A DNA stretch of 64,000 bases from Christensenellales bacterium (lineage in GTDB: Bacteria > Bacillota > Clostridia > Christensenellales > DTU072). The notes beneath the pieces are model-generated. The model worked only from the letters and a program-made list of their open reading frames with translations. It had not been told where the DNA came from and ran no database searches. Each line of letters starts with the position of its first letter. The first letter of the stretch is position 1. The stretch is from the NCBI GenBank assembly GCA_050309775.1, contig JBNRMV010000013.1, positions 13,255 through 77,254 on the forward strand, in the 5' to 3' direction. The position numbers and the translations under genes were made by a program. Positions 1 to 64,000 of the stretch are shown here, piece after piece.

Positions 1-284
1 ATGGCGGTTGCGCCGATACCGTCACAGTCATAATCGCCATAAAGCACAATGGCTTTTTTGCTTGCAATATGCTTTTTTATTATGCTTTCGGCTGCTTCGA
101 TATTGTGCAGAATTTTGGGAGAAGAAAGCAAAGAAATATCTGCGCTCAGATACTCTTTTATTGCCTGCGGTGTGGTGATATCCCTCATCAGCAGCAGTTT
201 TGCAATCAAAGGCTCAACTCCCGATTGTTCGGCAATTTTTATGATTTCTTGATTTTCAACTGCTTTTCTCTCAATAAATTTCAT
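1..284 (-). CDS. recJ: Single-stranded-DNA-specific exonuclease RecJ, N-terminal ~94 codons only (gene runs off the window start)
   Basis: Absent from the ORF track because it has no stop in the window. Hand translation from ATG (comp. 282-284) gives MKFIERKAVENQEIIKIAEQSGVEPLIAKLLLMRDITTPQAIKEYL...SKKAIVLYGDYDCDGIGATA, the RecJ N-terminus up to DHH motif I (YGDYDxDG). The secDF-recJ order is typical of Firmicutes. Confidence 0.75.
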   Translation of the reverse strand, partial: MKFIERKAVENQEIIKIAEQSGVEPLIAKLLLMRDITTPQAIKEYLSADISLLSSPKILHNIEAAESIIKKHIASKKAIVLYGDYDCDGIGATA

Positions 285-292
285 AATTTTAA

Positions 293-324
293 TTAAAAAA
301 TAGCCCTGTTTTCCGCAGGGCTAT
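293..324 (-). terminator. Intrinsic terminator downstream of secF
   Basis: Stem TAGCCCTG (301-308) pairs with CAGGGCTA (316-323). On the minus strand it is followed by TTTTTT (comp. of the A-run at 295-300). Confidence 0.7.
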
Positions 325-337
325 TTACTTGTTTTGG

Positions 338-1492
338 TTAGGCGTCTTTGGTGGCAAACTTAGTTATGCCTTTGCTTTTTGGTCTGCTCTTTGGCTTGTC
401 GTATGCGCGGCCGGGACTGTTTTTCTTTCTGTTGTGGTTGTCCTTAGCAGTCGTCATCATACCCCAAAGCGGAGCGGCAAGGAAAGCTGAGGAATAAAAA
501 CCTGCAATAAGTCCGAATATAATCGGCAGCGCAAAGGTGCGTATGGAACTTACTCCCATTATAGCAAGTATGGAAATCGTGATAAGCGTTGAGAGGGAGC
601 TATACACGCCGCGGGTAAATGTGGATATAATAGCGTTGTTGACCAGCTCGCCGACTTCATAGCGCTTGTTGGATTGTTTGTAGGGCTTTATATACTCTCT
701 CAATCTGTCAAACACAACAATGGTGCTGTTGATAGAGTATGCAACAATGGTAATAATAGCAGCAACTATTGTGGAGCCAATCTCGACGCGGAATATAACC
801 GTCAGCGCCATCATAATAATCACATCATGCAACAATGCCGCAATTGACGAAGCTGCGCTGAATATGTCAAACCTGATTATTATATAAAGGAACATAACCG
901 CCAGCGCAATAGATACCGAAATCAGCGCCGTTCTTACAAGTTTTATGCTCGACGATGTGCCGATAAGGCTTGCGGTAGTAGTAACACTTATGTCTAAATC
1001 TTTGTATTTTTCGTCTGCATGGAATGCATTGTCTATGTCCGACATAATTTTGTCATTGACTTTTTTCATTTCGACCGTCATTTCGTCGGTGCCATAGTTT
1101 ATGGCGTCCTTGTTCGGGTCATTGCCGTATGCAATGTATGAATACCGCACTACAATAGCGCTCTCGCCGCTAGCTTGAGAAGTAGCAATCTCAAAGCCAT
1201 AGCTTTCCACTACTTTTGTGATAATAGCCACATTGTAATCTCTGTTCGTCTTGTTCATATCAATGGATACATTGGGGTTATTTGACACCATCTCGACATT
1301 GAGCAGCGTACCGCCCTGAAAGTCAACGCCTATGTTGGCAAATTTATCATATTTTGGCGACAGTTGATAAACCGTACCGCAAATAAGCGAAACAAGCACT
1401 ACGAAAAGCGGAACCAGGAAAAATAGTCTTCTGTTTTCGAAAATCCGCATCTTTACCAGTCTGTTTTTTAGCATCTGCATAAATCTTTTCAT
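338..1492 (-). CDS. secF: Protein-export membrane protein SecF, with a basic ~40-aa C-terminal tail
   Basis: 384-aa ORF with an N-terminal TM, a periplasmic domain and a 5-TM C-terminal block (SecD/SecF family pattern). ATGA overlap with the secD stop. Confidence 0.9.
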   Translation of the reverse strand: MKRFMQMLKNRLVKMRIFENRRLFFLVPLFVVLVSLICGTVYQLSPKYDKFANIGVDFQGGTLLNVEMVSNNPNVSIDMNKTNRDYNVAIITKVVESYGFEIATSQASGESAIVVRYSYIAYGNDPNKDAINYGTDEMTVEMKKVNDKIMSDIDNAFHADEKYKDLDISVTTTASLIGTSSSIKLVRTALISVSIALAVMFLYIIIRFDIFSAASSIAALLHDVIIMMALTVIFRVEIGSTIVAAIITIVAYSINSTIVVFDRLREYIKPYKQSNKRYEVGELVNNAIISTFTRGVYSSLSTLITISILAIMGVSSIRTFALPIIFGLIAGFYSSAFLAAPLWGMMTTAKDNHNRKKNSPGRAYDKPKSRPKSKGITKFATKDA

Positions 1493-2790
1493 TCTGCCAC
1501 CTCGCTTTTCTTCAGATTGTAAAGACTTTCATTTTCGTCATCCAGTCCCAATACAGAATTGACCATCAATCTGGTGATTGTAACGGCTGTGAACAATGAC
1601 AGCACTACACCTATCATAAGCGTAAGAGCAAAGCTCTTTATGCCCGATGAGCCGAATATCATCATAACTATGGCTCCTATTATGGTGGTTATGTTGGAGT
1701 CCATAATTGTAATCAATGCTCTTTGGAAGCCTGCTTTTACCGCCGACGGTATGGAGCGATTGCCTTCATACTTAAATTCTTTTATTCTTTCAAAAATAAT
1801 TACATTGGCGTCAACAGCCATACCGATGCTCAGTATGACACCGGCAATACCCGGCAAAGTCAACTGCACCCACGGCACAACTGCAAGCAGCAAAATAAGC
1901 AGCTCAACATAAATAATCAAAGCTATTGATGCGCAAGCGCCCAGCAACCTGTAAAGCAAAACCATAAGAAGACAGATAGCTGCCACGCCTATTGCGCCGG
2001 CTATTATGCTGTTTATGAGCGCCTCATCGCCAAGTGAGGGCGAAATGGTTTCGGAGCGCAGCAAAGTTAATTTAACTTCAGACGCGCCGGCTTTTATTTT
2101 TACGGCATATTCATTTGCTTTCGTGAAGTCTGCGGCGTACTCAGGACTTGTTATGATAGCTTGTCCGTTGGATATTACGCCGTTTACGGTGGGCGACATA
2201 AATTCTTCGCCATCAAGGTATATCTTCAACAATTTGTCTTGAGTGTTGTTGTATACATGCTCCGTAGCTTTTGAGAAAGCCTCGGTCCCTACTTTGTTGA
2301 ATTGCAGCGCAATAACATAAGAACCGTCTTGTTGTGATACCGTGGCGTCATCAAGATGCTTGGAGCCTTCTATCCAAAGAGTGCCTTCGCTGTCCTTGAA
2401 TTCCAGCACGGCGGGCTTGGCTATAAGCGCCATAAGCTGCTCTGTATCCTGAATGTCGGGAACTTCCACACGAATTTCGTTGGCGCCTTGTCTTGTTACG
2501 ACGGCTTCCGAATAGCCCCTTGAAAACAACAAACTTTCCAAATTGTTTATGGCGCCGTCAATAGCCCCCTCTGGGTTTGACAGTCCATCTGTATTTGCTG
2601 AATATTCTGCGTACATGCCGCCTTTCAGGTCAAGACCCTGTCTGATAGCCGAAGAAATCCAATAGAAATCGTAATTCGTATCGCCTATCTGAAAGGATTC
2701 CTTGCCGTTCAGCGGCACAATAACCAAAGCCATCGCAATAATAAATACTGCAACAAGCGATAGTATAATAATTGATTTTTTCCTGCTCAC
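1489..2790 (-). CDS. secD: Protein-export membrane protein SecD
   Basis: 433-aa ORF with GTG start and GGAGG 7 nt upstream. The motif LDLKGGMY and the C-terminal 6-TM SecD/F domain are present. Confidence 0.9.
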   Translation of the reverse strand: MSRKKSIIILSLVAVFIIAMALVIVPLNGKESFQIGDTNYDFYWISSAIRQGLDLKGGMYAEYSANTDGLSNPEGAIDGAINNLESLLFSRGYSEAVVTRQGANEIRVEVPDIQDTEQLMALIAKPAVLEFKDSEGTLWIEGSKHLDDATVSQQDGSYVIALQFNKVGTEAFSKATEHVYNNTQDKLLKIYLDGEEFMSPTVNGVISNGQAIITSPEYAADFTKANEYAVKIKAGASEVKLTLLRSETISPSLGDEALINSIIAGAIGVAAICLLMVLLYRLLGACASIALIIYVELLILLLAVVPWVQLTLPGIAGVILSIGMAVDANVIIFERIKEFKYEGNRSIPSAVKAGFQRALITIMDSNITTIIGAIVMMIFGSSGIKSFALTLMIGVVLSLFTAVTITRLMVNSVLGLDDENESLYNLKKSEVAE

Positions 2791-2820
2791 CGACTTGCCT
2801 CCAAGTTGTTAATCTTAAAT

Positions 2821-2849
2821 ATTATATATGTTTTGTTTTTTTTAGTCAA
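2821..2849 (-). promoter_or_regulatory. Sigma-70-type promoter for secDF
   Basis: Minus strand reads TTGACT (comp. 2844-2849), 17-nt spacer, TATAAT (comp. 2821-2826), about 30 nt upstream of the secD SD. Confidence 0.5.
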
Positions 2850-2873
2850 CAAATAATAAGAAATAAAGAGAAT

Positions 2874-4253
2874 TTATACAGAAACTTTGTTGCGCTCACC
2901 TTCTAGGATTTTTTCTATGCCGGCAATTGCAAGGCTTAGTTCAAACCGCTTTTTTGTCAGTTCGCAACCTATATCATAGGTTGCGTCCAGTTTTCCGCAC
3001 ATATTCTGCGCATTGGCTGCGCAACCGCCTCCGCAATAGTATTTTGCAAAGCATTCCAGACATTTTGGTTTGCTCATAATTGAAATGTCTGAAAAATTCT
3101 CCCGTATGTCCTGTCTGTTTATGCCGTCAAATACATTGCCCAATACAAACTCCCGTTTGCCGACAAACTGATGACACGGATATATCTCACCCGTCGGGCT
3201 TACTGAAAGGTACTCCGTGCCTGCGCCGCAACCCGTCAAACGCTTGTTTATGCAAGGTCCGCAATCAAGGTCTACCATGAAGTGAAAGAAATTAAACCGC
3301 TTCTCTGTCTGCCTTCTGTCAAGATATATGTTGGCAAAGCGGCTGTATTCGTCCTTTATGTCGGCTATATGTCCATGTTTTATGGCAAGCGGCGAACTTT
3401 CGGGCAGCACCACCGGCTCTACTGATATTTGGTCAAAACCCATATCGTTCAGCGCCAGTATGTCCTCGGCAAAATCAAGGTTACGCGCGGTAAATGTGCC
3501 GCGTACATAATAGCTCTTGTTGCCGCGCGCGGCTGCAAACTTCTTTATGTTCTCCGCAATCTCCTCGTATGAGATGCCGTCAAGGCTTTTGCGGACGCTG
3601 TCATGGGTCTTTTTTCTGCCGTCAATACTAAGCACAACATTGTACATTTCTTTGTTGAGATAATCTATTGTCTCCTCGTCCAGCAGTACGCAGTTTGTGG
3701 TGAGCGTGAACGAAAATTCTTTGCCTCGCTCCGCCGCTCTTTTCTTTGCGTATTCAACAGTTTCTTTGACGACATCAATGTTCAGCAAAGGCTCTCCGCC
3801 AAAAAAATCAATCTCAAGACTTTTTCGGCGGCCGCTGTTCTCAATAAGAAAATCTACGGCTTTCTTTGCCACTTCGGCAGACATATAATCCCTTGCGGTA
3901 TTGTAGCTGCCGCCGCTTGCAAAACAATAGCTGCAACGCATATTGCAGTCGTGACAAATGTTCAGGCACAATGCTTTTGTGATAACGGGATTTTTTTTGA
4001 ATTCGGTCAGCATGGGCGGCGCATTCAGGGCGCCCTCTTGCTCCAACTCGTCAAAATAATTCTCTATATCAACAAGTTCGTTCAGCGGCGCAGATTCAAG
4101 CGACCTTTGTTCCTCTGACGAAAGTTCTCCCCCGTACCTTTTCTTTGCACACAAAAAAGCGACAAAATCCACGCTGTGCAGACTGCCACTTTCTGTATCC
4201 CATAAAAAATAATAGTCTTTATGATTATATTTATGGTTAAAAGAATGAACCAT
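2874..4253 (-). CDS. scfB: Radical SAM/SPASM thioether-forming maturase of the SCIFF peptide (ranthipeptide synthase)
   Basis: 459 aa. Radical-SAM cluster motif CNMRCSYC (CX3CX2C) and C-terminal SPASM motif CLECFAKYYCGGGC (CX2CX5CX3C), preceded by GCGAGTEYLSVSPTGEIYPC. Start ATG overlaps the stop of the SCIFF precursor. Confidence 0.85.
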   Translation of the reverse strand: MVHSFNHKYNHKDYYFLWDTESGSLHSVDFVAFLCAKKRYGGELSSEEQRSLESAPLNELVDIENYFDELEQEGALNAPPMLTEFKKNPVITKALCLNICHDCNMRCSYCFASGGSYNTARDYMSAEVAKKAVDFLIENSGRRKSLEIDFFGGEPLLNIDVVKETVEYAKKRAAERGKEFSFTLTTNCVLLDEETIDYLNKEMYNVVLSIDGRKKTHDSVRKSLDGISYEEIAENIKKFAAARGNKSYYVRGTFTARNLDFAEDILALNDMGFDQISVEPVVLPESSPLAIKHGHIADIKDEYSRFANIYLDRRQTEKRFNFFHFMVDLDCGPCINKRLTGCGAGTEYLSVSPTGEIYPCHQFVGKREFVLGNVFDGINRQDIRENFSDISIMSKPKCLECFAKYYCGGGCAANAQNMCGKLDATYDIGCELTKKRFELSLAIAGIEKILEGERNKVSV

Positions 4254-4423
4254 TATTGAGGTTTTTTCTCGATATTATGTATCTTTTCGTCCTGTTTGCA
4301 GGATTGGTTGCCGACGGTGCAGCTGGTTTTGCATGCTGATTGGCAAGACGATTGGCACTCGCCGCAGCCTGTTGAATGTGTTTTGCAAAGTGATTTCTTG
4401 AAAAGTGTGCTTATACGCTTCAT
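4253..4423 (-). CDS. scfA: SCIFF (six-cysteines-in-forty-five) ranthipeptide precursor, 56 aa
   Basis: Below the ORF-track size cutoff. Hand translation gives MKRISTLFKKSLCKTHSTGCGECQSSCQSACKTSCTVGNQSCKQDEKIHNIEKKPQ. GAGGT lies 7 nt upstream of the ATG (comp. 4421-4423). The TAA overlaps the maturase ATG (TAATG). Confidence 0.85.
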   Translation of the reverse strand: MKRISTLFKKSLCKTHSTGCGECQSSCQSACKTSCTVGNQSCKQDEKIHNIEKKPQ

Positions 4424-4449
4424 TGTTATTACCTCACTATTTTTGTATT

Positions 4450-4478
4450 ATTATATAACTTCCATTGGCATAAATCAA
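4450..4478 (-). promoter_or_regulatory. Sigma-70-type promoter for scfA-scfB
   Basis: Minus strand reads TTGATT (comp. 4473-4478), 17 nt, TATAAT (comp. 4450-4455), about 25 nt upstream of the scfA SD. Confidence 0.45.
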
Positions 4479-4549
4479 GGAAAATAGCAAAACAAATAGG
4501 CATATCACGCAGACGGCATGAATAAAGTTTATTTAGGCGGAGGGTTTAT

Positions 4550-4939
4550 ATGAAAAAATTAGCTATTAACAAAACAAATATTTACGATTTGGTGAAGGCT
4601 TGCATAATCGCAATAATCATTTCTCTATTGAGCGTACTGATACTTGCTCTCGTCGTCAAGATATTCACCGTTGACAGCAAGGTCATTATGCCGATAAATC
4701 AAACAATAAAGATTATCAGCATACTTGGAGGCTGTTTCTTTGGTTTCAGCTGCCGGGAAAAAGGCGCGCTGAAAGGTGGAATTGTCGGTGTTTTCTATAC
4801 AATATTGTCCATACTTGTCTTTGGCATTGTAGAAAAAAGCGTCAGCTTCAAAAATTTCAACTGGCTTGACCTAATCGCAGGCATCATTGCGGGTATTGTA
4901 AGCGGCATTCTTGCGGTAAATTTGCGAAAACAAAAATAA
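4550..4939 (+). CDS. Small 4-TM membrane protein, function unknown (possibly TIGR04086/YrzE-like)
   Basis: 129-aa ORF with GGAGGG SD 6 nt upstream, four hydrophobic helices and a terminator downstream. Confidence 0.6.
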   Translation: MKKLAINKTNIYDLVKACIIAIIISLLSVLILALVVKIFTVDSKVIMPINQTIKIISILGGCFFGFSCREKGALKGGIVGVFYTILSILVFGIVEKSVSFKNFNWLDLIAGIIAGIVSGILAVNLRKQK

Positions 4940-5011
4940 CTTTTCAAATCATAAAATCACACTTAATATACGCTGTCACCTGTTGATTGCGCAACCGTTC
5001 TTCTTAACATG

Positions 5012-5050
5012 AAAAAATCCCCTTTTCAACACAGGGGATTTATTGTTTTT
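5012..5050. terminator. Bidirectional intrinsic terminator between convergent genes
   Basis: Stem AATCCCC (5016-5022) pairs with GGGGATT (5034-5040). It is flanked by an A-run on the left and a T-rich run on the right. Confidence 0.65.
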
Positions 5051-5076
5051 CATCGATTTGTCAGGTCAAATAAAAA

Positions 5077-5361
5077 CTATTTGTCCAGTTTTGTGCGAAC
5101 GGCGTTCTTTATTATTGTGACCACCGTGGGCTCTTCTTCTGTGCCGACATTTATGAGATATCTGTCGTTCTCGGCGTCAATGGATATTATGGTGCCTACG
5201 AAGCCGCCAATTGTCATAACCTTGTCGCCTGTGGTTATGGAACTCAGCATTTCTGCCATCTTCTTTTTTTGTTTTCTTTGGGGAACAATCGTCATGACTA
5301 TCATCAGGACAAAGAATACTCCCATTATTACCAGTATCGGCCAGCTGCCACCTTCAAACAT
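5077..5361 (-). CDS. yajC: Preprotein translocase subunit YajC
   Basis: 94 aa with a single N-terminal TM, then QRKQKKKMAEMLSSITTGDKVMTIGGFVGTI, the YajC signature. Confidence 0.9.
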   Translation of the reverse strand: MFEGGSWPILVIMGVFFVLMIVMTIVPQRKQKKKMAEMLSSITTGDKVMTIGGFVGTIISIDAENDRYLINVGTEEEPTVVTIIKNAVRTKLDK

Positions 5362-5435
5362 TTTGTTTCTCTCCTCTATTTAGATTGTAATATCAATATT
5401 ACACTACCGCAATGAATAAATCAAGTAAATTATGG

Positions 5436-7597
<2,162 letters not shown>

Positions 7598-7617
7598 ATT
7601 CTTAAAAAATTTCCGCC

Positions 7618-8655
7618 TTATTCGTTGCCGTCCATATCAAATATTGTCGTCTGTTCGCCCTTGCATACCAGTCCCAAATGCTCATATGCGCGTTTCAGGC
7701 AAACTCTGCCTCTCGGCGTGCGTGTAATGAAACCAAGCTGCAGCAAATACGGCTCATATACATCTTCTATTGTGTTGGACTCTTCTCCCGACGCCGCCGC
7801 CAGCGTGTCCAACCCGACAGGACCGCCGTTGAACTTGTCTATGATGGTGGTAAGAATATTTTTGTCAACATTGTCAAGCCCCAACTCGTCTATTTCCATG
7901 TTCAACAAGGCTTTTCTGGTCACCGCAAGAGTAATAGTGTCCAATCCGTCGTATTGGGCAAAATCCCTGACTCTTTTCAACAGTCTGTTGGCAATTCTCG
8001 GTGTTCCTCTGGAGCGGCGCGCAATCTCCATACTGGCGACAGGCTCGATACTTATATTCAAAATTCTTGCCGAACGGGTGATAATGGTCGACAATTCCTC
8101 AGTATTATACAGCTCAAGGCGAAACATAACGCCAAATCTGTCACGCAACGGCGAAGACAACATACCTGCGCGCGTTGTGGCGCCGATAAGTGTGAATTTC
8201 GGCAAAGTCAGCCTTATTGTTCTGGCTGACGGACCTTTGCCAAGCACCATATCCAGCGAATAGTCCTCCATCGCAGGGTATAAGATTTCTTCTACATTGT
8301 GGTTCAATCGGTGGATTTCGTCAATGAATAATATTGAATTATTGTTCAGGTTGGTAAGAATGGCGGCAAGGTCGCCTGCTCTTTCTATTGCCGGACCTGA
8401 TGTTATTCTTATTTCGGAGCCCATCTCATTGGCTATTATATGGCTAAGCGTGGTTTTGCCCAGTCCAGGCGGTCCGTAAAGCAAAACATGGTCAAGCGCC
8501 TCCCCTCTTTTTTTTGCCGAATGCATAAAAACATTCAGGTTGCCCTTTATTTTTTCTTGCCCAATGTAGTCCTCAAGCGATTTTGGGCGCAACACATTTT
8601 CGTTTTCGTCGTTTTCAACCTTTACGGCCGTTACCAGCCTTTCTTCTTCAAACAT
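7618..8655 (-). CDS. ruvB: Holliday junction branch migration ATPase RuvB
   Basis: Walker [10 protein letters not shown], Walker B LFIDEIHR, and the RuvB C-terminal winged helix. Confidence 0.95.
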
Positions 8656-8675
8656 TTTTCCTCAAATTATTTTTA

Positions 8676-9263
8676 TTATAGATTTTTCAACGCCTTTGAT
8701 ATAAGGTCTTCAATATTTTGCGCGCCGTCTTTGGCTTTCTTTACGGCGGCGATGGCTTCTTTCTGTCCTATACCCAAGCTGCGTAGCGCCAGTATGGCGT
8801 CTGCGCTGTCACGGTCGACGGGTATGTCCTCAATCTCAACGCTCTCTGCTGCGGCAAAATCCGTCTCCAGACTTTCTCTAAGTTCAAGCACCAACCTTTC
8901 GGCGGTCTTTTTGCCTACGCCCTTGACTTTGGACAATGTTTTCAAATCCCTTGTGATTATTGCCGTAACAAGCTGTGAAAGTTCTATGCCCGACAATATG
9001 CTCATAGCCGCTTTGGGTCCTATGCCGGTGACAGAAATCAACTTCATAAACATATTCTTTTCTTCCATTGTATAAAAGCCGTACAGTGACACGCCGTCGT
9101 CACGCACCTGCATATAGCAAAATAATTTTATGTCCTTGCCCTGCGTGTTGGCTTTGACAATAGTAGACGCCGAAACCGACAACTCATATCCTATGCCGCC
9201 GTTGTCAATTATTATTACGCCGTTGCCGGCAGATACCAATTCGCCTTTTATAAACGCTATCAT
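8676..9263 (-). CDS. ruvA: Holliday junction DNA helicase subunit RuvA
   Basis: Start moved to MIAFIKGEL, the canonical RuvA N-terminus. The longer ORF would overlap ruvC. HhH motifs GIGPKAA and GVGKKTAERL are present. Confidence 0.9.
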   Translation of the reverse strand: MIAFIKGELVSAGNGVIIIDNGGIGYELSVSASTIVKANTQGKDIKLFCYMQVRDDGVSLYGFYTMEEKNMFMKLISVTGIGPKAAMSILSGIELSQLVTAIITRDLKTLSKVKGVGKKTAERLVLELRESLETDFAAAESVEIEDIPVDRDSADAILALRSLGIGQKEAIAAVKKAKDGAQNIEDLISKALKNL

Positions 9264-9270
9264 TTTTCTC

Positions 9271-9765
9271 CTATTTGATGCCGAACATATTTGCCAGTTT
9301 GTTGCTTTGCGCATGGGTCAAAGCCACCGCCAGCGCGTCTGCGGCATCGTCGGGTCGCGGAATGTCCGTCAATCCCAACATAATCTTTACCATTTGTTGA
9401 ATTTGGTTTTTGTCCGCTCTGCCATAGCCCGTCATCGCCTGTTTGATTTGTAACGGGGTGTATTCAAAGAGGTTTTGGCAATTTTGCATACATGATACAA
9501 GAATTGCACCTCTTGCCTCTGCGACAAATATTGCCGTCTTTCTGTTGTTCTGAAAAAACAATTCCTCAATAGAAATTGCGTCAGGGCGATATTTGTCTAT
9601 CAATTCTGTAATACACTTTGCGATAAATGTAAGTCTCTGGGGCAGGGTCTGCGTTTTTGGCGTTGTGATGACGCCGTATCCCAACGCAACATTTTTTGAG
9701 CCTTCGCTTCTTATTATGCCATACCCCACTGTGGCATATCCGGGGTCTATTCCCAAAATAACCAT
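9271..9765 (-). CDS. ruvC: Crossover junction endodeoxyribonuclease RuvC
   Basis: 164 aa with ILGIDPGYATVGYG and C-terminal DAADALAVALTH. Confidence 0.95.
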   Translation of the reverse strand: MVILGIDPGYATVGYGIIRSEGSKNVALGYGVITTPKTQTLPQRLTFIAKCITELIDKYRPDAISIEELFFQNNRKTAIFVAEARGAILVSCMQNCQNLFEYTPLQIKQAMTGYGRADKNQIQQMVKIMLGLTDIPRPDDAADALAVALTHAQSNKLANMFGIK

Positions 9766-9844
9766 ATTGATATGATACTAAAGATAATGTGTTTAGTCAA
9801 TTCATTAACAAATTTTATTTACCTGCCAAAACCAAACGGCTGAA

Positions 9845-9871
9845 TGCATAAAATTAAAGGTTTTTTATGCA
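9845..9871. promoter_or_regulatory. Perfect 9-bp inverted repeat in the ruvC/argG divergent region (possible operator)
   Basis: TGCATAAAA (9845-9853), 9 nt, TTTTATGCA (9863-9871). No T-run on either side, so it is not a terminator. Confidence 0.3.
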
Positions 9872-9887
9872 GCAGAGGCAAATTTAG

Positions 9888-9916
9888 TTGTATATTTATT
9901 CACAAAGATGTATAAT
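9888..9916 (+). promoter_or_regulatory. argGH promoter with overlapping ARG-box-like palindrome
   Basis: TTGTAT (9888-9893), 17 nt, TATAAT (9911-9916). The 16-mer TTGTATATTTATTCAC (9888-9903) has the TGNAT-W4-ATNCA symmetry of ArgR/AhrC boxes. It matches 12 of 16 positions of the element at the argD promoter, in the same register. Confidence 0.5.
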
Positions 9917-9952
9917 AGCTAAAAATAACTTATTATCAATCAGGAGAATCAT

Positions 9953-11170
9953 ATGAAGGTTGTATTAGCTTATTCGGGAGGTCTTGATACCTCGATTATC
10001 ATTCCATGGCTCAAAGAAAATTATGAAAACTGCGAAGTAATCTGCGTGGCAGGCGATGTCGGTCAAGGCGAAGAACTTGCTCCCCTGCACGAAAAAGCAA
10101 AGCGGAGCGGCGCCAGCAAATTATATATTGAGGATTTGAAAGAAGAGTTTGTAAAAGACGCCGTCTTTCCGTTGATAAAAGCCGGAGCGCTGTATGAACA
10201 AAAATATTTGCTTGGCACTTCCATAGCCCGTCCGATTATCGCAAAAAGACTTGTCGAAATAGCCGAAAAAGAAAATGCCGACGCCATTTGCCACGGTTGC
10301 ACAGGAAAAGGCAATGACCAGGTTCGTTTTGAACTGACTATCAGAGCGCTGAATCCCTATCTGAAGATTATTGCGCCTTGGAGAATATGGAACATAAAAT
10401 CAAGGGAAGAAGCCATAGACTATGCCGCGGCGCGCAACATTCCGCTGCCCGTCACTAAGAAAAAGCCCTATTCCATGGACAGAAACATACTTCACCTTTC
10501 GCACGAAGGGCACGACCTTGAAAACCCGTGGAATCAGTTCAAAGACAACTTGCTTTTGATATGCAAAACTCCTGAACAAGCGCCCGACAAAGCCGAATAT
10601 GTCACCATTGACTTCAAAAAAGGCATTCCGACAGCCATAAACGGCAAAAAACATGGCGCTGTCGAAATTATGACCACACTGAACGAAATAGGCGCAAGAA
10701 ACGCAATCGGCATTGACGATATGGTAGAAAACCGACTTGTAGGTATGAAATCAAGAGGCGTTTATGAAACGCCTGGAGGCACAATTCTCATGAAAGCCCA
10801 CAAGGAACTGGAAGAGCTTTGCCTTGACCGCAATACCGCTCATTATAAGGAACTTGTTGCATGCAAGTTTGCCGAACTGGCATATGACGGCAACTGGTAT
10901 ACTCCGTTGATGGACGCAATACAAGCCTTTGTCGACAAAACGCAAGAGACCGTCACCGGCACCGTCGTAATGAAACTTTATAAAGGCAACTGTGTCGTAG
11001 CAAAAAAGAAAAGCCCCTATTCGCTACATGATATAGATTTGTCAACCTTCGGAGAAGACGAAATCTATAACCAAAAGGACAGCGAAGGCTTCATAAATCT
11101 GTTCGGACTGCCGCTCCAGATGCGCGCCATAAAGATTGGCGACTACAAGAAAAAACTAATCAAAAAATAG
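9953..11170 (+). CDS. argG: Argininosuccinate synthase
   Basis: 405 aa with AYSGGLDTS and [13 protein letters not shown] motifs. AGGAG SD is present. Confidence 0.95.
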
Positions 11171-11217
11171 CATAATTATGCGCCCTTGAGAGCACGCAAA
11201 GATATTAAGGAGTTATC

Positions 11218-12594
11218 ATGAAACTTTGGAACGGAAGGTTTGAAAAAGACAGCGACAAACTTGCTGACGAATACAACACTTCTTTGCCGGTGGACAAAAA
11301 AATGTACCGTCAAGACATTGCCGCCAGCCTTGCGCATGCAAAAATGCTTGAAAAATGCGGCATTATCTCCGATTATGACGCAAAATCAATTAAAAGCGGA
11401 CTGGAAAGCATACTTAAGGACATAGAAAATGGTTATCTTGAATTTGAGAATGCCGAAGACATTCATATGTTTGTCGAAGAAAAGCTGACGGCGCGCATAG
11501 GCAATCCCGGCAAAAAACTGCACACCGCCCGCAGCCGCAACGACCAAGTAGTCACAGATTTTAAGCTATACATAAAAGACAGCATAACCGAAATAAAGGC
11601 AGAAATAAAAGAACTTATCGCCACGCTTGTGGCGCTGTCCAAACAGCACACAAACACTTATATGCCCGGCTTTACGCACATGCAAAAGGCGCAGCCTATC
11701 ACCCTTGCATTCCATCTTATGGCATATGCAGAAATGTTTTATAGGGATTTAGTCAAATTTGACAATGCCTATAAAAACACCGACTTCTGCCCTCTTGGTT
11801 CCGGAGCGCTTGCAGGCACAACCTACCCTATTGACAGAAAGTTCACGGCAAACGAACTGGGTTTTGCAGACATAACCTACAATGCTTTAGACGCCGTATC
11901 AGACAGGGATTATGTGGCGGAATACCTCTTTGTATCAACGCTCACGATGACCCACCTTTCACGATTTGCAGAAGAAATAATCACATGGGCAAGCAATGAA
12001 TACCGCTTTATTGAGCTTTCCGACGCTTTCAGCACCGGTAGCAGCATAATGCCCCAAAAGAAAAACCCCGACATGGCGGAACTTGTGCGCGGCAAAACAG
12101 GCAGAGCGCTGGGCAATCTGACAGCCATGCTGTCAATCCTGAAAGCCCTGCCCCTTGCCTACAACAAGGACATGCAAGAGGACAAGGATTTGTTGTTCCA
12201 AACTGAAGATGCGCTAATAAAGAGCCTTGTCATTTTCCGCAAAATGCTCGAAACGGCAAGTTTCAACAAAAAGAATATGCTTTCCTCGGCTGCGCTTGGC
12301 TTTACGAACGCTACTGATTTTGCCGACTATCTGACAAAAAAAGGCGCTCCGTTCAGAGAGGCCCACGCAATCACCGGCAAACTGGTTGCTTATTGCATAT
12401 CAATAAAAAAACCCATTGAAAAATTGCCGCTGATAAAGTTGCAGGAATTCAGCCCGTTGGTAGAAGATGATATTTTTAAAATGCTGTCGATAAAAACGCT
12501 TATCAACAACCGCTCAATAGAAGGCGGCACAGCGCCCGTAGCCGTGCGGCAAGCCATTCGGCTTATGGAAAAAAAAGTAGCAAAAATAAAATAA
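11218..12594 (+). CDS. argH: Argininosuccinate lyase
   Basis: 458 aa with MKLWNGRF, TARSRNDQV and GSSIMPQKKNPD (fumarate lyase signature). Confidence 0.95.
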   Translation: MKLWNGRFEKDSDKLADEYNTSLPVDKKMYRQDIAASLAHAKMLEKCGIISDYDAKSIKSGLESILKDIENGYLEFENAEDIHMFVEEKLTARIGNPGKKLHTARSRNDQVVTDFKLYIKDSITEIKAEIKELIATLVALSKQHTNTYMPGFTHMQKAQPITLAFHLMAYAEMFYRDLVKFDNAYKNTDFCPLGSGALAGTTYPIDRKFTANELGFADITYNALDAVSDRDYVAEYLFVSTLTMTHLSRFAEEIITWASNEYRFIELSDAFSTGSSIMPQKKNPDMAELVRGKTGRALGNLTAMLSILKALPLAYNKDMQEDKDLLFQTEDALIKSLVIFRKMLETASFNKKNMLSSAALGFTNATDFADYLTKKGAPFREAHAITGKLVAYCISIKKPIEKLPLIKLQEFSPLVEDDIFKMLSIKTLINNRSIEGGTAPVAVRQAIRLMEKKVAKIK

Positions 12595-12623
12595 TTTGCA
12601 ATGAATTAAATTCTATTTATAAA

Positions 12624-12656
12624 AACAACGGGCATCTTGCCCGTTGTTTTGTTTTT
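12624..12656. terminator. Bidirectional terminator between argH and the convergent ABC operon
   Basis: ACAACGGGCA and TGCCCGTTGT form a hairpin with an A-run upstream and a T-run downstream. Confidence 0.7.
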
Positions 12657-12707
12657 GGTTGAAAGATTTTTGCTTTGCTTTTGGCGTAAGGCAGCATGAA
12701 AGCGTAT

Positions 12708-13412
12708 TTATTGATTAAAATGCCGATAAATCTCTGTGCGAACGGCAATAAGATTGTCATCTGAAAGTTGTCGTTGCTCCTGCGGATAGTCAATAGCTTG
12801 TTGATACAGTATTTTTGCCCTGTCGGAAAGCAATGTAATGCTATCAGAAATCAACAGCGCCTCATCTATGTCATGCGTGACGAACACTACGGTTTTTTTG
12901 TTCTTGCGCCACAGCTTTATGAAAGCTTCTATCAGTCTTTTTTTTAGGCTGATATCCAACCCCTTGAACGGCTCATCCATAAGCAACAAATCAGACGGAT
13001 ATACAAAAGCCCTCGCCATAGCCACACGCTGCGCCATGCCGCCGCTTAGTTGTCTTGGATAAGCGTCTTTTCTGTCCTCAAGTTCGACGGTGCGCAATAG
13101 GTCAAGAATTTTTTCTCGCCGCTTGTCCTTGTTCGGCTCAACGCTTTTCAGCACAAATTCAAGATTGCCATATATTGTAAGGTTGGGCAAAAGGCGCTGA
13201 CTTTGAAATATATAACTGATACTGTCGGACACACCCTCAATTTTGCCCTCAAACGGGATTAGACGGCTGATTACATTCAACACCGTAGTTTTGCCGCAGC
13301 CTGACGGTCCCAACAAGCAGGATATTTCGCCCTCGGCAAAAGTCATATTGAAGTTTTGCAACACTTTCAGGCTGCCAAAACTCTTGTTTATGTCAATTAG
13401 CTTTATTTCCAT
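12708..13412 (-). CDS. ABC transporter ATP-binding protein, NitT/TauT (nitrate/sulfonate/bicarbonate) family
   Basis: Intact motifs: Walker A GPSGCGKTT, Q-loop FQSQRL, signature LSGGMAQRVAMARAF, Walker B LLMDEP and H-loop VTHD. Confidence 0.9.
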   Translation of the reverse strand: MEIKLIDINKSFGSLKVLQNFNMTFAEGEISCLLGPSGCGKTTVLNVISRLIPFEGKIEGVSDSISYIFQSQRLLPNLTIYGNLEFVLKSVEPNKDKRREKILDLLRTVELEDRKDAYPRQLSGGMAQRVAMARAFVYPSDLLLMDEPFKGLDISLKKRLIEAFIKLWRKNKKTVVFVTHDIDEALLISDSITLLSDRAKILYQQAIDYPQEQRQLSDDNLIAVRTEIYRHFNQ

Positions 13413-14164
13413 CTTACCACCAATTTTTTAAGAAGCACAACCGCCATTTCAAGCAAATAGCTCAGTATTATTGCGGCTATCGTCCAAGCAAAAAGCGAGG
13501 CTGTTTCAAGATAGGCTTTTGAGAACTGCATCATAACCCCCATGCTGTCCCTTGTATAAGAAAGCACCTCAGCGGCTATGACAAGTTTTATGTTGAGCGA
13601 CACAGCGGCGCGCACAGCGTCAAAAAATAAGGGAAATATTGACGGCAAATATAATTCCGTCAGCTTTTGCCGCCGCCCTACCTTATATACTTTCGCCATT
13701 TCTATTAAATCTTCATCAATGTTCGTAAAAGCTGAATAAAAACTTGTAAAAAGCGTGGGGAAGATTATCAAAAATGAAATGAACATCGGCGTAATTTGGG
13801 CAGTAAACCAAATCAAGCTGAGCAGTATGACCGACATTGTCGGCATAGCCCTTGTGATAATGACCAGCGGTGAAAGCAGTTTGCCTATCGGCTTGAAAAA
13901 AGCAGAAAGGGCGGCAAGCGCCAGCGCCGCCGACATCGACATGGCAAAACTTAGCATTGCCCTTGTCAGCGTGCCGCCTATTGCCGTCCAAAACTCTTTT
14001 GTAACGGCAAGCTGTCCAAGCTGCCGCAAACATTGTATGGGACTGGGCAATATTATCTCAATATCAATTATTCCCGCAATGATATACCATGCCGCAAAAA
14101 AAACTGCAAGCGACAAGACGGGATAAAGAATATTGAGATAATTTTTTAATGCCTTAGTTTTCAT
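13403..14164 (-). CDS. ABC transporter permease, NitT/TauT family
   Basis: 253 aa with 6 predicted TM helices and a BPD-transporter-like core. It overlaps the ATPase gene by 10 nt. Confidence 0.85.
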   Translation of the reverse strand: MKTKALKNYLNILYPVLSLAVFFAAWYIIAGIIDIEIILPSPIQCLRQLGQLAVTKEFWTAIGGTLTRAMLSFAMSMSAALALAALSAFFKPIGKLLSPLVIITRAMPTMSVILLSLIWFTAQITPMFISFLIIFPTLFTSFYSAFTNIDEDLIEMAKVYKVGRRQKLTELYLPSIFPLFFDAVRAAVSLNIKLVIAAEVLSYTRDSMGVMMQFSKAYLETASLFAWTIAAIILSYLLEMAVVLLKKLVVRWK

Positions 14165-14169
14165 ATTTA

Positions 14170-15129
14170 TCAGATATTATACAGTCCCTCTCCTGGCATT
14201 TTGCCGCCGATTGAAGCTGCGGCAAAATTCAGGTGCATTTGCAAATAAGCGTCTATTTCGTCTTTTATTTCAGCTGCCGGCACAAATCCTAAGTTGGAAC
14301 GCTCAATTACGGCGGCAGTTATGTTCTTCAGGCTGCTGCCGTTTGCCGTCAGTCCCGATTGTACCTTGTCTGGGTTTTGGGCTGCCCAATCAGCTCCTTC
14401 GGCTACCTTATCAAGAAAAGCAGCGACAAAAGCAGAATGGTCTTTCAGCACACTGCCCTTAACGACTGTCGATACCTGAGGATAGCTACCGCCCCATTCC
14501 TCCTGAAGGTCCATAACGACTTTGAAGTCGCTGTTTTTGCCAAGCGCCGCCGTCACTTGCGGCTCGCCAAGCACTGCATAATCAATGGTGTTGTTTGCCA
14601 CAAAGCCTATTAAAGTATTGGCTTCAGCGGCATATTTCAACGCTATTTTTCCGTCAATTCTTTCGTCGCTGACTTGAAAATTGCCTGCGCCGGCAAGATA
14701 CTTAAAGAGAAAATCAGGAGTGCCGCCCGGTCCGAGGTTGCCGACAAGCTTGCCTTTCAAATCATCCATGGAATTTATTTCTGTCTTACCTATGACATAA
14801 AGCACGCCAAAGACATTTGAGCCGACTATTTTTATGTCGATACCGCCGTTGTAGTGTTTTGATGCCAGAATGGTTGGCATAAGGGCAATGTCTGCGCTGC
14901 CGTTCAGTATTGCGGCATTCAGAGGGTCTACCCCGTTCAAAATCTCATAAGTGACTTCATAGCCGTCAAACTCCGGCGACTCATAAAGCATTTTTGCCAT
15001 GGCAAGCGACGGCGCGCCATCGGGCATGACTACTTTGATTTGTATTTTGTCTTCCGCTGGTTTACATCCGGCAAACAGCGCCGCGCAAAGCGCAAGTACC
15101 AATACGAAAATAAATAATTTCTTTTTCAT
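14170..15129 (-). CDS. ABC substrate-binding lipoprotein, NMT1/THI5-like family
   Basis: Signal peptide with lipobox LFAGC. The periplasmic-binding-protein pattern resembles SsuA/ThiY/NMT1-type binders. The ligand is not inferable from sequence. Confidence 0.8.
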   Translation of the reverse strand: MKKKLFIFVLVLALCAALFAGCKPAEDKIQIKVVMPDGAPSLAMAKMLYESPEFDGYEVTYEILNGVDPLNAAILNGSADIALMPTILASKHYNGGIDIKIVGSNVFGVLYVIGKTEINSMDDLKGKLVGNLGPGGTPDFLFKYLAGAGNFQVSDERIDGKIALKYAAEANTLIGFVANNTIDYAVLGEPQVTAALGKNSDFKVVMDLQEEWGGSYPQVSTVVKGSVLKDHSAFVAAFLDKVAEGADWAAQNPDKVQSGLTANGSSLKNITAAVIERSNLGFVPAAEIKDEIDAYLQMHLNFAAASIGGKMPGEGLYNI

Positions 15130-15150
15130 AACGCAACTCCTTTTTCTTGT

Positions 15151-15402
15151 TTATATTTCTACCGCCGTTACTGCGGATTTTACCGTTATATTTTTCAATC
15201 TGCCGATACGGCCGCCCAAGGCGTTTATTTCCTCGTTCGTTCCCTTGACAATCAGCGCCATCGCTGAAACGCCGCTTTCTCTGTCAGGTACTCCCATTCT
15301 GCCGATTATGATATCGCTGTACTCGCCCAACAGTTTTTGCAACTCAACGGCTATTCCTCTGTCACCTTTTATGACCAGTCCAATTACTCCCACTCTTTTC
15401 AT
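15151..15402 (-). CDS. Small ACT/NikR-C-like ferredoxin-fold protein, TM1266-like (annotated in databases as putative iron-only hydrogenase system regulator)
   Basis: Start set at MKRVGVIGLV (GGAGAG SD 4-5 nt upstream), giving 83 aa. The beta-alpha-beta-beta-alpha-beta pattern VIGLVI...ELQKLLGEYSDIIIGRMG...ALIVKGTNEEINALGGRIGRL matches my recollection of the TM1266 family. The upstream part of the 120-aa ORF contains a terminator and was discarded. Confidence 0.55.
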   Translation of the reverse strand: MKRVGVIGLVIKGDRGIAVELQKLLGEYSDIIIGRMGVPDRESGVSAMALIVKGTNEEINALGGRIGRLKNITVKSAVTAVEI

Positions 15403-15593
15403 TTTTCTCTCCATTTTAACTATTTTTTGCCTGCAGTTTAGCTTATTCTGTAATTGTAAACTACTAGGCAAATAAAAAACCGCTCTTTTGTCAAAGAGCG
15501 GCATTGATAACACAAAACTATATGGCAGTCCTACTGCCAGTCTATATGTCGTAGTGCTTACTCTCTGATAAAAATCATCGATTCAGGTTACTA
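15403..15593 (-). promoter_or_regulatory. ~190-nt 5' leader RNA of the TM1266-like/ABC operon; candidate riboswitch or attenuator of unrecognised class
   Basis: Lies between a good promoter and the first SD. It contains a hairpin UGGCAGU-AGG-ACUGCCA (comp. 15539-15523), an intrinsic terminator, and an upstream 8-nt segment complementary to the terminator 5' arm. Confidence 0.5.
15471..15501 (-). terminator. Leader (attenuator) terminator upstream of the operon's first CDS
   Basis: Minus strand reads CCGCUCUUU-GACA-AAAGAGCGG followed by UUUUUU. It sits about 70 nt before the start codon at 15402. Confidence 0.7.
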
Positions 15594-15600
15594 TACTATT

Positions 15601-15629
15601 ATGATATATGTTGACAAAAGAATTGTCAA
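15601..15629 (-). promoter_or_regulatory. Promoter of the leader/ABC operon, with a 7-bp inverted repeat over the -35
   Basis: Minus strand reads TTGACA (comp. 15624-15629), 17 nt, TATCAT (comp. 15601-15606). TTGACAA-TTCTT-TTGTCAA is a perfect palindrome (15611-15629). The TGA stop of the upstream ATPase-like gene lies inside the -35. Confidence 0.5.
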
Positions 15630-16681
15630 CCGTAATAAACACAATTCTCGCTGTTGATGTCAAACAATTTCAGGCTGTGCAAATCAATATTTAGGCCTTG
15701 CGGCAAAGAGCCATTTTCTGTTTTTGTGACTATATCGACGCCGTTTATGTCGCTGTGCATAAAAGGTGTATTATTATAATATTCTATATATTTATATCCA
15801 TATTTAATATCCCCCTCTGCAAGCGTTTCAAAACAGGCCGTCACCTCTCCGCCTACATAGATGGGGTTTATCAATTTTTTTACGTCTAAAGCAATGCGCT
15901 TGCCCAGAAGTTCAATAAAAACTCCTTCTTCATATTCTCCGACCTTGACCGTAAGCATATTTGTTGCATAACTATGCATAAACTTGTAAGAAGTCAAGCA
16001 GCGTGGGGAATTTTTTAATTTATTTATGTCCCCCTCGTCGACGACATAGCCATAATTCATTATTATTATATTCTGCCCCACCGACATGGCTTCATCGGCT
16101 TTTGAGGTGGCAAAAAGTACTGCTCCTTCCAACTCTTTTATATGCGGCAACAGTCTTGAAAACAGTTCTTGTCTGTGTTGCGGCTCGGCAATTCTAAATA
16201 TATCGTCAAAAAGATATACAGAGGCTTTGCGCAGTTTCGTTCTCGCAAACATAACAAGCAGCTTTTGGCAACCGTTCAGCGTGCTTATTTTCTCAAACAA
16301 AATATCGGATATACCAATTTTTTTGGCGACGGACAGAATGCTTTGTTTTATTGTTTCCTTATTTATCTTGCGGATTTTCAAAGGATATGCCAAATTGTAA
16401 TAGACCGTACGCAGATTAAACAATCCGCCGTCTTCATAAAGTAACATGACATCTCTGTCTTTCGGCGGCTTTTTTGTGATATCAACGCCGTTTATGAGTA
16501 TTTCTCCGCTTTGGGCGGGATACAAACCGGCTATGCATTTCAAAAGAGAGGTTTTGCCGCCCTCCTGAGCCGCAAGCACCGCCGTGCATTCTCCACCGCC
16601 GCATTCCATTGACAAGCCGTTGACTCCGGTATTGCCGTAGGTATAGCTTTGCACAAGATTGTTTATTACAAGATTTTTCAT
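15626..16681 (-). CDS. MalK/UgpC-like ABC ATPase homologue with degenerate catalytic motifs and a C-terminal TOBE-like regulatory domain
   Basis: Start set at MKNLVINNL (351 aa). Walker A is AAQEGGKTS (first Gly lost). The Q-loop is YEDGG (Q to E). The signature is LNGCQ rather than LSGGQ. Walker B is VYLFDD (catalytic Glu to Asp). The H-loop is ATSK (His lost). The C-terminal ~120 aa resemble the MalK regulatory beta-barrel. Confidence 0.7.
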   Translation of the reverse strand: MKNLVINNLVQSYTYGNTGVNGLSMECGGGECTAVLAAQEGGKTSLLKCIAGLYPAQSGEILINGVDITKKPPKDRDVMLLYEDGGLFNLRTVYYNLAYPLKIRKINKETIKQSILSVAKKIGISDILFEKISTLNGCQKLLVMFARTKLRKASVYLFDDIFRIAEPQHRQELFSRLLPHIKELEGAVLFATSKADEAMSVGQNIIIMNYGYVVDEGDINKLKNSPRCLTSYKFMHSYATNMLTVKVGEYEEGVFIELLGKRIALDVKKLINPIYVGGEVTACFETLAEGDIKYGYKYIEYYNNTPFMHSDINGVDIVTKTENGSLPQGLNIDLHSLKLFDINSENCVYYG

Positions 16682-16723
16682 ACAAATATTATACCTTATT
16701 ATGATAATATTGCAAGATAATAT

Positions 16724-16752
16724 TTGCATAATTATACATTTTGATATATAAT
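16724..16752 (+). promoter_or_regulatory. argD-carB-argF promoter with overlapping ARG-box-like palindrome
   Basis: TTGCAT (16724-16729), 17 nt, TATAAT (16747-16752). The 16-mer TTGCATAATTATACAT (16724-16739) has TGNAT-W4-ATNCA symmetry. It lies in a 99-bp divergent region shared with the degenerate ATPase gene. Confidence 0.5.
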
Positions 16753-16780
16753 GATTTGAAGAATATTTTTGGGAGGACAT

Positions 16781-17980
16781 ATGAAAACAGCTTCGGAAAT
16801 AATAAATCTCGACAAGAAATATATTCTTGCCACTTATGAGCCGCACAACATCGTCTTTGATAAAGGTCAAGGCTCAAAGCTATACGATATTGAGGGCAGA
16901 GAGTATCTTGACTTTCTCGCCGGCATAGCCGTATGCTCATTGGGGCATAACCACAAAAAACTTGTGAAGTGCATAAAAGACCAGGCGTCAAAACTTATAA
17001 TAGCCAGTAACTATTTTTATACCGAACCCAGAGGAGCGCTTGCCGAAAAACTAATCAAAGGTACGCACTTCTCCAAGGCGTTTTTTACAAACAGCGGCGC
17101 CGAATCCAACGAAACGGCATTCAAAGTAGCAAAAAAGTTTTTTAACGCGCAAAATCAAAGCAGATATAAGATTGTCACCTGTCTGAACTCCTTTCACGGC
17201 AGAACAATTGCCGCCGTAACCGCCACAGGTCAAGAAAAGTATAACAAACCCTTTGCGCCCATGCCCAACTGGTTTGTCTATGTTCCTTTCAACGACAAAG
17301 AGGCGCTGCGCAATGCCCTCTGCGACCCCACAGTCGGCGCTTTCATGGTGGAGTGCATACAAGGCGAAGGCGGCGTGCTGCCTGCAACGCAGGAATATTT
17401 GGAATTTGCCAGAAAACAAACAAAAAAGAATGGGCAGTTGCTTATCGTAGACGAAGTGCAGACGGGCATTTATCGTACAGGAAAAATGTACGGATACCAA
17501 AACTACCGCATAAAACCCGACATTGTCACGCTTGCAAAGGGCTTAGGCGGCGGATTCCCTATCGGCGCATGCCTGATTACCGAGCAACTTGCGCAAGTTA
17601 TGAAAGTCGGCGACCATGGCACTACTTACGGCTCAAATCCCCTTGCCTGTAAAACAGCGCTCACCGTGATAAGCGAACTAAAAAAGACAAAAATGCAGGC
17701 GCACATAAATGAAGTTTCACTTTTCCTTGCGCAGAGCCTACAATCTTTTACACAGTACCCCTTTGTTAAGGAAATCAGAGGCGCAGGACTGATGATGGGC
17801 ATAGAGTTCCAAAAACCGGTTGAAGCCAAAACAGTTTCAAATGCGTTACTGAACAAAGGCGTTGTCACCTCCGCCGCCGGCAGCAACACACTCAGACTGG
17901 TGCCGCCTCTTATCATAACGAAAGAAGAAATCGCAAATATGTGCGAAATCCTGAACGAGGTATTAAAGGAGATAAAATAA
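16781..17980 (+). CDS. argD: Acetylornithine aminotransferase
   Basis: Start at MKTASEII (GGGAGG SD). Class-III aminotransferase motifs are SGAESNE, DEVQTG and TLAKGLGGGFP (PLP lysine). Confidence 0.9.
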   Translation: MKTASEIINLDKKYILATYEPHNIVFDKGQGSKLYDIEGREYLDFLAGIAVCSLGHNHKKLVKCIKDQASKLIIASNYFYTEPRGALAEKLIKGTHFSKAFFTNSGAESNETAFKVAKKFFNAQNQSRYKIVTCLNSFHGRTIAAVTATGQEKYNKPFAPMPNWFVYVPFNDKEALRNALCDPTVGAFMVECIQGEGGVLPATQEYLEFARKQTKKNGQLLIVDEVQTGIYRTGKMYGYQNYRIKPDIVTLAKGLGGGFPIGACLITEQLAQVMKVGDHGTTYGSNPLACKTALTVISELKKTKMQAHINEVSLFLAQSLQSFTQYPFVKEIRGAGLMMGIEFQKPVEAKTVSNALLNKGVVTSAAGSNTLRLVPPLIITKEEIANMCEILNEVLKEIK

Positions 17981-17983
17981 TAT

Positions 17984-20900
17984 ATGCCCAAAAGAACAGA
18001 CTTACAAAAGATATTGGTAGTCGGCAGCGGTCCTATCGTAATAGGTCAAGCTGCAGAGTTCGATTATTCAGGCACACAAGCATGCAAGGCGCTCCGGGAA
18101 GAAGGCTATTTTGTCATTTTGATAAACAGCAACCCCGCCACCATAATGACGGATATGACAACGGCGGATGTGGTTTATATTGAGCCCATTACTCTCGAAA
18201 CCGTAACAAAGATTATCGAAAAAGAGCGCCCTGACGGACTGCTCCCCACTCTGGGCGGTCAAACAGGGCTGAATATGGCAATAGCTTTGTCCGATGCCGG
18301 AGTTCTCGAAAAATATAATGTAAAACTGTTGGGCACCAGACTTTCTTCTATTCAAAAAGCCGAGGACCGCAAAATGTTTCGTGACCTTATGTTTGAAATC
18401 GGCGAAAAAGTGCCTGCCAGCAGCATTGTTACCTCAATACAAGAAGCAAGGGAATTTGCCGACACAAACGGTTTTCCCATTATTATCCGTCCGGCTTTTA
18501 CGCTTGGCGGAACGGGCGGCGGCATAGCACATAATGAAGACGAATTTAATGAAATCGTAAGAAAAGGGCTAAAAAACAGCATAATAAAACAAGTTATTCT
18601 TGAACAGTCTGTTGCCGGCTGGAAAGAAATTGAATTTGAGGTTATCCGTGACAAAAATGACAACTGTATCATTGTGTGCAGCATGGAGAACTTTGACCCC
18701 GTCGGTATACATACGGGCGACAGCATAGTCGTTGCCCCCTGCCAGACGCTCACAGATAAAGAATACCAAATGATGCGTTCGGCATCCATAAAAATTATCC
18801 GCGCGCTGAACATTGAAGGCGGCTGCAATGTGCAATATGCCCTGAACCCGGAAAGCTATGAATATGTTGTAATAGAAATCAATCCCAGGGTCAGCCGTTC
18901 TTCGGCTCTTGCCTCAAAAGCTACGGGCTACCCTATTGCGCGCGTTGCGGCCAAAATTGCCGTAGGATATACGCTTGACGAAATAAAAAACAATGTCACT
19001 GGCAGCACTTATGCATTTTTTGAGCCGACTATTGATTATATTGTCACAAAAGTGCCGCGCTGGCCTTTTGACAAATTCAACACCGCTGACAGGTTGCTTG
19101 GCACACAAATGAAAGCTACCGGCGAGGTCATGGCTATCGGGCGCTCTTTTGAAGAAAGTTTGCTTAAAGCCATAGACAGTCTGGACATAAAGCTGAATTA
19201 CCAAATCGGTATGGAATCTATGAAATCATATACCGACGAACAGCTGATTGAGTCCATGACATCTCCCGACGATGAGAGAATATTTGTACTCAGCGAAGCC
19301 ATGTGGAGAGGATTTACCATAGACCAAATTCACGACATGACAAAGATTGACAAGTTCTTCTTAGGCAAGATTTATAATATTGTATCTTGCGCCAAACAAC
19401 TGAAGTCAATGAAAGTCGAACAACTTGGGGAGGAACTTTTCCGCAGAGTAAAGTATCTTGGTTTTGGCGACACCTATATTGCAAAACTTATCGGTTGCCC
19501 GAAATCCGCCATTGATGAACTGCGCGCCTCTTTTGGCATAAAACCGGCTTTCAAAATGGTAGATACCTGCGCCGGCGAGTTTGACGCAGTCACCCCCTAT
19601 TATTATTCATGCTATGAAGCCATAGACGAGTTGGAAGTCAGCGACAAAAAGAAAGTCATAGTACTGGGCAGCGGACCTATCCGCATTGGTCAGGGTATAG
19701 AATTTGATTATTGCAGCGTACATTCCGTAAAAGCGCTTAAGCAAGCCGACATAGAAGCCATTATCATAAACAGCAACCCCGAGACGGTATCGACAGATTT
19801 TGACACCAGTGACAAGCTGTATTTTGAGCCGCTGAGTTTTGAGTGCGTAATGGACATCGTAGAGAGAGAAAAGCCCTACGGCATAATAGTGCAGTTCGGC
19901 GGACAAACGGCTTTGAATTTGGCAAAAAGCCTTTTCCGCGCCGGAGCAAATGTGCTTGGCACAAGCGCTGAAGATATTGACCGAGCCGAAAGCCGTGACA
20001 GATTCATTGAAGTATTGAACAAACTTGACATACCTATGCCGGCAGGCGAAACGGTGTTTTCACAAGCCGACGCCATAGAAGTTGCCAACAAACTGGGCTA
20101 TCCGGTACTTGTGCGCCCGAGTTATGTACTTGGCGGCAGAGCCATGGAAATAGTGTATAGCGAAGATCATCTGAAAGAATATATGGATATGGCGATTGCG
20201 TTAGAAACCGAGCATGCCATACTTGTTGACAAATACATTGTCGGCAAAGAAATGGAGATTGACGGCATATCCGACGGTGAAACCGTACTTATCCCCGGCA
20301 TAATGGAACATATCGAAAGAGCCGGCGTGCATAGCGGTGACAGCATTTCCGTGTATCCCACACAGACTCTTTCGCAAGATGTCAAAAACCGTATTGTTGA
20401 CTACACCATAAAACTTGGCAGAGAACTCAACATAAAAGGACTTTTTAACATTCAGTTTGTGCTAGACAGACAACAAAATGTTTATGTAATTGAAGTCAAT
20501 CCAAGAGCCTCCAGAACCGTACCTATCCTAACGAAAGTAACGGGAATACCCATGGTGAAGTTGGCAACAGAGATTATGCTTGGCAAAACGCTTGCCGAAA
20601 TGGGCTATCAGACCGGGCTGGTCAAACCCTCCCCTTACATAACCGTAAAATCACCTGTATTTAGTTTTTCAAAACTGCGTACCGTTGACATTTCGCTTTC
20701 TCCGGAAATGAAGTCAACCGGCGAAGTCATGGGCACCGACACCAATTACAAAGCTGCGCTAAAGAAGTCGCTTATTGCAAGCGGAATTTTTATGCCGCCG
20801 TCAGGCAATGTTTTGTTTTCGCTTGCCGACAGAGATAAGTCCGAAGGTCTGCAAATAGCCAAAGCGTTGTTGCGCAGAAGTTACAAAATTCTTGCCACCG

Positions 20901-21193
20901 ACAAGACCTATGAATACTTTTCCTTAAACAATGTCGCATGCGAACTGGTGCAAAAATCAGAACTGGTAAAAAGACTGCAAGAGAAAAATGACATTGACCT
21001 TATGATAACTACGGCAACTATCGGTAAAGACAAAAAACGCAGAGGCTTTGCCGTACGCAGAACGGCTATGGAATTTAATGTGCCTTGCATCACAAGTCTT
21101 GACACCGCCAATGCCGTTATTTTTGCTTTCAGCGGAATTTCCAAGGAAGAAATCCTGCCGCTGAATGTCTATGGAAACAGGAGCGCAATATAA
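17984..21193 (+). CDS. carB: Carbamoyl-phosphate synthase large subunit
   Basis: 1069 aa with two ATP-grasp halves ([17 protein letters not shown] and [16 protein letters not shown]) and a C-terminal MGS-like domain. Confidence 0.95.
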
Positions 21194-22144
21194 ATGATAG
21201 ACTTAATGGACTACAACCCAACGGGAAAAATTCAAAATAAGCATCTGCTGACCCTCAAAGATTATTCAAGGGAAGAGATTTATGAGTTGCTGCATTTGGC
21301 AATAAAACTTAAAAAAGAGTACAAAGACGGCAAAAAGCATGATATCCTGAACGGCAAAACTCTTGCAATGATATTTGCCAAATCCTCAACCCGTACCAGA
21401 GTGTCTTTTTATATGGGCATGCGCCAGTTGGGCGGTGATTCGCTCTTTTTGTCGACAAACGACATACAGCTGGGCAGAAGTGAAACCATTGAGGACACCG
21501 CAAAAGTTATCTCTAGAATGGGGCTTAGCGGCATAATGATAAGAACTTTTTTGCAGTCCGATGTTGAAGCATTGGCGCAACACGGCACAATTCCCGTCAT
21601 AAATGGACTGACCGACGACTACCACCCCTGCCAGGCGCTTGCCGATGTGCTGACGCTCTTTGAACACAAAGGCAAAATAGCCGGTCAAAAAATGGCTTAC
21701 CTTGGCGACGGCAACAATGTCACGCACAGCCTTATGATAATCAGCGCAAAGTTGGGAATGAAATTTGCCGCCGTTTGTCCGAAAGGATATGAGCCCAATG
21801 CCGAAATCACTGAATATTGCCGTTCAATTGGAGGAGACATTACCATCACCGCAAATATTCCCGAGGGCGTAAAAGACGCCGATGTGCTTTACACCGATGT
21901 ATTTTTCTCTATGGGACAACAAAAGAGTCAGGAAAAAGAAAAAGCGCTTATGCCCTACCAGTTAAATATGGAAATTTACAATATGGCAAAGCCGGGTTGC
22001 ATTACCATGCACTGCCTACCTGCCCATCGCGGTGAGGAAGTTACTGAAGATGTGCTTGACGGACCTATGAGCGTCGTTTTTGACGAAGCCGAAAACCGCC
22101 TGCATGCCCAAAAAGCCGTACTGGCGCTGCTTTTGAAAGACTAA
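21194..22144 (+). CDS. argF: Ornithine carbamoyltransferase
   Basis: STRTRVSF, HPCQALAD and HCLPAHRGEE motifs. The ATG abuts the carB stop. Confidence 0.95.
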   Translation: MIDLMDYNPTGKIQNKHLLTLKDYSREEIYELLHLAIKLKKEYKDGKKHDILNGKTLAMIFAKSSTRTRVSFYMGMRQLGGDSLFLSTNDIQLGRSETIEDTAKVISRMGLSGIMIRTFLQSDVEALAQHGTIPVINGLTDDYHPCQALADVLTLFEHKGKIAGQKMAYLGDGNNVTHSLMIISAKLGMKFAAVCPKGYEPNAEITEYCRSIGGDITITANIPEGVKDADVLYTDVFFSMGQQKSQEKEKALMPYQLNMEIYNMAKPGCITMHCLPAHRGEEVTEDVLDGPMSVVFDEAENRLHAQKAVLALLLKD

Positions 22145-22197
22145 AAACATATCGGTAAATAAAATTCCATTTGCTGCAGATTGTATGTTTCTTTCAC

Positions 22198-22226
22198 TTG
22201 ACAGGGCAACAACAACGGATTATAAT
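22198..22226 (+). promoter_or_regulatory. Promoter of the TPP riboswitch-thiT unit
   Basis: TTGACA (22198-22203), 17 nt, TATAAT (22221-22226). Confidence 0.6.
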
Positions 22227-22239
22227 AAAAACAATTAAA

Positions 22240-22375
22240 TCATTGCCAGGGGTGACAGCTTGTCTGTCTGAGATTACACCCTTAGAACTTGATTGAGTTA
22301 GTACTCACGAAAGGAAGGCCCAAAAGGTTTTTTTGGAATCTTTAAGATAATCTCTTAAAGATTTTTTTATTTTTA
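22240..22375 (+). promoter_or_regulatory. TPP (THI-box) riboswitch with terminator expression platform
   Basis: The aptamer carries GGGGUG...CUGAGA...ACCC...AACUUGAU..AGUUAGUACUC.CGAAAGGAAG. These match the conserved TPP-riboswitch blocks GGGGUG/CUGAGA/ACCC/AACCUGAU/GCGUAGGGA. It is followed by hairpin AUCUUUAAG/CUUAAAGAU plus a U-run (22337-22372). Confidence 0.85.
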
Positions 22376-22414
22376 CTAACACTACTCTTGTTCATGGCGG
22401 AAGAAGGAGGTCTT

Positions 22415-23494
22415 ATGTTTTTATCAGCATCTACGCCGTTCTCTGCTCTTTCCACCTTTGAAAAGTGCGGAACAGTGTTTCTCTATCTAACCATTGGTTT
22501 GATAGTCCTTGCAGCCATTATTGGTATACTAATATGGCGTTTTAAGCGCAATAGCCAACGCGACTTTATTAAGTACGCAGGCGGTATCGGAATCGGTTAT
22601 TCCATAGCGCTTATCGGCATCATGCTATTTTTGAAATTTGATGAAATGATAGCCGAGGGAGAATTTATCGGAGAAGTTTTTTGGCCGATATTTGCTTTGC
22701 TTGCCTTTGTTGTTGCTGCTGCATTCGGTGCGCTCGCCGTGTCCATAATTGCAAAAAAACACCTGAAAATATACTGGCTAGCGTCCGTTTCAATAGCCGT
22801 CGCATATTCTGTCACGCTCATTGTCCTAAATCTTGTAAAACTTTACAAACAAGGTGTAGAGGTTTCCAACGAAATCATAATGCTGCTGACTGTCATATTT
22901 CTTGCAGCCATTGTCGGCGCATTGTTATATTTCTTCGGCAAAAAAGCCGACCCAGAACAGCATACAAAATCCATAGTATATGCGGCGATTTGTATTGCCA
23001 TGAGTTTTGCTTTGTCTTATATCCGTTTCTTCCGCTTGCCGCAAGCCGGATCGGTTACTTTTGCCAGCATACTGCCCCTATTGGTTTATTCTTACATGTT
23101 CGGCATAAGAAAAGGTGTGCTTGCCGGCTTAATTTATGGACTTCTGCAAGCCATTCAGGACCCATACATACTTCACCCGATACAGTTTTTGTTGGACTAC
23201 CCAGCTGCTTTTGCCATGATAGGAATTGCCGGAGTTTTCAGATATATTCCGTTAGTCAAAGGTCTGTTGCCGAAATTTATTCTCGGGGCCGTGCTTTCGT
23301 CAGTGTTGCGTTATGCCTGCCATGTTGTCACCGGCATAATCATATTCGGTAGCTATGCCGCCCCGGGTTTCAATGCCGTGCAATGGGGATTCTTCTATAA
23401 TTTGTTTGTATTTGCAGATGTGGCAATAGCCATATTGGCAGGCTGTCTGCTGCTGTCGTCAAAAAGTTTTGTAAAGCAGATAAACATTGAGTAA
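22415..23494 (+). CDS. thiT: ThiT-like thiamine ECF S-component fused to a ~184-aa N-terminal 5-TM extension
   Basis: Start at MFLSAST (AGGAGG SD). The C-terminal ~175 aa (IVYAAICIAMSFALSYIRFFRLPQAGSVTFASILPLL...GLLQAI...) match the ThiT/YuaJ pattern. The N-terminal half has five further hydrophobic helices. The gene lies immediately downstream of a TPP riboswitch. Confidence 0.75.
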   Translation: MFLSASTPFSALSTFEKCGTVFLYLTIGLIVLAAIIGILIWRFKRNSQRDFIKYAGGIGIGYSIALIGIMLFLKFDEMIAEGEFIGEVFWPIFALLAFVVAAAFGALAVSIIAKKHLKIYWLASVSIAVAYSVTLIVLNLVKLYKQGVEVSNEIIMLLTVIFLAAIVGALLYFFGKKADPEQHTKSIVYAAICIAMSFALSYIRFFRLPQAGSVTFASILPLLVYSYMFGIRKGVLAGLIYGLLQAIQDPYILHPIQFLLDYPAAFAMIGIAGVFRYIPLVKGLLPKFILGAVLSSVLRYACHVVTGIIIFGSYAAPGFNAVQWGFFYNLFVFADVAIAILAGCLLLSSKSFVKQINIE

Positions 23495-23521
23495 ATAAAA
23501 AGAGTACAAAAAAAACATAAA

Positions 23522-23556
23522 ATGTCGCTTGATTTGGTTTTCAAGCGACATTTTTA
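23522..23556 (+). terminator. Intrinsic terminator after thiT
   Basis: Hairpin ATGTCGCTTGA/TCAAGCGACAT followed by TTTTT. Confidence 0.75.
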
Positions 23557-23605
23557 TTCATTTTATTTCTGTTGGCGTGTAATGGGGAATAGCAGCATAT
23601 CAACC

Positions 23606-24199
23606 TTATTTGAAATAATGAAAAACCAACACTCCCCCATGCGCAATTTTTAGAGATATATTGTCGCCCCTTGCAACATTTGAGATGCCACGGGTATCGT
23701 TTGTTTTTAACAACAAGTTTTTCAGCGGATAATAAAGCCCGTCGGAGTCCTCTATCAAAGCGTCACCGCCAAAAGGTATAACCGACACAATGTCATTCTT
23801 GTTTACATATAATGAAAAGTTGCGTTCGGAATAATATATATTGACCTTGTGGCTGACAATCTTTGCGCCGGCGCCTTTTGAATGGGCATTTTTGAGTAAG
23901 GCAAGGTTGCCCAGCGTATGGTCCAGCCGTCCGCCCAAAGCGCAATATATCGTGATATGCTTGTACCCTTTCTGTATGGCATACTCGATTGAGATTTCGC
24001 CGTCAGTTTGGTTTTTTTCGGGGTTGTGCCTGATTATTTCAATGCCGTCGGGAATGTTGCCAATAGAGTCCATGTCCCCTATTATGCAATCGGGCAATCT
24101 GTTTTGCAGACGCTTGTAACCGCCGTCTGCGCATATGACAAAATCTTCTTGCAAATCCGGCGCAAGCCCTTCACCGTTCAATACAATAGCTGCTTTCAT
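23606..24199 (-). CDS. thiN: Thiamine pyrophosphokinase
   Basis: Start at MKAAIVLNGE (GGGAGG SD). Motifs ADGGY, GDMDSI, TDGEISIEYA and GGRLDHTLGN. Confidence 0.9.
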   Translation of the reverse strand: MKAAIVLNGEGLAPDLQEDFVICADGGYKRLQNRLPDCIIGDMDSIGNIPDGIEIIRHNPEKNQTDGEISIEYAIQKGYKHITIYCALGGRLDHTLGNLALLKNAHSKGAGAKIVSHKVNIYYSERNFSLYVNKNDIVSVIPFGGDALIEDSDGLYYPLKNLLLKTNDTRGISNVARGDNISLKIAHGGVLVFHYFK

Positions 24200-24285
24200 G
24201 TTTCCTCCCAAAGTATTATAGCATAATTTGTATTAAATTATTGTTTTATATTGGAAGATAAAATGTTTTGTGCTATAATACGCAT

Positions 24286-24864
24286 ATGAAAAAATTCAAC
24301 TTTTTTGCATATCTGAACAGAATGAAATATATTGAGCGCTGGAGCCTTATGCGTTCAAACATGAAAGAAAATATTATGGAGCATTCTGCACAAGTGGCGC
24401 AGCTTGCGCACATTCTGGCAGAAATCAACAACAAAATCTTTAACGGAAAGGCAAATATCAACGAAATAGTTATTGCCGCGCTATACCATGAGGCAAGTGA
24501 AGTCATAACAGGCGATTTGCCTGCCCCCATAAAATACTTCAATGCTGACATCAACAGTGCCTACAAAAACCTTGAGGATATTGCCAACAAAAAGCTGTTG
24601 GGTATGTTGCCTGATGAGTTTTGCGACGGCTTTGAAAAAATACTTATCTCCCCCTCAGCCGAAACAAAACGGTTTGTCAAAGCAGCCGACAAACTGGCGG
24701 CATACATAAAATGCATCGAAGAAATAAAAAGCGGCAATTCCGAATTCATAAAGGCAAAGTCCACCATTTACAAAGAATTGCAAAGCCTCAATATACCTGA
24801 AATTGATTATTTCTTTGAAAACTTTATCGACGGCTTTGAAAAGACGCTGGACGAACTAGAATAA
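24286..24864 (+). CDS. yfbR: HD-domain 5'-deoxynucleotidase, YfbR-like
   Basis: The pattern RWSLMRSNMKENIMEHSAQVAQLAH...YHEASEVITGDLPAPIK is the YfbR family pattern. Confidence 0.8.
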   Translation: MKKFNFFAYLNRMKYIERWSLMRSNMKENIMEHSAQVAQLAHILAEINNKIFNGKANINEIVIAALYHEASEVITGDLPAPIKYFNADINSAYKNLEDIANKKLLGMLPDEFCDGFEKILISPSAETKRFVKAADKLAAYIKCIEEIKSGNSEFIKAKSTIYKELQSLNIPEIDYFFENFIDGFEKTLDELE

Positions 24865-24892
24865 AAAAAGCCCCAAAAACGGGGCTTTTGTT
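24864..24892. terminator. Bidirectional terminator between yfbR-like gene and pgi
   Basis: Hairpin AAGCCCC-AAAAAC-GGGGCTT flanked by an A-run and a T-run. Confidence 0.7.
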
Positions 24893-24905
24893 AAGTTTCA
24901 ATATA

Positions 24906-26309
24906 TTATATAATATATTTTTCTTGCTTTTGCGGGCGGGAGTTCAATTCCTCGGCTTTCTTTTCATAGCCCTTTCTGCCAAGCAAGGCGTAAGTGGCGT
25001 TCTTGCCCTCCTCTACTCCGGGCTGATTGTAGGTGTCTATGTTCAGCATTGCGCCGATATAAGCCGTCTGCATCATAAAGAACATAAACAGCTCGCCTAC
25101 TGTATGTGCGTTTACTTCGGGCAGCATGATGATTGAATTTAACCGCTCTTTTGCCGTCAATGCATATTCGGTTGCCAGCATTTCCGCCGAAATAAGTTCA
25201 TTCATCGTATGTCCGGACAAGAAATTTACATCAGGGAACTCTTGGCAACCGTCGCTAATTGTGAAACTTTTTCGATACTCTTTTACCCCGATAAGCGTGA
25301 CTACTTTGTCAAAAGGCCCTTCGGTATATAGCTGAACTTGGCTGTGCTGGTCGGTTACGCCCAATGCTTTTACGGGAGTTTGTCCGACAAATACCTTGTT
25401 GCCTTGCAAATCCTCAGCCTTGCCCAGGCTTTCTCCCCACAACTGGCAATACCAGTCAGCCATAAGTTTCAGTGAGTCGGCATATGGCATCATAACGCTT
25501 ATATTCTTGCCTTTTTTGATAGCTATATATTGCAGCGCTGCGGCTATCAACGCAGGATTGCGTTGCAAGTTCTTTACTCGGCATTTTCTGTCCATATATG
25601 CCGCGCCTTTCAGCATTTGTTTGATATTTATGCCAAGCACCGCCGCCGGCAGCAATCCCACAGGGCAAAGCTGGCTGAATCTGCCGCCGACGCCTTCGGG
25701 GATATAAAAGGTCTTTAGGTTTTCGGCTTTGGCAATTTTTATAAGATTACCTTTTGTCTCCGATGTGGTGGCAATGATATGTTCCCTTGCTTTGTCGCCA
25801 AATTTCTGTTTCAGGATATCCATAATAATCAAATACTGACTCATGGTTTCGGAAGTTGAGCCGCTCTTAGTGATTACATTAAAGACAGTTTTGTTCAGGT
25901 CGATGACATCAAGCAACGCATGCATTCTCTCAGGGTCTACATTGTCCTCAACATAGAACTTCGGCGCCTTTCTCAGGCGTTTTGGTAATTCATTATGGCG
26001 CAAATGGCATAAAGCCTGAAAAGCCGACATAGGCCCAAGCGCAGACCCGCCAATTCCCAACACAACAAAATTGTCAAACTTGCTGCGCACTTCTCTTGCT
26101 GTGGCTATGATGTCCTCTACTATTTCATCCTGATTGTAGGGAAGCTCTGTCCAGCCCATCATACCCTTACCCCGCCCGTTTTGAACGCTGTCATACGCTG
26201 CGGCAAAAACGGCTTTGTGCGCGGCTATATCTTTTTCGGTTATGCCCTGATTTTCGCCGACATATTGGCTCATCATGTTGTTATAATCAAATGTAATTCC
26301 TTTCTTCAT
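24906..26309 (-). CDS. pgi: Glucose-6-phosphate isomerase
   Basis: Start at MKKGITFDY (AGGAG SD). Firmicute-type ~450-aa PGI with GIGGSALGP and the GGRFS motif. Confidence 0.9.
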   Translation of the reverse strand: MKKGITFDYNNMMSQYVGENQGITEKDIAAHKAVFAAAYDSVQNGRGKGMMGWTELPYNQDEIVEDIIATAREVRSKFDNFVVLGIGGSALGPMSAFQALCHLRHNELPKRLRKAPKFYVEDNVDPERMHALLDVIDLNKTVFNVITKSGSTSETMSQYLIIMDILKQKFGDKAREHIIATTSETKGNLIKIAKAENLKTFYIPEGVGGRFSQLCPVGLLPAAVLGINIKQMLKGAAYMDRKCRVKNLQRNPALIAAALQYIAIKKGKNISVMMPYADSLKLMADWYCQLWGESLGKAEDLQGNKVFVGQTPVKALGVTDQHSQVQLYTEGPFDKVVTLIGVKEYRKSFTISDGCQEFPDVNFLSGHTMNELISAEMLATEYALTAKERLNSIIMLPEVNAHTVGELFMFFMMQTAYIGAMLNIDTYNQPGVEEGKNATYALLGRKGYEKKAEELNSRPQKQEKYII

Positions 26310-26320
26310 TTTTTTCTCCT

Positions 26321-27121
26321 TTATTTTGATGCTTTTTCTAAACAATGTTGTAAATAGTCCCGCCCCTCTTTTATGTCGGCATAGTTTTGATAATTGCCTG
26401 CATACAACTCCATAATCAGCGGTCCGGCATATCCCTTATCTATCAGCGTGCGGAATAGTTTTGTGAAATCGAAACTGCCCTTGCCGGGGGTGTGTAGTTT
26501 GCCGTTTTCGTCAAAATCGCACAAATGCACATTGACAAGCCTATCTCCCATGGCGTCTATGTAATCGTAAATATCATATTTTGACTGCATAGCTTGCTTT
26601 ATGTCCAAGCAGGCGCGCACATTTGTGAACTTTTTTAATTCGTTAAAATAGTCGGGTGAATTGAAAAAAGTCCAATGCACATTCTCATATGCAAGGCGGC
26701 AGCTTCCGCCGCTTGTTTGTATCAGCATTTCGTCAAGTTCGTCCATGCGCTTGCCTATTCGCTGATAATCGATGGTATAAGGCGTCCTTTTCATGCGCGT
26801 CAGTCCATGAAAGGTATAATATTTTGCGCCAAGTATGCCGGCAGCTGTCGCCGCTTCCTTATAAAAGTATTCGCTGTCTTCTCTTGTGCGCGCAACGGGA
26901 TTGAAAAGTTCCGGCTCAAACTGCACATTCAGCGTGTGTATTGAATATACCTCAATGCCCTGCTTGCGTTCTTGCAGAAGCTCTGCAAAACTTTTTTTGT
27001 ACTCTCTGAAGGTTGTTAAAAAGACCTCGCATATGTCTATGCGCAGGTCTTTCATAACCTCAAAGGTGTTTTCTGTCGCCTCTTTTGAAAAGAAAGAGGC
27101 TGTGGATATTCCTATTTTCAT
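26321..27121 (-). CDS. Sugar phosphate isomerase/epimerase (xylose-isomerase-like TIM barrel) family protein
   Basis: 266 aa with the typical family pattern (MKIGISTASF..., HWTF, HLCD, ELY). The substrate is unknown. Confidence 0.6.
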   Translation of the reverse strand: MKIGISTASFFSKEATENTFEVMKDLRIDICEVFLTTFREYKKSFAELLQERKQGIEVYSIHTLNVQFEPELFNPVARTREDSEYFYKEAATAAGILGAKYYTFHGLTRMKRTPYTIDYQRIGKRMDELDEMLIQTSGGSCRLAYENVHWTFFNSPDYFNELKKFTNVRACLDIKQAMQSKYDIYDYIDAMGDRLVNVHLCDFDENGKLHTPGKGSFDFTKLFRTLIDKGYAGPLIMELYAGNYQNYADIKEGRDYLQHCLEKASK

Positions 27122-27128
27122 TTTATTC

Positions 27129-27668
27129 TCAATACTCTGGTGAAATCAAGCCATAATCCCCGTCATTGCGTTTGTAGACGACATTTACTTTTTTGGTTTC
27201 GGCATTTATGAATACATAAAAATTGTGTTCCAAAAGTTCCATTTCGGCAATGGCGTTTTCTACTGTAATGTGCGCAATCTGAAAGCTCTTTACTCTTACG
27301 ACCTTGCCGCCGTTTTCTTGACCTTCATAGCCTTCGTTACTCTCATATATGCTGGGCGCTTCAAAAGCGTCTTTACGCAGTTTGTTGTCAAAACGCTTGC
27401 GGTACTTGACTATCTGGCGTTCTATTTTTGGCAAAATAATGTCAATGTTGTCGAACATGTTGTCGCTTGTCACTTCAGAACGAACTGTCATATTGTCACT
27501 GTTTAGGGTTATTTCCATAGTGTGCTTTTCCGGTCCGGACATAGAAAGTCTTACCTTCGCCGTAGCTTCTTTGTGAAAATATTTGTCAAATTTTGAAATC
27601 TTTTTCTCTAATAGCTCTTTCATGTTTTCTCTTGGCTTGTAGTTCTTGGACACAATCTCGATACGCAT
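27129..27668 (-). CDS. hpf: Ribosome hibernation promoting factor, long form
   Basis: 179 aa with an N-terminal RaiA/YfiA domain and a C-terminal dimerisation domain (VVRVKSFQIAHITVENAIAEMELLEHNFYVFIN). Confidence 0.9.
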   Translation of the reverse strand: MRIEIVSKNYKPRENMKELLEKKISKFDKYFHKEATAKVRLSMSGPEKHTMEITLNSDNMTVRSEVTSDNMFDNIDIILPKIERQIVKYRKRFDNKLRKDAFEAPSIYESNEGYEGQENGGKVVRVKSFQIAHITVENAIAEMELLEHNFYVFINAETKKVNVVYKRNDGDYGLISPEY

Positions 27669-27718
27669 ATTAAAAATCCTCCTGTTCTTTTTATGTATTT
27701 ATGGCTTGTTGCAATTTG

Positions 27719-28204
27719 TTATCTTTTGATATCTTTGAGTACGCTTTTTATTTGGTTTTCAATTCTTTTGTTGGTCATGCGCGCCACCCTGACGCCCTTT
27801 TGTTCCTTGCCTACGCCGTTTTGGCACATGGCGTCAATGATAGGCAACACTCTTTCGGCGGTTATGCCGTAATCCACAAACAATTGTCTTGTTTCGGTAT
27901 AATTCAAACATATTATTGCCCTCAGCAGATGATGCGAACACACAAAACCATATGTTGAATACTTTTGCGCCTCCTTAATGGCAATTTCGGCGTTTTGGCT
28001 TATTGTGCTGCGCAGTTCTGTCGGGATAAAAAAACTTTCCGCGATGCTTCTTGTCAAGCCCAGCCGCCCCAACAGTTCTGCGGCAATACTGCCGCTTGTC
28101 GCCGCCATAGCCAGCACAAGGTTCATACAAGTGATTTCTTCCGAGTCATAATATATTCCCGCCGCTTTATCAAATACCGCCGCAAGCTCTGCGCTAAACT
28201 TCAT
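27719..28204 (-). CDS. Stand-alone Clp N-terminal (Clp R) repeat domain protein
   Basis: 161 aa with two repeats of the Clp_N pattern (FS..L..V...A.....I....LVLA....GSIAAELLGRLG and S......I..A.....V.SHHLLRAI......T..L...GI). There is no AAA+ module. Confidence 0.5.
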   Translation of the reverse strand: MKFSAELAAVFDKAAGIYYDSEEITCMNLVLAMAATSGSIAAELLGRLGLTRSIAESFFIPTELRSTISQNAEIAIKEAQKYSTYGFVCSHHLLRAIICLNYTETRQLFVDYGITAERVLPIIDAMCQNGVGKEQKGVRVARMTNKRIENQIKSVLKDIKR

Positions 28205-28217
28205 AGGCCGATAGCGT

Positions 28218-29093
28218 TTATAGAGTTTTTGTCAATTTTTTCAGATACTTCTTTAGGTCTTGACTCAACTCGTCATTCCGCAGCGCGTATTCTATATTTG
28301 CTCTGAGGTAACCCAACTTGTCCCCTATATCATAGCGCATGCCCTCAAATGAATAAGCGTACGCTCCGACGTCTTTTGCCATAAGTTCTATTGCTGTGGG
28401 CAAATAAACCTCGCCGTTGGGCGCGGCAGGCGTCATTCTTATGTAGTGGAATATATCGGGGGTAAGCACAAATCTTCCAAGACTTGTCAGCGTGGAAGGC
28501 ATTTCGTCAATCTTCGGCTTTTCTTTCAAGCCAAGGATTTCGGTATAGGCGCCTTTTATTCTACCGGGGACTATGACGCCGTATTTTGTCGCTTCTTCTT
28601 TGGGTTGCGGCTGCACACCAACTATTGTAAGTCCAGTGGTTGTGTAGGCATCAATAAGTTGTTTTGTGACGGGATATTCGGGGTTGTAGATGACATCGTC
28701 GCCGAACAGTACGGCAAAAGGCTCGTCTTTTACGAAACTCTCGCAAAGCTCAATCGCCTTTCCTGTGCCAAGCATTTCTTTCTGGCGGATATAACAAATG
28801 TTGACCTTGTCAGATAACTCGTTCATTACTCTGATTTGGTCATGCTTTCCGCTTTTTGATAGGGCGTTCTCGACTTCTACATTTCGGTCAAAATGGTCGG
28901 CTATGTTGTTTTTGTTGCGGCCAAGAATAATACAGACATCAGTAATGCCGCTTTCAACACACTCTTCAACTATATATTGAATTGACGGGACATCTACGAT
29001 AGGCAACATTTCTTTCGGCATAGCCTTTGTTGCCGGTAAAAATCTTGTGCCATAGCCTGCTGCCGGAATGATTGCTCTGGTTACTTTCTGCAT
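28218..29093 (-). CDS. galU: UTP-glucose-1-phosphate uridylyltransferase
   Basis: KAIIPAAGYGTRFLPATKAMPKEMLPIVD is the GalU N-terminal signature. Confidence 0.95.
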   Translation of the reverse strand: MQKVTRAIIPAAGYGTRFLPATKAMPKEMLPIVDVPSIQYIVEECVESGITDVCIILGRNKNNIADHFDRNVEVENALSKSGKHDQIRVMNELSDKVNICYIRQKEMLGTGKAIELCESFVKDEPFAVLFGDDVIYNPEYPVTKQLIDAYTTTGLTIVGVQPQPKEEATKYGVIVPGRIKGAYTEILGLKEKPKIDEMPSTLTSLGRFVLTPDIFHYIRMTPAAPNGEVYLPTAIELMAKDVGAYAYSFEGMRYDIGDKLGYLRANIEYALRNDELSQDLKKYLKKLTKTL

Positions 29094-29223
29094 CTATTAC
29101 ACCTCACTTATCCTTAATGTTATTATAAACCAAGCCGCCTCATTATGCAATACTATTCTTTCCACTATATGGCAGACCATATAATTTATTTACGAAAAGA
29201 AGGGCTGAATATGCCGAATTTGT

Positions 29224-29252
29224 TTGACAGAATGCTTTTGCCGTTGTAGAAT
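29224..29252 (+). promoter_or_regulatory. Promoter of the tRNA-Leu pair
   Basis: TTGACA (29224-29229), 17 nt, TAGAAT (29247-29252), about 14 nt before the first tRNA. Confidence 0.6.
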
Positions 29253-29265
29253 AACAAATGCATAT

Positions 29266-29348
29266 ACGAGGGTGGCGGAATTGGCAGACGCGTATGATTC
29301 AGGTTCATATTGGCAACAGTGAGGGTTCAAGTCCCTTCCCTCGTACCA
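29266..29348 (+). tRNA. tRNA-Leu (anticodon CAG), class II with long variable arm, CCA encoded
   Basis: Hand fold: acceptor ACGAGGG/CCCTCGT, D arm GCG-GAATTGGCAGA-CGC, anticodon arm TATGA-TTCAGGT-TCATA, T arm GAGGG-TTCAAGT-CCCTT, discriminator A plus CCA. Confidence 0.9.
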
Positions 29349-29366
29349 CTAACCAAAACCCCTTTT

Positions 29367-29451
29367 GCGGTTGTGCTGGAATCGGCAGACAGGCATGACT
29401 AAGGATCATGTGTCAAACGACGTGCAAGTTCAAGTCTTGTCAACCGCACCA
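29367..29451 (+). tRNA. tRNA-Leu with anticodon AAG (A34), class II, CCA encoded
   Basis: Hand fold with the same geometry as the first tRNA: acceptor GCGGTTG/CAACCGC, D arm CTG-GAATCGGCAGA-CAG, anticodon arm CATGA-CTAAGGA-TCATG (U33 at 29400, anticodon 29401-29403 = AAG, G37), T arm GCAAG-TTCAAGT-CTTGT. Confidence 0.8.
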
Positions 29452-29460
29452 AACATAACA

Positions 29461-29497
29461 AACGCCGTCACAATATTGTGACGGCGTTATTCTTTTT
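29461..29497 (+). terminator. Intrinsic terminator after the tRNA pair
   Basis: Hairpin AACGCCGTCACA/TGTGACGGCGTT followed by ATTCTTTTT. Confidence 0.8.
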
Positions 29498-29518
29498 AGT
29501 TCAATATAAATCAATATA

Positions 29519-29707
29519 CTATTTCGACTCTTCCTCGGCTTTGCTGGCTTTCAAATCCTTGTAGGCTTTGTAGTACTGTGAAATATAGTCATTCTTGTAT
29601 GCCTTGTAATACTTCTCAAAGTATTCGTTTATCACTGTGGTGTCCTCTGCCTTGACGGGAGCCGTATCTGCGGGCGCTTCAATTTGCTTTTGCTTTCTCT
29701 TTTTCAT
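29519..29707 (-). CDS. Small Lys/Tyr-rich hypothetical protein with an internal YYKAYK repeat
   Basis: 62-aa ORF with GGAGG directly upstream of the ATG (3-nt spacing). It has no recognisable family and contains YYKAYKND...YYKAYKDL. Confidence 0.5.
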   Translation of the reverse strand: MKKRKQKQIEAPADTAPVKAEDTTVINEYFEKYYKAYKNDYISQYYKAYKDLKASKAEEESK

Positions 29708-29863
29708 AAAGCCTCCAAAACATACATTCTCTTAATAATTATTATATTAACATAGCCTTTATTAAATTGCAATGAGAATTTGTTGGATATTGACGCATGG
29801 CGGCGGAAAATTATGCATTGCTTTATTGCGTTGTCAGGTTTATAATATACAAAAGGAGAACTT

Positions 29864-30391
29864 ATGAATAAAATAAATAAAAATAAAACAGCCTCGCCTG
29901 CTTCGGCAAAAAAACAAGAGGTCATACGCATATTCAAGTATGTATTGTTTGCTTCAAGCGCCGGCATAATTCAGGCGGTTACATTTACTCTGCTTTTTGA
30001 GTTGGCATTCAAAGGCCGCACATCATATTATTGGCCCTCTTACATAGTGGCGCTGACTCTGTCAGTCATTTGGAACTTTACTTTTAACCGCAAATACACT
30101 TTCAAGTCGGCAAACAATGTGCCTATCGCCATGCTGATGGTAGCCGGTTATTATTTGGTCTTTACTCCGCTTTCAACATGGTGGGGAGACGCCCTGACAA
30201 ACAAAGCAGGCTGGAACGAATACCTCACCTTGGCGCTGACTATGATAATAAACCTTGTGACAGAGTTCCTTTTCTGCCGCCTTGTCGTATTCCGCAAGAG
30301 CATAAACACCAATGAATTGGCAAAAAAAGAAATGGAACGACAAAAACTGCTAGAAACTGAACAAAGCGATGACGAAACAGACGACGAATAA
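29864..30391 (+). CDS. GtrA family membrane protein, with an acidic C-terminal tail
   Basis: 175 aa with 4 TM helices. The FKYVLFASSAGIIQ...NFTFNRKYTF pattern is typical of GtrA-like proteins. Confidence 0.8.
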   Translation: MNKINKNKTASPASAKKQEVIRIFKYVLFASSAGIIQAVTFTLLFELAFKGRTSYYWPSYIVALTLSVIWNFTFNRKYTFKSANNVPIAMLMVAGYYLVFTPLSTWWGDALTNKAGWNEYLTLALTMIINLVTEFLFCRLVVFRKSINTNELAKKEMERQKLLETEQSDDETDDE

Positions 30392-30476
30392 TCCCGTCAA
30401 CGGTTTTTTTCTTGCAAAGAGAGCGCATTATCAACTATAATAATAATAATAATGCAAAGTATAAAGGAGAATAATT

Positions 30477-31349
30477 ATGTCCATATTTTTTATTGATACC
30501 AATTGCGAATTGTGGTGGGAGAGAGCCAAAGAACTTGGCGTCACCAACATTATAAAAATGCCATATACCATTTGTGACGAAGAAAGATTCTATGATTTGG
30601 GCGAAAAATATGACCCCAAAGAATTCTTTTCCCTCGTTCGCCAAGGCAACACCCCTATTACTTCCTGCCTGAACGCAGAAAACTACAAAGAATATTTTGA
30701 GCCGTATTTCAAAAAAGGCGAAGAGATACTTTATGTCAGTTTCTCTTCAAAAATGAGCGCGACTTTTCAACAACTTGATGTTGCCATAAAAGAGCTTTCG
30801 GAACAATATCCCGACGCAAAGTTCACACGCTACGACACAAAAGGCATAAGTCTGGGAGCGGGTCTTTCCGTCTATGAGGCGGCAAAACTGCACAAAGCCG
30901 GCAAGTCTGTGCAAGAAATAACAGATTTTCTCGATGGCTTCATACAAAAAGTCAACGCAGTATTTTCACCCGACAACCTTGTATATCTGAAAAGAGGCGG
31001 CAGGCTTTCCTCTGCGCAGGCATTTTTTGGCGGCTTGCTTCAAGTCAAACCGATTATTCGCCAAAACGCAGAAGGCGCACTATACAGCGCATCAAAGGTA
31101 AACGGCCGCCAAAAAGCCATAAACGCTTTGATTGAAGATGTTATCGAAAATGTCATAGATGTCGACAAGTATCCCATCGCCGTTTTGGACGCTGACTGCG
31201 GAGATGAAGCCAACAAAATAATTCAGCGCCTGCAAGCAGCTTTGCCAAACGCCACAATATGGCATCAACCTGTCGGACCCGTCATTGGCACGCATTGCGG
31301 ACCGGGCACCATAGCAGTATGCTTTGTAGCAGAATCAAGGGGCAGATAA
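30477..31349 (+). CDS. DegV family fatty-acid-binding protein
   Basis: 290 aa with SSKMSATFQ (cf. SSxLSGTYQ) and LKRGGRLS...LLQVKPII...NGRQKA, matching DegV motifs. Confidence 0.8.
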   Translation: MSIFFIDTNCELWWERAKELGVTNIIKMPYTICDEERFYDLGEKYDPKEFFSLVRQGNTPITSCLNAENYKEYFEPYFKKGEEILYVSFSSKMSATFQQLDVAIKELSEQYPDAKFTRYDTKGISLGAGLSVYEAAKLHKAGKSVQEITDFLDGFIQKVNAVFSPDNLVYLKRGGRLSSAQAFFGGLLQVKPIIRQNAEGALYSASKVNGRQKAINALIEDVIENVIDVDKYPIAVLDADCGDEANKIIQRLQAALPNATIWHQPVGPVIGTHCGPGTIAVCFVAESRGR

Positions 31350-32368
31350 TGAACATTACACTCCGCCCGAACAAAATATTCGGGCGGATTCTTGTCATAC
31401 TTTTTATATCCATTTTCATTCTTTCCTTGGCGGGTTGCGCCGCCGAAAGTGGCGAAAAGATTGTTTTCGGCACCTATTATAATGTGAAAATTCAAGGCAA
31501 CGGCGCAAATTCCGCATTGAAAGAAATTGACGCCTTACTAGTAGAAATTGAAAATCAGGTGTCGACAAACATTGCGACTAGCGATGTCAGCAAAATAAAT
31601 ATCGCACCTGTCGGACAAGCCATAACTGTGGGCGTTCATACCGCTTTTCTTTTCAAGAAATCTGCGGAATTGTACCAAACCACGCAACAGGCTTTCAATG
31701 CGGCTATATTCCCTCTTGTCGAACTATGGAAATTTAGTCCCGGCACTTTTCGCCACATAGCAGAAAGCATACCCTCTGCCGCCGACATTTCCCAAACTCT
31801 GGAATACTGCGCCATGGAAAATTTTCATTTTGACGAACAGCAGTCGACAATAACAAAACTGCATGCGCAAGCAAAACTGGACTTTGGCGGCATAGCAAAA
31901 GGATATGCAGTAGACAAAGCGCTGGAGCTTTGCAACGGAAAGAAGCAAGCCATAGTCAATATCGGCGGCAACATAGCCGCCTTCGGGGATAATAAAAGAA
32001 TAGGCATGACCCACCCCAGAGATACCTCAACCCTATTTGGTGTAATAAACCTCAACAATGCCGCCATAGCCACAAGCGGCGACTATGAAAGGTATTACAT
32101 TTTTGAGGAACAAAGATACAACCACATCATTGCCAAAGACGGCTACCCCACTGGGATAAACAACAACGACATTATCAGCGCCTCAGTCATAGGAGAAAGC
32201 GCCCTTATTTGCGACGCGCTGTCCACATCTGTTATGATTCTTGGCATGCAGTGGGCTGAAGTGTTGCCGCAATGGGGCTATTCTGTAATAATTGTTACAG
32301 AAAACAGCTATAAAATAATCGGAGACCTAAGTTTTGAAAGCAAACAAACAACGCACCAACGAATCTAA
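31349..32368 (+). CDS. apbE: FAD:protein FMN transferase (ApbE family) lipoprotein
   Basis: Start at MNITLRPN (TAATG overlap with degV). Lipobox LSLAGC. Motifs DFGGIAKGYAVDKA and SGDYERY. Confidence 0.85.
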   Translation: MNITLRPNKIFGRILVILFISIFILSLAGCAAESGEKIVFGTYYNVKIQGNGANSALKEIDALLVEIENQVSTNIATSDVSKINIAPVGQAITVGVHTAFLFKKSAELYQTTQQAFNAAIFPLVELWKFSPGTFRHIAESIPSAADISQTLEYCAMENFHFDEQQSTITKLHAQAKLDFGGIAKGYAVDKALELCNGKKQAIVNIGGNIAAFGDNKRIGMTHPRDTSTLFGVINLNNAAIATSGDYERYYIFEEQRYNHIIAKDGYPTGINNNDIISASVIGESALICDALSTSVMILGMQWAEVLPQWGYSVIIVTENSYKIIGDLSFESKQTTHQRI

Positions 32369-32756
32369 TCTGAAAGACTTTTTCAAAAACAAAGGACTGT
32401 TTTTCAAAGCAGACCTCATTTTGTTGTTGATTGTCGTTGTTATTGCGGTAGTTTTTGTAGCCGGAGCTACAAATAACGCCAAAGGCGAATATATCGAAAT
32501 TTATTACAAAGGAGAGCTTATTTCACGCCACTCGCTCAATGAGAACAAAACTATTCCCATCGACAAACAAGGACATAATGTAATAGTTATAGAATACGGA
32601 ATGGCATATATGGCGGAGGCGGATTGCGCAAATCAGATATGCGTAAAGAGTGCAAAAATCAGCCTGGACGCCCAACGCATAATTTGCGCACCCAACGGTA
32701 TTGTTGTCATCGTGAGAGGCAATGACTTGGACGGCATCACAGGGGGGCAGATATGA
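32334..32756 (+). CDS. NusG domain II-containing membrane-anchored protein (DUF1312-like)
   Basis: 140 aa with a TTG start and 35-nt overlap with apbE. It has an N-terminal TM, then IEIYYKGELI...CANQICV...IICAPNGIVV, as in NusG_II family proteins. Confidence 0.65.
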   Translation: MKANKQRTNESNLKDFFKNKGLFFKADLILLLIVVVIAVVFVAGATNNAKGEYIEIYYKGELISRHSLNENKTIPIDKQGHNVIVIEYGMAYMAEADCANQICVKSAKISLDAQRIICAPNGIVVIVRGNDLDGITGGQI

Positions 32757-33253
32757 GGGCAAAAAAAATAGCCGTTGCGGCGGTTACACTTGCTTTGGCG
32801 CTGATTATCGGAGTAATTGAAAACTTTATTCCGCCCATCGTACCCTTTTTACCCTATGTACGCATAGGACTGTCGAATGTCGTCATTTTGACGGCTATCA
32901 TTCTACTGAATTATAAATATGCCTTAGCGGCATCTGTCTTAAAATCAGTACTTGTTCCGTTATTTGTCGGCAATCCCGTTATGATACTTTATTCCCTGCC
33001 GGCGTCATTGATTTCTACGCTGATAGGCGTTCTGATGCTTGCGACAAGAAAACTTAGCATTCCGGCCGTCAGCATTCTTTCCGCAACCGTCCACAACCTC
33101 ATTCAGCTGTGTGTAGCCGCTCTTATGACCTCGGCGCTGGTGTTTGGCTATGCGCCATATTTTGTAATAGCCGGCAGCGTGTCCGGGCTGATTACGGGAG
33201 TGGCAGCATATATTCTCATAAGGTATTTGCCCAAAGATTTTTTTATTCTTTAA
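32753..33253 (+). CDS. Gx transporter family protein (Hpre_diP_synt_I-like membrane protein)
   Basis: 166 aa with 5 TM helices and ATGA overlap with the preceding gene. The IENFIPPIVPFLPYVRIGLSNVV pattern fits this family. Confidence 0.65.
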   Translation: MRAKKIAVAAVTLALALIIGVIENFIPPIVPFLPYVRIGLSNVVILTAIILLNYKYALAASVLKSVLVPLFVGNPVMILYSLPASLISTLIGVLMLATRKLSIPAVSILSATVHNLIQLCVAALMTSALVFGYAPYFVIAGSVSGLITGVAAYILIRYLPKDFFIL

Positions 33254-33911
33254 TACCGCGCAACCGCCTTATTGTTGCGGCAGGGTTTTTGGACTTATAA
33301 ATGCTGCTGCCGGCTACAAGAATGCTTGCTCCGGCGGCAATGACTTCATCTGCATTTTGTTCGGTAATACCTCCGTCTACCTCTATCGGTATGTTCAAGG
33401 ACATTTCGTCAAGGTATCTCTTGACTGTTTTTATGCGCTCAATGCTGTCTTCAATAAACTTTTGTCCGCCCAGTCCGGCAAATACGCTCATAACAAGTAT
33501 CATATCGCAGAAATTAAACAAATGTTTGTATTTTTCTATCGACACATCCGGATTAAAAACTATACCGCTTTTCACGCCCCTGCTGCGTATTCTTTTCAGC
33601 GTTTCAAGAGCGTCATCGCTTGCTTCGGGGTGGAATGTCAGCCAGTCGGCGCCGCTGTCGGCAAAAGCGTCTATGTAGCGTTCCGGCTTTGTTATCATAA
33701 GATGCACATCAAGCGGAAGCGCGGTTATTTTCTTTATTGCGGCTATCATAGGCATACCAAAGGTGAGATTCTTTACATAAACGCCGTCCATGACATCGCA
33801 ATGCACAAGGTCGCCGCCCCATTCAGATATCTGCTCAACGGCGCGTTGCATGTTGACGAAGTCTCCCGACAGTATTGACGGGCTGATAAGAATTTTTTTA
33901 GTATTTGGCAT
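33243..33911 (-). CDS. rpe: Ribulose-phosphate 3-epimerase
   Basis: ISPSILSGDF, HCDVMDG and DGGI motifs. Confidence 0.95.
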   Translation of the reverse strand: MPNTKKILISPSILSGDFVNMQRAVEQISEWGGDLVHCDVMDGVYVKNLTFGMPMIAAIKKITALPLDVHLMITKPERYIDAFADSGADWLTFHPEASDDALETLKRIRSRGVKSGIVFNPDVSIEKYKHLFNFCDMILVMSVFAGLGGQKFIEDSIERIKTVKRYLDEMSLNIPIEVDGGITEQNADEVIAAGASILVAGSSIYKSKNPAATIRRLRGIKE

Positions 33912-34809
33912 CTTGAATCTCCTTCAATTGATTATATATGATTGTATAGCGTTGATATCTTTCTGCTGAAAGCGCGCCAAGTCCGACTTGTTTTTTCACT
34001 TCGCAGTCAGGCTCGCCAATATGAGCGCAATTGTTTTTGTAGCGGCACTTTGGCATGTGCTTTATATAATCAGTATAATAAAAAGTCAGCTCCGATGGCA
34101 AGAGGTCGCCAAACTCCAACAGTGAAAAACCGCAGGTGTCGGCAAGTCTGCCCGCACCGTAATCAAATATTTCAATATGCCTTGTGGTGTTTTTGCCGCG
34201 CTGTATTTTTTCCGACAGACCGCTGACTTGCATAGCCTCTCTGCCCAAAATAGCGTTCAGCAGCGAAGATTTGCCTACGGCGCTTTGTCCTGCAAAACAG
34301 CTGAGTCCGCCTTCCATGACGGCAAGCAATTCATTGAGTCCGTCCTCAGTCATTACGGATGCGGCAACACAAGACATTTCGTCTTTATAAGGTGCAAAAA
34401 GCCTTTCTATTTCGGCTCTGTCGATTAGGTCGCTTTTGTTGAAACAAAGCACAGGTCTTATGCCTTCAATGTAACAATTTATTATCATCTTGTCAACCAG
34501 TACCCAATCGGGAGCAGGCACCGGCGCCACAACGATAATCAGGCAATCAATATTGCTTATATATGGTCTGATTAAAGCGTTTTTTCTCGGATAGACCTCT
34601 TCAATTATGGCGGTGTTTCCTCTTATTCCATCAATGCGCACATAGTCGCCTACATAAATATCATAGTCACGCTTGACCCGACCTCTTGAGAAGCAGGTAT
34701 ATCTTTTTTTGTCGTCAGTCATGACGGTAAATTTTGAGGCAACCGCCTTTATTACTTGCGCTCTGATATCAACCCCTCCTTTATTTCGGCATTGCGCAGT
34801 TGTCCGCAT
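33898..34809 (-). CDS. rsgA: Ribosome small-subunit-dependent GTPase A
   Basis: OB domain, circularly permuted GTPase (NKSDL...GQSAVGKSSLLNAI) and zinc knuckle CxxxxxCxHxxxxxC. The start is uncertain. The ATG at 34809 overlaps rlmN by 58 nt. Confidence 0.85.
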   Translation of the reverse strand: MRTTAQCRNKGGVDIRAQVIKAVASKFTVMTDDKKRYTCFSRGRVKRDYDIYVGDYVRIDGIRGNTAIIEEVYPRKNALIRPYISNIDCLIIVVAPVPAPDWVLVDKMIINCYIEGIRPVLCFNKSDLIDRAEIERLFAPYKDEMSCVAASVMTEDGLNELLAVMEGGLSCFAGQSAVGKSSLLNAILGREAMQVSGLSEKIQRGKNTTRHIEIFDYGAGRLADTCGFSLLEFGDLLPSELTFYYTDYIKHMPKCRYKNNCAHIGEPDCEVKKQVGLGALSAERYQRYTIIYNQLKEIQDAKY

Positions 34810-35807
34810 GCGCCTTGTATGTCGTTGCCCATAGAACGGCGCAGTGTATTTGATATATTGTTATCGTCAAGTATTTTCATAAATTCCTTAATCTGCGCCG
34901 AACTCACCCCACGCAAACCCCTTTCTTTGACATAATTCAAGTTGATAAGGTTTATATGGCAGGGCAACCCTTTTACCAGCGCAGCAAGCTGTCGTGCGCT
35001 GTCGGCTTGGCTGTTTTCGCCCTCGATAAGCGAATATTCAAAAATTATGCGCCTTTTTGTCTTTTCAAAATAATACTTTGCCGCCTCAATGACGCTGAAA
35101 AGGTTGTGCACTTTGTTTATGGGCATAAGTTTCTGTCGTTTTTTGTCATTTGGCGCATGCAGGGATATTGTCAAGGTCACAGGCAAGTCCATGTCGGCAA
35201 GCTGAATTATTCTTGGCGCAATTCCGCAGGTTGACAATGAAATGTTCCGCAAACTGATATTTATGCCTCTTTCGTCGCTTACCAGCCGCAAGAATTTTAC
35301 GGTGTTGTCAAAGTTGTCCAACGGCTCGCCGCTGCCCATAAGTACGACATTTGTTATGGCTCTCTGTTTTGCCGTGCCGCCTTTCAGCGCATTTACACAC
35401 AGTACCTGCGACAAAATTTCTCCTGCGCTCAGGTTGCGCACAAGTCCGCCCAGTCCCGACGCACAAAACTCGCAACCCATGCGGCAGCCGACTTGCGTCG
35501 ATACGCACAGCGTATTGCCATAGTTATGCGGCATAAAAACGCCCTCTATTATGTTGCCGTCATTTAATCTGTAAAGATACTTTTCCGTGCCGTCTTTTGA
35601 AGTCAATGTTTTTATGATTTCCAGTCCTCTGTCGGCAAAATTTTCTCTTAGCTTATTTGTCAACGCTGACGGCAGGTTGCTGATTGTTTCATAGCTTTTG
35701 TACTGCATAGCTGCGGCATAGACCTGCTCTGCGCGAAAGTTAGGAAAACCCCAGTCCGATATAAAAGACAGCTCCTCAAAGTTAAATTCCTGCAAACATG
35801 GTTTCAT
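34752..35807 (-). CDS. rlmN: 23S rRNA/tRNA (adenine-C2)-methyltransferase RlmN
   Basis: Start at MKPCLQEF (ATGA overlap with the fmt stop). Radical SAM motif CRMGCEFC. C-terminal GACGQL. Confidence 0.9.
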   Translation of the reverse strand: MKPCLQEFNFEELSFISDWGFPNFRAEQVYAAAMQYKSYETISNLPSALTNKLRENFADRGLEIIKTLTSKDGTEKYLYRLNDGNIIEGVFMPHNYGNTLCVSTQVGCRMGCEFCASGLGGLVRNLSAGEILSQVLCVNALKGGTAKQRAITNVVLMGSGEPLDNFDNTVKFLRLVSDERGINISLRNISLSTCGIAPRIIQLADMDLPVTLTISLHAPNDKKRQKLMPINKVHNLFSVIEAAKYYFEKTKRRIIFEYSLIEGENSQADSARQLAALVKGLPCHINLINLNYVKERGLRGVSSAQIKEFMKILDDNNISNTLRRSMGNDIQGACGQLRNAEIKEGLISERK

Positions 35808-36733
35808 AGCACCGTTCCCGTTACAAGCGGCTTGCCGCGTAAATAATCGGCAAAACTCATTTCTTTGGCATTTTCGCCCTGCACTCTCAACAAACTTATT
35901 GCGCCCTCGCCGCATTGCACGACAAGCCCTTCTTTGGCATGGGAAAGTATAATTTCTCCCGGCACTGCGCCCTCTTTTCCTTCAGCGGTTTCGGCTCTCT
36001 TAACTTTCAGCATGCCGTATTTTGTCATAGTGAAAGCTCCCGGCCAAGGATTCATTCCGCGGATAAAGTTTTTGACTTGTTCGGCGCTCTTATTAAAGTC
36101 CAATTTGCCGTCGGACTTCTTCAGCATGGGGAAGTGCGTAACCTTGTCTTTTTGTTGCGGCACAAACACGGCGTTTCCGCTTTCAATAAGGTCAAGCGCT
36201 TTTACAATGAGTTTTGCGCCCAATGGGCTGAGTTTTTCCAGCGTTTCTTCGGCATTTTCACTGCCTGACAGCGTTATTGTCTCTTGGAGCAGAATATCGC
36301 CGCTGTCAACCTCGTATGCCGTCTGCATAATAGTTACGCCTATTTCCTTTTCGCCGTTCATAAGCGCCCATTGTACGGGAGAAGACCCCCTATATTTCGG
36401 CAACAATGACGCATGGATATTTATTACTCCGTATCTTGTCAGGTCTAAAATCTCTTGCGACAAAATTTGTCCGTATGCGCAAGTCACCATAATGTCCGCA
36501 TTCAATGATTTCAGAAGTTCCACCGCATCGGCATTTCTTATGCGTTCAAACTGCAAGACTTTCAGCCCTTGTTGCTCGGCAAACACCTTTACGGCGCAGG
36601 GCAAAGACTTGTTGCCGCGCGCATTGACTTTGTCAGGTTGGGTGACAACAGCGGCTATCTCGTGAGAGGATTGCATTATCGATTGCAAAGGCGTTACCGC
36701 AAAGGCAGGCGTACCTAAATAAATTATTCTCAT
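35804..36733 (-). CDS. fmt: Methionyl-tRNA formyltransferase
   Basis: MRIIYLGTPAFAV, HASLLPKYRG and the C-terminal OB-like domain. Confidence 0.95.
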   Translation of the reverse strand: MRIIYLGTPAFAVTPLQSIMQSSHEIAAVVTQPDKVNARGNKSLPCAVKVFAEQQGLKVLQFERIRNADAVELLKSLNADIMVTCAYGQILSQEILDLTRYGVINIHASLLPKYRGSSPVQWALMNGEKEIGVTIMQTAYEVDSGDILLQETITLSGSENAEETLEKLSPLGAKLIVKALDLIESGNAVFVPQQKDKVTHFPMLKKSDGKLDFNKSAEQVKNFIRGMNPWPGAFTMTKYGMLKVKRAETAEGKEGAVPGEIILSHAKEGLVVQCGEGAISLLRVQGENAKEMSFADYLRGKPLVTGTVL

Positions 36734-37236
36734 TGCGGCTTTGTTTCTTCCTTGTCGCTTGTTATGATAGGTTTTTGTTGTTGCTTTTCCGGCTCCTCAT
36801 ACTTTCTTTCATAAAAAAGTATGCCCTCAAGGTGGTCCAATTCGTGGCAGCAAGCCCTTGCCGCCATATTCTCAAGTTCCTTTTGGTACTTCTTGCCATG
36901 CCTGTCAAAAGCCTCGACGGTGACTTTTTTTGGGCGCAGTACCTTGCAATTTTTTGACGGGTCGACGCTTAGGCAGCCCTCAAAGTCTATTTGTTCGCCC
37001 TCGGCATAAATTATCCTTGGGTTAATCATTTCAAGGTATAGGTCATCTACCTCAATAACTGCCACCTTTCGCAGCAGCCCCACCTGCGGAGCAGCCAGTC
37101 CCACTCCATCGGCTTTTTGCATTGTTTCACGCATGTCGTCAAGCAGTTCGCCAAGTTTTTCGTCAAACTTGGTGACTTCTCTTGTGCGCTTAAACAACAC
37201 ATCGTCATTTTCTGAAAAAATTAGTCTTATTGCCAT
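36730..37236 (-). CDS. def: Peptide deformylase
   Basis: GVGLAAPQVG, EGCLS and HELDHL motifs. Confidence 0.95.
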   Translation of the reverse strand: MAIRLIFSENDDVLFKRTREVTKFDEKLGELLDDMRETMQKADGVGLAAPQVGLLRKVAVIEVDDLYLEMINPRIIYAEGEQIDFEGCLSVDPSKNCKVLRPKKVTVEAFDRHGKKYQKELENMAARACCHELDHLEGILFYERKYEEPEKQQQKPIITSDKEETKPQ

Positions 37237-37260
37237 AGTCTTGTCCTCTCTTTTCCTTTG

Positions 37261-39429
37261 TTACATCATTTGCATAGGGTTTATTTCTATAAAACTGCTG
37301 ATTCCCTTTGTCGGCAGCTTTTTCATTTCTTCATATACAAGCGGCAGCGTGTCATCGCCGACCTCAAGGCTTATCCATGCGACAATCTGAAAGCGGTATT
37401 TGTTCATCATTCTTTTTATTGGCGCGCGCATAGCCTGAACGCGGAATATGCCGTTGTGCTTTTCTTTCAGCTTACGCAGCATTTCGTAACCCAACCTTGC
37501 CGCCTCCATAGCCTTGTTTTCGTCCTCTGAGGATATCAGCGTCCTTGCGATTACGGAATATGGCGGAAAATGCGTCGTCTGGCGCACATTGCTTTCTTTT
37601 TCAAAAAAACCGCAATAGTCGTAAGTTCTGGCAAACCGAAAAACATAATGTTGTGGGTTATAGGTTTGCATAACCACTCTGCCTTCTTTTTGCTCTCTGC
37701 CTGCTCTGCCTGCCACCTGCGTTATAAGCTGAAAGGTGTTCTCATTGCTGCGGAAGTCCGGAAAGTACAGCGACAAATCAGCGTCCAGAATGCCCACAAG
37801 CGTAACATTGCTGAAGTCGTGTCCCTTGACTATCATTTGTGTGCCGACAAGTATCTGCGCTTCGCCCTTTGCGAAAGCCGACAGTATATCGACATATGAG
37901 TCCTTGCGTTGTACGGTGTCATTGTCCATACGCAGCACTTTTACTGACGGAAAAAGTTTGTTGACTTCTTCAACCACCCTTTCTGTGCCTATTCTGCCCT
38001 CTTTTAAGTGCTTAAATCCGCATACCGGACATTCTTTTATGTTATAAAACTGTTTGCCGCAATAGTGGCACTTCAGTTTGTTGTCGTCCTTGTGCAGCGT
38101 CAAACTTACATCGCAGTCCGTGCATTTCGGAATATAGCCGCAGCTGCGGCATCTTAAGAACGATGCAAAGCCCCGTCTGTTTATGAATAGCATAGCCTGC
38201 TCGCCTTTGTCAATAACTTTTTGGAGTTCAGCCAACAGCGCCTTTGAAAATATCGATAAATTGCCTTCAAGTATCTCTTTGCGCATGTCAACAATTTGCA
38301 TATCGGGCAAGCCTCTGTCGTTTATGCGGTTTTTTAATGTCAGCAGCTTATATTCGCCGCTTTTTGCCTTGGCATAGCTTTCTATTGACGGTGTAGCTGA
38401 GCCGTAGACTAGTTTTGCATTGTTGTAGTTGCGGCGGAATTTGGCTATGTCGGAGGTGAAATATCTGGGGTTTGATTCGCTTACATAGCTGGAATCGTGT
38501 TCCTCATCAATGATTATTACGCCGACATTCGTCAGCGGCGCAAAGACAGCAGAGCGCGCGCCCAACGCTACCGTGGCTTGTCCGTCAAGAAGTCTGCGCC
38601 ATTCGTCATAGCGTTCGCCGTCCGAAAGTCCGCTATGTAAAAGGCTTACTTTATCGCCGAACCTTGCGCGGAACAGTCCCAGCATCTGCGGCGTCAAAGA
38701 TATTTCCGGCACTAACATTATGGCAGTTTTGCCCTGTTTCAGCTGCGCTTCTATAACTTGCATATAAATTTCGGTCTTTCCGCTGCCCGTCACTCCGTGC
38801 AACAAAAACTCCCTGTTTTCTTTGAGAATTTCGCTTACGGCTTTTTTTTGGTCGGGAGTCAGCGTAATGTTTTGCTTTTTGGCTTTTATGTCCTTGTACG
38901 GAGTTCTGTTTTGTACAACAAATTCTTTTTTCAAAATGCCTTTTGCAAGCAAGGCTTTTACGGCTTGCGGTCCGAAACTGCCGTTCAGCACGCTTTCGTA
39001 TTCGCCGCCGTCTTTCAGCGCCTCAACAATCTTCTTTTGCGCTGTGGCTCTTGCGGACACATGAGAAATATCGGCGTCGTCTGCAAGCGTGATGTATGCT
39101 TTTTGTTGAATTTTTACCCTGCCGCCTCGCAGTTTTGACGGAATGCAAAGGCGCAGCACATCGACATACCGCAGATTTTTGTATTTGTTCAAATACTCTG
39201 CAAGTGCCAACATTTCGTCGGTCAGCACTCTTTTTTCGTCAAGTATTCTTATTATGTCCTTTGTTTGGTGAGATGAAGTGTCTTTTTTTCCGATTACAAA
39301 GCCTTCAAGCCGTCTGTTGCCAAAAGGCGCCTCGACTCTGCTGCCAAGCGGAATATCGAAAGCCGCGGAATAGTCAAAAACCTTGTCCACTTCGCTGTTG
39401 CTTATGTCTACGACAACCTCATAAATCAT
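37261..39429 (-). CDS. priA: Primosomal protein N' (replication restart helicase PriA)
   Basis: 722 aa with Walker A GVTGSGKTE, DEEHD, and the Cys-rich zinc insertion (CRSCGYIPKCTDCD...CHYCG...CPVCG). Confidence 0.95.
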   Translation of the reverse strand: MIYEVVVDISNSEVDKVFDYSAAFDIPLGSRVEAPFGNRRLEGFVIGKKDTSSHQTKDIIRILDEKRVLTDEMLALAEYLNKYKNLRYVDVLRLCIPSKLRGGRVKIQQKAYITLADDADISHVSARATAQKKIVEALKDGGEYESVLNGSFGPQAVKALLAKGILKKEFVVQNRTPYKDIKAKKQNITLTPDQKKAVSEILKENREFLLHGVTGSGKTEIYMQVIEAQLKQGKTAIMLVPEISLTPQMLGLFRARFGDKVSLLHSGLSDGERYDEWRRLLDGQATVALGARSAVFAPLTNVGVIIIDEEHDSSYVSESNPRYFTSDIAKFRRNYNNAKLVYGSATPSIESYAKAKSGEYKLLTLKNRINDRGLPDMQIVDMRKEILEGNLSIFSKALLAELQKVIDKGEQAMLFINRRGFASFLRCRSCGYIPKCTDCDVSLTLHKDDNKLKCHYCGKQFYNIKECPVCGFKHLKEGRIGTERVVEEVNKLFPSVKVLRMDNDTVQRKDSYVDILSAFAKGEAQILVGTQMIVKGHDFSNVTLVGILDADLSLYFPDFRSNENTFQLITQVAGRAGREQKEGRVVMQTYNPQHYVFRFARTYDYCGFFEKESNVRQTTHFPPYSVIARTLISSEDENKAMEAARLGYEMLRKLKEKHNGIFRVQAMRAPIKRMMNKYRFQIVAWISLEVGDDTLPLVYEEMKKLPTKGISSFIEINPMQMM

Positions 39430-40607
39430 TTTTCAAGAATATTGTCCAGAATAATATCCGACAGCTCCCTTTTTGTCATAATGGGCAGGCTGATTTTTTC
39501 GCCGCCGCTCTTAATGATTGTTACTATGTTTGTATCTGTGCCAAAGCCTGCGCCCTCTTTTGTCACATCGTTGGCGACAATCATATCGGCATTTTTATTG
39601 GCTAATTTTTGTTTGGCATTTGCTATCAGTTCATCTGTTTCGGCGGCAAAAACCACCAGTTTTTTGTTGCCCTTTTGTTTGCCGACTTCGGCGGCAATGT
39701 CAACATTTTTTTCTAGTTCCAGCGTCAATGACGCTGCCTTTATTTTTGTTTTTGAATAATTCTTTACTCTGTAATCTGACGGCGCGGCGGCTTTTATTAT
39801 TATGTCTGCGCTTTCAAGTTCCGCCATGACCGTGTCATACATATCTGATGTCGTCGCCACATTCAATAATCTAATGTTTTGCGGCGGTTGTACGCTTAGG
39901 TTTGCGGCGACAAGCGTCACCTCTGCGCCTCGCGCAAGCGCTGCCTCGGCAAGCGCCACGCCCATTTTCCCCGAAGAATAATTGCTGATAAAGCGCACTC
40001 CGTCCACCGGCTCTCTTGTTGCGCCGGCAGTAATAAGCACTCTCTTGCCCCGAAAGTCGGGGTTTGGGGTCAACAGCTTGTCCACCTCTCGGATAATCTC
40101 CGCAGGAGAACTCATTCTGCCCTTACCGATATCTCCGCATGCCAACAACCCTACATCAGGCTCAACTATAATACAGCCCCTGTCTTTGAGATTTTTCAGA
40201 TTCTTTTGGGTGGTTTCGTCCTCATACATATTGGTGTTCATTGCAGGACAAATGACCTTTATGGCTTTGCTGGCAAGAAAAGTGGCTGTAAGCATGTCGT
40301 CAGCTATGCCGTTTGCTAACTTCGCGATGACATTTGCCGTGGCAGGCGCCACAAGGAAAACATCGGCTTCTTTGGCGAGCGAAATATGTTCGACATCATA
40401 GGTTTCCTTCTCTGCGAACATATCAACAACAACTCTGTTTTTTGACAGAGTTTCAAGCGTTAGCGGCGTAATAAATTCTACGGCGTTTTTCGTCATAATA
40501 ACTTTTGTGGTGTATCCGAGTTTTGACAGACCCGACACAACCTCGCAAGTCTTATAGGCGGCGATACCGCCGCTTATGCCGATAACTACGCTTTTTTTGT
40601 TTTTCAT
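39426..40607 (-). CDS. coaBC: Bifunctional phosphopantothenoylcysteine decarboxylase/phosphopantothenate-cysteine ligase
   Basis: 393 aa with an N-terminal flavoprotein domain (GISGGIAAYK) and a C-terminal DFP domain (ITAGATREPVDGVRFISNYSSGKMG). Confidence 0.95.
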   Translation of the reverse strand: MKNKKSVVIGISGGIAAYKTCEVVSGLSKLGYTTKVIMTKNAVEFITPLTLETLSKNRVVVDMFAEKETYDVEHISLAKEADVFLVAPATANVIAKLANGIADDMLTATFLASKAIKVICPAMNTNMYEDETTQKNLKNLKDRGCIIVEPDVGLLACGDIGKGRMSSPAEIIREVDKLLTPNPDFRGKRVLITAGATREPVDGVRFISNYSSGKMGVALAEAALARGAEVTLVAANLSVQPPQNIRLLNVATTSDMYDTVMAELESADIIIKAAAPSDYRVKNYSKTKIKAASLTLELEKNVDIAAEVGKQKGNKKLVVFAAETDELIANAKQKLANKNADMIVANDVTKEGAGFGTDTNIVTIIKSGGEKISLPIMTKRELSDIILDNILEK

Positions 40608-40798
40608 CAGACTTTTAGTGTAATTTTGCCTTCATAAATTTCTTTGGCAGCGTGGCTTATGGCTTTCAGCCCTGATTTTTCAAGTTCTGCCGTTTCAAGC
40701 GCCAATAGTTCTTTTGCTCTTTTTGCCAGACCGCATACCAAAGCATAGCGGCACGGCGCTTTTTTGATAAGTTTGTCAATGGGTGGGTCAATCATCAT
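40607..40798 (-). CDS. rpoZ: DNA-directed RNA polymerase subunit omega
   Basis: 63 aa. The IDKLIKKAPCRYALVCGLAKRAKEL pattern and its position between gmk and coaBC support the call. Confidence 0.85.
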   Translation of the reverse strand: MMIDPPIDKLIKKAPCRYALVCGLAKRAKELLALETAELEKSGLKAISHAAKEIYEGKITLKV

Positions 40799-40838
40799 AT
40801 ATATTTGTCTCCTTTTGTGATAGTTCTATTTTATTGTT

Positions 40839-41444
40839 TTATTTGTCTATGATTTGTTGAATTTTGTCCTTTGTCCTTGCGACTTTCAGCCGTTCGGCTC
40901 GCACCACCGCAATAAGGGAGTCCACCGCCTCTTGCAGGTCATCGTTTATGATAAGATAATCATAGCTGTATGCGCATCGCAGCTCGTCACGCCCTATGTC
41001 CGCCCTCTTTTGCTGCCAATCGGTAGTTTCGGAATTTCGTTCTTTCAGCCGTCTTATGATTTCCGTAACCGATGACGGAGTCAAGAATATAAAAACCGGC
41101 TTTAGGTCTGTCTTGCGGATTAGTTCACCACCAATGGTCTCTATTTCAAGAATAATATCTCTGCCCTCATTCAGCGCATTGTCGATATACTTTTTTATTG
41201 TGCCGTACTTGTTGCCGAACTTCTCGACATACTCCAACATTTCGCCATTCTCTACCATTTTGTCAAACTCTTCATGAGTTTTGAAAAAATAGTTTACGCC
41301 TTCTTTCTCCTGATTTCGGGGCGCTCGGGTGGTTGCCGATACGGAGTATTCAAGGTCGGTTATAGTTTTGAATACTTCTTTCAGTACTGTACCCTTGCCG
41401 GCTCCTGACGGTCCGCTTATTACAAACAGTATTCCTTTTCTCAT
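40839..41444 (-). CDS. gmk: Guanylate kinase
   Basis: ISGPSGAGKGT and SATTRAPR motifs. Confidence 0.95.
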   Translation of the reverse strand: MRKGILFVISGPSGAGKGTVLKEVFKTITDLEYSVSATTRAPRNQEKEGVNYFFKTHEEFDKMVENGEMLEYVEKFGNKYGTIKKYIDNALNEGRDIILEIETIGGELIRKTDLKPVFIFLTPSSVTEIIRRLKERNSETTDWQQKRADIGRDELRCAYSYDYLIINDDLQEAVDSLIAVVRAERLKVARTKDKIQQIIDK

Positions 41445-41453
41445 TGCCTCTGC

Positions 41454-42332
41454 CTACTCAATGTTTTGTACCTGCTCTCTGATTTTTTCTATTTCGCCTT
41501 TCAGTTCAATGACTTTTTGCGCAATTGCCAAATCGTTGCTTTTTGAGCCAATGGTGTTTATTTCTCTGTTCATCTCCTGCACCAAAAAGTCCAACTTCCT
41601 GCCTGCCGAATTGTTTTCTTCAATAATTTTGTGCCCTTGCGCAAAGTGGCAGGACAGCCTGGTTATTTCTTCGTCAATAGCCGCTCTGTCGACAAAAAAT
41701 GCAACTTCGTTCAGCAATCTAGCTTCGTCATACTGCACACCGGCAAGCGCCTCGGTAATTTTGGCCGTCAAACGGGTTTTGAAGTCCGCCGCAACAAGCG
41801 GCGCGCGCTGTTTTATTTCTGCAAGCATATTCTCGGCGTCATCAAGTCTTTTCAAAATGTCGGCCGCCAAAGCGTTGCCTTCTCTCTTGCGCATTTCGCA
41901 AAGCATTGAGAGAGCGTCATCGATTGCTTGTTCGGCAAGCGCCTTTATGGCTTCCTCGTCATCGTCAGCGCCTTTTGTTATCAGCACTTCGGGCATTCTC
42001 ATGACCTGCGATGCCGTCATATCATTGCTGAACCCCAATTTTTCAAGTTCCGCCGCCATAGCCATATATTCTTTTGCTACTATGCTGTCAAGCCGTACGG
42101 CGCTCTTGCCCTCTCGGTTGTCTTCATAGGTACAGTATATGTCTATATGTCCTCTTTGAACAGTCTTTTGGACGCGCTTACGCAAGCAATCTTCAAGAAA
42201 ATTCAATCCGCGCGGCAACTTAAAAAGCAAGTCTAAGTATCTGTGGTTGACGGACTTGATTTCTATTGTTATTTTGCGCTGTCCGCCCTCCCGAACGCCT
42301 TTGCCGTAGCCTGTCATACTGTTCATTTGCAC
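41454..42332 (-). CDS. yicC: YicC family stress-induced endoribonuclease-like protein
   Basis: SMTGYGKG N-terminus and C-terminal EINTIGSKSND...KGEIEKIREQVQNIE. The exact start (M1/M3/M6) is uncertain. Confidence 0.85.
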   Translation of the reverse strand: MQMNSMTGYGKGVREGGQRKITIEIKSVNHRYLDLLFKLPRGLNFLEDCLRKRVQKTVQRGHIDIYCTYEDNREGKSAVRLDSIVAKEYMAMAAELEKLGFSNDMTASQVMRMPEVLITKGADDDEEAIKALAEQAIDDALSMLCEMRKREGNALAADILKRLDDAENMLAEIKQRAPLVAADFKTRLTAKITEALAGVQYDEARLLNEVAFFVDRAAIDEEITRLSCHFAQGHKIIEENNSAGRKLDFLVQEMNREINTIGSKSNDLAIAQKVIELKGEIEKIREQVQNIE

Positions 42333-43303
42333 CTCTTTACTGCATCAAATAACTGGTCGCTTTTTGTCTCCAGATACTCTTTTTTATCGCCGAAATCGGC
42401 AATTATATCCCTGTTTGCCGTGAATACGCCTATTTTTGCGGCAGGTATGTTTTTGGCATTTAGCGCCGCAATCACTTCATCAGGTTGGTTTGTGCTGATA
42501 ATCAAGCTGCCGCTTGAAATCAGTCTGTATACATCTGTTTGTAATGCCCGGCAAATCTTTTTTGTGACATCGGCAACTTGTATGCTGCCCACATCGATAA
42601 GCGCTCCGACTCCCGACGATTCCGCCATTTCGGCTATGGCGCCGAAAACGCCACCCTCTGTAATGTCGTGCATTGCGGAAATGTCAAACTGTCTTGCAAT
42701 CGCCGCTTCTTTTGCTATGCTGATGCTTTTTCCCAGCTCCGCCGCCTCTTGCAATTCTTCCTTTGTTAAGAACTGCTGCAGCTTGGTTTTGCAATCGTTC
42801 GCCAAAATGCTCGTGCCTTCAATGCCGACGGTTTTTGTAATTATTATGCTGTCGCCTGCTCTGGCTGAATTGGCGGTGATATGCTTTTTTGTTCTGCCTA
42901 TAATCGTGGCATTTACGACAATCTTATTGACGGCGTCGGTAAACTCCGTATGCCCTCCTACTATTTCAAGGTTGCAGCTTTCTGCCTCTTGTTCAGCCTG
43001 TTGCATAATCTTTTTTATTTGTGCAAGCGTAGCCGTAGGCGGCGCCAACACGGTGAGTACGGCAAGCACAGGCTCTCCACCAGCTGCGCTGATGTCGTTT
43101 GCGTTTATTTTTATGGCAAGTTCGCCTGCGCGCTCGTCGGCTCCCGTAATGGGGTCTGTGGAAATAAGTATTCTGTCCTCAATCTCAAACGATGCACAAT
43201 CTTGCGCCAACGAAGAAGGCACAATAACTTCTTTTCTGCGCCTTTTTATGACGCTCAAAACGCATTCTATCAACTCTTGATTGGATAGTTTACCTATTTT
43301 CAT
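42323..43303 (-). CDS. AIR synthase-related (PurM/HypE/ThiL superfamily) protein of unknown function
   Basis: Start at MKIGKLSNQEL. Motifs DCASFEI...STDPITG and GGHTEF are typical of the PurM-like fold. There is no adjacent pathway partner. Confidence 0.7.
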   Translation of the reverse strand: MKIGKLSNQELIECVLSVIKRRRKEVIVPSSLAQDCASFEIEDRILISTDPITGADERAGELAIKINANDISAAGGEPVLAVLTVLAPPTATLAQIKKIMQQAEQEAESCNLEIVGGHTEFTDAVNKIVVNATIIGRTKKHITANSARAGDSIIITKTVGIEGTSILANDCKTKLQQFLTKEELQEAAELGKSISIAKEAAIARQFDISAMHDITEGGVFGAIAEMAESSGVGALIDVGSIQVADVTKKICRALQTDVYRLISSGSLIISTNQPDEVIAALNAKNIPAAKIGVFTANRDIIADFGDKKEYLETKSDQLFDAVKRCK

Positions 43304-43391
43304 AAAGTATATTATAACATAATACCTTAATTCATACAAGTTTATTTTATAATATAAAACTATTCTGCAATTAAATTATTATATAGTTATT

Positions 43392-47583
<4,192 letters not shown>

Positions 47584-47637
47584 ATCTTTCTCCGAATGCT
47601 TGATAAAAAATTTTTGTCTTGATTTTGCATTGATATA

Positions 47638-47666
47638 ATCATACTAAAAAAAGCGTCAAAAGTCAA
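47638..47666 (-). promoter_or_regulatory. Promoter of pcrA-ligA
   Basis: Minus strand reads TTGACT (comp. 47661-47666), 17 nt, TATGAT (comp. 47638-47643). Confidence 0.45.
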
Positions 47667-47712
47667 TTTATATCATAGGCATGAGACTTCTTGGCTTCAT
47701 TAGAAATGACAT

Positions 47713-47747
47713 AAAAAAGGCTGTCAACAGGTGACAGCCTTTTTTTC
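47713..47747 (-). terminator. Intrinsic terminator after ppdK
   Basis: Hairpin GGCTGTCA/TGACAGCC (47719-47739) flanked by A and T runs. The minus strand reads stem then TTTTTT. Confidence 0.8.
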
Positions 47748-47764
47748 TTTGTGGTTGTAGATTA

Positions 47765-50383
47765 TTATTTGCTCTTTATGACTGCCTGCGCTGCTGCAAG
47801 AATAGCAATTGGCACTCTAAACGGTGAGCAAGAAACATAGTTCAAACCTAACTCGTGGCAGAATTCTACCGATGAGGGGTCGCCGCCATGCTCTCCGCAA
47901 ATACCGCACTTAAGGTCGGCTTTGGCGCTGCGTCCAAGCTCGACGCCGATTTTCATAAGTTTACCTACGCCAATTTGGTCAACTCTCTGGAAGGGGTCTG
48001 ATTCAAATATTTTCTTGTCATAATAATCATTCAGGAACTTGCCTGCATCGTCACGGCTGAAACCGTAAGTCATTTGGGTAAGGTCATTGGTGCCGAATGA
48101 GAAGAAATCCGCTTCCTTAGCTATCTCGTCAGCTGTCAAGCATGCTCTGGGAATCTCTATCATTGTGCCGACGGTGTAGTCAACCTTTACATTATGTGCC
48201 GCCATAGTTGCCTCTGCTGTCTTTACGACAACTTCCTTGACATACTTTAGTTCTTTTATGTCGCCTACAAGTGGAATCATAATCTCGGGTTTTACATTTG
48301 CGCCTTCTTTGTTGCAAGCTATTGCGGCTTCGATGACTGCCTTTGTTTGCATAACGGCTATTTCCGGATATGTCACAGAAAGTCTGCAGCCGCGGTGTCC
48401 CAACATGGGGTTGAATTCTTTCAAGTTCTCGACGATTGTCGCAAGTTCTTCATAATCCATGTCCATATCCTTGGCAAGCGCTTTTATTTCGCTCTCTTTG
48501 TGCGGTACAAATTCATGAAGGGGCGGGTCAAGGAATCTTATTGTTACGGGGAAGTTGCCCATAGCTTTGTAGATGCCGATAAAGTCCTCTCTCTGCATGG
48601 GAAGTAACTTGGCAAGCGCCTTTTCTCTCTGCTCAACGGTGGGAGAAACAATCATTTCACGAACGGCGGCAATTCTGTCTTCTGCAAAAAACATATGTTC
48701 TGTTCGGCAAAGTCCTATTCCCTCTGCGCCATACTCTCTTGCTTGTTTTGCATCGGTGGGAGTGTCTGCGTTGGCTCTTACTTTAAGAACTCTGATTTCG
48801 TTTGCCCACTCCATTATTTTTCCGAAATATCCGCTGACAGTGGCAGGTACTGTGTCAATCTTGCCGGCATATATGTTGCCTGTGCTGCCATCAAGTGAGA
48901 AATAATCGTTGTCTGTGTACTTTTTGCCTTTTATGGTGACCGTCTTTGCTTTCTCGTTGATTACTAGGTCGCCGCAACCGGCTACGCAGCATCTGCCCAT
49001 TCCGCGCGCTACAACGGCGGCGTGAGAAGTCCTGCCGCCTCTGGCGGTAAGGATACCCTTTGCTACTGCCATGCCTTCGATATCTTCGGGGCTGGTTTCA
49101 AGACGAACAAGCACAACATCTTCGCCCTTTTCGCTTCTTTGTACGGCTTCTTCTGCTGTGAAAGCAATTTTTCCGCAAGCTGCGCCGGGAGATGCCGCCA
49201 AACCTTGGGATATGGGTTTGTTCTTCTTAAGCGCTGCGCTATCAAACTGCGGGTGCAACAGCTCGTCCAACTGTTTGGGGTCAACTTTCAAAACGGCCTC
49301 TTCCTTTGTGATAAGTCCTTCGTCAACAAGGTCGCAAGCAATCTTAATGGCGGCTTGGGCTGTACGCTTTCCGTTTCTGGTTTGGAGCATATATAGTTTG
49401 CCTCTTTCGATGGTGAACTCCATGTCCTGCATATCTCTGAAATAATTCTCAAGTTTTTGGGTTATGGCAACAAACTGCTCGTATACGGCAAGGTTTGTTT
49501 CTTTCAAATGGTCAATGGAAAAAGGAGTACGAATGCCGGCAACGACATCTTCGCCCTGAGCGTTCATAAGGTATTCGCCATAAAGAACCTTTTCGCCGGT
49601 GGCAGGGTCTCTAGTGAACGCCACGCCTGTGCCGGAGGTGTCGCCCATGTTGCCGAAAACCATCGATTGAATGTTGACTGCTGTACCCCAGCTTCCGGGA
49701 ATATCGTTCATTCTGCGATAGGATATGGCTCTGGGATTGTTCCAGCTTTTGAATACGGCTTCGGTTGCGCCGATAAGTTGTTCTCTGGGGTCTTGGGGGA
49801 AGTCCGAACCTGTTTTCTCTTTGTAGAGCGCCTCGAACAATGCAATAAGCTCCTTCAAGTCTTCGGCGGTAAACTCTGTGTCAAGTTTTATGCCTTTCTT
49901 TTCTTTCAGTTCGTCTATTATTTCTTCAAAATAGGATTTGCCCAAACCGGTAACTACATCAGAATACATTTGTATAAATCTTCTGTAACAGTCGTATGCA
50001 AAACGGGGATTGTCCGTAAGTTTTGCCAGACCTTCAACCGAAACATCGGTAAGTCCAAGGTTCAAAATCGTGTCCATCATGCCGGGCATTGATGCTCTTG
50101 AGCCGCTTCTGACCGAAACAAGGAACGGGTTGTTGGGGTCGCCGAATTTCTTACCGGCTTGCTTCTCAACTTTTGCCAGCGCATCAAATATCTGAGCGAT
50201 AATCTCATCTGAAATTACCATTCCGTCATCATAATACTTTGTGCATGCTTCCGTCGTAATAGTAAAGCCTTCGGGTACGGGCATGCCTAGTTTGGTCATC
50301 TCCGCAAGATTGGCGCCCTTTCCGCCAAAAAGCTCTTTGTTCTTGCCGTCAGCTTCATTAAACAAATAAACAAATTTTGTCAT
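47765..50383 (-). CDS. ppdK: Pyruvate, phosphate dikinase
   Basis: Start at MTKFVYLF (GGAG SD). Motifs GGKGANLAEM, the phospho-His region GGRTSHAAVVARG, and a C-terminal PEP-utilising TIM barrel. Confidence 0.95.
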   Translation of the reverse strand: MTKFVYLFNEADGKNKELFGGKGANLAEMTKLGMPVPEGFTITTEACTKYYDDGMVISDEIIAQIFDALAKVEKQAGKKFGDPNNPFLVSVRSGSRASMPGMMDTILNLGLTDVSVEGLAKLTDNPRFAYDCYRRFIQMYSDVVTGLGKSYFEEIIDELKEKKGIKLDTEFTAEDLKELIALFEALYKEKTGSDFPQDPREQLIGATEAVFKSWNNPRAISYRRMNDIPGSWGTAVNIQSMVFGNMGDTSGTGVAFTRDPATGEKVLYGEYLMNAQGEDVVAGIRTPFSIDHLKETNLAVYEQFVAITQKLENYFRDMQDMEFTIERGKLYMLQTRNGKRTAQAAIKIACDLVDEGLITKEEAVLKVDPKQLDELLHPQFDSAALKKNKPISQGLAASPGAACGKIAFTAEEAVQRSEKGEDVVLVRLETSPEDIEGMAVAKGILTARGGRTSHAAVVARGMGRCCVAGCGDLVINEKAKTVTIKGKKYTDNDYFSLDGSTGNIYAGKIDTVPATVSGYFGKIMEWANEIRVLKVRANADTPTDAKQAREYGAEGIGLCRTEHMFFAEDRIAAVREMIVSPTVEQREKALAKLLPMQREDFIGIYKAMGNFPVTIRFLDPPLHEFVPHKESEIKALAKDMDMDYEELATIVENLKEFNPMLGHRGCRLSVTYPEIAVMQTKAVIEAAIACNKEGANVKPEIMIPLVGDIKELKYVKEVVVKTAEATMAAHNVKVDYTVGTMIEIPRACLTADEIAKEADFFSFGTNDLTQMTYGFSRDDAGKFLNDYYDKKIFESDPFQRVDQIGVGKLMKIGVELGRSAKADLKCGICGEHGGDPSSVEFCHELGLNYVSCSPFRVPIAILAAAQAVIKSK

Positions 50384-50521
50384 TAACATCTCCTTCTTAA
50401 AGTTATTTTTATCATTTATCATATCTCATTATATATAACAATGGACAATTGCACAAGCAAATTTCATCATAATTAAGATAATAGTAAACCAAAAGCGCAG
50501 TTTTATGCACTATCAATAAAT

Positions 50522-51172
50522 TTATGGTGTCAAACTGCCGGAATTGGCAAATGCATAGATTTCTTTTATTATAAAAAGATTGAGCGAAAGTCGGTTTTTT
50601 GCTATCAAATCCAGATAAAAAAGCGCCGTATCTATGTCGGCAGTATGCAACTCAAGCGTACCGCTATCCTCCGCCGATACCGCCGAAAGCGCGTCCAACA
50701 CCTTTCTTGCGCCTTGCGGAATGTCCTCAATGCTATAATCGACTCCGACATATTTTAATATCTCAAGCAAAAACCAAACGGCGGCAGTAAAGGGATATGC
50801 TGCGCTGTAATTTATCTCCTGCAAGGCTTTCAGCGCAAGCAACAATTCATATGAAATATCTTCGCCACGAATGCACACCTTTTCCGTCGTTTCCAGCACC
50901 AGCATTGCCGCCAGATTGCGCGCTGTATCAGTCCAGCAATTGCGAAAACTCTCCTCAATATTTATGCCCGTCAGCACAAAACCGCTTTTTGTTTCGGTCA
51001 CGCCGAATTCGCCGAATACCAGCGGCATACAGCCTGCGCACAACTTTGCTTTGGGGCTGCGCACTCCTTTAGCCGACACGGTGATAATTCCTCTTTCAAA
51101 AGTCGCCACCGTCAACAGTTTGTCCTTGTCCTTGTAATTCGTTGCCCTAAGGCATATGCCCTTGTAATCCAT
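50522..51172 (-). CDS. recO: DNA repair protein RecO
   Basis: Start at MDYKGICLRATNYKDKDK. N-terminal OB fold pattern and position after era/yqzL. Confidence 0.85.
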   Translation of the reverse strand: MDYKGICLRATNYKDKDKLLTVATFERGIITVSAKGVRSPKAKLCAGCMPLVFGEFGVTETKSGFVLTGINIEESFRNCWTDTARNLAAMLVLETTEKVCIRGEDISYELLLALKALQEINYSAAYPFTAAVWFLLEILKYVGVDYSIEDIPQGARKVLDALSAVSAEDSGTLELHTADIDTALFYLDLIAKNRLSLNLFIIKEIYAFANSGSLTP

Positions 51173-51185
51173 ATTCCCTCTTAAC

Positions 51186-51216
51186 GGAAAAACCACCTTA
51201 ATAAATAAGGTGGTTT
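51186..51216 (-). terminator. Intrinsic terminator between yqzL-like ORF and recO
   Basis: Minus strand reads CCACCUUA-UUUAU-UAAGGUGG followed by UUUUU. It ends about 15 nt before the recO SD. Confidence 0.6.
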
Positions 51217-51242
51217 GTATCCGCTAGCTACTTCAATGAGCT

Positions 51243-51347
51243 TTATTCCCTAATTTCTTCATCCTTTATGGCTTTATACAACATATAATACCCGGCCTGA
51301 CCGCTTTTCTTAAATGTTTGCCATAATAAATCATCAATTTGTTTCAA
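51243..51347 (-). CDS. yqzL: YqzL-like small protein, 34 aa (not in ORF track)
   Basis: Hand translation from TTG (GAGGTG SD upstream) gives (M)KQIDDLLWQTFKKSGQAGYYMLYKAIKDEEIRE. It fits the W..F..TG....YLLYKE pattern of YqzL. The era-yqzL-recO position matches B. subtilis. Confidence 0.6.
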   Translation of the reverse strand: MKQIDDLLWQTFKKSGQAGYYMLYKAIKDEEIRE

Positions 51348-51445
51348 CTCTCACCTCTATAGCCTATAAGCGATTTCTAGCTTACAGTTATAGAATGTAT
51401 CAACCACTTTTTTATTATTCAGGAAATTTATTAAATTTTGTTTTC

Positions 51446-52825
51446 CTATTTTTTCAAATCATAACCCAGCTCCTTCATTATGTTGTCGCTGCCTCTCCAA
51501 TCCTCTTTTACCAGTACAAAAACAGTCAAAAAGACCTTTTTGCCTGTCATTGCTTCAATGTCCTGACGGGCATAACTGGCAATCTTCTTTATCATGCCGC
51601 CGCCCTTGCCTAATATAATCGGCTTGTGCGCAGCTTTTTCGCATATTATGTCCGCATCTATGTCTATGATTCCGTTGTCACGGTATTCAAACCTTGTGAC
51701 ATCTACGCCTATGCCGTACGGCACTTCCTTGTCCAACAAGCGCAGCGCCTTTTCTCTGATTATTTCCGACACCATAAACCGCAGGTTTTTGTCGGTGAAC
51801 ATATCGTCGGGATAATACTTTGTGTTGTCGGTCAGAAGCTCTTTGACTTCTTTCAGCACTATGTCGACATTTTTGCCTTTCAGCGCTGATATCGGCACAA
51901 TAGCTTTCAGCGCAGAGATATCTTTCAACTGCGTCAAAATACCGAATACTTTCTCTTTCGTGACATGGTCAATTTTGTTTACCGCCACTATAACATTAAG
52001 CCCGTTGCCGGCATAGCCGTTTATGTTCTGCATATCCTTGCTGTCAATTCCCTTTTCGGCATCAATGATAAATACCACAGCGTCTACGCCTTCAATCGCC
52101 GCCCGCGCGGCTTTCATCATGTATCTGCCCAAATTGTTCTTCGGCGTATGCAGTCCGGGCGTGTCGATAAATACTATCTGTGTGTTTTCGTCGTTGTAGA
52201 TGCCCAATATTTTGTTTCTGGTCGTCTGCGGCTTCCATGACACAATGGATACTTTCTCGCCGACAATACTGTTTATAAGCGTTGATTTGCCGGCATTTGG
52301 TCTGCCCAAAACGGCAATAAAGCCGGACTTGAAGTGCTGTTCGCTCTTTTCTCTGCTTAAGCCCAGTTTTTTATCCAGTATGGTATATTGCAATTCTGTC
52401 ATAATCTTTTCGTCCTCTTCGTCTTTGTGGTCGTATCCCAGCAAGTGCAACACGCCGTGGCAAGTCAAAAAGCTGATTTCACGCTCTATGCTGTGTCCGT
52501 ATTCTCTTGCCTGTTCGGCGGCTTTTTTTGTGCAAATAAATATTTCGCCTAAGATTACCGCCCCATCTTCAGGGTTTTGCATCGTCGGATATTCGTTTTT
52601 GTCAAAGGGTACGGAAAACTTTGCCGAGGCAAAACTCAATACATCTGTAATTTTGTCAATGTCTCGATAGCTTTGGTTTAGCGCCTTTATTTGTTCGGCG
52701 CTGACTGTGTTTATTTCGATATCAACATCGGCTTCATTTATGTCCAAATGCTCTATTGTCGACAATGCTGCGTTGCGTATTATTTCTTCGTAGCCTTGTT
52801 TCCTATGCTGGTAAATCTTAATCAT
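51446..52825 (-). CDS. ybeY/era: Fusion protein: YbeY endoribonuclease (aa 1-~150) plus GTPase Era (aa ~165-459)
   Basis: One uninterrupted 459-aa frame. YbeY zinc motif HGVLHLLGYDH. Linker LGLSREKSEQHF. Era motifs G1 GRPNAGKST, G3 DTPG, G4 NKID, and the C-terminal KH domain. Confidence 0.85.
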   Translation of the reverse strand: MIKIYQHRKQGYEEIIRNAALSTIEHLDINEADVDIEINTVSAEQIKALNQSYRDIDKITDVLSFASAKFSVPFDKNEYPTMQNPEDGAVILGEIFICTKKAAEQAREYGHSIEREISFLTCHGVLHLLGYDHKDEEDEKIMTELQYTILDKKLGLSREKSEQHFKSGFIAVLGRPNAGKSTLINSIVGEKVSIVSWKPQTTRNKILGIYNDENTQIVFIDTPGLHTPKNNLGRYMMKAARAAIEGVDAVVFIIDAEKGIDSKDMQNINGYAGNGLNVIVAVNKIDHVTKEKVFGILTQLKDISALKAIVPISALKGKNVDIVLKEVKELLTDNTKYYPDDMFTDKNLRFMVSEIIREKALRLLDKEVPYGIGVDVTRFEYRDNGIIDIDADIICEKAAHKPIILGKGGGMIKKIASYARQDIEAMTGKKVFLTVFVLVKEDWRGSDNIMKELGYDLKK

Positions 52826-52836
52826 CGGTTACCTTC

Positions 52837-54291
52837 TTATTTTTTATCATCGTAAGCAATTCTGTTGTGGAACACTCCGGGCAACGCCTCTACTAAAGTA
52901 TCTTCAATTTTTTTCAGCTGCTTAAAAGTAATGTTGCTGTTGTCAAACTGTCCCTGACTGTGTTTTTCGTCTATCAATTTGTGGACAAAAGCGCGCATGA
53001 CCGCCGGGTCGGCAGAGATGCCTTGAGCCCTTGTTGCCGCCTCTACTGTGTCAGCTATCATTATTATGGCGCTGACCTTGCTTGACGGAATGGGTCCGCC
53101 ATAGCTGAAATCCTTTCTTTCTACGCTGTCCTCCGTCAATTTTTTTACTTTATTGTAAAAATAATTGACATATGTTGTGCCGTGATGCTCCAGCGCTATA
53201 TTGGCGATTGCGTCGGGAATGTGTTCTTTCTTTAATAAATCATAACCCCATTTCGTATGCTGCGTAATGACATATACGGAAACTTCCGGAATAAAATCGT
53301 CATGCGGATTGTAACCTTTTTGGTTTTCGACATAGCAAAGCGGGTCTTTGAGTTTACCCACATCGTGATAATAAGCCGCCGCCTTAGCCAACTGCGGATT
53401 CTCTCCGATAGCCAGCGCGCAAAGCTGCGCCAGGTTGCCCACGGCAAGGCTGTGATTAAATGTGCCGGGCGCCTCCTCGCTCAACCGTTTGAGCAGTTTT
53501 GTGTCAAATGAGCAAAGTTCTTCAAGTCCGAAGTTTGTCGTAAGTTTGAACAACTTTTCAAAAGCCGGCAAAACAGTAATGAACAGCGAAACCGAAAGCA
53601 GCACCGAAAGCATGGTCCATAGCCCGGCATAAAGCACATTCTTTAGGGAATAGTTGATAAATGCGGCTATCAACATGGCTACGGGCGCCATACAAAACGA
53701 AATAAAAAGACCGTTGAGAAGGAACTTCATTCTTGTATAAGTCTTTTCCATCATCAAAATCATATAAGTTCCCGACACTATGCCTGCCAACATGGCTGTT
53801 GCCGTTGCCATAATGCCTTCAATGCCGAATATCATGGTAAAAGTAAAGAAGAATCCAAGGTTTATGAGAAAATTTGCGGTTAGTCCCACCCGCCTGTCTA
53901 TCAGAATACTGATAAGCAATCCGCTCAACGCCAGCGGCATAATGGCAATGCTTATGGCGTTGCCGAATAATATTGACACGACCAAAGTAAGGGCTATTGA
54001 CAGCATGAGTACGCCAACCAAACGCTTGTTTTCAAGCAACTCCTTTTTGCTTTGGGCAATGTAGAAATAAAGCAAAAATATAATTATGGCAAGAATGCCT
54101 GCAAGCGCAAACACCTGTCGAAGCTGTACGCCGTCTTTCATTGCGTCGGCAAAGCCGCTGAACCCTACATATGTCAACTTTATTAAAAAAGCCACAGCAA
54201 GCGAAAATACAGCAAGCTGGACATACTTTACCCATTGTCTTTTGAAAAAACTCTTTTTTGTCACTTGAGGAATTTTTTGTTGTTCTTGCAT
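52837..54291 (-). CDS. pgpH: 7TM-receptor HD/HDIG phosphohydrolase (PgpH/YqfF-like, putative c-di-AMP phosphodiesterase)
   Basis: 484 aa with seven TM helices, then the HD domain HSLAVGNLA...YYHDVGK...EHHGT. Confidence 0.75.
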   Translation of the reverse strand: MQEQQKIPQVTKKSFFKRQWVKYVQLAVFSLAVAFLIKLTYVGFSGFADAMKDGVQLRQVFALAGILAIIIFLLYFYIAQSKKELLENKRLVGVLMLSIALTLVVSILFGNAISIAIMPLALSGLLISILIDRRVGLTANFLINLGFFFTFTMIFGIEGIMATATAMLAGIVSGTYMILMMEKTYTRMKFLLNGLFISFCMAPVAMLIAAFINYSLKNVLYAGLWTMLSVLLSVSLFITVLPAFEKLFKLTTNFGLEELCSFDTKLLKRLSEEAPGTFNHSLAVGNLAQLCALAIGENPQLAKAAAYYHDVGKLKDPLCYVENQKGYNPHDDFIPEVSVYVITQHTKWGYDLLKKEHIPDAIANIALEHHGTTYVNYFYNKVKKLTEDSVERKDFSYGGPIPSSKVSAIIMIADTVEAATRAQGISADPAVMRAFVHKLIDEKHSQGQFDNSNITFKQLKKIEDTLVEALPGVFHNRIAYDDKK

Positions 54292-54308
54292 GTTTTATCC
54301 TTATTGTT

Positions 54309-55415
54309 TTAGTTTATCCTAATTTCTACCTCATAGTATATATCTAATTGCACTATTTTGTCCAGTCTTTTTATTTCATACCATTTTCTCAGCCTGACGG
54401 CGTCTTCCGGCAGTTGCGTCTCCAGTTCGGCAGTTGCTTCCTTAATGAGAATGTCCGCTTGGTCGTCAAAATCAAAAGGCACAATGTTTTTTTCGGTCTC
54501 AAAATATGTATGCCTGACGGCTTTTATAGGCACAACTCCGCCTAGATATACCGTTTGCGTTTGCTTTTGGCTGTAAATATAGGGGTCCTTGGGCGGTTTT
54601 ATCCAGCCAAGCATCTTTATGTCATAATACGACACGCTCTTGCCCGTTCGGCAATACTCCACGACATACGGTTGATATGTCTTCGTGTTTCTGAACCAAA
54701 CCTTGCCGTATACTTCTCCGCCCGCCTTGCTCTCAACCGTTGTTTTTTCGTCCTGCAAAAGGTACGGCGCAATCAAAAGCTGACCTTTCAGCACAGGCTG
54801 ACCTTCTTTTACCAAGGGAGTGCCGCATGTCACAAACATTCGAGTGATTACGCTATCGTATTTTGACTTTATAGGTACAAAGTCGGCGCGGATATCCTCA
54901 ATCGAGGTATGCGGCAACTCCTCAAGCACAACCACCTTTATTTTTGTGCCTCTTTTCTCCACGCTTGCGCTGCTTATGCCCTCAATGGACATTATTTGCC
55001 TTTCCAGCCTTTTTGTGTCAACATTGGCATTAAATAGCGGTAAATCAATATTTTCGGCAAGTTTTTCCTTAATTATTGCCGTTTCTATGTATTTGTTTCC
55101 TTCAATTTCAATGTTAAAAATGCAAAGCGAATACACCGTCAGCGCCACAATAAAAAAAGCCAAACCAATGATAGCGCCTATTCTTTTTTTTGCCGCGCTG
55201 AAGAAAAACTTTGTGCCTCTCCTTTTTGTCACTTCAAATTTCCTGTTGAATTCCAACAAATGCTGTTGACATTTTTCAAGCTGCTTGCCCTCTATGGCAA
55301 ATTTCAGACAGTCGTCGCAGACTTTTACTTTGCGTATGCGAATAAGCCGTTTTGACAACAAGTTGAGCGGAAAAATCGCCTTGCCTTTTATTGTAATTTC
55401 TGCGCGGTCTTTCAT
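54309..55415 (-). CDS. yqfD: Sporulation protein YqfD
   Basis: 368 aa with a single central TM, YqfD-like architecture, and a 4-nt overlap with yqfC. Confidence 0.8.
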   Translation of the reverse strand: MKDRAEITIKGKAIFPLNLLSKRLIRIRKVKVCDDCLKFAIEGKQLEKCQQHLLEFNRKFEVTKRRGTKFFFSAAKKRIGAIIGLAFFIVALTVYSLCIFNIEIEGNKYIETAIIKEKLAENIDLPLFNANVDTKRLERQIMSIEGISSASVEKRGTKIKVVVLEELPHTSIEDIRADFVPIKSKYDSVITRMFVTCGTPLVKEGQPVLKGQLLIAPYLLQDEKTTVESKAGGEVYGKVWFRNTKTYQPYVVEYCRTGKSVSYYDIKMLGWIKPPKDPYIYSQKQTQTVYLGGVVPIKAVRHTYFETEKNIVPFDFDDQADILIKEATAELETQLPEDAVRLRKWYEIKRLDKIVQLDIYYEVEIRIN

Positions 55416-55675
55416 AGCACTCTTTCAACACGCACAATTGCGCCACTGATATAAATTTGGTCACAGTTTATTTCGACAATTTTAAGCGCTGAGCCGATTA
55501 TTTTTAACTGGCTTTTTTTCAGTTGAATGACTATCTCTTCCTTGGAATATGAAAAGATGCCCTTATGTCCCTCTATAACCGCCGCCGAAAAATCGACAAC
55601 ATAAATATTTTCACCGCCTATGCAGTCGGATAGCGGCAGCGCGCATTTTATTATTATGTCATTGTAGCTTGGCAT
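55412..55675 (-). CDS. yqfC: YabP/YqfC family sporulation protein
   Basis: 87 aa with the YabP-type pattern (...VIEGHKGIFSYSKEEIVIQLKKSQLKIIGSALKIVEI...ISGAI). Confidence 0.75.
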   Translation of the reverse strand: MPSYNDIIIKCALPLSDCIGGENIYVVDFSAAVIEGHKGIFSYSKEEIVIQLKKSQLKIIGSALKIVEINCDQIYISGAIVRVERVL

Positions 55676-55717
55676 AATAATATTTTATTTGTTATTGGGG
55701 AATAAATGACAATAAAT

Positions 55718-56629
55718 CTATTTTTGCATTGCTCTCAATTTTTGCAATACATTTTCAAAATAATCGGGCAAAGGCGCCTCAAATGTCATTCTTTCTTGTG
55801 TCATTGGGTGAGTCAGAACCAGTTTGTATGAATGCAAAAGCTGTCCTTTCAAGCCGAATTTGTCCTTTCTGCCATAAGTGACATCGCCAACAATGGCGTG
55901 GTTGATTGCTTTGCAATGCACTCTTATTTGGTGAGTTCTGCCGGTTTGCAGCCTGAACTCAACAAGCGTGAAATCTCCAAAGCGTTCGACAATACGATAA
56001 TCCGTCACCGCCCGCCTGCCATTGGGGTCTATTGCCATAATTTTTCGGTTGGTCTTGTGACGGGCTATCGGCATATCAAGTCTGCCGCTGTCTTCTTTTA
56101 TGTTGCCCTCTACAAGCGCAATATAGTATCTTTCCGCCGCCTTGTCGGCAATCTGCTTTGCAAGCGACAAATGAGCGGTGTTGTTCTTTGCCACCACAAG
56201 CAATCCCGATGTATCTTTGTCCAGCCTATGCACAATGCCCGGTCGGAAAACACCGTTTATGCCAGACAAGTCCTTTATGTGATACAAAGCGGCATTTACA
56301 AGCGTATTGTCGGGCGTACCTACAGCCGGGTGAGTCACCATGCCTTGCGGTTTGTTTATGACGGCTATATCTGCGTCCTGAAAAACAATTTCAAGCGGAA
56401 TGTCCTGCGGCTTTGCGTCCGGCTCTTTCGGCTCCTCAACAATGACCTTTATTTCGCCGCCTTTGATTTCCGCGCCGCTTTTTGTCACCGCCGCGCCGTC
56501 AACAAATACCATTCTGTTCTCTATCAGGGTCTTTATACGAGAACGGGTTTGGGACATTTGTTGCGACAGATAAATATCAATACGGGTACCTTTATCTTCG
56601 GATTTGGGATAATAAAAAAGCTCTTTCAT
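55718..56629 (-). CDS. rluD: RluA-family 23S rRNA pseudouridine synthase (RluD-like)
   Basis: N-terminal S4 domain and catalytic motif HRLDKDTSGLLVVAK. Confidence 0.9.
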   Translation of the reverse strand: MKELFYYPKSEDKGTRIDIYLSQQMSQTRSRIKTLIENRMVFVDGAAVTKSGAEIKGGEIKVIVEEPKEPDAKPQDIPLEIVFQDADIAVINKPQGMVTHPAVGTPDNTLVNAALYHIKDLSGINGVFRPGIVHRLDKDTSGLLVVAKNNTAHLSLAKQIADKAAERYYIALVEGNIKEDSGRLDMPIARHKTNRKIMAIDPNGRRAVTDYRIVERFGDFTLVEFRLQTGRTHQIRVHCKAINHAIVGDVTYGRKDKFGLKGQLLHSYKLVLTHPMTQERMTFEAPLPDYFENVLQKLRAMQK

Positions 56630-57120
56630 TGTTTTTCGGCGGCCTTTCCTTTCTCTTTGTAAAAGAAAAGCACATAGATTACGAGCAGAATAGTGCCTAT
56701 TGTCAGGCAGACATCAGCCATATTAAAAACAGCAAACTCCACAAAGTCATATTCCATAAAGTCACGCACATAGCCCAACCACACTCTGTCAACAAGGTTG
56801 CCTACGGCGCCGCCGATAATAAGTATAAGCGATGACCGCAGCAATATGTGGCGGTGCTTTATGCTGCCTATAAGAAAAGCCAACAGCCCGGCGGAGGATA
56901 CCGCCGACACAATGGTCAGCAACAAAGTGTTCGACGAAAGCATGCCGAAAGAGGCTCCCTCATTTCTGACGGCAACAAAGGACAACACGCCTTTTATAAA
57001 GGATATCCTGCCTTGCGCTTCTGCTTTGGCATAGATTGTTTCTTTTGTGATAAGGTCAAGCGCAATAACTGCGCCGACAAGCAACAATTCAATTATTATA
57101 TATTTGATATACTTTTTCAT
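56626..57120 (-). CDS. lspA: Lipoprotein signal peptidase II
   Basis: 164 aa with 4 TM helices. Motifs NEGASFG and GGAVGNLVDR. Confidence 0.9.
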   Translation of the reverse strand: MKKYIKYIIIELLLVGAVIALDLITKETIYAKAEAQGRISFIKGVLSFVAVRNEGASFGMLSSNTLLLTIVSAVSSAGLLAFLIGSIKHRHILLRSSLILIIGGAVGNLVDRVWLGYVRDFMEYDFVEFAVFNMADVCLTIGTILLVIYVLFFYKEKGKAAEKQ

Positions 57121-57431
57121 TTTTGTCCTTTTGGCAATTTTGTCTTAATGCTAAGTCCCTTGGGCAGCAATATATACATTTTGCTTTTAATCTGTTCAAT
57201 TTTTGCGTTCAGCGCATATACCGCTCCGCTCAAAAAATCCAGCATACGCTGTGCCAGCGCCGATTCGGTGTTTTCAAAATCGACAACAAGCCCCTCTCCT
57301 TTCTTCAAGCTGTCCAACAATTGTTGCAGCTCGTCAAAATTCTTCGGGCATATGACATTGACATCACGCTTGGGCATTCTGCGCCTTGTGATTTTTTGCT
57401 CGCCTTGCAAATATTCGAGAAATCCTCCCAT
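57117..57431 (-). CDS. sepF: Cell division protein SepF (short form)
   Basis: 104 aa. The core VICPKNFDELQQLLDSLKKGEGLVVDFE...AQRMLDFLSGAVYAL matches the SepF/DUF552 domain. Confidence 0.8.
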   Translation of the reverse strand: MGGFLEYLQGEQKITRRRMPKRDVNVICPKNFDELQQLLDSLKKGEGLVVDFENTESALAQRMLDFLSGAVYALNAKIEQIKSKMYILLPKGLSIKTKLPKGQK

Positions 57432-57436
57432 ACCTT

Positions 57437-58090
57437 TTACTTCCTTTCGCCGAAAATTGCTCTGCCCAGCCTGACTAAGTTGGCTCCGCTTTCGGCGGCT
57501 CTCAAATAATCGTTACTCATGCCCATTGACAGCAACCCTATCGACGGATATGCGGCTTTCAACTTGGCATATTCCGCATATGCTGCGTCAAAGCACCTTT
57601 GCAACTCTGTTGCGCTGATATCAAGCGGCGTAACCGCCATAAGCCCAAGCAGCCGCACATTCTGATATTCCATTACTTTTTCGGCAAAGGCTGACACCTC
57701 TTCAATGTACAATCCGCCCTTTTCTTTCTCTCTGCCTGTATTCGTTTCAATAAGTATGTCCTGTATCTTGCTCTTTTTTGCGGCTTCTTTGTTTATGGTT
57801 TGGAGCAAAGACAGTCTGTCAACGCTGTGAATAAGGCGTGTTTTGTCTATGATATATTTTACTTTGTTGGTTTGCAGCTGTCCGATAAAATCCCATTGAA
57901 TGCTGTCGTCATATTTTGCAACAAACTCCTGCACTCTGTTTTCACCCGCCGCCGATATCGGAGTATTGCGGATTATGTCCAAAATTTCGTCAATGGTGCG
58001 GGTTTTTGTTGCGGCAACAATCTCAATGTCTCCGCCGACCTGTTCCAACTGTTTTTTGATTTCAAAAACTCTGTCCGCTATTATGCTCAT
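57437..58090 (-). CDS. yggS: YggS family pyridoxal-phosphate homeostasis protein
   Basis: VAATKTRT (PLP Lys), FIGQLQTNKVKY and the C-terminal RLGRAIFG. Confidence 0.9.
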   Translation of the reverse strand: MSIIADRVFEIKKQLEQVGGDIEIVAATKTRTIDEILDIIRNTPISAAGENRVQEFVAKYDDSIQWDFIGQLQTNKVKYIIDKTRLIHSVDRLSLLQTINKEAAKKSKIQDILIETNTGREKEKGGLYIEEVSAFAEKVMEYQNVRLLGLMAVTPLDISATELQRCFDAAYAEYAKLKAAYPSIGLLSMGMSNDYLRAAESGANLVRLGRAIFGERK

Positions 58091-58151
58091 AAAAGAATGA
58101 TATCATAATCGGCAACTTTTTTCAACAACCTGCATACACTTGCGCTGAAAG

Positions 58152-58191
58152 AAAAAAGCTGATTTGGCATGCAGCGTAAATCAGCTTTTTT
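58152..58191. terminator. Intrinsic terminator after the SSB-like gene
   Basis: Hairpin AAAGCTGATTT/AAATCAGCTTT flanked by A6 and T6 runs. Confidence 0.7.
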
Positions 58192-58213
58192 CCTATATAG
58201 GCATGGCTCTCTA

Positions 58214-58876
58214 TTAAAAATCGTCGTTGTTGTCTTCAAAACAAGAGCAGTCGCATTCGTTGCTGTCGTCGGTGCTTATTCTGTTTATGCTGACCTCGTA
58301 CGCTACCTTGGTTTCCGGCTCGCCGAATTCATTGAGCTTTTGGTAAGTTCTGGACTGAATTCTACCGTTTATTATCAGCTTTTCGCCTACCGGCATATCC
58401 TTTACGAACCTTGCGTTTCTGCCCCACGCTATGCACGGTAAATAATCCGATTTGTTGTAGGCGCGGTTCACCGCCATGAGTATGTCGCAAATCTCTCTCT
58501 TGAACGGCGTTGTTCTGTATACCGGCAGCTTGCAGATATACCCTGTTATGTCTATGCTGTTCGGGTTTCGGTCGGGTTCATAATCGAGGACATCCCGTAC
58601 AAACACTGTCAGAAGCAGTCTGGAGCGCCCGTCAATCACCTTGTTGTAGCTGCGCAGCTGTCCTGTCAGTGTCACCAGTTCGGCGCCCATTCTTTCGTCG
58701 GCAAGCAACCGCTCTGATATGGTGATAGGCACGACATCGACTTGCTCGCTGAGTCTGGGAACGGTAATAAACGCCTCATAAAATCCCTCTCCGAACATCT
58801 GATGTGAAAATTCCGGTTCCCCTTCGATACGCCCGGAAAGCGTGACTACATTGTTCGTCATCAATTCATAACTCAT
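58214..58876 (-). CDS. SSB-like protein with two tandem OB folds and a Cys-rich acidic C-terminal tail
   Basis: 220 aa. OB1 is NNVVTLSGRIEGEPEF...VTLTGQLRSYN. OB2 is NSIDITGYICKLPVYRTT...LMAVNRAYNKSDYLPCIAWGRNARFV...INGRIQSRTYQ...YEVSINRI (SSB-like N.v.l.G/..AWG..A/..GR.QSR.Y). The tail is TDDSNECDCSCFEDNNDDF. Confidence 0.65.
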   Translation of the reverse strand: MSYELMTNNVVTLSGRIEGEPEFSHQMFGEGFYEAFITVPRLSEQVDVVPITISERLLADERMGAELVTLTGQLRSYNKVIDGRSRLLLTVFVRDVLDYEPDRNPNSIDITGYICKLPVYRTTPFKREICDILMAVNRAYNKSDYLPCIAWGRNARFVKDMPVGEKLIINGRIQSRTYQKLNEFGEPETKVAYEVSINRISTDDSNECDCSCFEDNNDDF

Positions 58877-58901
58877 AATTCTATGTACTCCTTATTCTTG
58901 A

Positions 58902-59660
58902 CTATTGTTTAGCAAACTGTCTGCCATTATGGTCTATGTAGTAATTCTGCTGCAAAACAAGTTCATCCATTCGCACGGAGGCAATCCCCTTGTTTTTTAG
59001 TCCCATCAATATTAGCGGCAATGCGTCCAATATGTGGTCGCTGTTGTTATGACACAATATTATTGACCCTGCCTTTGCCCTCGAAAGCACTCTTTCCGCC
59101 ATTTGCGCTCCGCTAAGACCTTTCCAGTCAAGGCTGTCAACATCCCATTGTATACAGAGCATATTCAGTTCTTCAATGCTGGCTAGTACTTTGTTGTTAT
59201 ATTCCCCAAAAGGCGCCCTGAAAAAGATTGTATCTTTGCCGGTGGCGTCCCTTATTTTTTTGTTGGTTACCTGTATTTCTCTTTTTATGTCTTCTGCCGA
59301 CAGCTTGGACATATGCAGGTGATTTGTGCTGTGGTTGCCTATCAAAAAGCCCCTCTCGTCAATCTCCTTGACCATCTCCGGATATTTGTCTATCCAAAAA
59401 CCAACAAGGAAGAATGTAGCTTTCATTTCGTAACGGTCAAGCAAATCCATGATTTGCCGCGTCTTGTCGGCGCCCCACGCCGCATCGAACGACAACGCAA
59501 CTTTTTGTGTTTTGCATTCGACGCTATATATTGGAAGTTTCTTTGAGGCGGAAAAAGCGTTTGTGACTTTTGGATTCAGAAATATTGAAGCTGTTACACT
59601 TAGTACTGCTATCAGCAAAATGACGATAATCAATCTGCTTTTCTTCATCACAACAAACAT
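58902..59660 (-). CDS. Polysaccharide deacetylase (NodB/CE4) family protein, membrane-anchored or secreted
   Basis: N-terminal signal/anchor. Motifs LSFDAAWG, ATFFLVG and GNHSTNH (CE4 motifs). Confidence 0.85.
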   Translation of the reverse strand: MFVVMKKSRLIIVILLIAVLSVTASIFLNPKVTNAFSASKKLPIYSVECKTQKVALSFDAAWGADKTRQIMDLLDRYEMKATFFLVGFWIDKYPEMVKEIDERGFLIGNHSTNHLHMSKLSAEDIKREIQVTNKKIRDATGKDTIFFRAPFGEYNNKVLASIEELNMLCIQWDVDSLDWKGLSGAQMAERVLSRAKAGSIILCHNNSDHILDALPLILMGLKNKGIASVRMDELVLQQNYYIDHNGRQFAKQ

Positions 59661-59802
59661 TTTCTTACCCCTTACATACTATCACAAGACCAAAGACGAA
59701 TATAAACATATTTTGTCAAATAATGTCTACTTGAGGATTTCCTCAAATTAGTAATAGATTATGCGAAGAAAACTTGTGTTATTACTTGTATATATATTCG
59801 CG

Positions 59803-60333
59803 TTATTTTGTTTTCACTTTGTGTCGGCTCAAAAGGAATTCCAGCTTGCCTGTGTTGGCTTCGTCAAAGGAAAGTCTGGGCGATATGGCTCTTGTGGTGT
59901 CATAGCCTGCTTCGTCCATAAAGAAGAATACCTTGCCGTTCTCTATTCTATACTCATACAGATGCAGCCAGTTTATGTACCGAAAAGGCGTGACTATGCC
60001 GCTGTCAAGCACGGCAAACTGGCAAGTCATCATCTTTATGGTAAGGGCGGCAAACATCCCCAAAATTACTATCAGCGAGCCAAAAATAAAATATAGGCCC
60101 GAAGTAAACATTAGCACCGCTGCCACAGCCATAAGTATGGCAAAAATCGACACCAATATGATATGCCATATTTTTGTATAATATAGCGGTATCAATATGA
60201 TAGCAGCCTTGTATTGCTGCTTCAGGTGGCGAATCTTTCGCATGGCTCTCGAACACAGCAAAATTGCTGCAACGGCGGTGAGAATCATCATCAAATCAAT
60301 AATCAATGTAGACATAACAATATTATAAATCAA
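59803..60333 (-). CDS. Hypothetical membrane protein (3-4 TM plus a soluble C-terminal domain)
   Basis: 176-aa ORF with hydrophobic N-terminal helices. The overlapping plus-strand ORF looks like a shadow. No family recognised. Confidence 0.5.
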   Translation of the reverse strand: MIYNIVMSTLIIDLMMILTAVAAILLCSRAMRKIRHLKQQYKAAIILIPLYYTKIWHIILVSIFAILMAVAAVLMFTSGLYFIFGSLIVILGMFAALTIKMMTCQFAVLDSGIVTPFRYINWLHLYEYRIENGKVFFFMDEAGYDTTRAISPRLSFDEANTGKLEFLLSRHKVKTK

Positions 60334-60417
60334 ATCAACATTTTTTTCAATGCTTATTCAATTCTTCCTCAATAATAATTAGTTTTAATTATACCAAATA
60401 ATATCGCAAGGTCAATG

Positions 60418-62187
60418 CTATTTTTTGCCAAACTTCTTTCTGCTGGGTTTCTTTGCGGCGGCTATCGCTTTGCGTATGACGGGTTGGTTTTCTTTTTTGC
60501 GGTATTGCAGCATCGCCCGTTGCGCGCTTTTTTCTTCTTGGCTGCGCGGCACATACACCTCTTCATCTGTTTCCGGGTCTAGCCCCGTATAGTACATGCA
60601 AGTCGACCTTGTCGACGGCGTGGGATAAAAATCCTGCACTTGCTCCGGCATATACCCCTGACTTTTCAGATATTCGGTCAAATTCATTGCGTCTTCAATT
60701 GTGCTGCCGGGATGTGAAGAAATCAAATACGGCACAAGGTACTGTTCCTTGCCCTGACGGTTGTTCTCTTCCTTAAAGCGCTGCGCAAAAGCCTTATATG
60801 CGGCAAACGGCGGTTTGTTCATCAGCCGCAAGACATTTTCTTCAGAGTGTTCGGGCGCAACTTTCAGTTGTCCGCTTATGTGGTGCGCCACAAGCTCGCG
60901 AAAAAACTCCTTGTTTTGGTCATACATGACATAATCAAATCGAATGCCGCTGCGCACAAAGACCTTTTTTATTTTTGGCAGTTCTCTTACTGTCCTTAGT
61001 ATATCCAAATATTCGCTATGGTCAACCGCAAGGTTTTCACAAGGTGAATTGCCGATGCAATGCTTGTCCGGGCAAACGCCGTCTTTTCTTTTTTTGCACG
61101 GTGGATTGCGAAAATTTGCCGTCGGACCGCCTATGTCATGAATATATCCTTTGAAATCGGCTTTATTTGTCAAGCGTATTGCTTCGTCTACAATGCTTTC
61201 TTTGCTCCTTTTGGAAATCATTCTGCCCTGATGAAAGGACAGCGCGCAAAAGGAACAGCCGCCAAAACAGCCTCTGTGTGAAGTAATGCTGAATTTTACT
61301 TCCAGAATAGCCGGTACACCGTCTCTGTATGAGGGGTGCGGCCCACCGACAAACGGCAAGGCGTACACCCTATCCATCTCGTCTTGCGTCAGCGGAACAG
61401 ACGGAGGATTTATCACCACATAATCCTTGCCGTGCTTTTGGACAAGCGGCTTGGCTTTCATGTTGTTTGCCGAATAAGCCTGTTGTTTGTATGCTTTCAA
61501 GAACTTCTTTTTGTCGGCAACAACCTCCTCAAATGTAGGACAATAATCCACGCCGCCAGATTGAAACTTTTCTTTCATGTTTTTTGACAATCCGTCAAAA
61601 GATGTCAGATATCCCGTTCCGTTGACATCCTTGACATTGTCCAATCGGCGGCTCTTTTTTGCTATGTCCAACAAGTCCCAAAGTGGTCTTTCACCCATGC
61701 CATAAACCAACAAATCGGCTGCTGTGTCAACAAGGATTGACGGCATTATGCTGTCCGACCAATAGTCATAATGCGCCATTCGGCGCAAACTGCCTTCCAT
61801 GCCTCCGATAATAACTGTTGTGCCGGGAAAAATCCTTTTCAGTGCGCGGCAATATACGGTCAGCGCCCTGTCGGGTCTTGCTCCTGCCTTGCCCCCTTCG
61901 CTGTAAACATCGGTGCTTCTTTTGCGCTTGGCTGCTGTATAATTGTTCACCATGCTGTCAACAACTCCGCCCGAAACAAGAAAAGCAATGTTCGGTCTGC
62001 CGAATTTTGAAAAATCCTTATCCGTCCTGGGCTGTGACATTATGGCGACGGAAAAGCCTTCCGCCGCGACAATGCGCGAAATAATGGCGCTGCCAAAAGA
62101 CGGATGGTCTACATACGCTTCAGGCGTGACCAACACAAAGTCAACCGGCAGACTTGTTTCATGAGGCTCCAGCGGTAAAAACTTCAT
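60418..62187 (-). CDS. ygiQ: YgiQ family radical SAM protein (UPF0313)
   Basis: 589 aa. N-terminal VLVTPEAYVDHPSFG, radical SAM motif CFGGCSFC, and a basic C-terminal tail. Confidence 0.85.
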   Translation of the reverse strand: MKFLPLEPHETSLPVDFVLVTPEAYVDHPSFGSAIISRIVAAEGFSVAIMSQPRTDKDFSKFGRPNIAFLVSGGVVDSMVNNYTAAKRKRSTDVYSEGGKAGARPDRALTVYCRALKRIFPGTTVIIGGMEGSLRRMAHYDYWSDSIMPSILVDTAADLLVYGMGERPLWDLLDIAKKSRRLDNVKDVNGTGYLTSFDGLSKNMKEKFQSGGVDYCPTFEEVVADKKKFLKAYKQQAYSANNMKAKPLVQKHGKDYVVINPPSVPLTQDEMDRVYALPFVGGPHPSYRDGVPAILEVKFSITSHRGCFGGCSFCALSFHQGRMISKRSKESIVDEAIRLTNKADFKGYIHDIGGPTANFRNPPCKKRKDGVCPDKHCIGNSPCENLAVDHSEYLDILRTVRELPKIKKVFVRSGIRFDYVMYDQNKEFFRELVAHHISGQLKVAPEHSEENVLRLMNKPPFAAYKAFAQRFKEENNRQGKEQYLVPYLISSHPGSTIEDAMNLTEYLKSQGYMPEQVQDFYPTPSTRSTCMYYTGLDPETDEEVYVPRSQEEKSAQRAMLQYRKKENQPVIRKAIAAAKKPSRKKFGKK

Positions 62188-64000
62188 CAGCCGAAGTACC
62201 CTATGCCGCTTTCAAAAATACGCATATCAAATTCTCCGCCGACATTCTTGTACAGGTTTTTGCCGATTCTTTCGGCATGTCCCATTTTGCCAAGTATTCT
62301 GCCGTCGGGAGAAGTAATACCCTCTATTGCCAGCATAGACCCGTTCGGGTTCCAAGGAGAGGTCATCGTTACATTGTCGGACAAATCTACATATTGCGTG
62401 GCAATCTGTCCATTGTCGACCAATCTGGCTAATTCTGTATCGTTTGCAACAAATCTGCCCTCACCATGGCTTATCGGCACATTGAATACATCGCCTACAT
62501 ATACGCTGTTGAACCAAGGGCTAAGGTTTGAGGACACTCTTATTCTGGAAATAGTGCTGACATGGCGGTTTATGTTGTTGTAAGTCAGCGTGGGAGATTG
62601 CGCCGTCTGTACCTCTATTCTGCCGTACGGCAACAGTCCGAGTTTTATTAGCGCCTGAAAGCCGTTGCAGATGCCCAAAATAAGCCCGTCACGCTGGTTC
62701 AGCAGTTCATGCACCGCTTCCGCAAGCGCGGCATTGCGGAAAGTAGTGGCTATGAATTTGCCGCTGCCCTCCGGCTCGTCACCGCCGGAAAAACCGCCGG
62801 GGAAAGCTATTATTTGCGCCTTTGAAATGGCGCTCTTAAAAGCTTCAATGGTTTCTTTTATGTCGTTTGTTGACTGGTTGCGCACTACTACGATATTGGG
62901 GTCGCCGCCGGCAAGCCTGAATCTCTTTGCCGTATCGTATTCGCAATTTGTGCCGGGGAACGCTGGAATAAAAATATTTGGTTTGGCAAACTTGTGTTTA
63001 CTCTTATATGTCTCTTTTACCGAATAGTTAAAGGCCTTTGCTTCTCCATCTGCGGCGGCTTTTGTGGGGAAAACACTTTCCAGTCTGCTTGTATAGGCTT
63101 TGAGTATTTCTTCAGAACAAATGTTCATTTCCATGCCTTTTATGCAGCCGCTGTCGTCCACTATGCCCAGATACTCGCTTTCAAGCATCTCCATTTCGGA
63201 AATATCCTTGACGGCAACAATAAAGTCACCGTAAGCCGGCATAAAATAATCAGGTGTCATTTTTGCAAATGAAATGCCGGCGCCCTCTCCCAAAAGCGAT
63301 TTTATCACGGCGGACATGGTATCGTTTTCGACAACGGTAGCAGCCTCAATGTTGCCCATTTCTATGTTTACATTCAATATGCTGTATATCTTTTTCAGAT
63401 ATTTGAAGTCGGGAACAAAATCGGCATCTCTTTTAAGCTTTATTAAAAACAGCTTTTGACCTTTGCGAAATACATTGGTGATAAGCGTATTGGCATCGGC
63501 TATACCCATGCCGAAAGAAATCAGCGTCGGCGGAACATCCAACTCATTAAATGAGCCGCTCATGGAATCTTTGCCGCCTATTGCGGCTATGCCAAGGTTT
63601 ATTTGCGCATAAAGCGCCCCCAACAAAGCGCCTGTGACCTCTCCCCATCTTTCCGGGTCGTCACGCAGTTTTTTGAAATATTCCTGCATAGTCAACCTTA
63701 TAGTTTGGGGCGCCACACCTGCGGCTATCAACTTGTTTATGGACATCACCACAGAATATATAGCGCCTTTGAACGGAGAAATCTCCAAAAGGTCAATCGG
63801 GCAAGCAAAACTTGATACCGTAGCCGTCATGGTATCACCTTCAACCGGAGGTTTTGACGCCATGACAAGACTGGGCGTAAGTTGATATTTGCCGCCAAGC
63901 GGTACAAATATCGAACCTGCGCCAATCGTGCTGTCAAACATTTCGATTAAGCCTTTTTGCGAACAGACTTTCAGAGATGAAAGCGTCCTTTTTATTGCCT
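62187..64000 (-). CDS. purL: Phosphoribosylformylglycinamidine synthase, single-chain large type; C-terminal ~600 aa only (gene continues past window end)
   Basis: The frame stays open from 63941 to the window edge (hand check: ...AIKRTLSSLKVCSQKGLIEMFDSTIGAGS). PurM-like repeat plus a C-terminal glutamine amidotransferase (GICNGFQAL, HGEGRF). ATGA overlap with ygiQ. Confidence 0.9.
   Translation of the reverse strand, partial: AIKRTLSSLKVCSQKGLIEMFDSTIGAGSIFVPLGGKYQLTPSLVMASKPPVEGDTMTATVSSFACPIDLLEISPFKGAIYSVVMSINKLIAAGVAPQTIRLTMQEYFKKLRDDPERWGEVTGALLGALYAQINLGIAAIGGKDSMSGSFNELDVPPTLISFGMGIADANTLITNVFRKGQKLFLIKLKRDADFVPDFKYLKKIYSILNVNIEMGNIEAATVVENDTMSAVIKSLLGEGAGISFAKMTPDYFMPAYGDFIVAVKDISEMEMLESEYLGIVDDSGCIKGMEMNICSEEILKAYTSRLESVFPTKAAADGEAKAFNYSVKETYKSKHKFAKPNIFIPAFPGTNCEYDTAKRFRLAGGDPNIVVVRNQSTNDIKETIEAFKSAISKAQIIAFPGGFSGGDEPEGSGKFIATTFRNAALAEAVHELLNQRDGLILGICNGFQALIKLGLLPYGRIEVQTAQSPTLTYNNINRHVSTISRIRVSSNLSPWFNSVYVGDVFNVPISHGEGRFVANDTELARLVDNGQIATQYVDLSDNVTMTSPWNPNGSMLAIEGITSPDGRILGKMGHAERIGKNLYKNVGGEFDMRIFESGIGYFG

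What the first reader, a model, noticed from the sequence alone, without database searches (positions are those of the whole stretch)
2874..4478. Untracked 56-aa SCIFF/ranthipeptide precursor, translationally coupled to its radical-SAM SPASM maturase
A minus-strand ORF at 4423-4253 is below the ORF-track cutoff. It encodes MKRISTLFKKSLCKTHSTGCGECQSSCQSACKTSCTVGNQSCKQDEKIHNIEKKPQ. It has GAGGT 7 nt upstream, its own TTGATT-17-TATAAT promoter, and a TAATG stop/start overlap with the 459-aa maturase. The maturase carries CNMRCSYC plus a SPASM CX2CX5CX3C motif.

The core GCGECQxSCQSACKTSCTVGNQxC is the signature of the SCIFF family. That family is a Clostridia-wide RiPP. Cys-to-Thr thioether chemistry has been shown in vitro for homologues (CteB, Tte1186), but the physiological role of the product remains unknown.

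This copy has a seventh Cys in the leader (SLCK). It also has a 14-residue charged tail after the last Cys, which I recall being longer than in canonical ~45-aa members. secDF has its own promoter, so scfAB looks like an independent unit.
Basis: partly seen in the sequence, partly recalled or inferred. Interest (0 to 1): 0.6.

Follow-up and report, generated by a model that had tools for sequence, protein, structure and literature searches.

The report
Uncalled SCIFF peptide gene with maturase
This is an ordinary member of a well-known Clostridia peptide system: a small cysteine-rich SCIFF precursor and the radical-SAM enzyme that cross-links it. Gene callers missed the small gene, but its "unusual" extra cysteine and long tail are common in its lineage.

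Summary
A 56-aa minus-strand ORF (4253-4423) has a GAGGT ribosome-binding site and a TTGATT-17-TATAAT promoter. Its stop overlaps the ATG of a 459-aa ORF (2874-4253) as TAATG.

Both proteins pass curated family cut-offs:
- Peptide: SCIFF, TIGR03973 65.1 bits (cut-off 50); PF13165 66.2 (cut-off 27).
- Enzyme: ScfB, TIGR03974 565.6 (cut-off 425). It aligns end to end with the solved CteB structure (E 1.3e-129), with the radical-SAM and SPASM cysteines in place.

The promoter, ribosome-binding site and stop/start junction are conserved in related species. scfB has no Shine-Dalgarno of its own, so translational coupling is well supported.

The novelty claim fails:
- A 12-19-aa tail is present in all 117 nearest SCIFF clusters and in 33 of 76 species genomes sampled.
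- A leader Cys occurs in 27 of those 76, at varying positions.
- Tail class follows the maturase tree, so it is a lineage trait (Christensenella-like uncultured Clostridia).

Two things are mildly new. The gene is uncalled on all five public contigs of this organism. The long-tail lineage combines tight coupling with a DUF3792 membrane-protein gene next door.

Verdict: new member of a known kind; low interest.

The parts
4450..4478 (-). scfA promoter: -35 TTGATT (4478-4473), 17-nt spacer, -10 TATAAT (4455-4450)
   Evidence: Consensus scan gives 10/12. Both hexamers and their spacing are conserved in L007-L011, whose maturases are 58-68% identical, while the spacer sequences have diverged.
4431..4435 (-). 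Shine-Dalgarno GAGGT, 7 nt upstream of the scfA ATG
   Evidence: Read directly from the sequence. A GAGG core is conserved at the same place in L006-L011.
4253..4423 (-). scfA, the 56-aa SCIFF precursor. Leader aa 1-19 (4367-4423, includes C13); six-Cys core aa 20-42 (4298-4366); charged tail aa 43-56 (4256-4297); stop 4253-4255
   Evidence: TIGR03973 65.1 bits (cut-off 50) and PF13165 66.2 bits (cut-off 27). Core codons show 7-13 synonymous vs 0-1 nonsynonymous changes. It is the only such motif in the window.
4251..4255 (-). TAATG stop/start overlap between scfA and scfB (shared base 4253)
   Evidence: The junction is TAATG or TAAATG in L006-L009 and L011, and TAA-ct-GTG in L010. scfB has no SD-like motif here, nor in 32 of 34 members of the long-tail group, versus 37 of 43 with one in the short-tail group.
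2874..4253 (-). scfB, the 459-aa radical-SAM/SPASM thioether-forming maturase. N-terminal peptide-binding (RRE-like) region ~aa 1-90; CX3CX2C C103/C107/C110 (3924-3947); SPASM CX12GX4C C342-C360 (3174-3230); CX2CX5CX3C C398-C411 (3021-3062); last ligand C430
   Evidence: TIGR03974 565.6 bits (cut-off 425). The 'not_ScfB' model NF040492 scores 486, below its 855 cut-off. Aligns to CteB 5WGG over residues 6-444, E 1.3e-129, with the cluster cysteines aligned.
4550..4939 (+). Divergently transcribed 129-aa TIGR04086/DUF3792 membrane protein, a frequent neighbour of scfA
   Evidence: TIGR04086 57.7 bits (cut-off 30) and PF12670 53.6 bits (cut-off 31.3). A homologue lies directly upstream of scfA in 26/27 long-tail, 16/33 short-tail and 4/5 very-long-tail loci with enough flank. 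A functional link is inferred, not shown.
2821..2849 (-). secD promoter-like site TTGACT-17-TATAAT in the 83-nt scfB-secD spacer (downstream boundary of the unit)
   Evidence: Consensus scan gives 11/12. Conserved in L006-L010 but not L011. No GC-rich hairpin plus T-run terminator in the spacer.

Best explanation
This is a typical scfA-scfB (SCIFF ranthipeptide) cassette of an uncultured Christensenella-like Clostridium. It sits between yajC and secDF.

**Expression.** A sigma-70-type promoter (TTGATT-17-TATAAT) drives one mRNA. scfA is translated from a strong GAGGT site. scfB has no ribosome-binding site of its own. It is most likely translated by ribosomes that terminate at the scfA TAA and restart at the overlapping ATG, which ties enzyme synthesis to substrate synthesis.

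**Chemistry, inferred from CteA/CteB and Tte1186a/Tte1186.**
- The radical-SAM cluster (C103/C107/C110) cleaves SAM to a 5'-deoxyadenosyl radical.
- That radical abstracts a hydrogen from a threonine side chain in the core.
- A Cys sulfur, positioned at the SPASM auxiliary cluster, closes a non-alpha thioether (-2 Da).
- By residue mapping, the donor here is C31 and the acceptor is T36 (in-vitro result in homologues) or T33 (in-vivo result).

**Shown here:** family membership, conserved motifs, a conserved promoter and junction, and purifying selection.

**Inferred:** the cross-link site, the coupling mechanism, and a regulatory or signalling role rather than an antibiotic one. Export and leader removal are unknown. 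The adjacent DUF3792 membrane protein is the only recurrent candidate partner.
For: - Curated HMM cut-offs are passed by both proteins.
- The maturase aligns end to end with CteB (5WGG), E 1.3e-129, with the cluster cysteines aligned.
- 2673 SCIFF clusters are found with the peptide as query, and the nearest are named SCIFF by NCBI and JGI.
- Core codons show 7-13 synonymous vs 0-1 nonsynonymous changes.
- The ORF is intact on five independent metagenome contigs, with a single synonymous change.
- The -35, -10, SD and stop/start junction are conserved across species with 58-83% identical maturases.
- An SD-like motif upstream of scfB is found in 2/34 long-tail loci against 37/43 loci with long spacers.
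- Synteny is yajC-(DUF3792)-scfA-scfB-secD-secF.
- GC content matches the window, 0.43-0.45 vs 0.44.
- Chemistry and residue numbering of homologues come from PMC8326336, PMC6231123 and PMC8172795.
Against: - There are no expression, proteomic or mass-spectrometry data for this locus.
- The promoter scan alone is not above chance (6 sites vs 5.2 +/- 2.5 in shuffles). Support for the promoter rests on conservation.
- In homologues only one thioether has been shown. Its acceptor is disputed (Thr37 vs Thr34), and the mature product and its export are unknown.
- No terminator is found after scfB, so the transcript may run on into secDF.
- The contrast in SD motifs is phylogenetically non-independent, because tail class follows the ScfB tree.
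Confidence: 0.9

Rival explanations
1. The long-tail SCIFF of this lineage is a functionally distinct subfamily. On this reading the conserved tail, K-x-(D/E)-E-(K/R)-(I/V)-(N/H), is a second recognition, processing or export signal, possibly read by the adjacent DUF3792 membrane protein. The product or its handling would then differ from thermocellin-type SCIFFs.
For: - A (D/E)(K/R)(I/V) motif is present in the tails of 100 of 117 nearest clusters.
- Tail class follows the ScfB phylogeny.
- The long-tail group pairs with tight coupling (gap -1 to +36 nt) and with DUF3792 directly upstream in 26/27 loci.
- The tail lies outside both family models, which end at residue 43-44.
Against: - Tail codons show about as many or more nonsynonymous than synonymous changes (1-7 vs 3-4), unlike the core.
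- DUF3792 is also next to 16/33 short-tail loci, so it is not specific to the tail.
- All the traits are confounded with one lineage.
- The core is identical to canonical SCIFFs, and the maturase scores as a true ScfB.
Confidence: 0.2
2. The Cys-rich core acts mainly as a metal- or iron-sulfur-binding small protein rather than as a cross-linked secreted RiPP. ScfB would make only one accessory cross-link.
For: - Only one thioether has been seen in homologues, which leaves five free Cys.
- The core shows a weak resemblance to the ferredoxin-type Cys motif of epoxyqueuosine reductase 5D6S (E 0.032).
- The family is near-universal in Clostridia, which argues against an antibiotic role (PMC8326336).
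Against: - The PDB hit is at chance level for a Cys-rich query.
- Nothing in this locus bears on metal binding.
- Published knock-out phenotypes point to signalling or regulation.
Confidence: 0.07
3. The small ORF is a non-functional remnant or a chance ORF, and the maturase is an orphan ('not_ScfB' type).
For: Gene callers did not call the ORF on any of five public contigs.
Against: - Peptide HMM scores are above the curated cut-offs.
- The core is under strong purifying selection.
- The SD, the promoter and the junction with scfB are conserved.
- The orphan model NF040492 scores 486, below its 855 cut-off.
Confidence: 0.02

Closest known systems
CteA/CteB (thermocellin) of Clostridium thermocellum; CteB structure PDB 5WGG
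   Same: - The maturase aligns over residues 6-444 (E 1.3e-129), with the radical-SAM CX3CX2C and all SPASM cysteines aligned.
- The peptide has the same six-Cys core, with the C-K-T-S-C-T donor/acceptor segment.
- The architecture is the same three parts: peptide-binding domain, radical-SAM domain, SPASM domain (PMC6231123).
   Different: - The first core Cys is at position 20 here against 21 in CteA.
- This peptide has a 14-residue tail after the last Cys and a Cys in the leader.
- scfA and scfB overlap here. Short-tail loci have 49-369-nt spacers and an SD for scfB.
Tte1186a/Tte1186 of Caldanaerobacter subterraneus
   Same: Same family. In vitro it forms a single thioether from the fourth Cys (Cys32) to Thr37. 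The equivalents here are C31 and T36.
   Different: Canonical ~45-aa precursor without the tail. The enzyme was not compared directly here.
[quoted passage not shown] 2020)
   Same: Same precursor plus maturase pair. These are the only members with a reported phenotype: disruption changed sporulation and agr gene expression.
   Different: Different clostridial order. Whether the phenotype transfers to Christensenella-like organisms is unknown.
PapA/PapB (freyrasin) and QhpD
   Same: Related radical-SAM/SPASM enzymes that make non-alpha thioethers.
   Different: This enzyme scores below their cut-offs: PapB 270.8 < 340 and QhpD 225 < 453. Their substrates use Cys-X3-Asp motifs or a protein subunit.

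Membership tests
SCIFF precursor (TIGR03973 / PF13165) | Score at or above the curated family cut-off | tested here: met
   TIGR03973 65.1 bits vs 50; PF13165 66.2 bits vs 27; residues 2-43/44 cover the whole model.
SCIFF precursor (TIGR03973 / PF13165) | Six Cys in the conserved spacing CX2CX3CX3CX3CX6C, with the SACKTSCTVGNQ segment | tested here: met
   C20, C23, C27, C31, C35 and C42; core GCGECQSSCQSACKTSCTVGNQSC.
SCIFF precursor (TIGR03973 / PF13165) | Encoded directly upstream of a ScfB-type radical-SAM maturase | tested here: met
   1-nt overlap with a TIGR03974-positive ORF. The same arrangement is found in 76 of 80 related genome loci, and in a 77th with an inserted ORF.
SCIFF precursor (TIGR03973 / PF13165) | Occurrence in Clostridia, one copy per genome | tested here: met
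   The nearest genomes are titled Christensenella, Christensenellaceae or Clostridia MAGs. There is a single copy in the 64-kb window. The whole genome was not available.
SCIFF precursor (TIGR03973 / PF13165) | ~45-residue length (the 'six Cys in forty-five' name) | tested here: not met
   56 aa. But length is not what the models test, and 12-19-aa tails occur in 117 of 117 nearest clusters that NCBI and JGI name SCIFF.
ScfB thioether-forming maturase (TIGR03974) | Score at or above the curated cut-off and below the 'not_ScfB' exception cut-off | tested here: met
   565.6 vs 425; NF040492 486.4 vs 855.
ScfB thioether-forming maturase (TIGR03974) | Radical-SAM CX3CX2C motif and the seven-Cys SPASM motif | tested here: met
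   C103/C107/C110; C342-X12-G-X4-C360; C398-X2-C-X5-C-X3-C411; C430. All align with CteB cysteines. Pfam Radical_SAM 65.1 and SPASM 22.4 bits, both above cut-off.
ScfB thioether-forming maturase (TIGR03974) | N-terminal leader-binding (RRE) domain | tested here: inconclusive
   Residues 6-~100 align with the N-terminal domain of CteB, but at lower similarity. No separate RRE/PqqD Pfam hit. No structure was predicted.
Ranthipeptide (radical non-alpha thioether peptide) | Cys sulfur linked to a beta- or gamma-carbon of the acceptor residue | not testable with these tools
   Needs mass spectrometry, isotope labelling or NMR of the modified peptide. Known for homologues only.

The most novel reading that the evidence does not exclude
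The Christensenella-like 'long-tail' SCIFFs form a distinct, undescribed subfamily. Its traits are a 13-17-aa charged follower with a conserved (D/E)E(K/R)(I/V)(N/H) start, obligate scfA-scfB translational coupling with no SD for scfB, and a DUF3792 membrane protein next door. On this reading the tail and DUF3792 together handle processing, export or sensing of the peptide. That would give a first handle on how SCIFF products leave or signal in the cell.
Probability: 0.2. Interest if true: 0.35.

Novelty: new member of a known kind. Interest (0 to 1): 0.15.

Why it matters
It matters little for biology at large. SCIFF/ScfB is a curated family, widespread in Clostridia, and this locus meets its definition.

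Two practical points remain:
- Gene callers missed this precursor on every public contig of this organism. An antisense 63-aa shadow ORF passes a 60-aa length filter where the real 56-aa gene does not. So annotation based on ORF length or on Prodigal-type calling under-reports RiPP precursors.
- The survey shows that SCIFF loci come in at least two architectures. One has a short tail, a long spacer and an SD for scfB. The other has a long tail, overlapping genes and no SD. A DUF3792 membrane protein is a frequent third gene. That is a modest lead for anyone studying how these still poorly understood peptides are processed.

Tried and rejected
- **PDB search with the peptide.** It gave only chance-level hits to Cys-rich motifs: epoxyqueuosine reductase at E 0.032 and RBX1 RING domains at E > 1. 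The CteA fragment in 5WGG was not retrieved.
- **Rfam gathering-threshold scan of 1-12000.** No RNA family, so there is no riboswitch or leader element at scfA.
- **Papers not held.** Haft & Basu 2011 and Grove et al. 2017 are not in the library. Their content is cited second-hand from reviews.
- **Frame error.** My first comparison of the peptide ORF across contigs used a frame off by one, because the stop and start share a base. It was corrected.
- **Regex artefact.** A CX3CX2C pattern first matched the overlapping C96/C100/C103. The alignment to CteB shows the functional motif is C103/C107/C110.
- **P0128.** This 7228-aa protein scored 101 bits with no aligned stretch. I dismissed it as a Cys-rich low-complexity artefact.
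- **Very long tails among the 50%-identity representatives.** Many tails longer than 18 aa look like read-through or assembly artefacts. I did not use them as evidence.
- **Horizontal acquisition.** Rejected, because the GC content of scfA and scfB equals the window average and synteny is conserved.

Full report
**1. The observation**

- A 56-aa ORF runs from 4423 to 4253: MKRISTLFKKSLCKTHSTGCGECQSSCQSACKTSCTVGNQSCKQDEKIHNIEKKPQ.
- GAGGT lies at 4435-4431, 7 nt before the ATG.
- A TTGATT-17-TATAAT site lies at 4478-4450.
- The stop TAA shares base 4253 with the ATG of a 459-aa ORF (2874-4253).
- That ORF carries CNMRCSYC (C103/C107/C110), C342-X12-G-X4-C360 and C398-X2-C-X5-C-X3-C411.
- It is the only such peptide motif and the only SPASM motif in the 64-kb window.

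**2. What it is**

The peptide scores 65.1 bits on NCBIfam TIGR03973 'six-cysteine ranthipeptide SCIFF' (cut-off 50) and 66.2 bits on Pfam PF13165 (cut-off 27). The enzyme scores 565.6 bits on TIGR03974 'thioether cross-link-forming SCIFF peptide maturase' (cut-off 425).

The enzyme stays well below the cut-offs of the look-alike models: 'not_ScfB' orphan 486 < 855, PapB 271 < 340, QhpD 225 < 453. It aligns over residues 6-444 with CteB, the solved SCIFF maturase (5WGG, E 1.3e-129), with the cluster cysteines in register. With the peptide as query, 2673 clusters match at E <= 0.001. The nearest are 75-83% identical, and NCBI and JGI name them SCIFF.

**3. It is a real gene that annotation missed**

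The exact peptide is not in a collection of about 15 billion predicted proteins, whereas the maturase and the neighbouring membrane protein are. Five public metagenome contigs carry the identical maturase (JGI 3300049638 and four Logan assemblies, 99.8-100% identical to the window). On all five, no gene is called between the DUF3792 gene and the maturase. The ORF is nevertheless intact on all five, with one synonymous difference.

I compared the window with the closest species genomes (L006-L009 and L011, maturase 58-83% identical). The 23 core codons differ by 7-13 synonymous and 0-1 nonsynonymous changes. The leader and the tail change more freely. GC content equals the window average.

**4. 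The 'unusual' features are not unusual**

*Tail.*
- Nearest 117 clusters with the motif: every one has 12-19 residues after the last Cys.
- 145 representatives at 50% identity: tail length is bimodal, with modes at about 3-7 and 12-16.
- 76 species-representative genomes where the precursor was found upstream of a ScfB homologue: the tail is 2-6 aa in 38, 13-17 aa in 33 and 21-23 aa in 5.
- The long tails are not random read-through. 100 of 117 contain a (D/E)(K/R)(I/V) motif at the same place.
- Tail class follows the ScfB tree.

*Leader Cys.*
- It is present in 26/117, 29/145 and 27/76 of the same three samples.
- It occurs at positions 11, 13, 15 or 16, so it is recurrent but not fixed in position.

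The tail is indeed longer than in the canonical ~45-aa members, and it lies outside both family models. But it is a trait of a whole lineage whose genome records are titled Christensenella, Christensenellaceae or Clostridia MAGs. The closest species genome, L006, has a peptide that differs only by N50K.

**5. Expression signals**

The promoter scan alone is not above chance (6 sites against 5.2 +/- 2.5 in shuffles). However, TTGATT, the 17-nt spacing, TATAAT and a GAGG ribosome-binding site are conserved upstream of scfA in L007-L011, while the spacer sequences have diverged.

The stop/start junction is TAATG or TAAATG in six of the seven closest genomes, counting the window, and TAA-ct-GTG in L010. 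An SD-like motif of at least 4 nt upstream of scfB is found in only 2 of 34 long-tail loci and not here. It is found in 37 of 43 loci with short or very long tails, all of which have spacers of 49-369 nt. This supports real translational coupling, with the caveat that the contrast is confounded with lineage.

The 83-nt scfB-secD spacer holds TTGACT-17-TATAAT. That site is conserved in L006-L010 but not in L011. The spacer has no hairpin plus T-run terminator. So secDF has its own promoter, but read-through from scfAB is not excluded.

**6. Neighbourhood**

The gene order is ruvC-ruvA-ruvB-queA-tgt-yajC-(DUF3792, opposite strand)-scfA-scfB-secD-secF-recJ-relA.

A profile built from the DUF3792/TIGR04086 protein finds a homologue directly upstream of scfA in 26 of 27 long-tail loci, 16 of 33 short-tail loci and 4 of 5 very-long-tail loci with enough flank. 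It is usually on the same strand. It is inverted in the window and in L007-L011. No Rfam family is detected in 1-12000.

**7. How it most likely works**

*Shown here:* family membership, conserved catalytic motifs, conserved expression signals, and purifying selection.

*Inferred from the literature on homologues:*
[quoted passage not shown] A Cys of the core can ligate the open site of auxiliary cluster I (PMC6231123).
- The enzyme forms a thioether from the fourth Cys (Cys32 in CteA and Tte1186a) to Thr37 in vitro, or to Thr34 at the gamma-carbon in vivo (PMC8326336, PMC8172795).
- The first core Cys is at 20 here, against 21 in CteA. So the equivalents are C31 as donor and T36 or T33 as acceptor.
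- The role is more likely regulatory than antibiotic. The family is near-universal in Clostridia with at most one copy per species, and knock-outs in C. beijerinckii changed sporulation and agr expression.
- Leader removal and export remain unknown.

**8. Verdict**

The claim that the leader Cys and the tail make this copy special is refuted. This is a new, uncalled member of a known family, and its lineage-wide architecture is only mildly noteworthy.

Noticed in passing
window 4253-4423; L001-L005; L006:1-190: The SCIFF precursor is uncalled on all five public contigs of this organism. The 98%-identical peptide of the nearest species genome (L006) is also absent from the 120 best protein hits. 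Small precursors that overlap the next gene seem to be missed systematically.
   Followed up: partly
window 4296-4487 (+): A 63-aa TTG-start ORF antisense to scfA passes a 60-aa ORF filter, while the real 56-aa gene does not. It has no family support and is best read as a shadow ORF.
   Followed up: partly
window 4550-4939 (+); L007-L011 vs L012-L029: The DUF3792/TIGR04086 membrane-protein gene next to scfA is inverted (divergent) in the window and its five closest relatives. It is on the same strand as scfA in most other loci.
   Followed up: partly
window 338-6572: The DUF3792-scfA-scfB cassette sits between yajC and secD. That splits what is elsewhere the contiguous queA-tgt-yajC-secD-secF arrangement. 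yajC/tgt upstream and secD/secF downstream recur in many related loci of both tail classes.
   Followed up: partly
proteins P0129 (108 aa) and P0137 (92 aa): Two database proteins contain two complete SCIFF units (leader plus core) fused head to tail in one ORF. In P0137 two core Cys of each unit are replaced by Ser.
   Followed up: no
L062:2580-4000: In this Faecalibacterium-labelled MAG an extra ORF lies between scfA and scfB, and by eye it looks like a DUF559/endonuclease-type protein. This is why the precursor was first scored as absent there.
   Followed up: partly
peptide residues 18-41 vs PDB 5D6S: The SCIFF core shows a weak match (E 0.032) to the ferredoxin-type Cys motif of epoxyqueuosine reductase. 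This is probably a compositional effect. The nearby queA and tgt genes are unrelated to it.
   Followed up: no
L056, L062, L074, L075, L077, L085: A separate clade nested among the short-tail SCIFFs has 21-23-aa tails of a different kind (CANKENSxVLxGNEGKLNR...). So C-terminal extension has arisen more than once in the family.
   Followed up: partly
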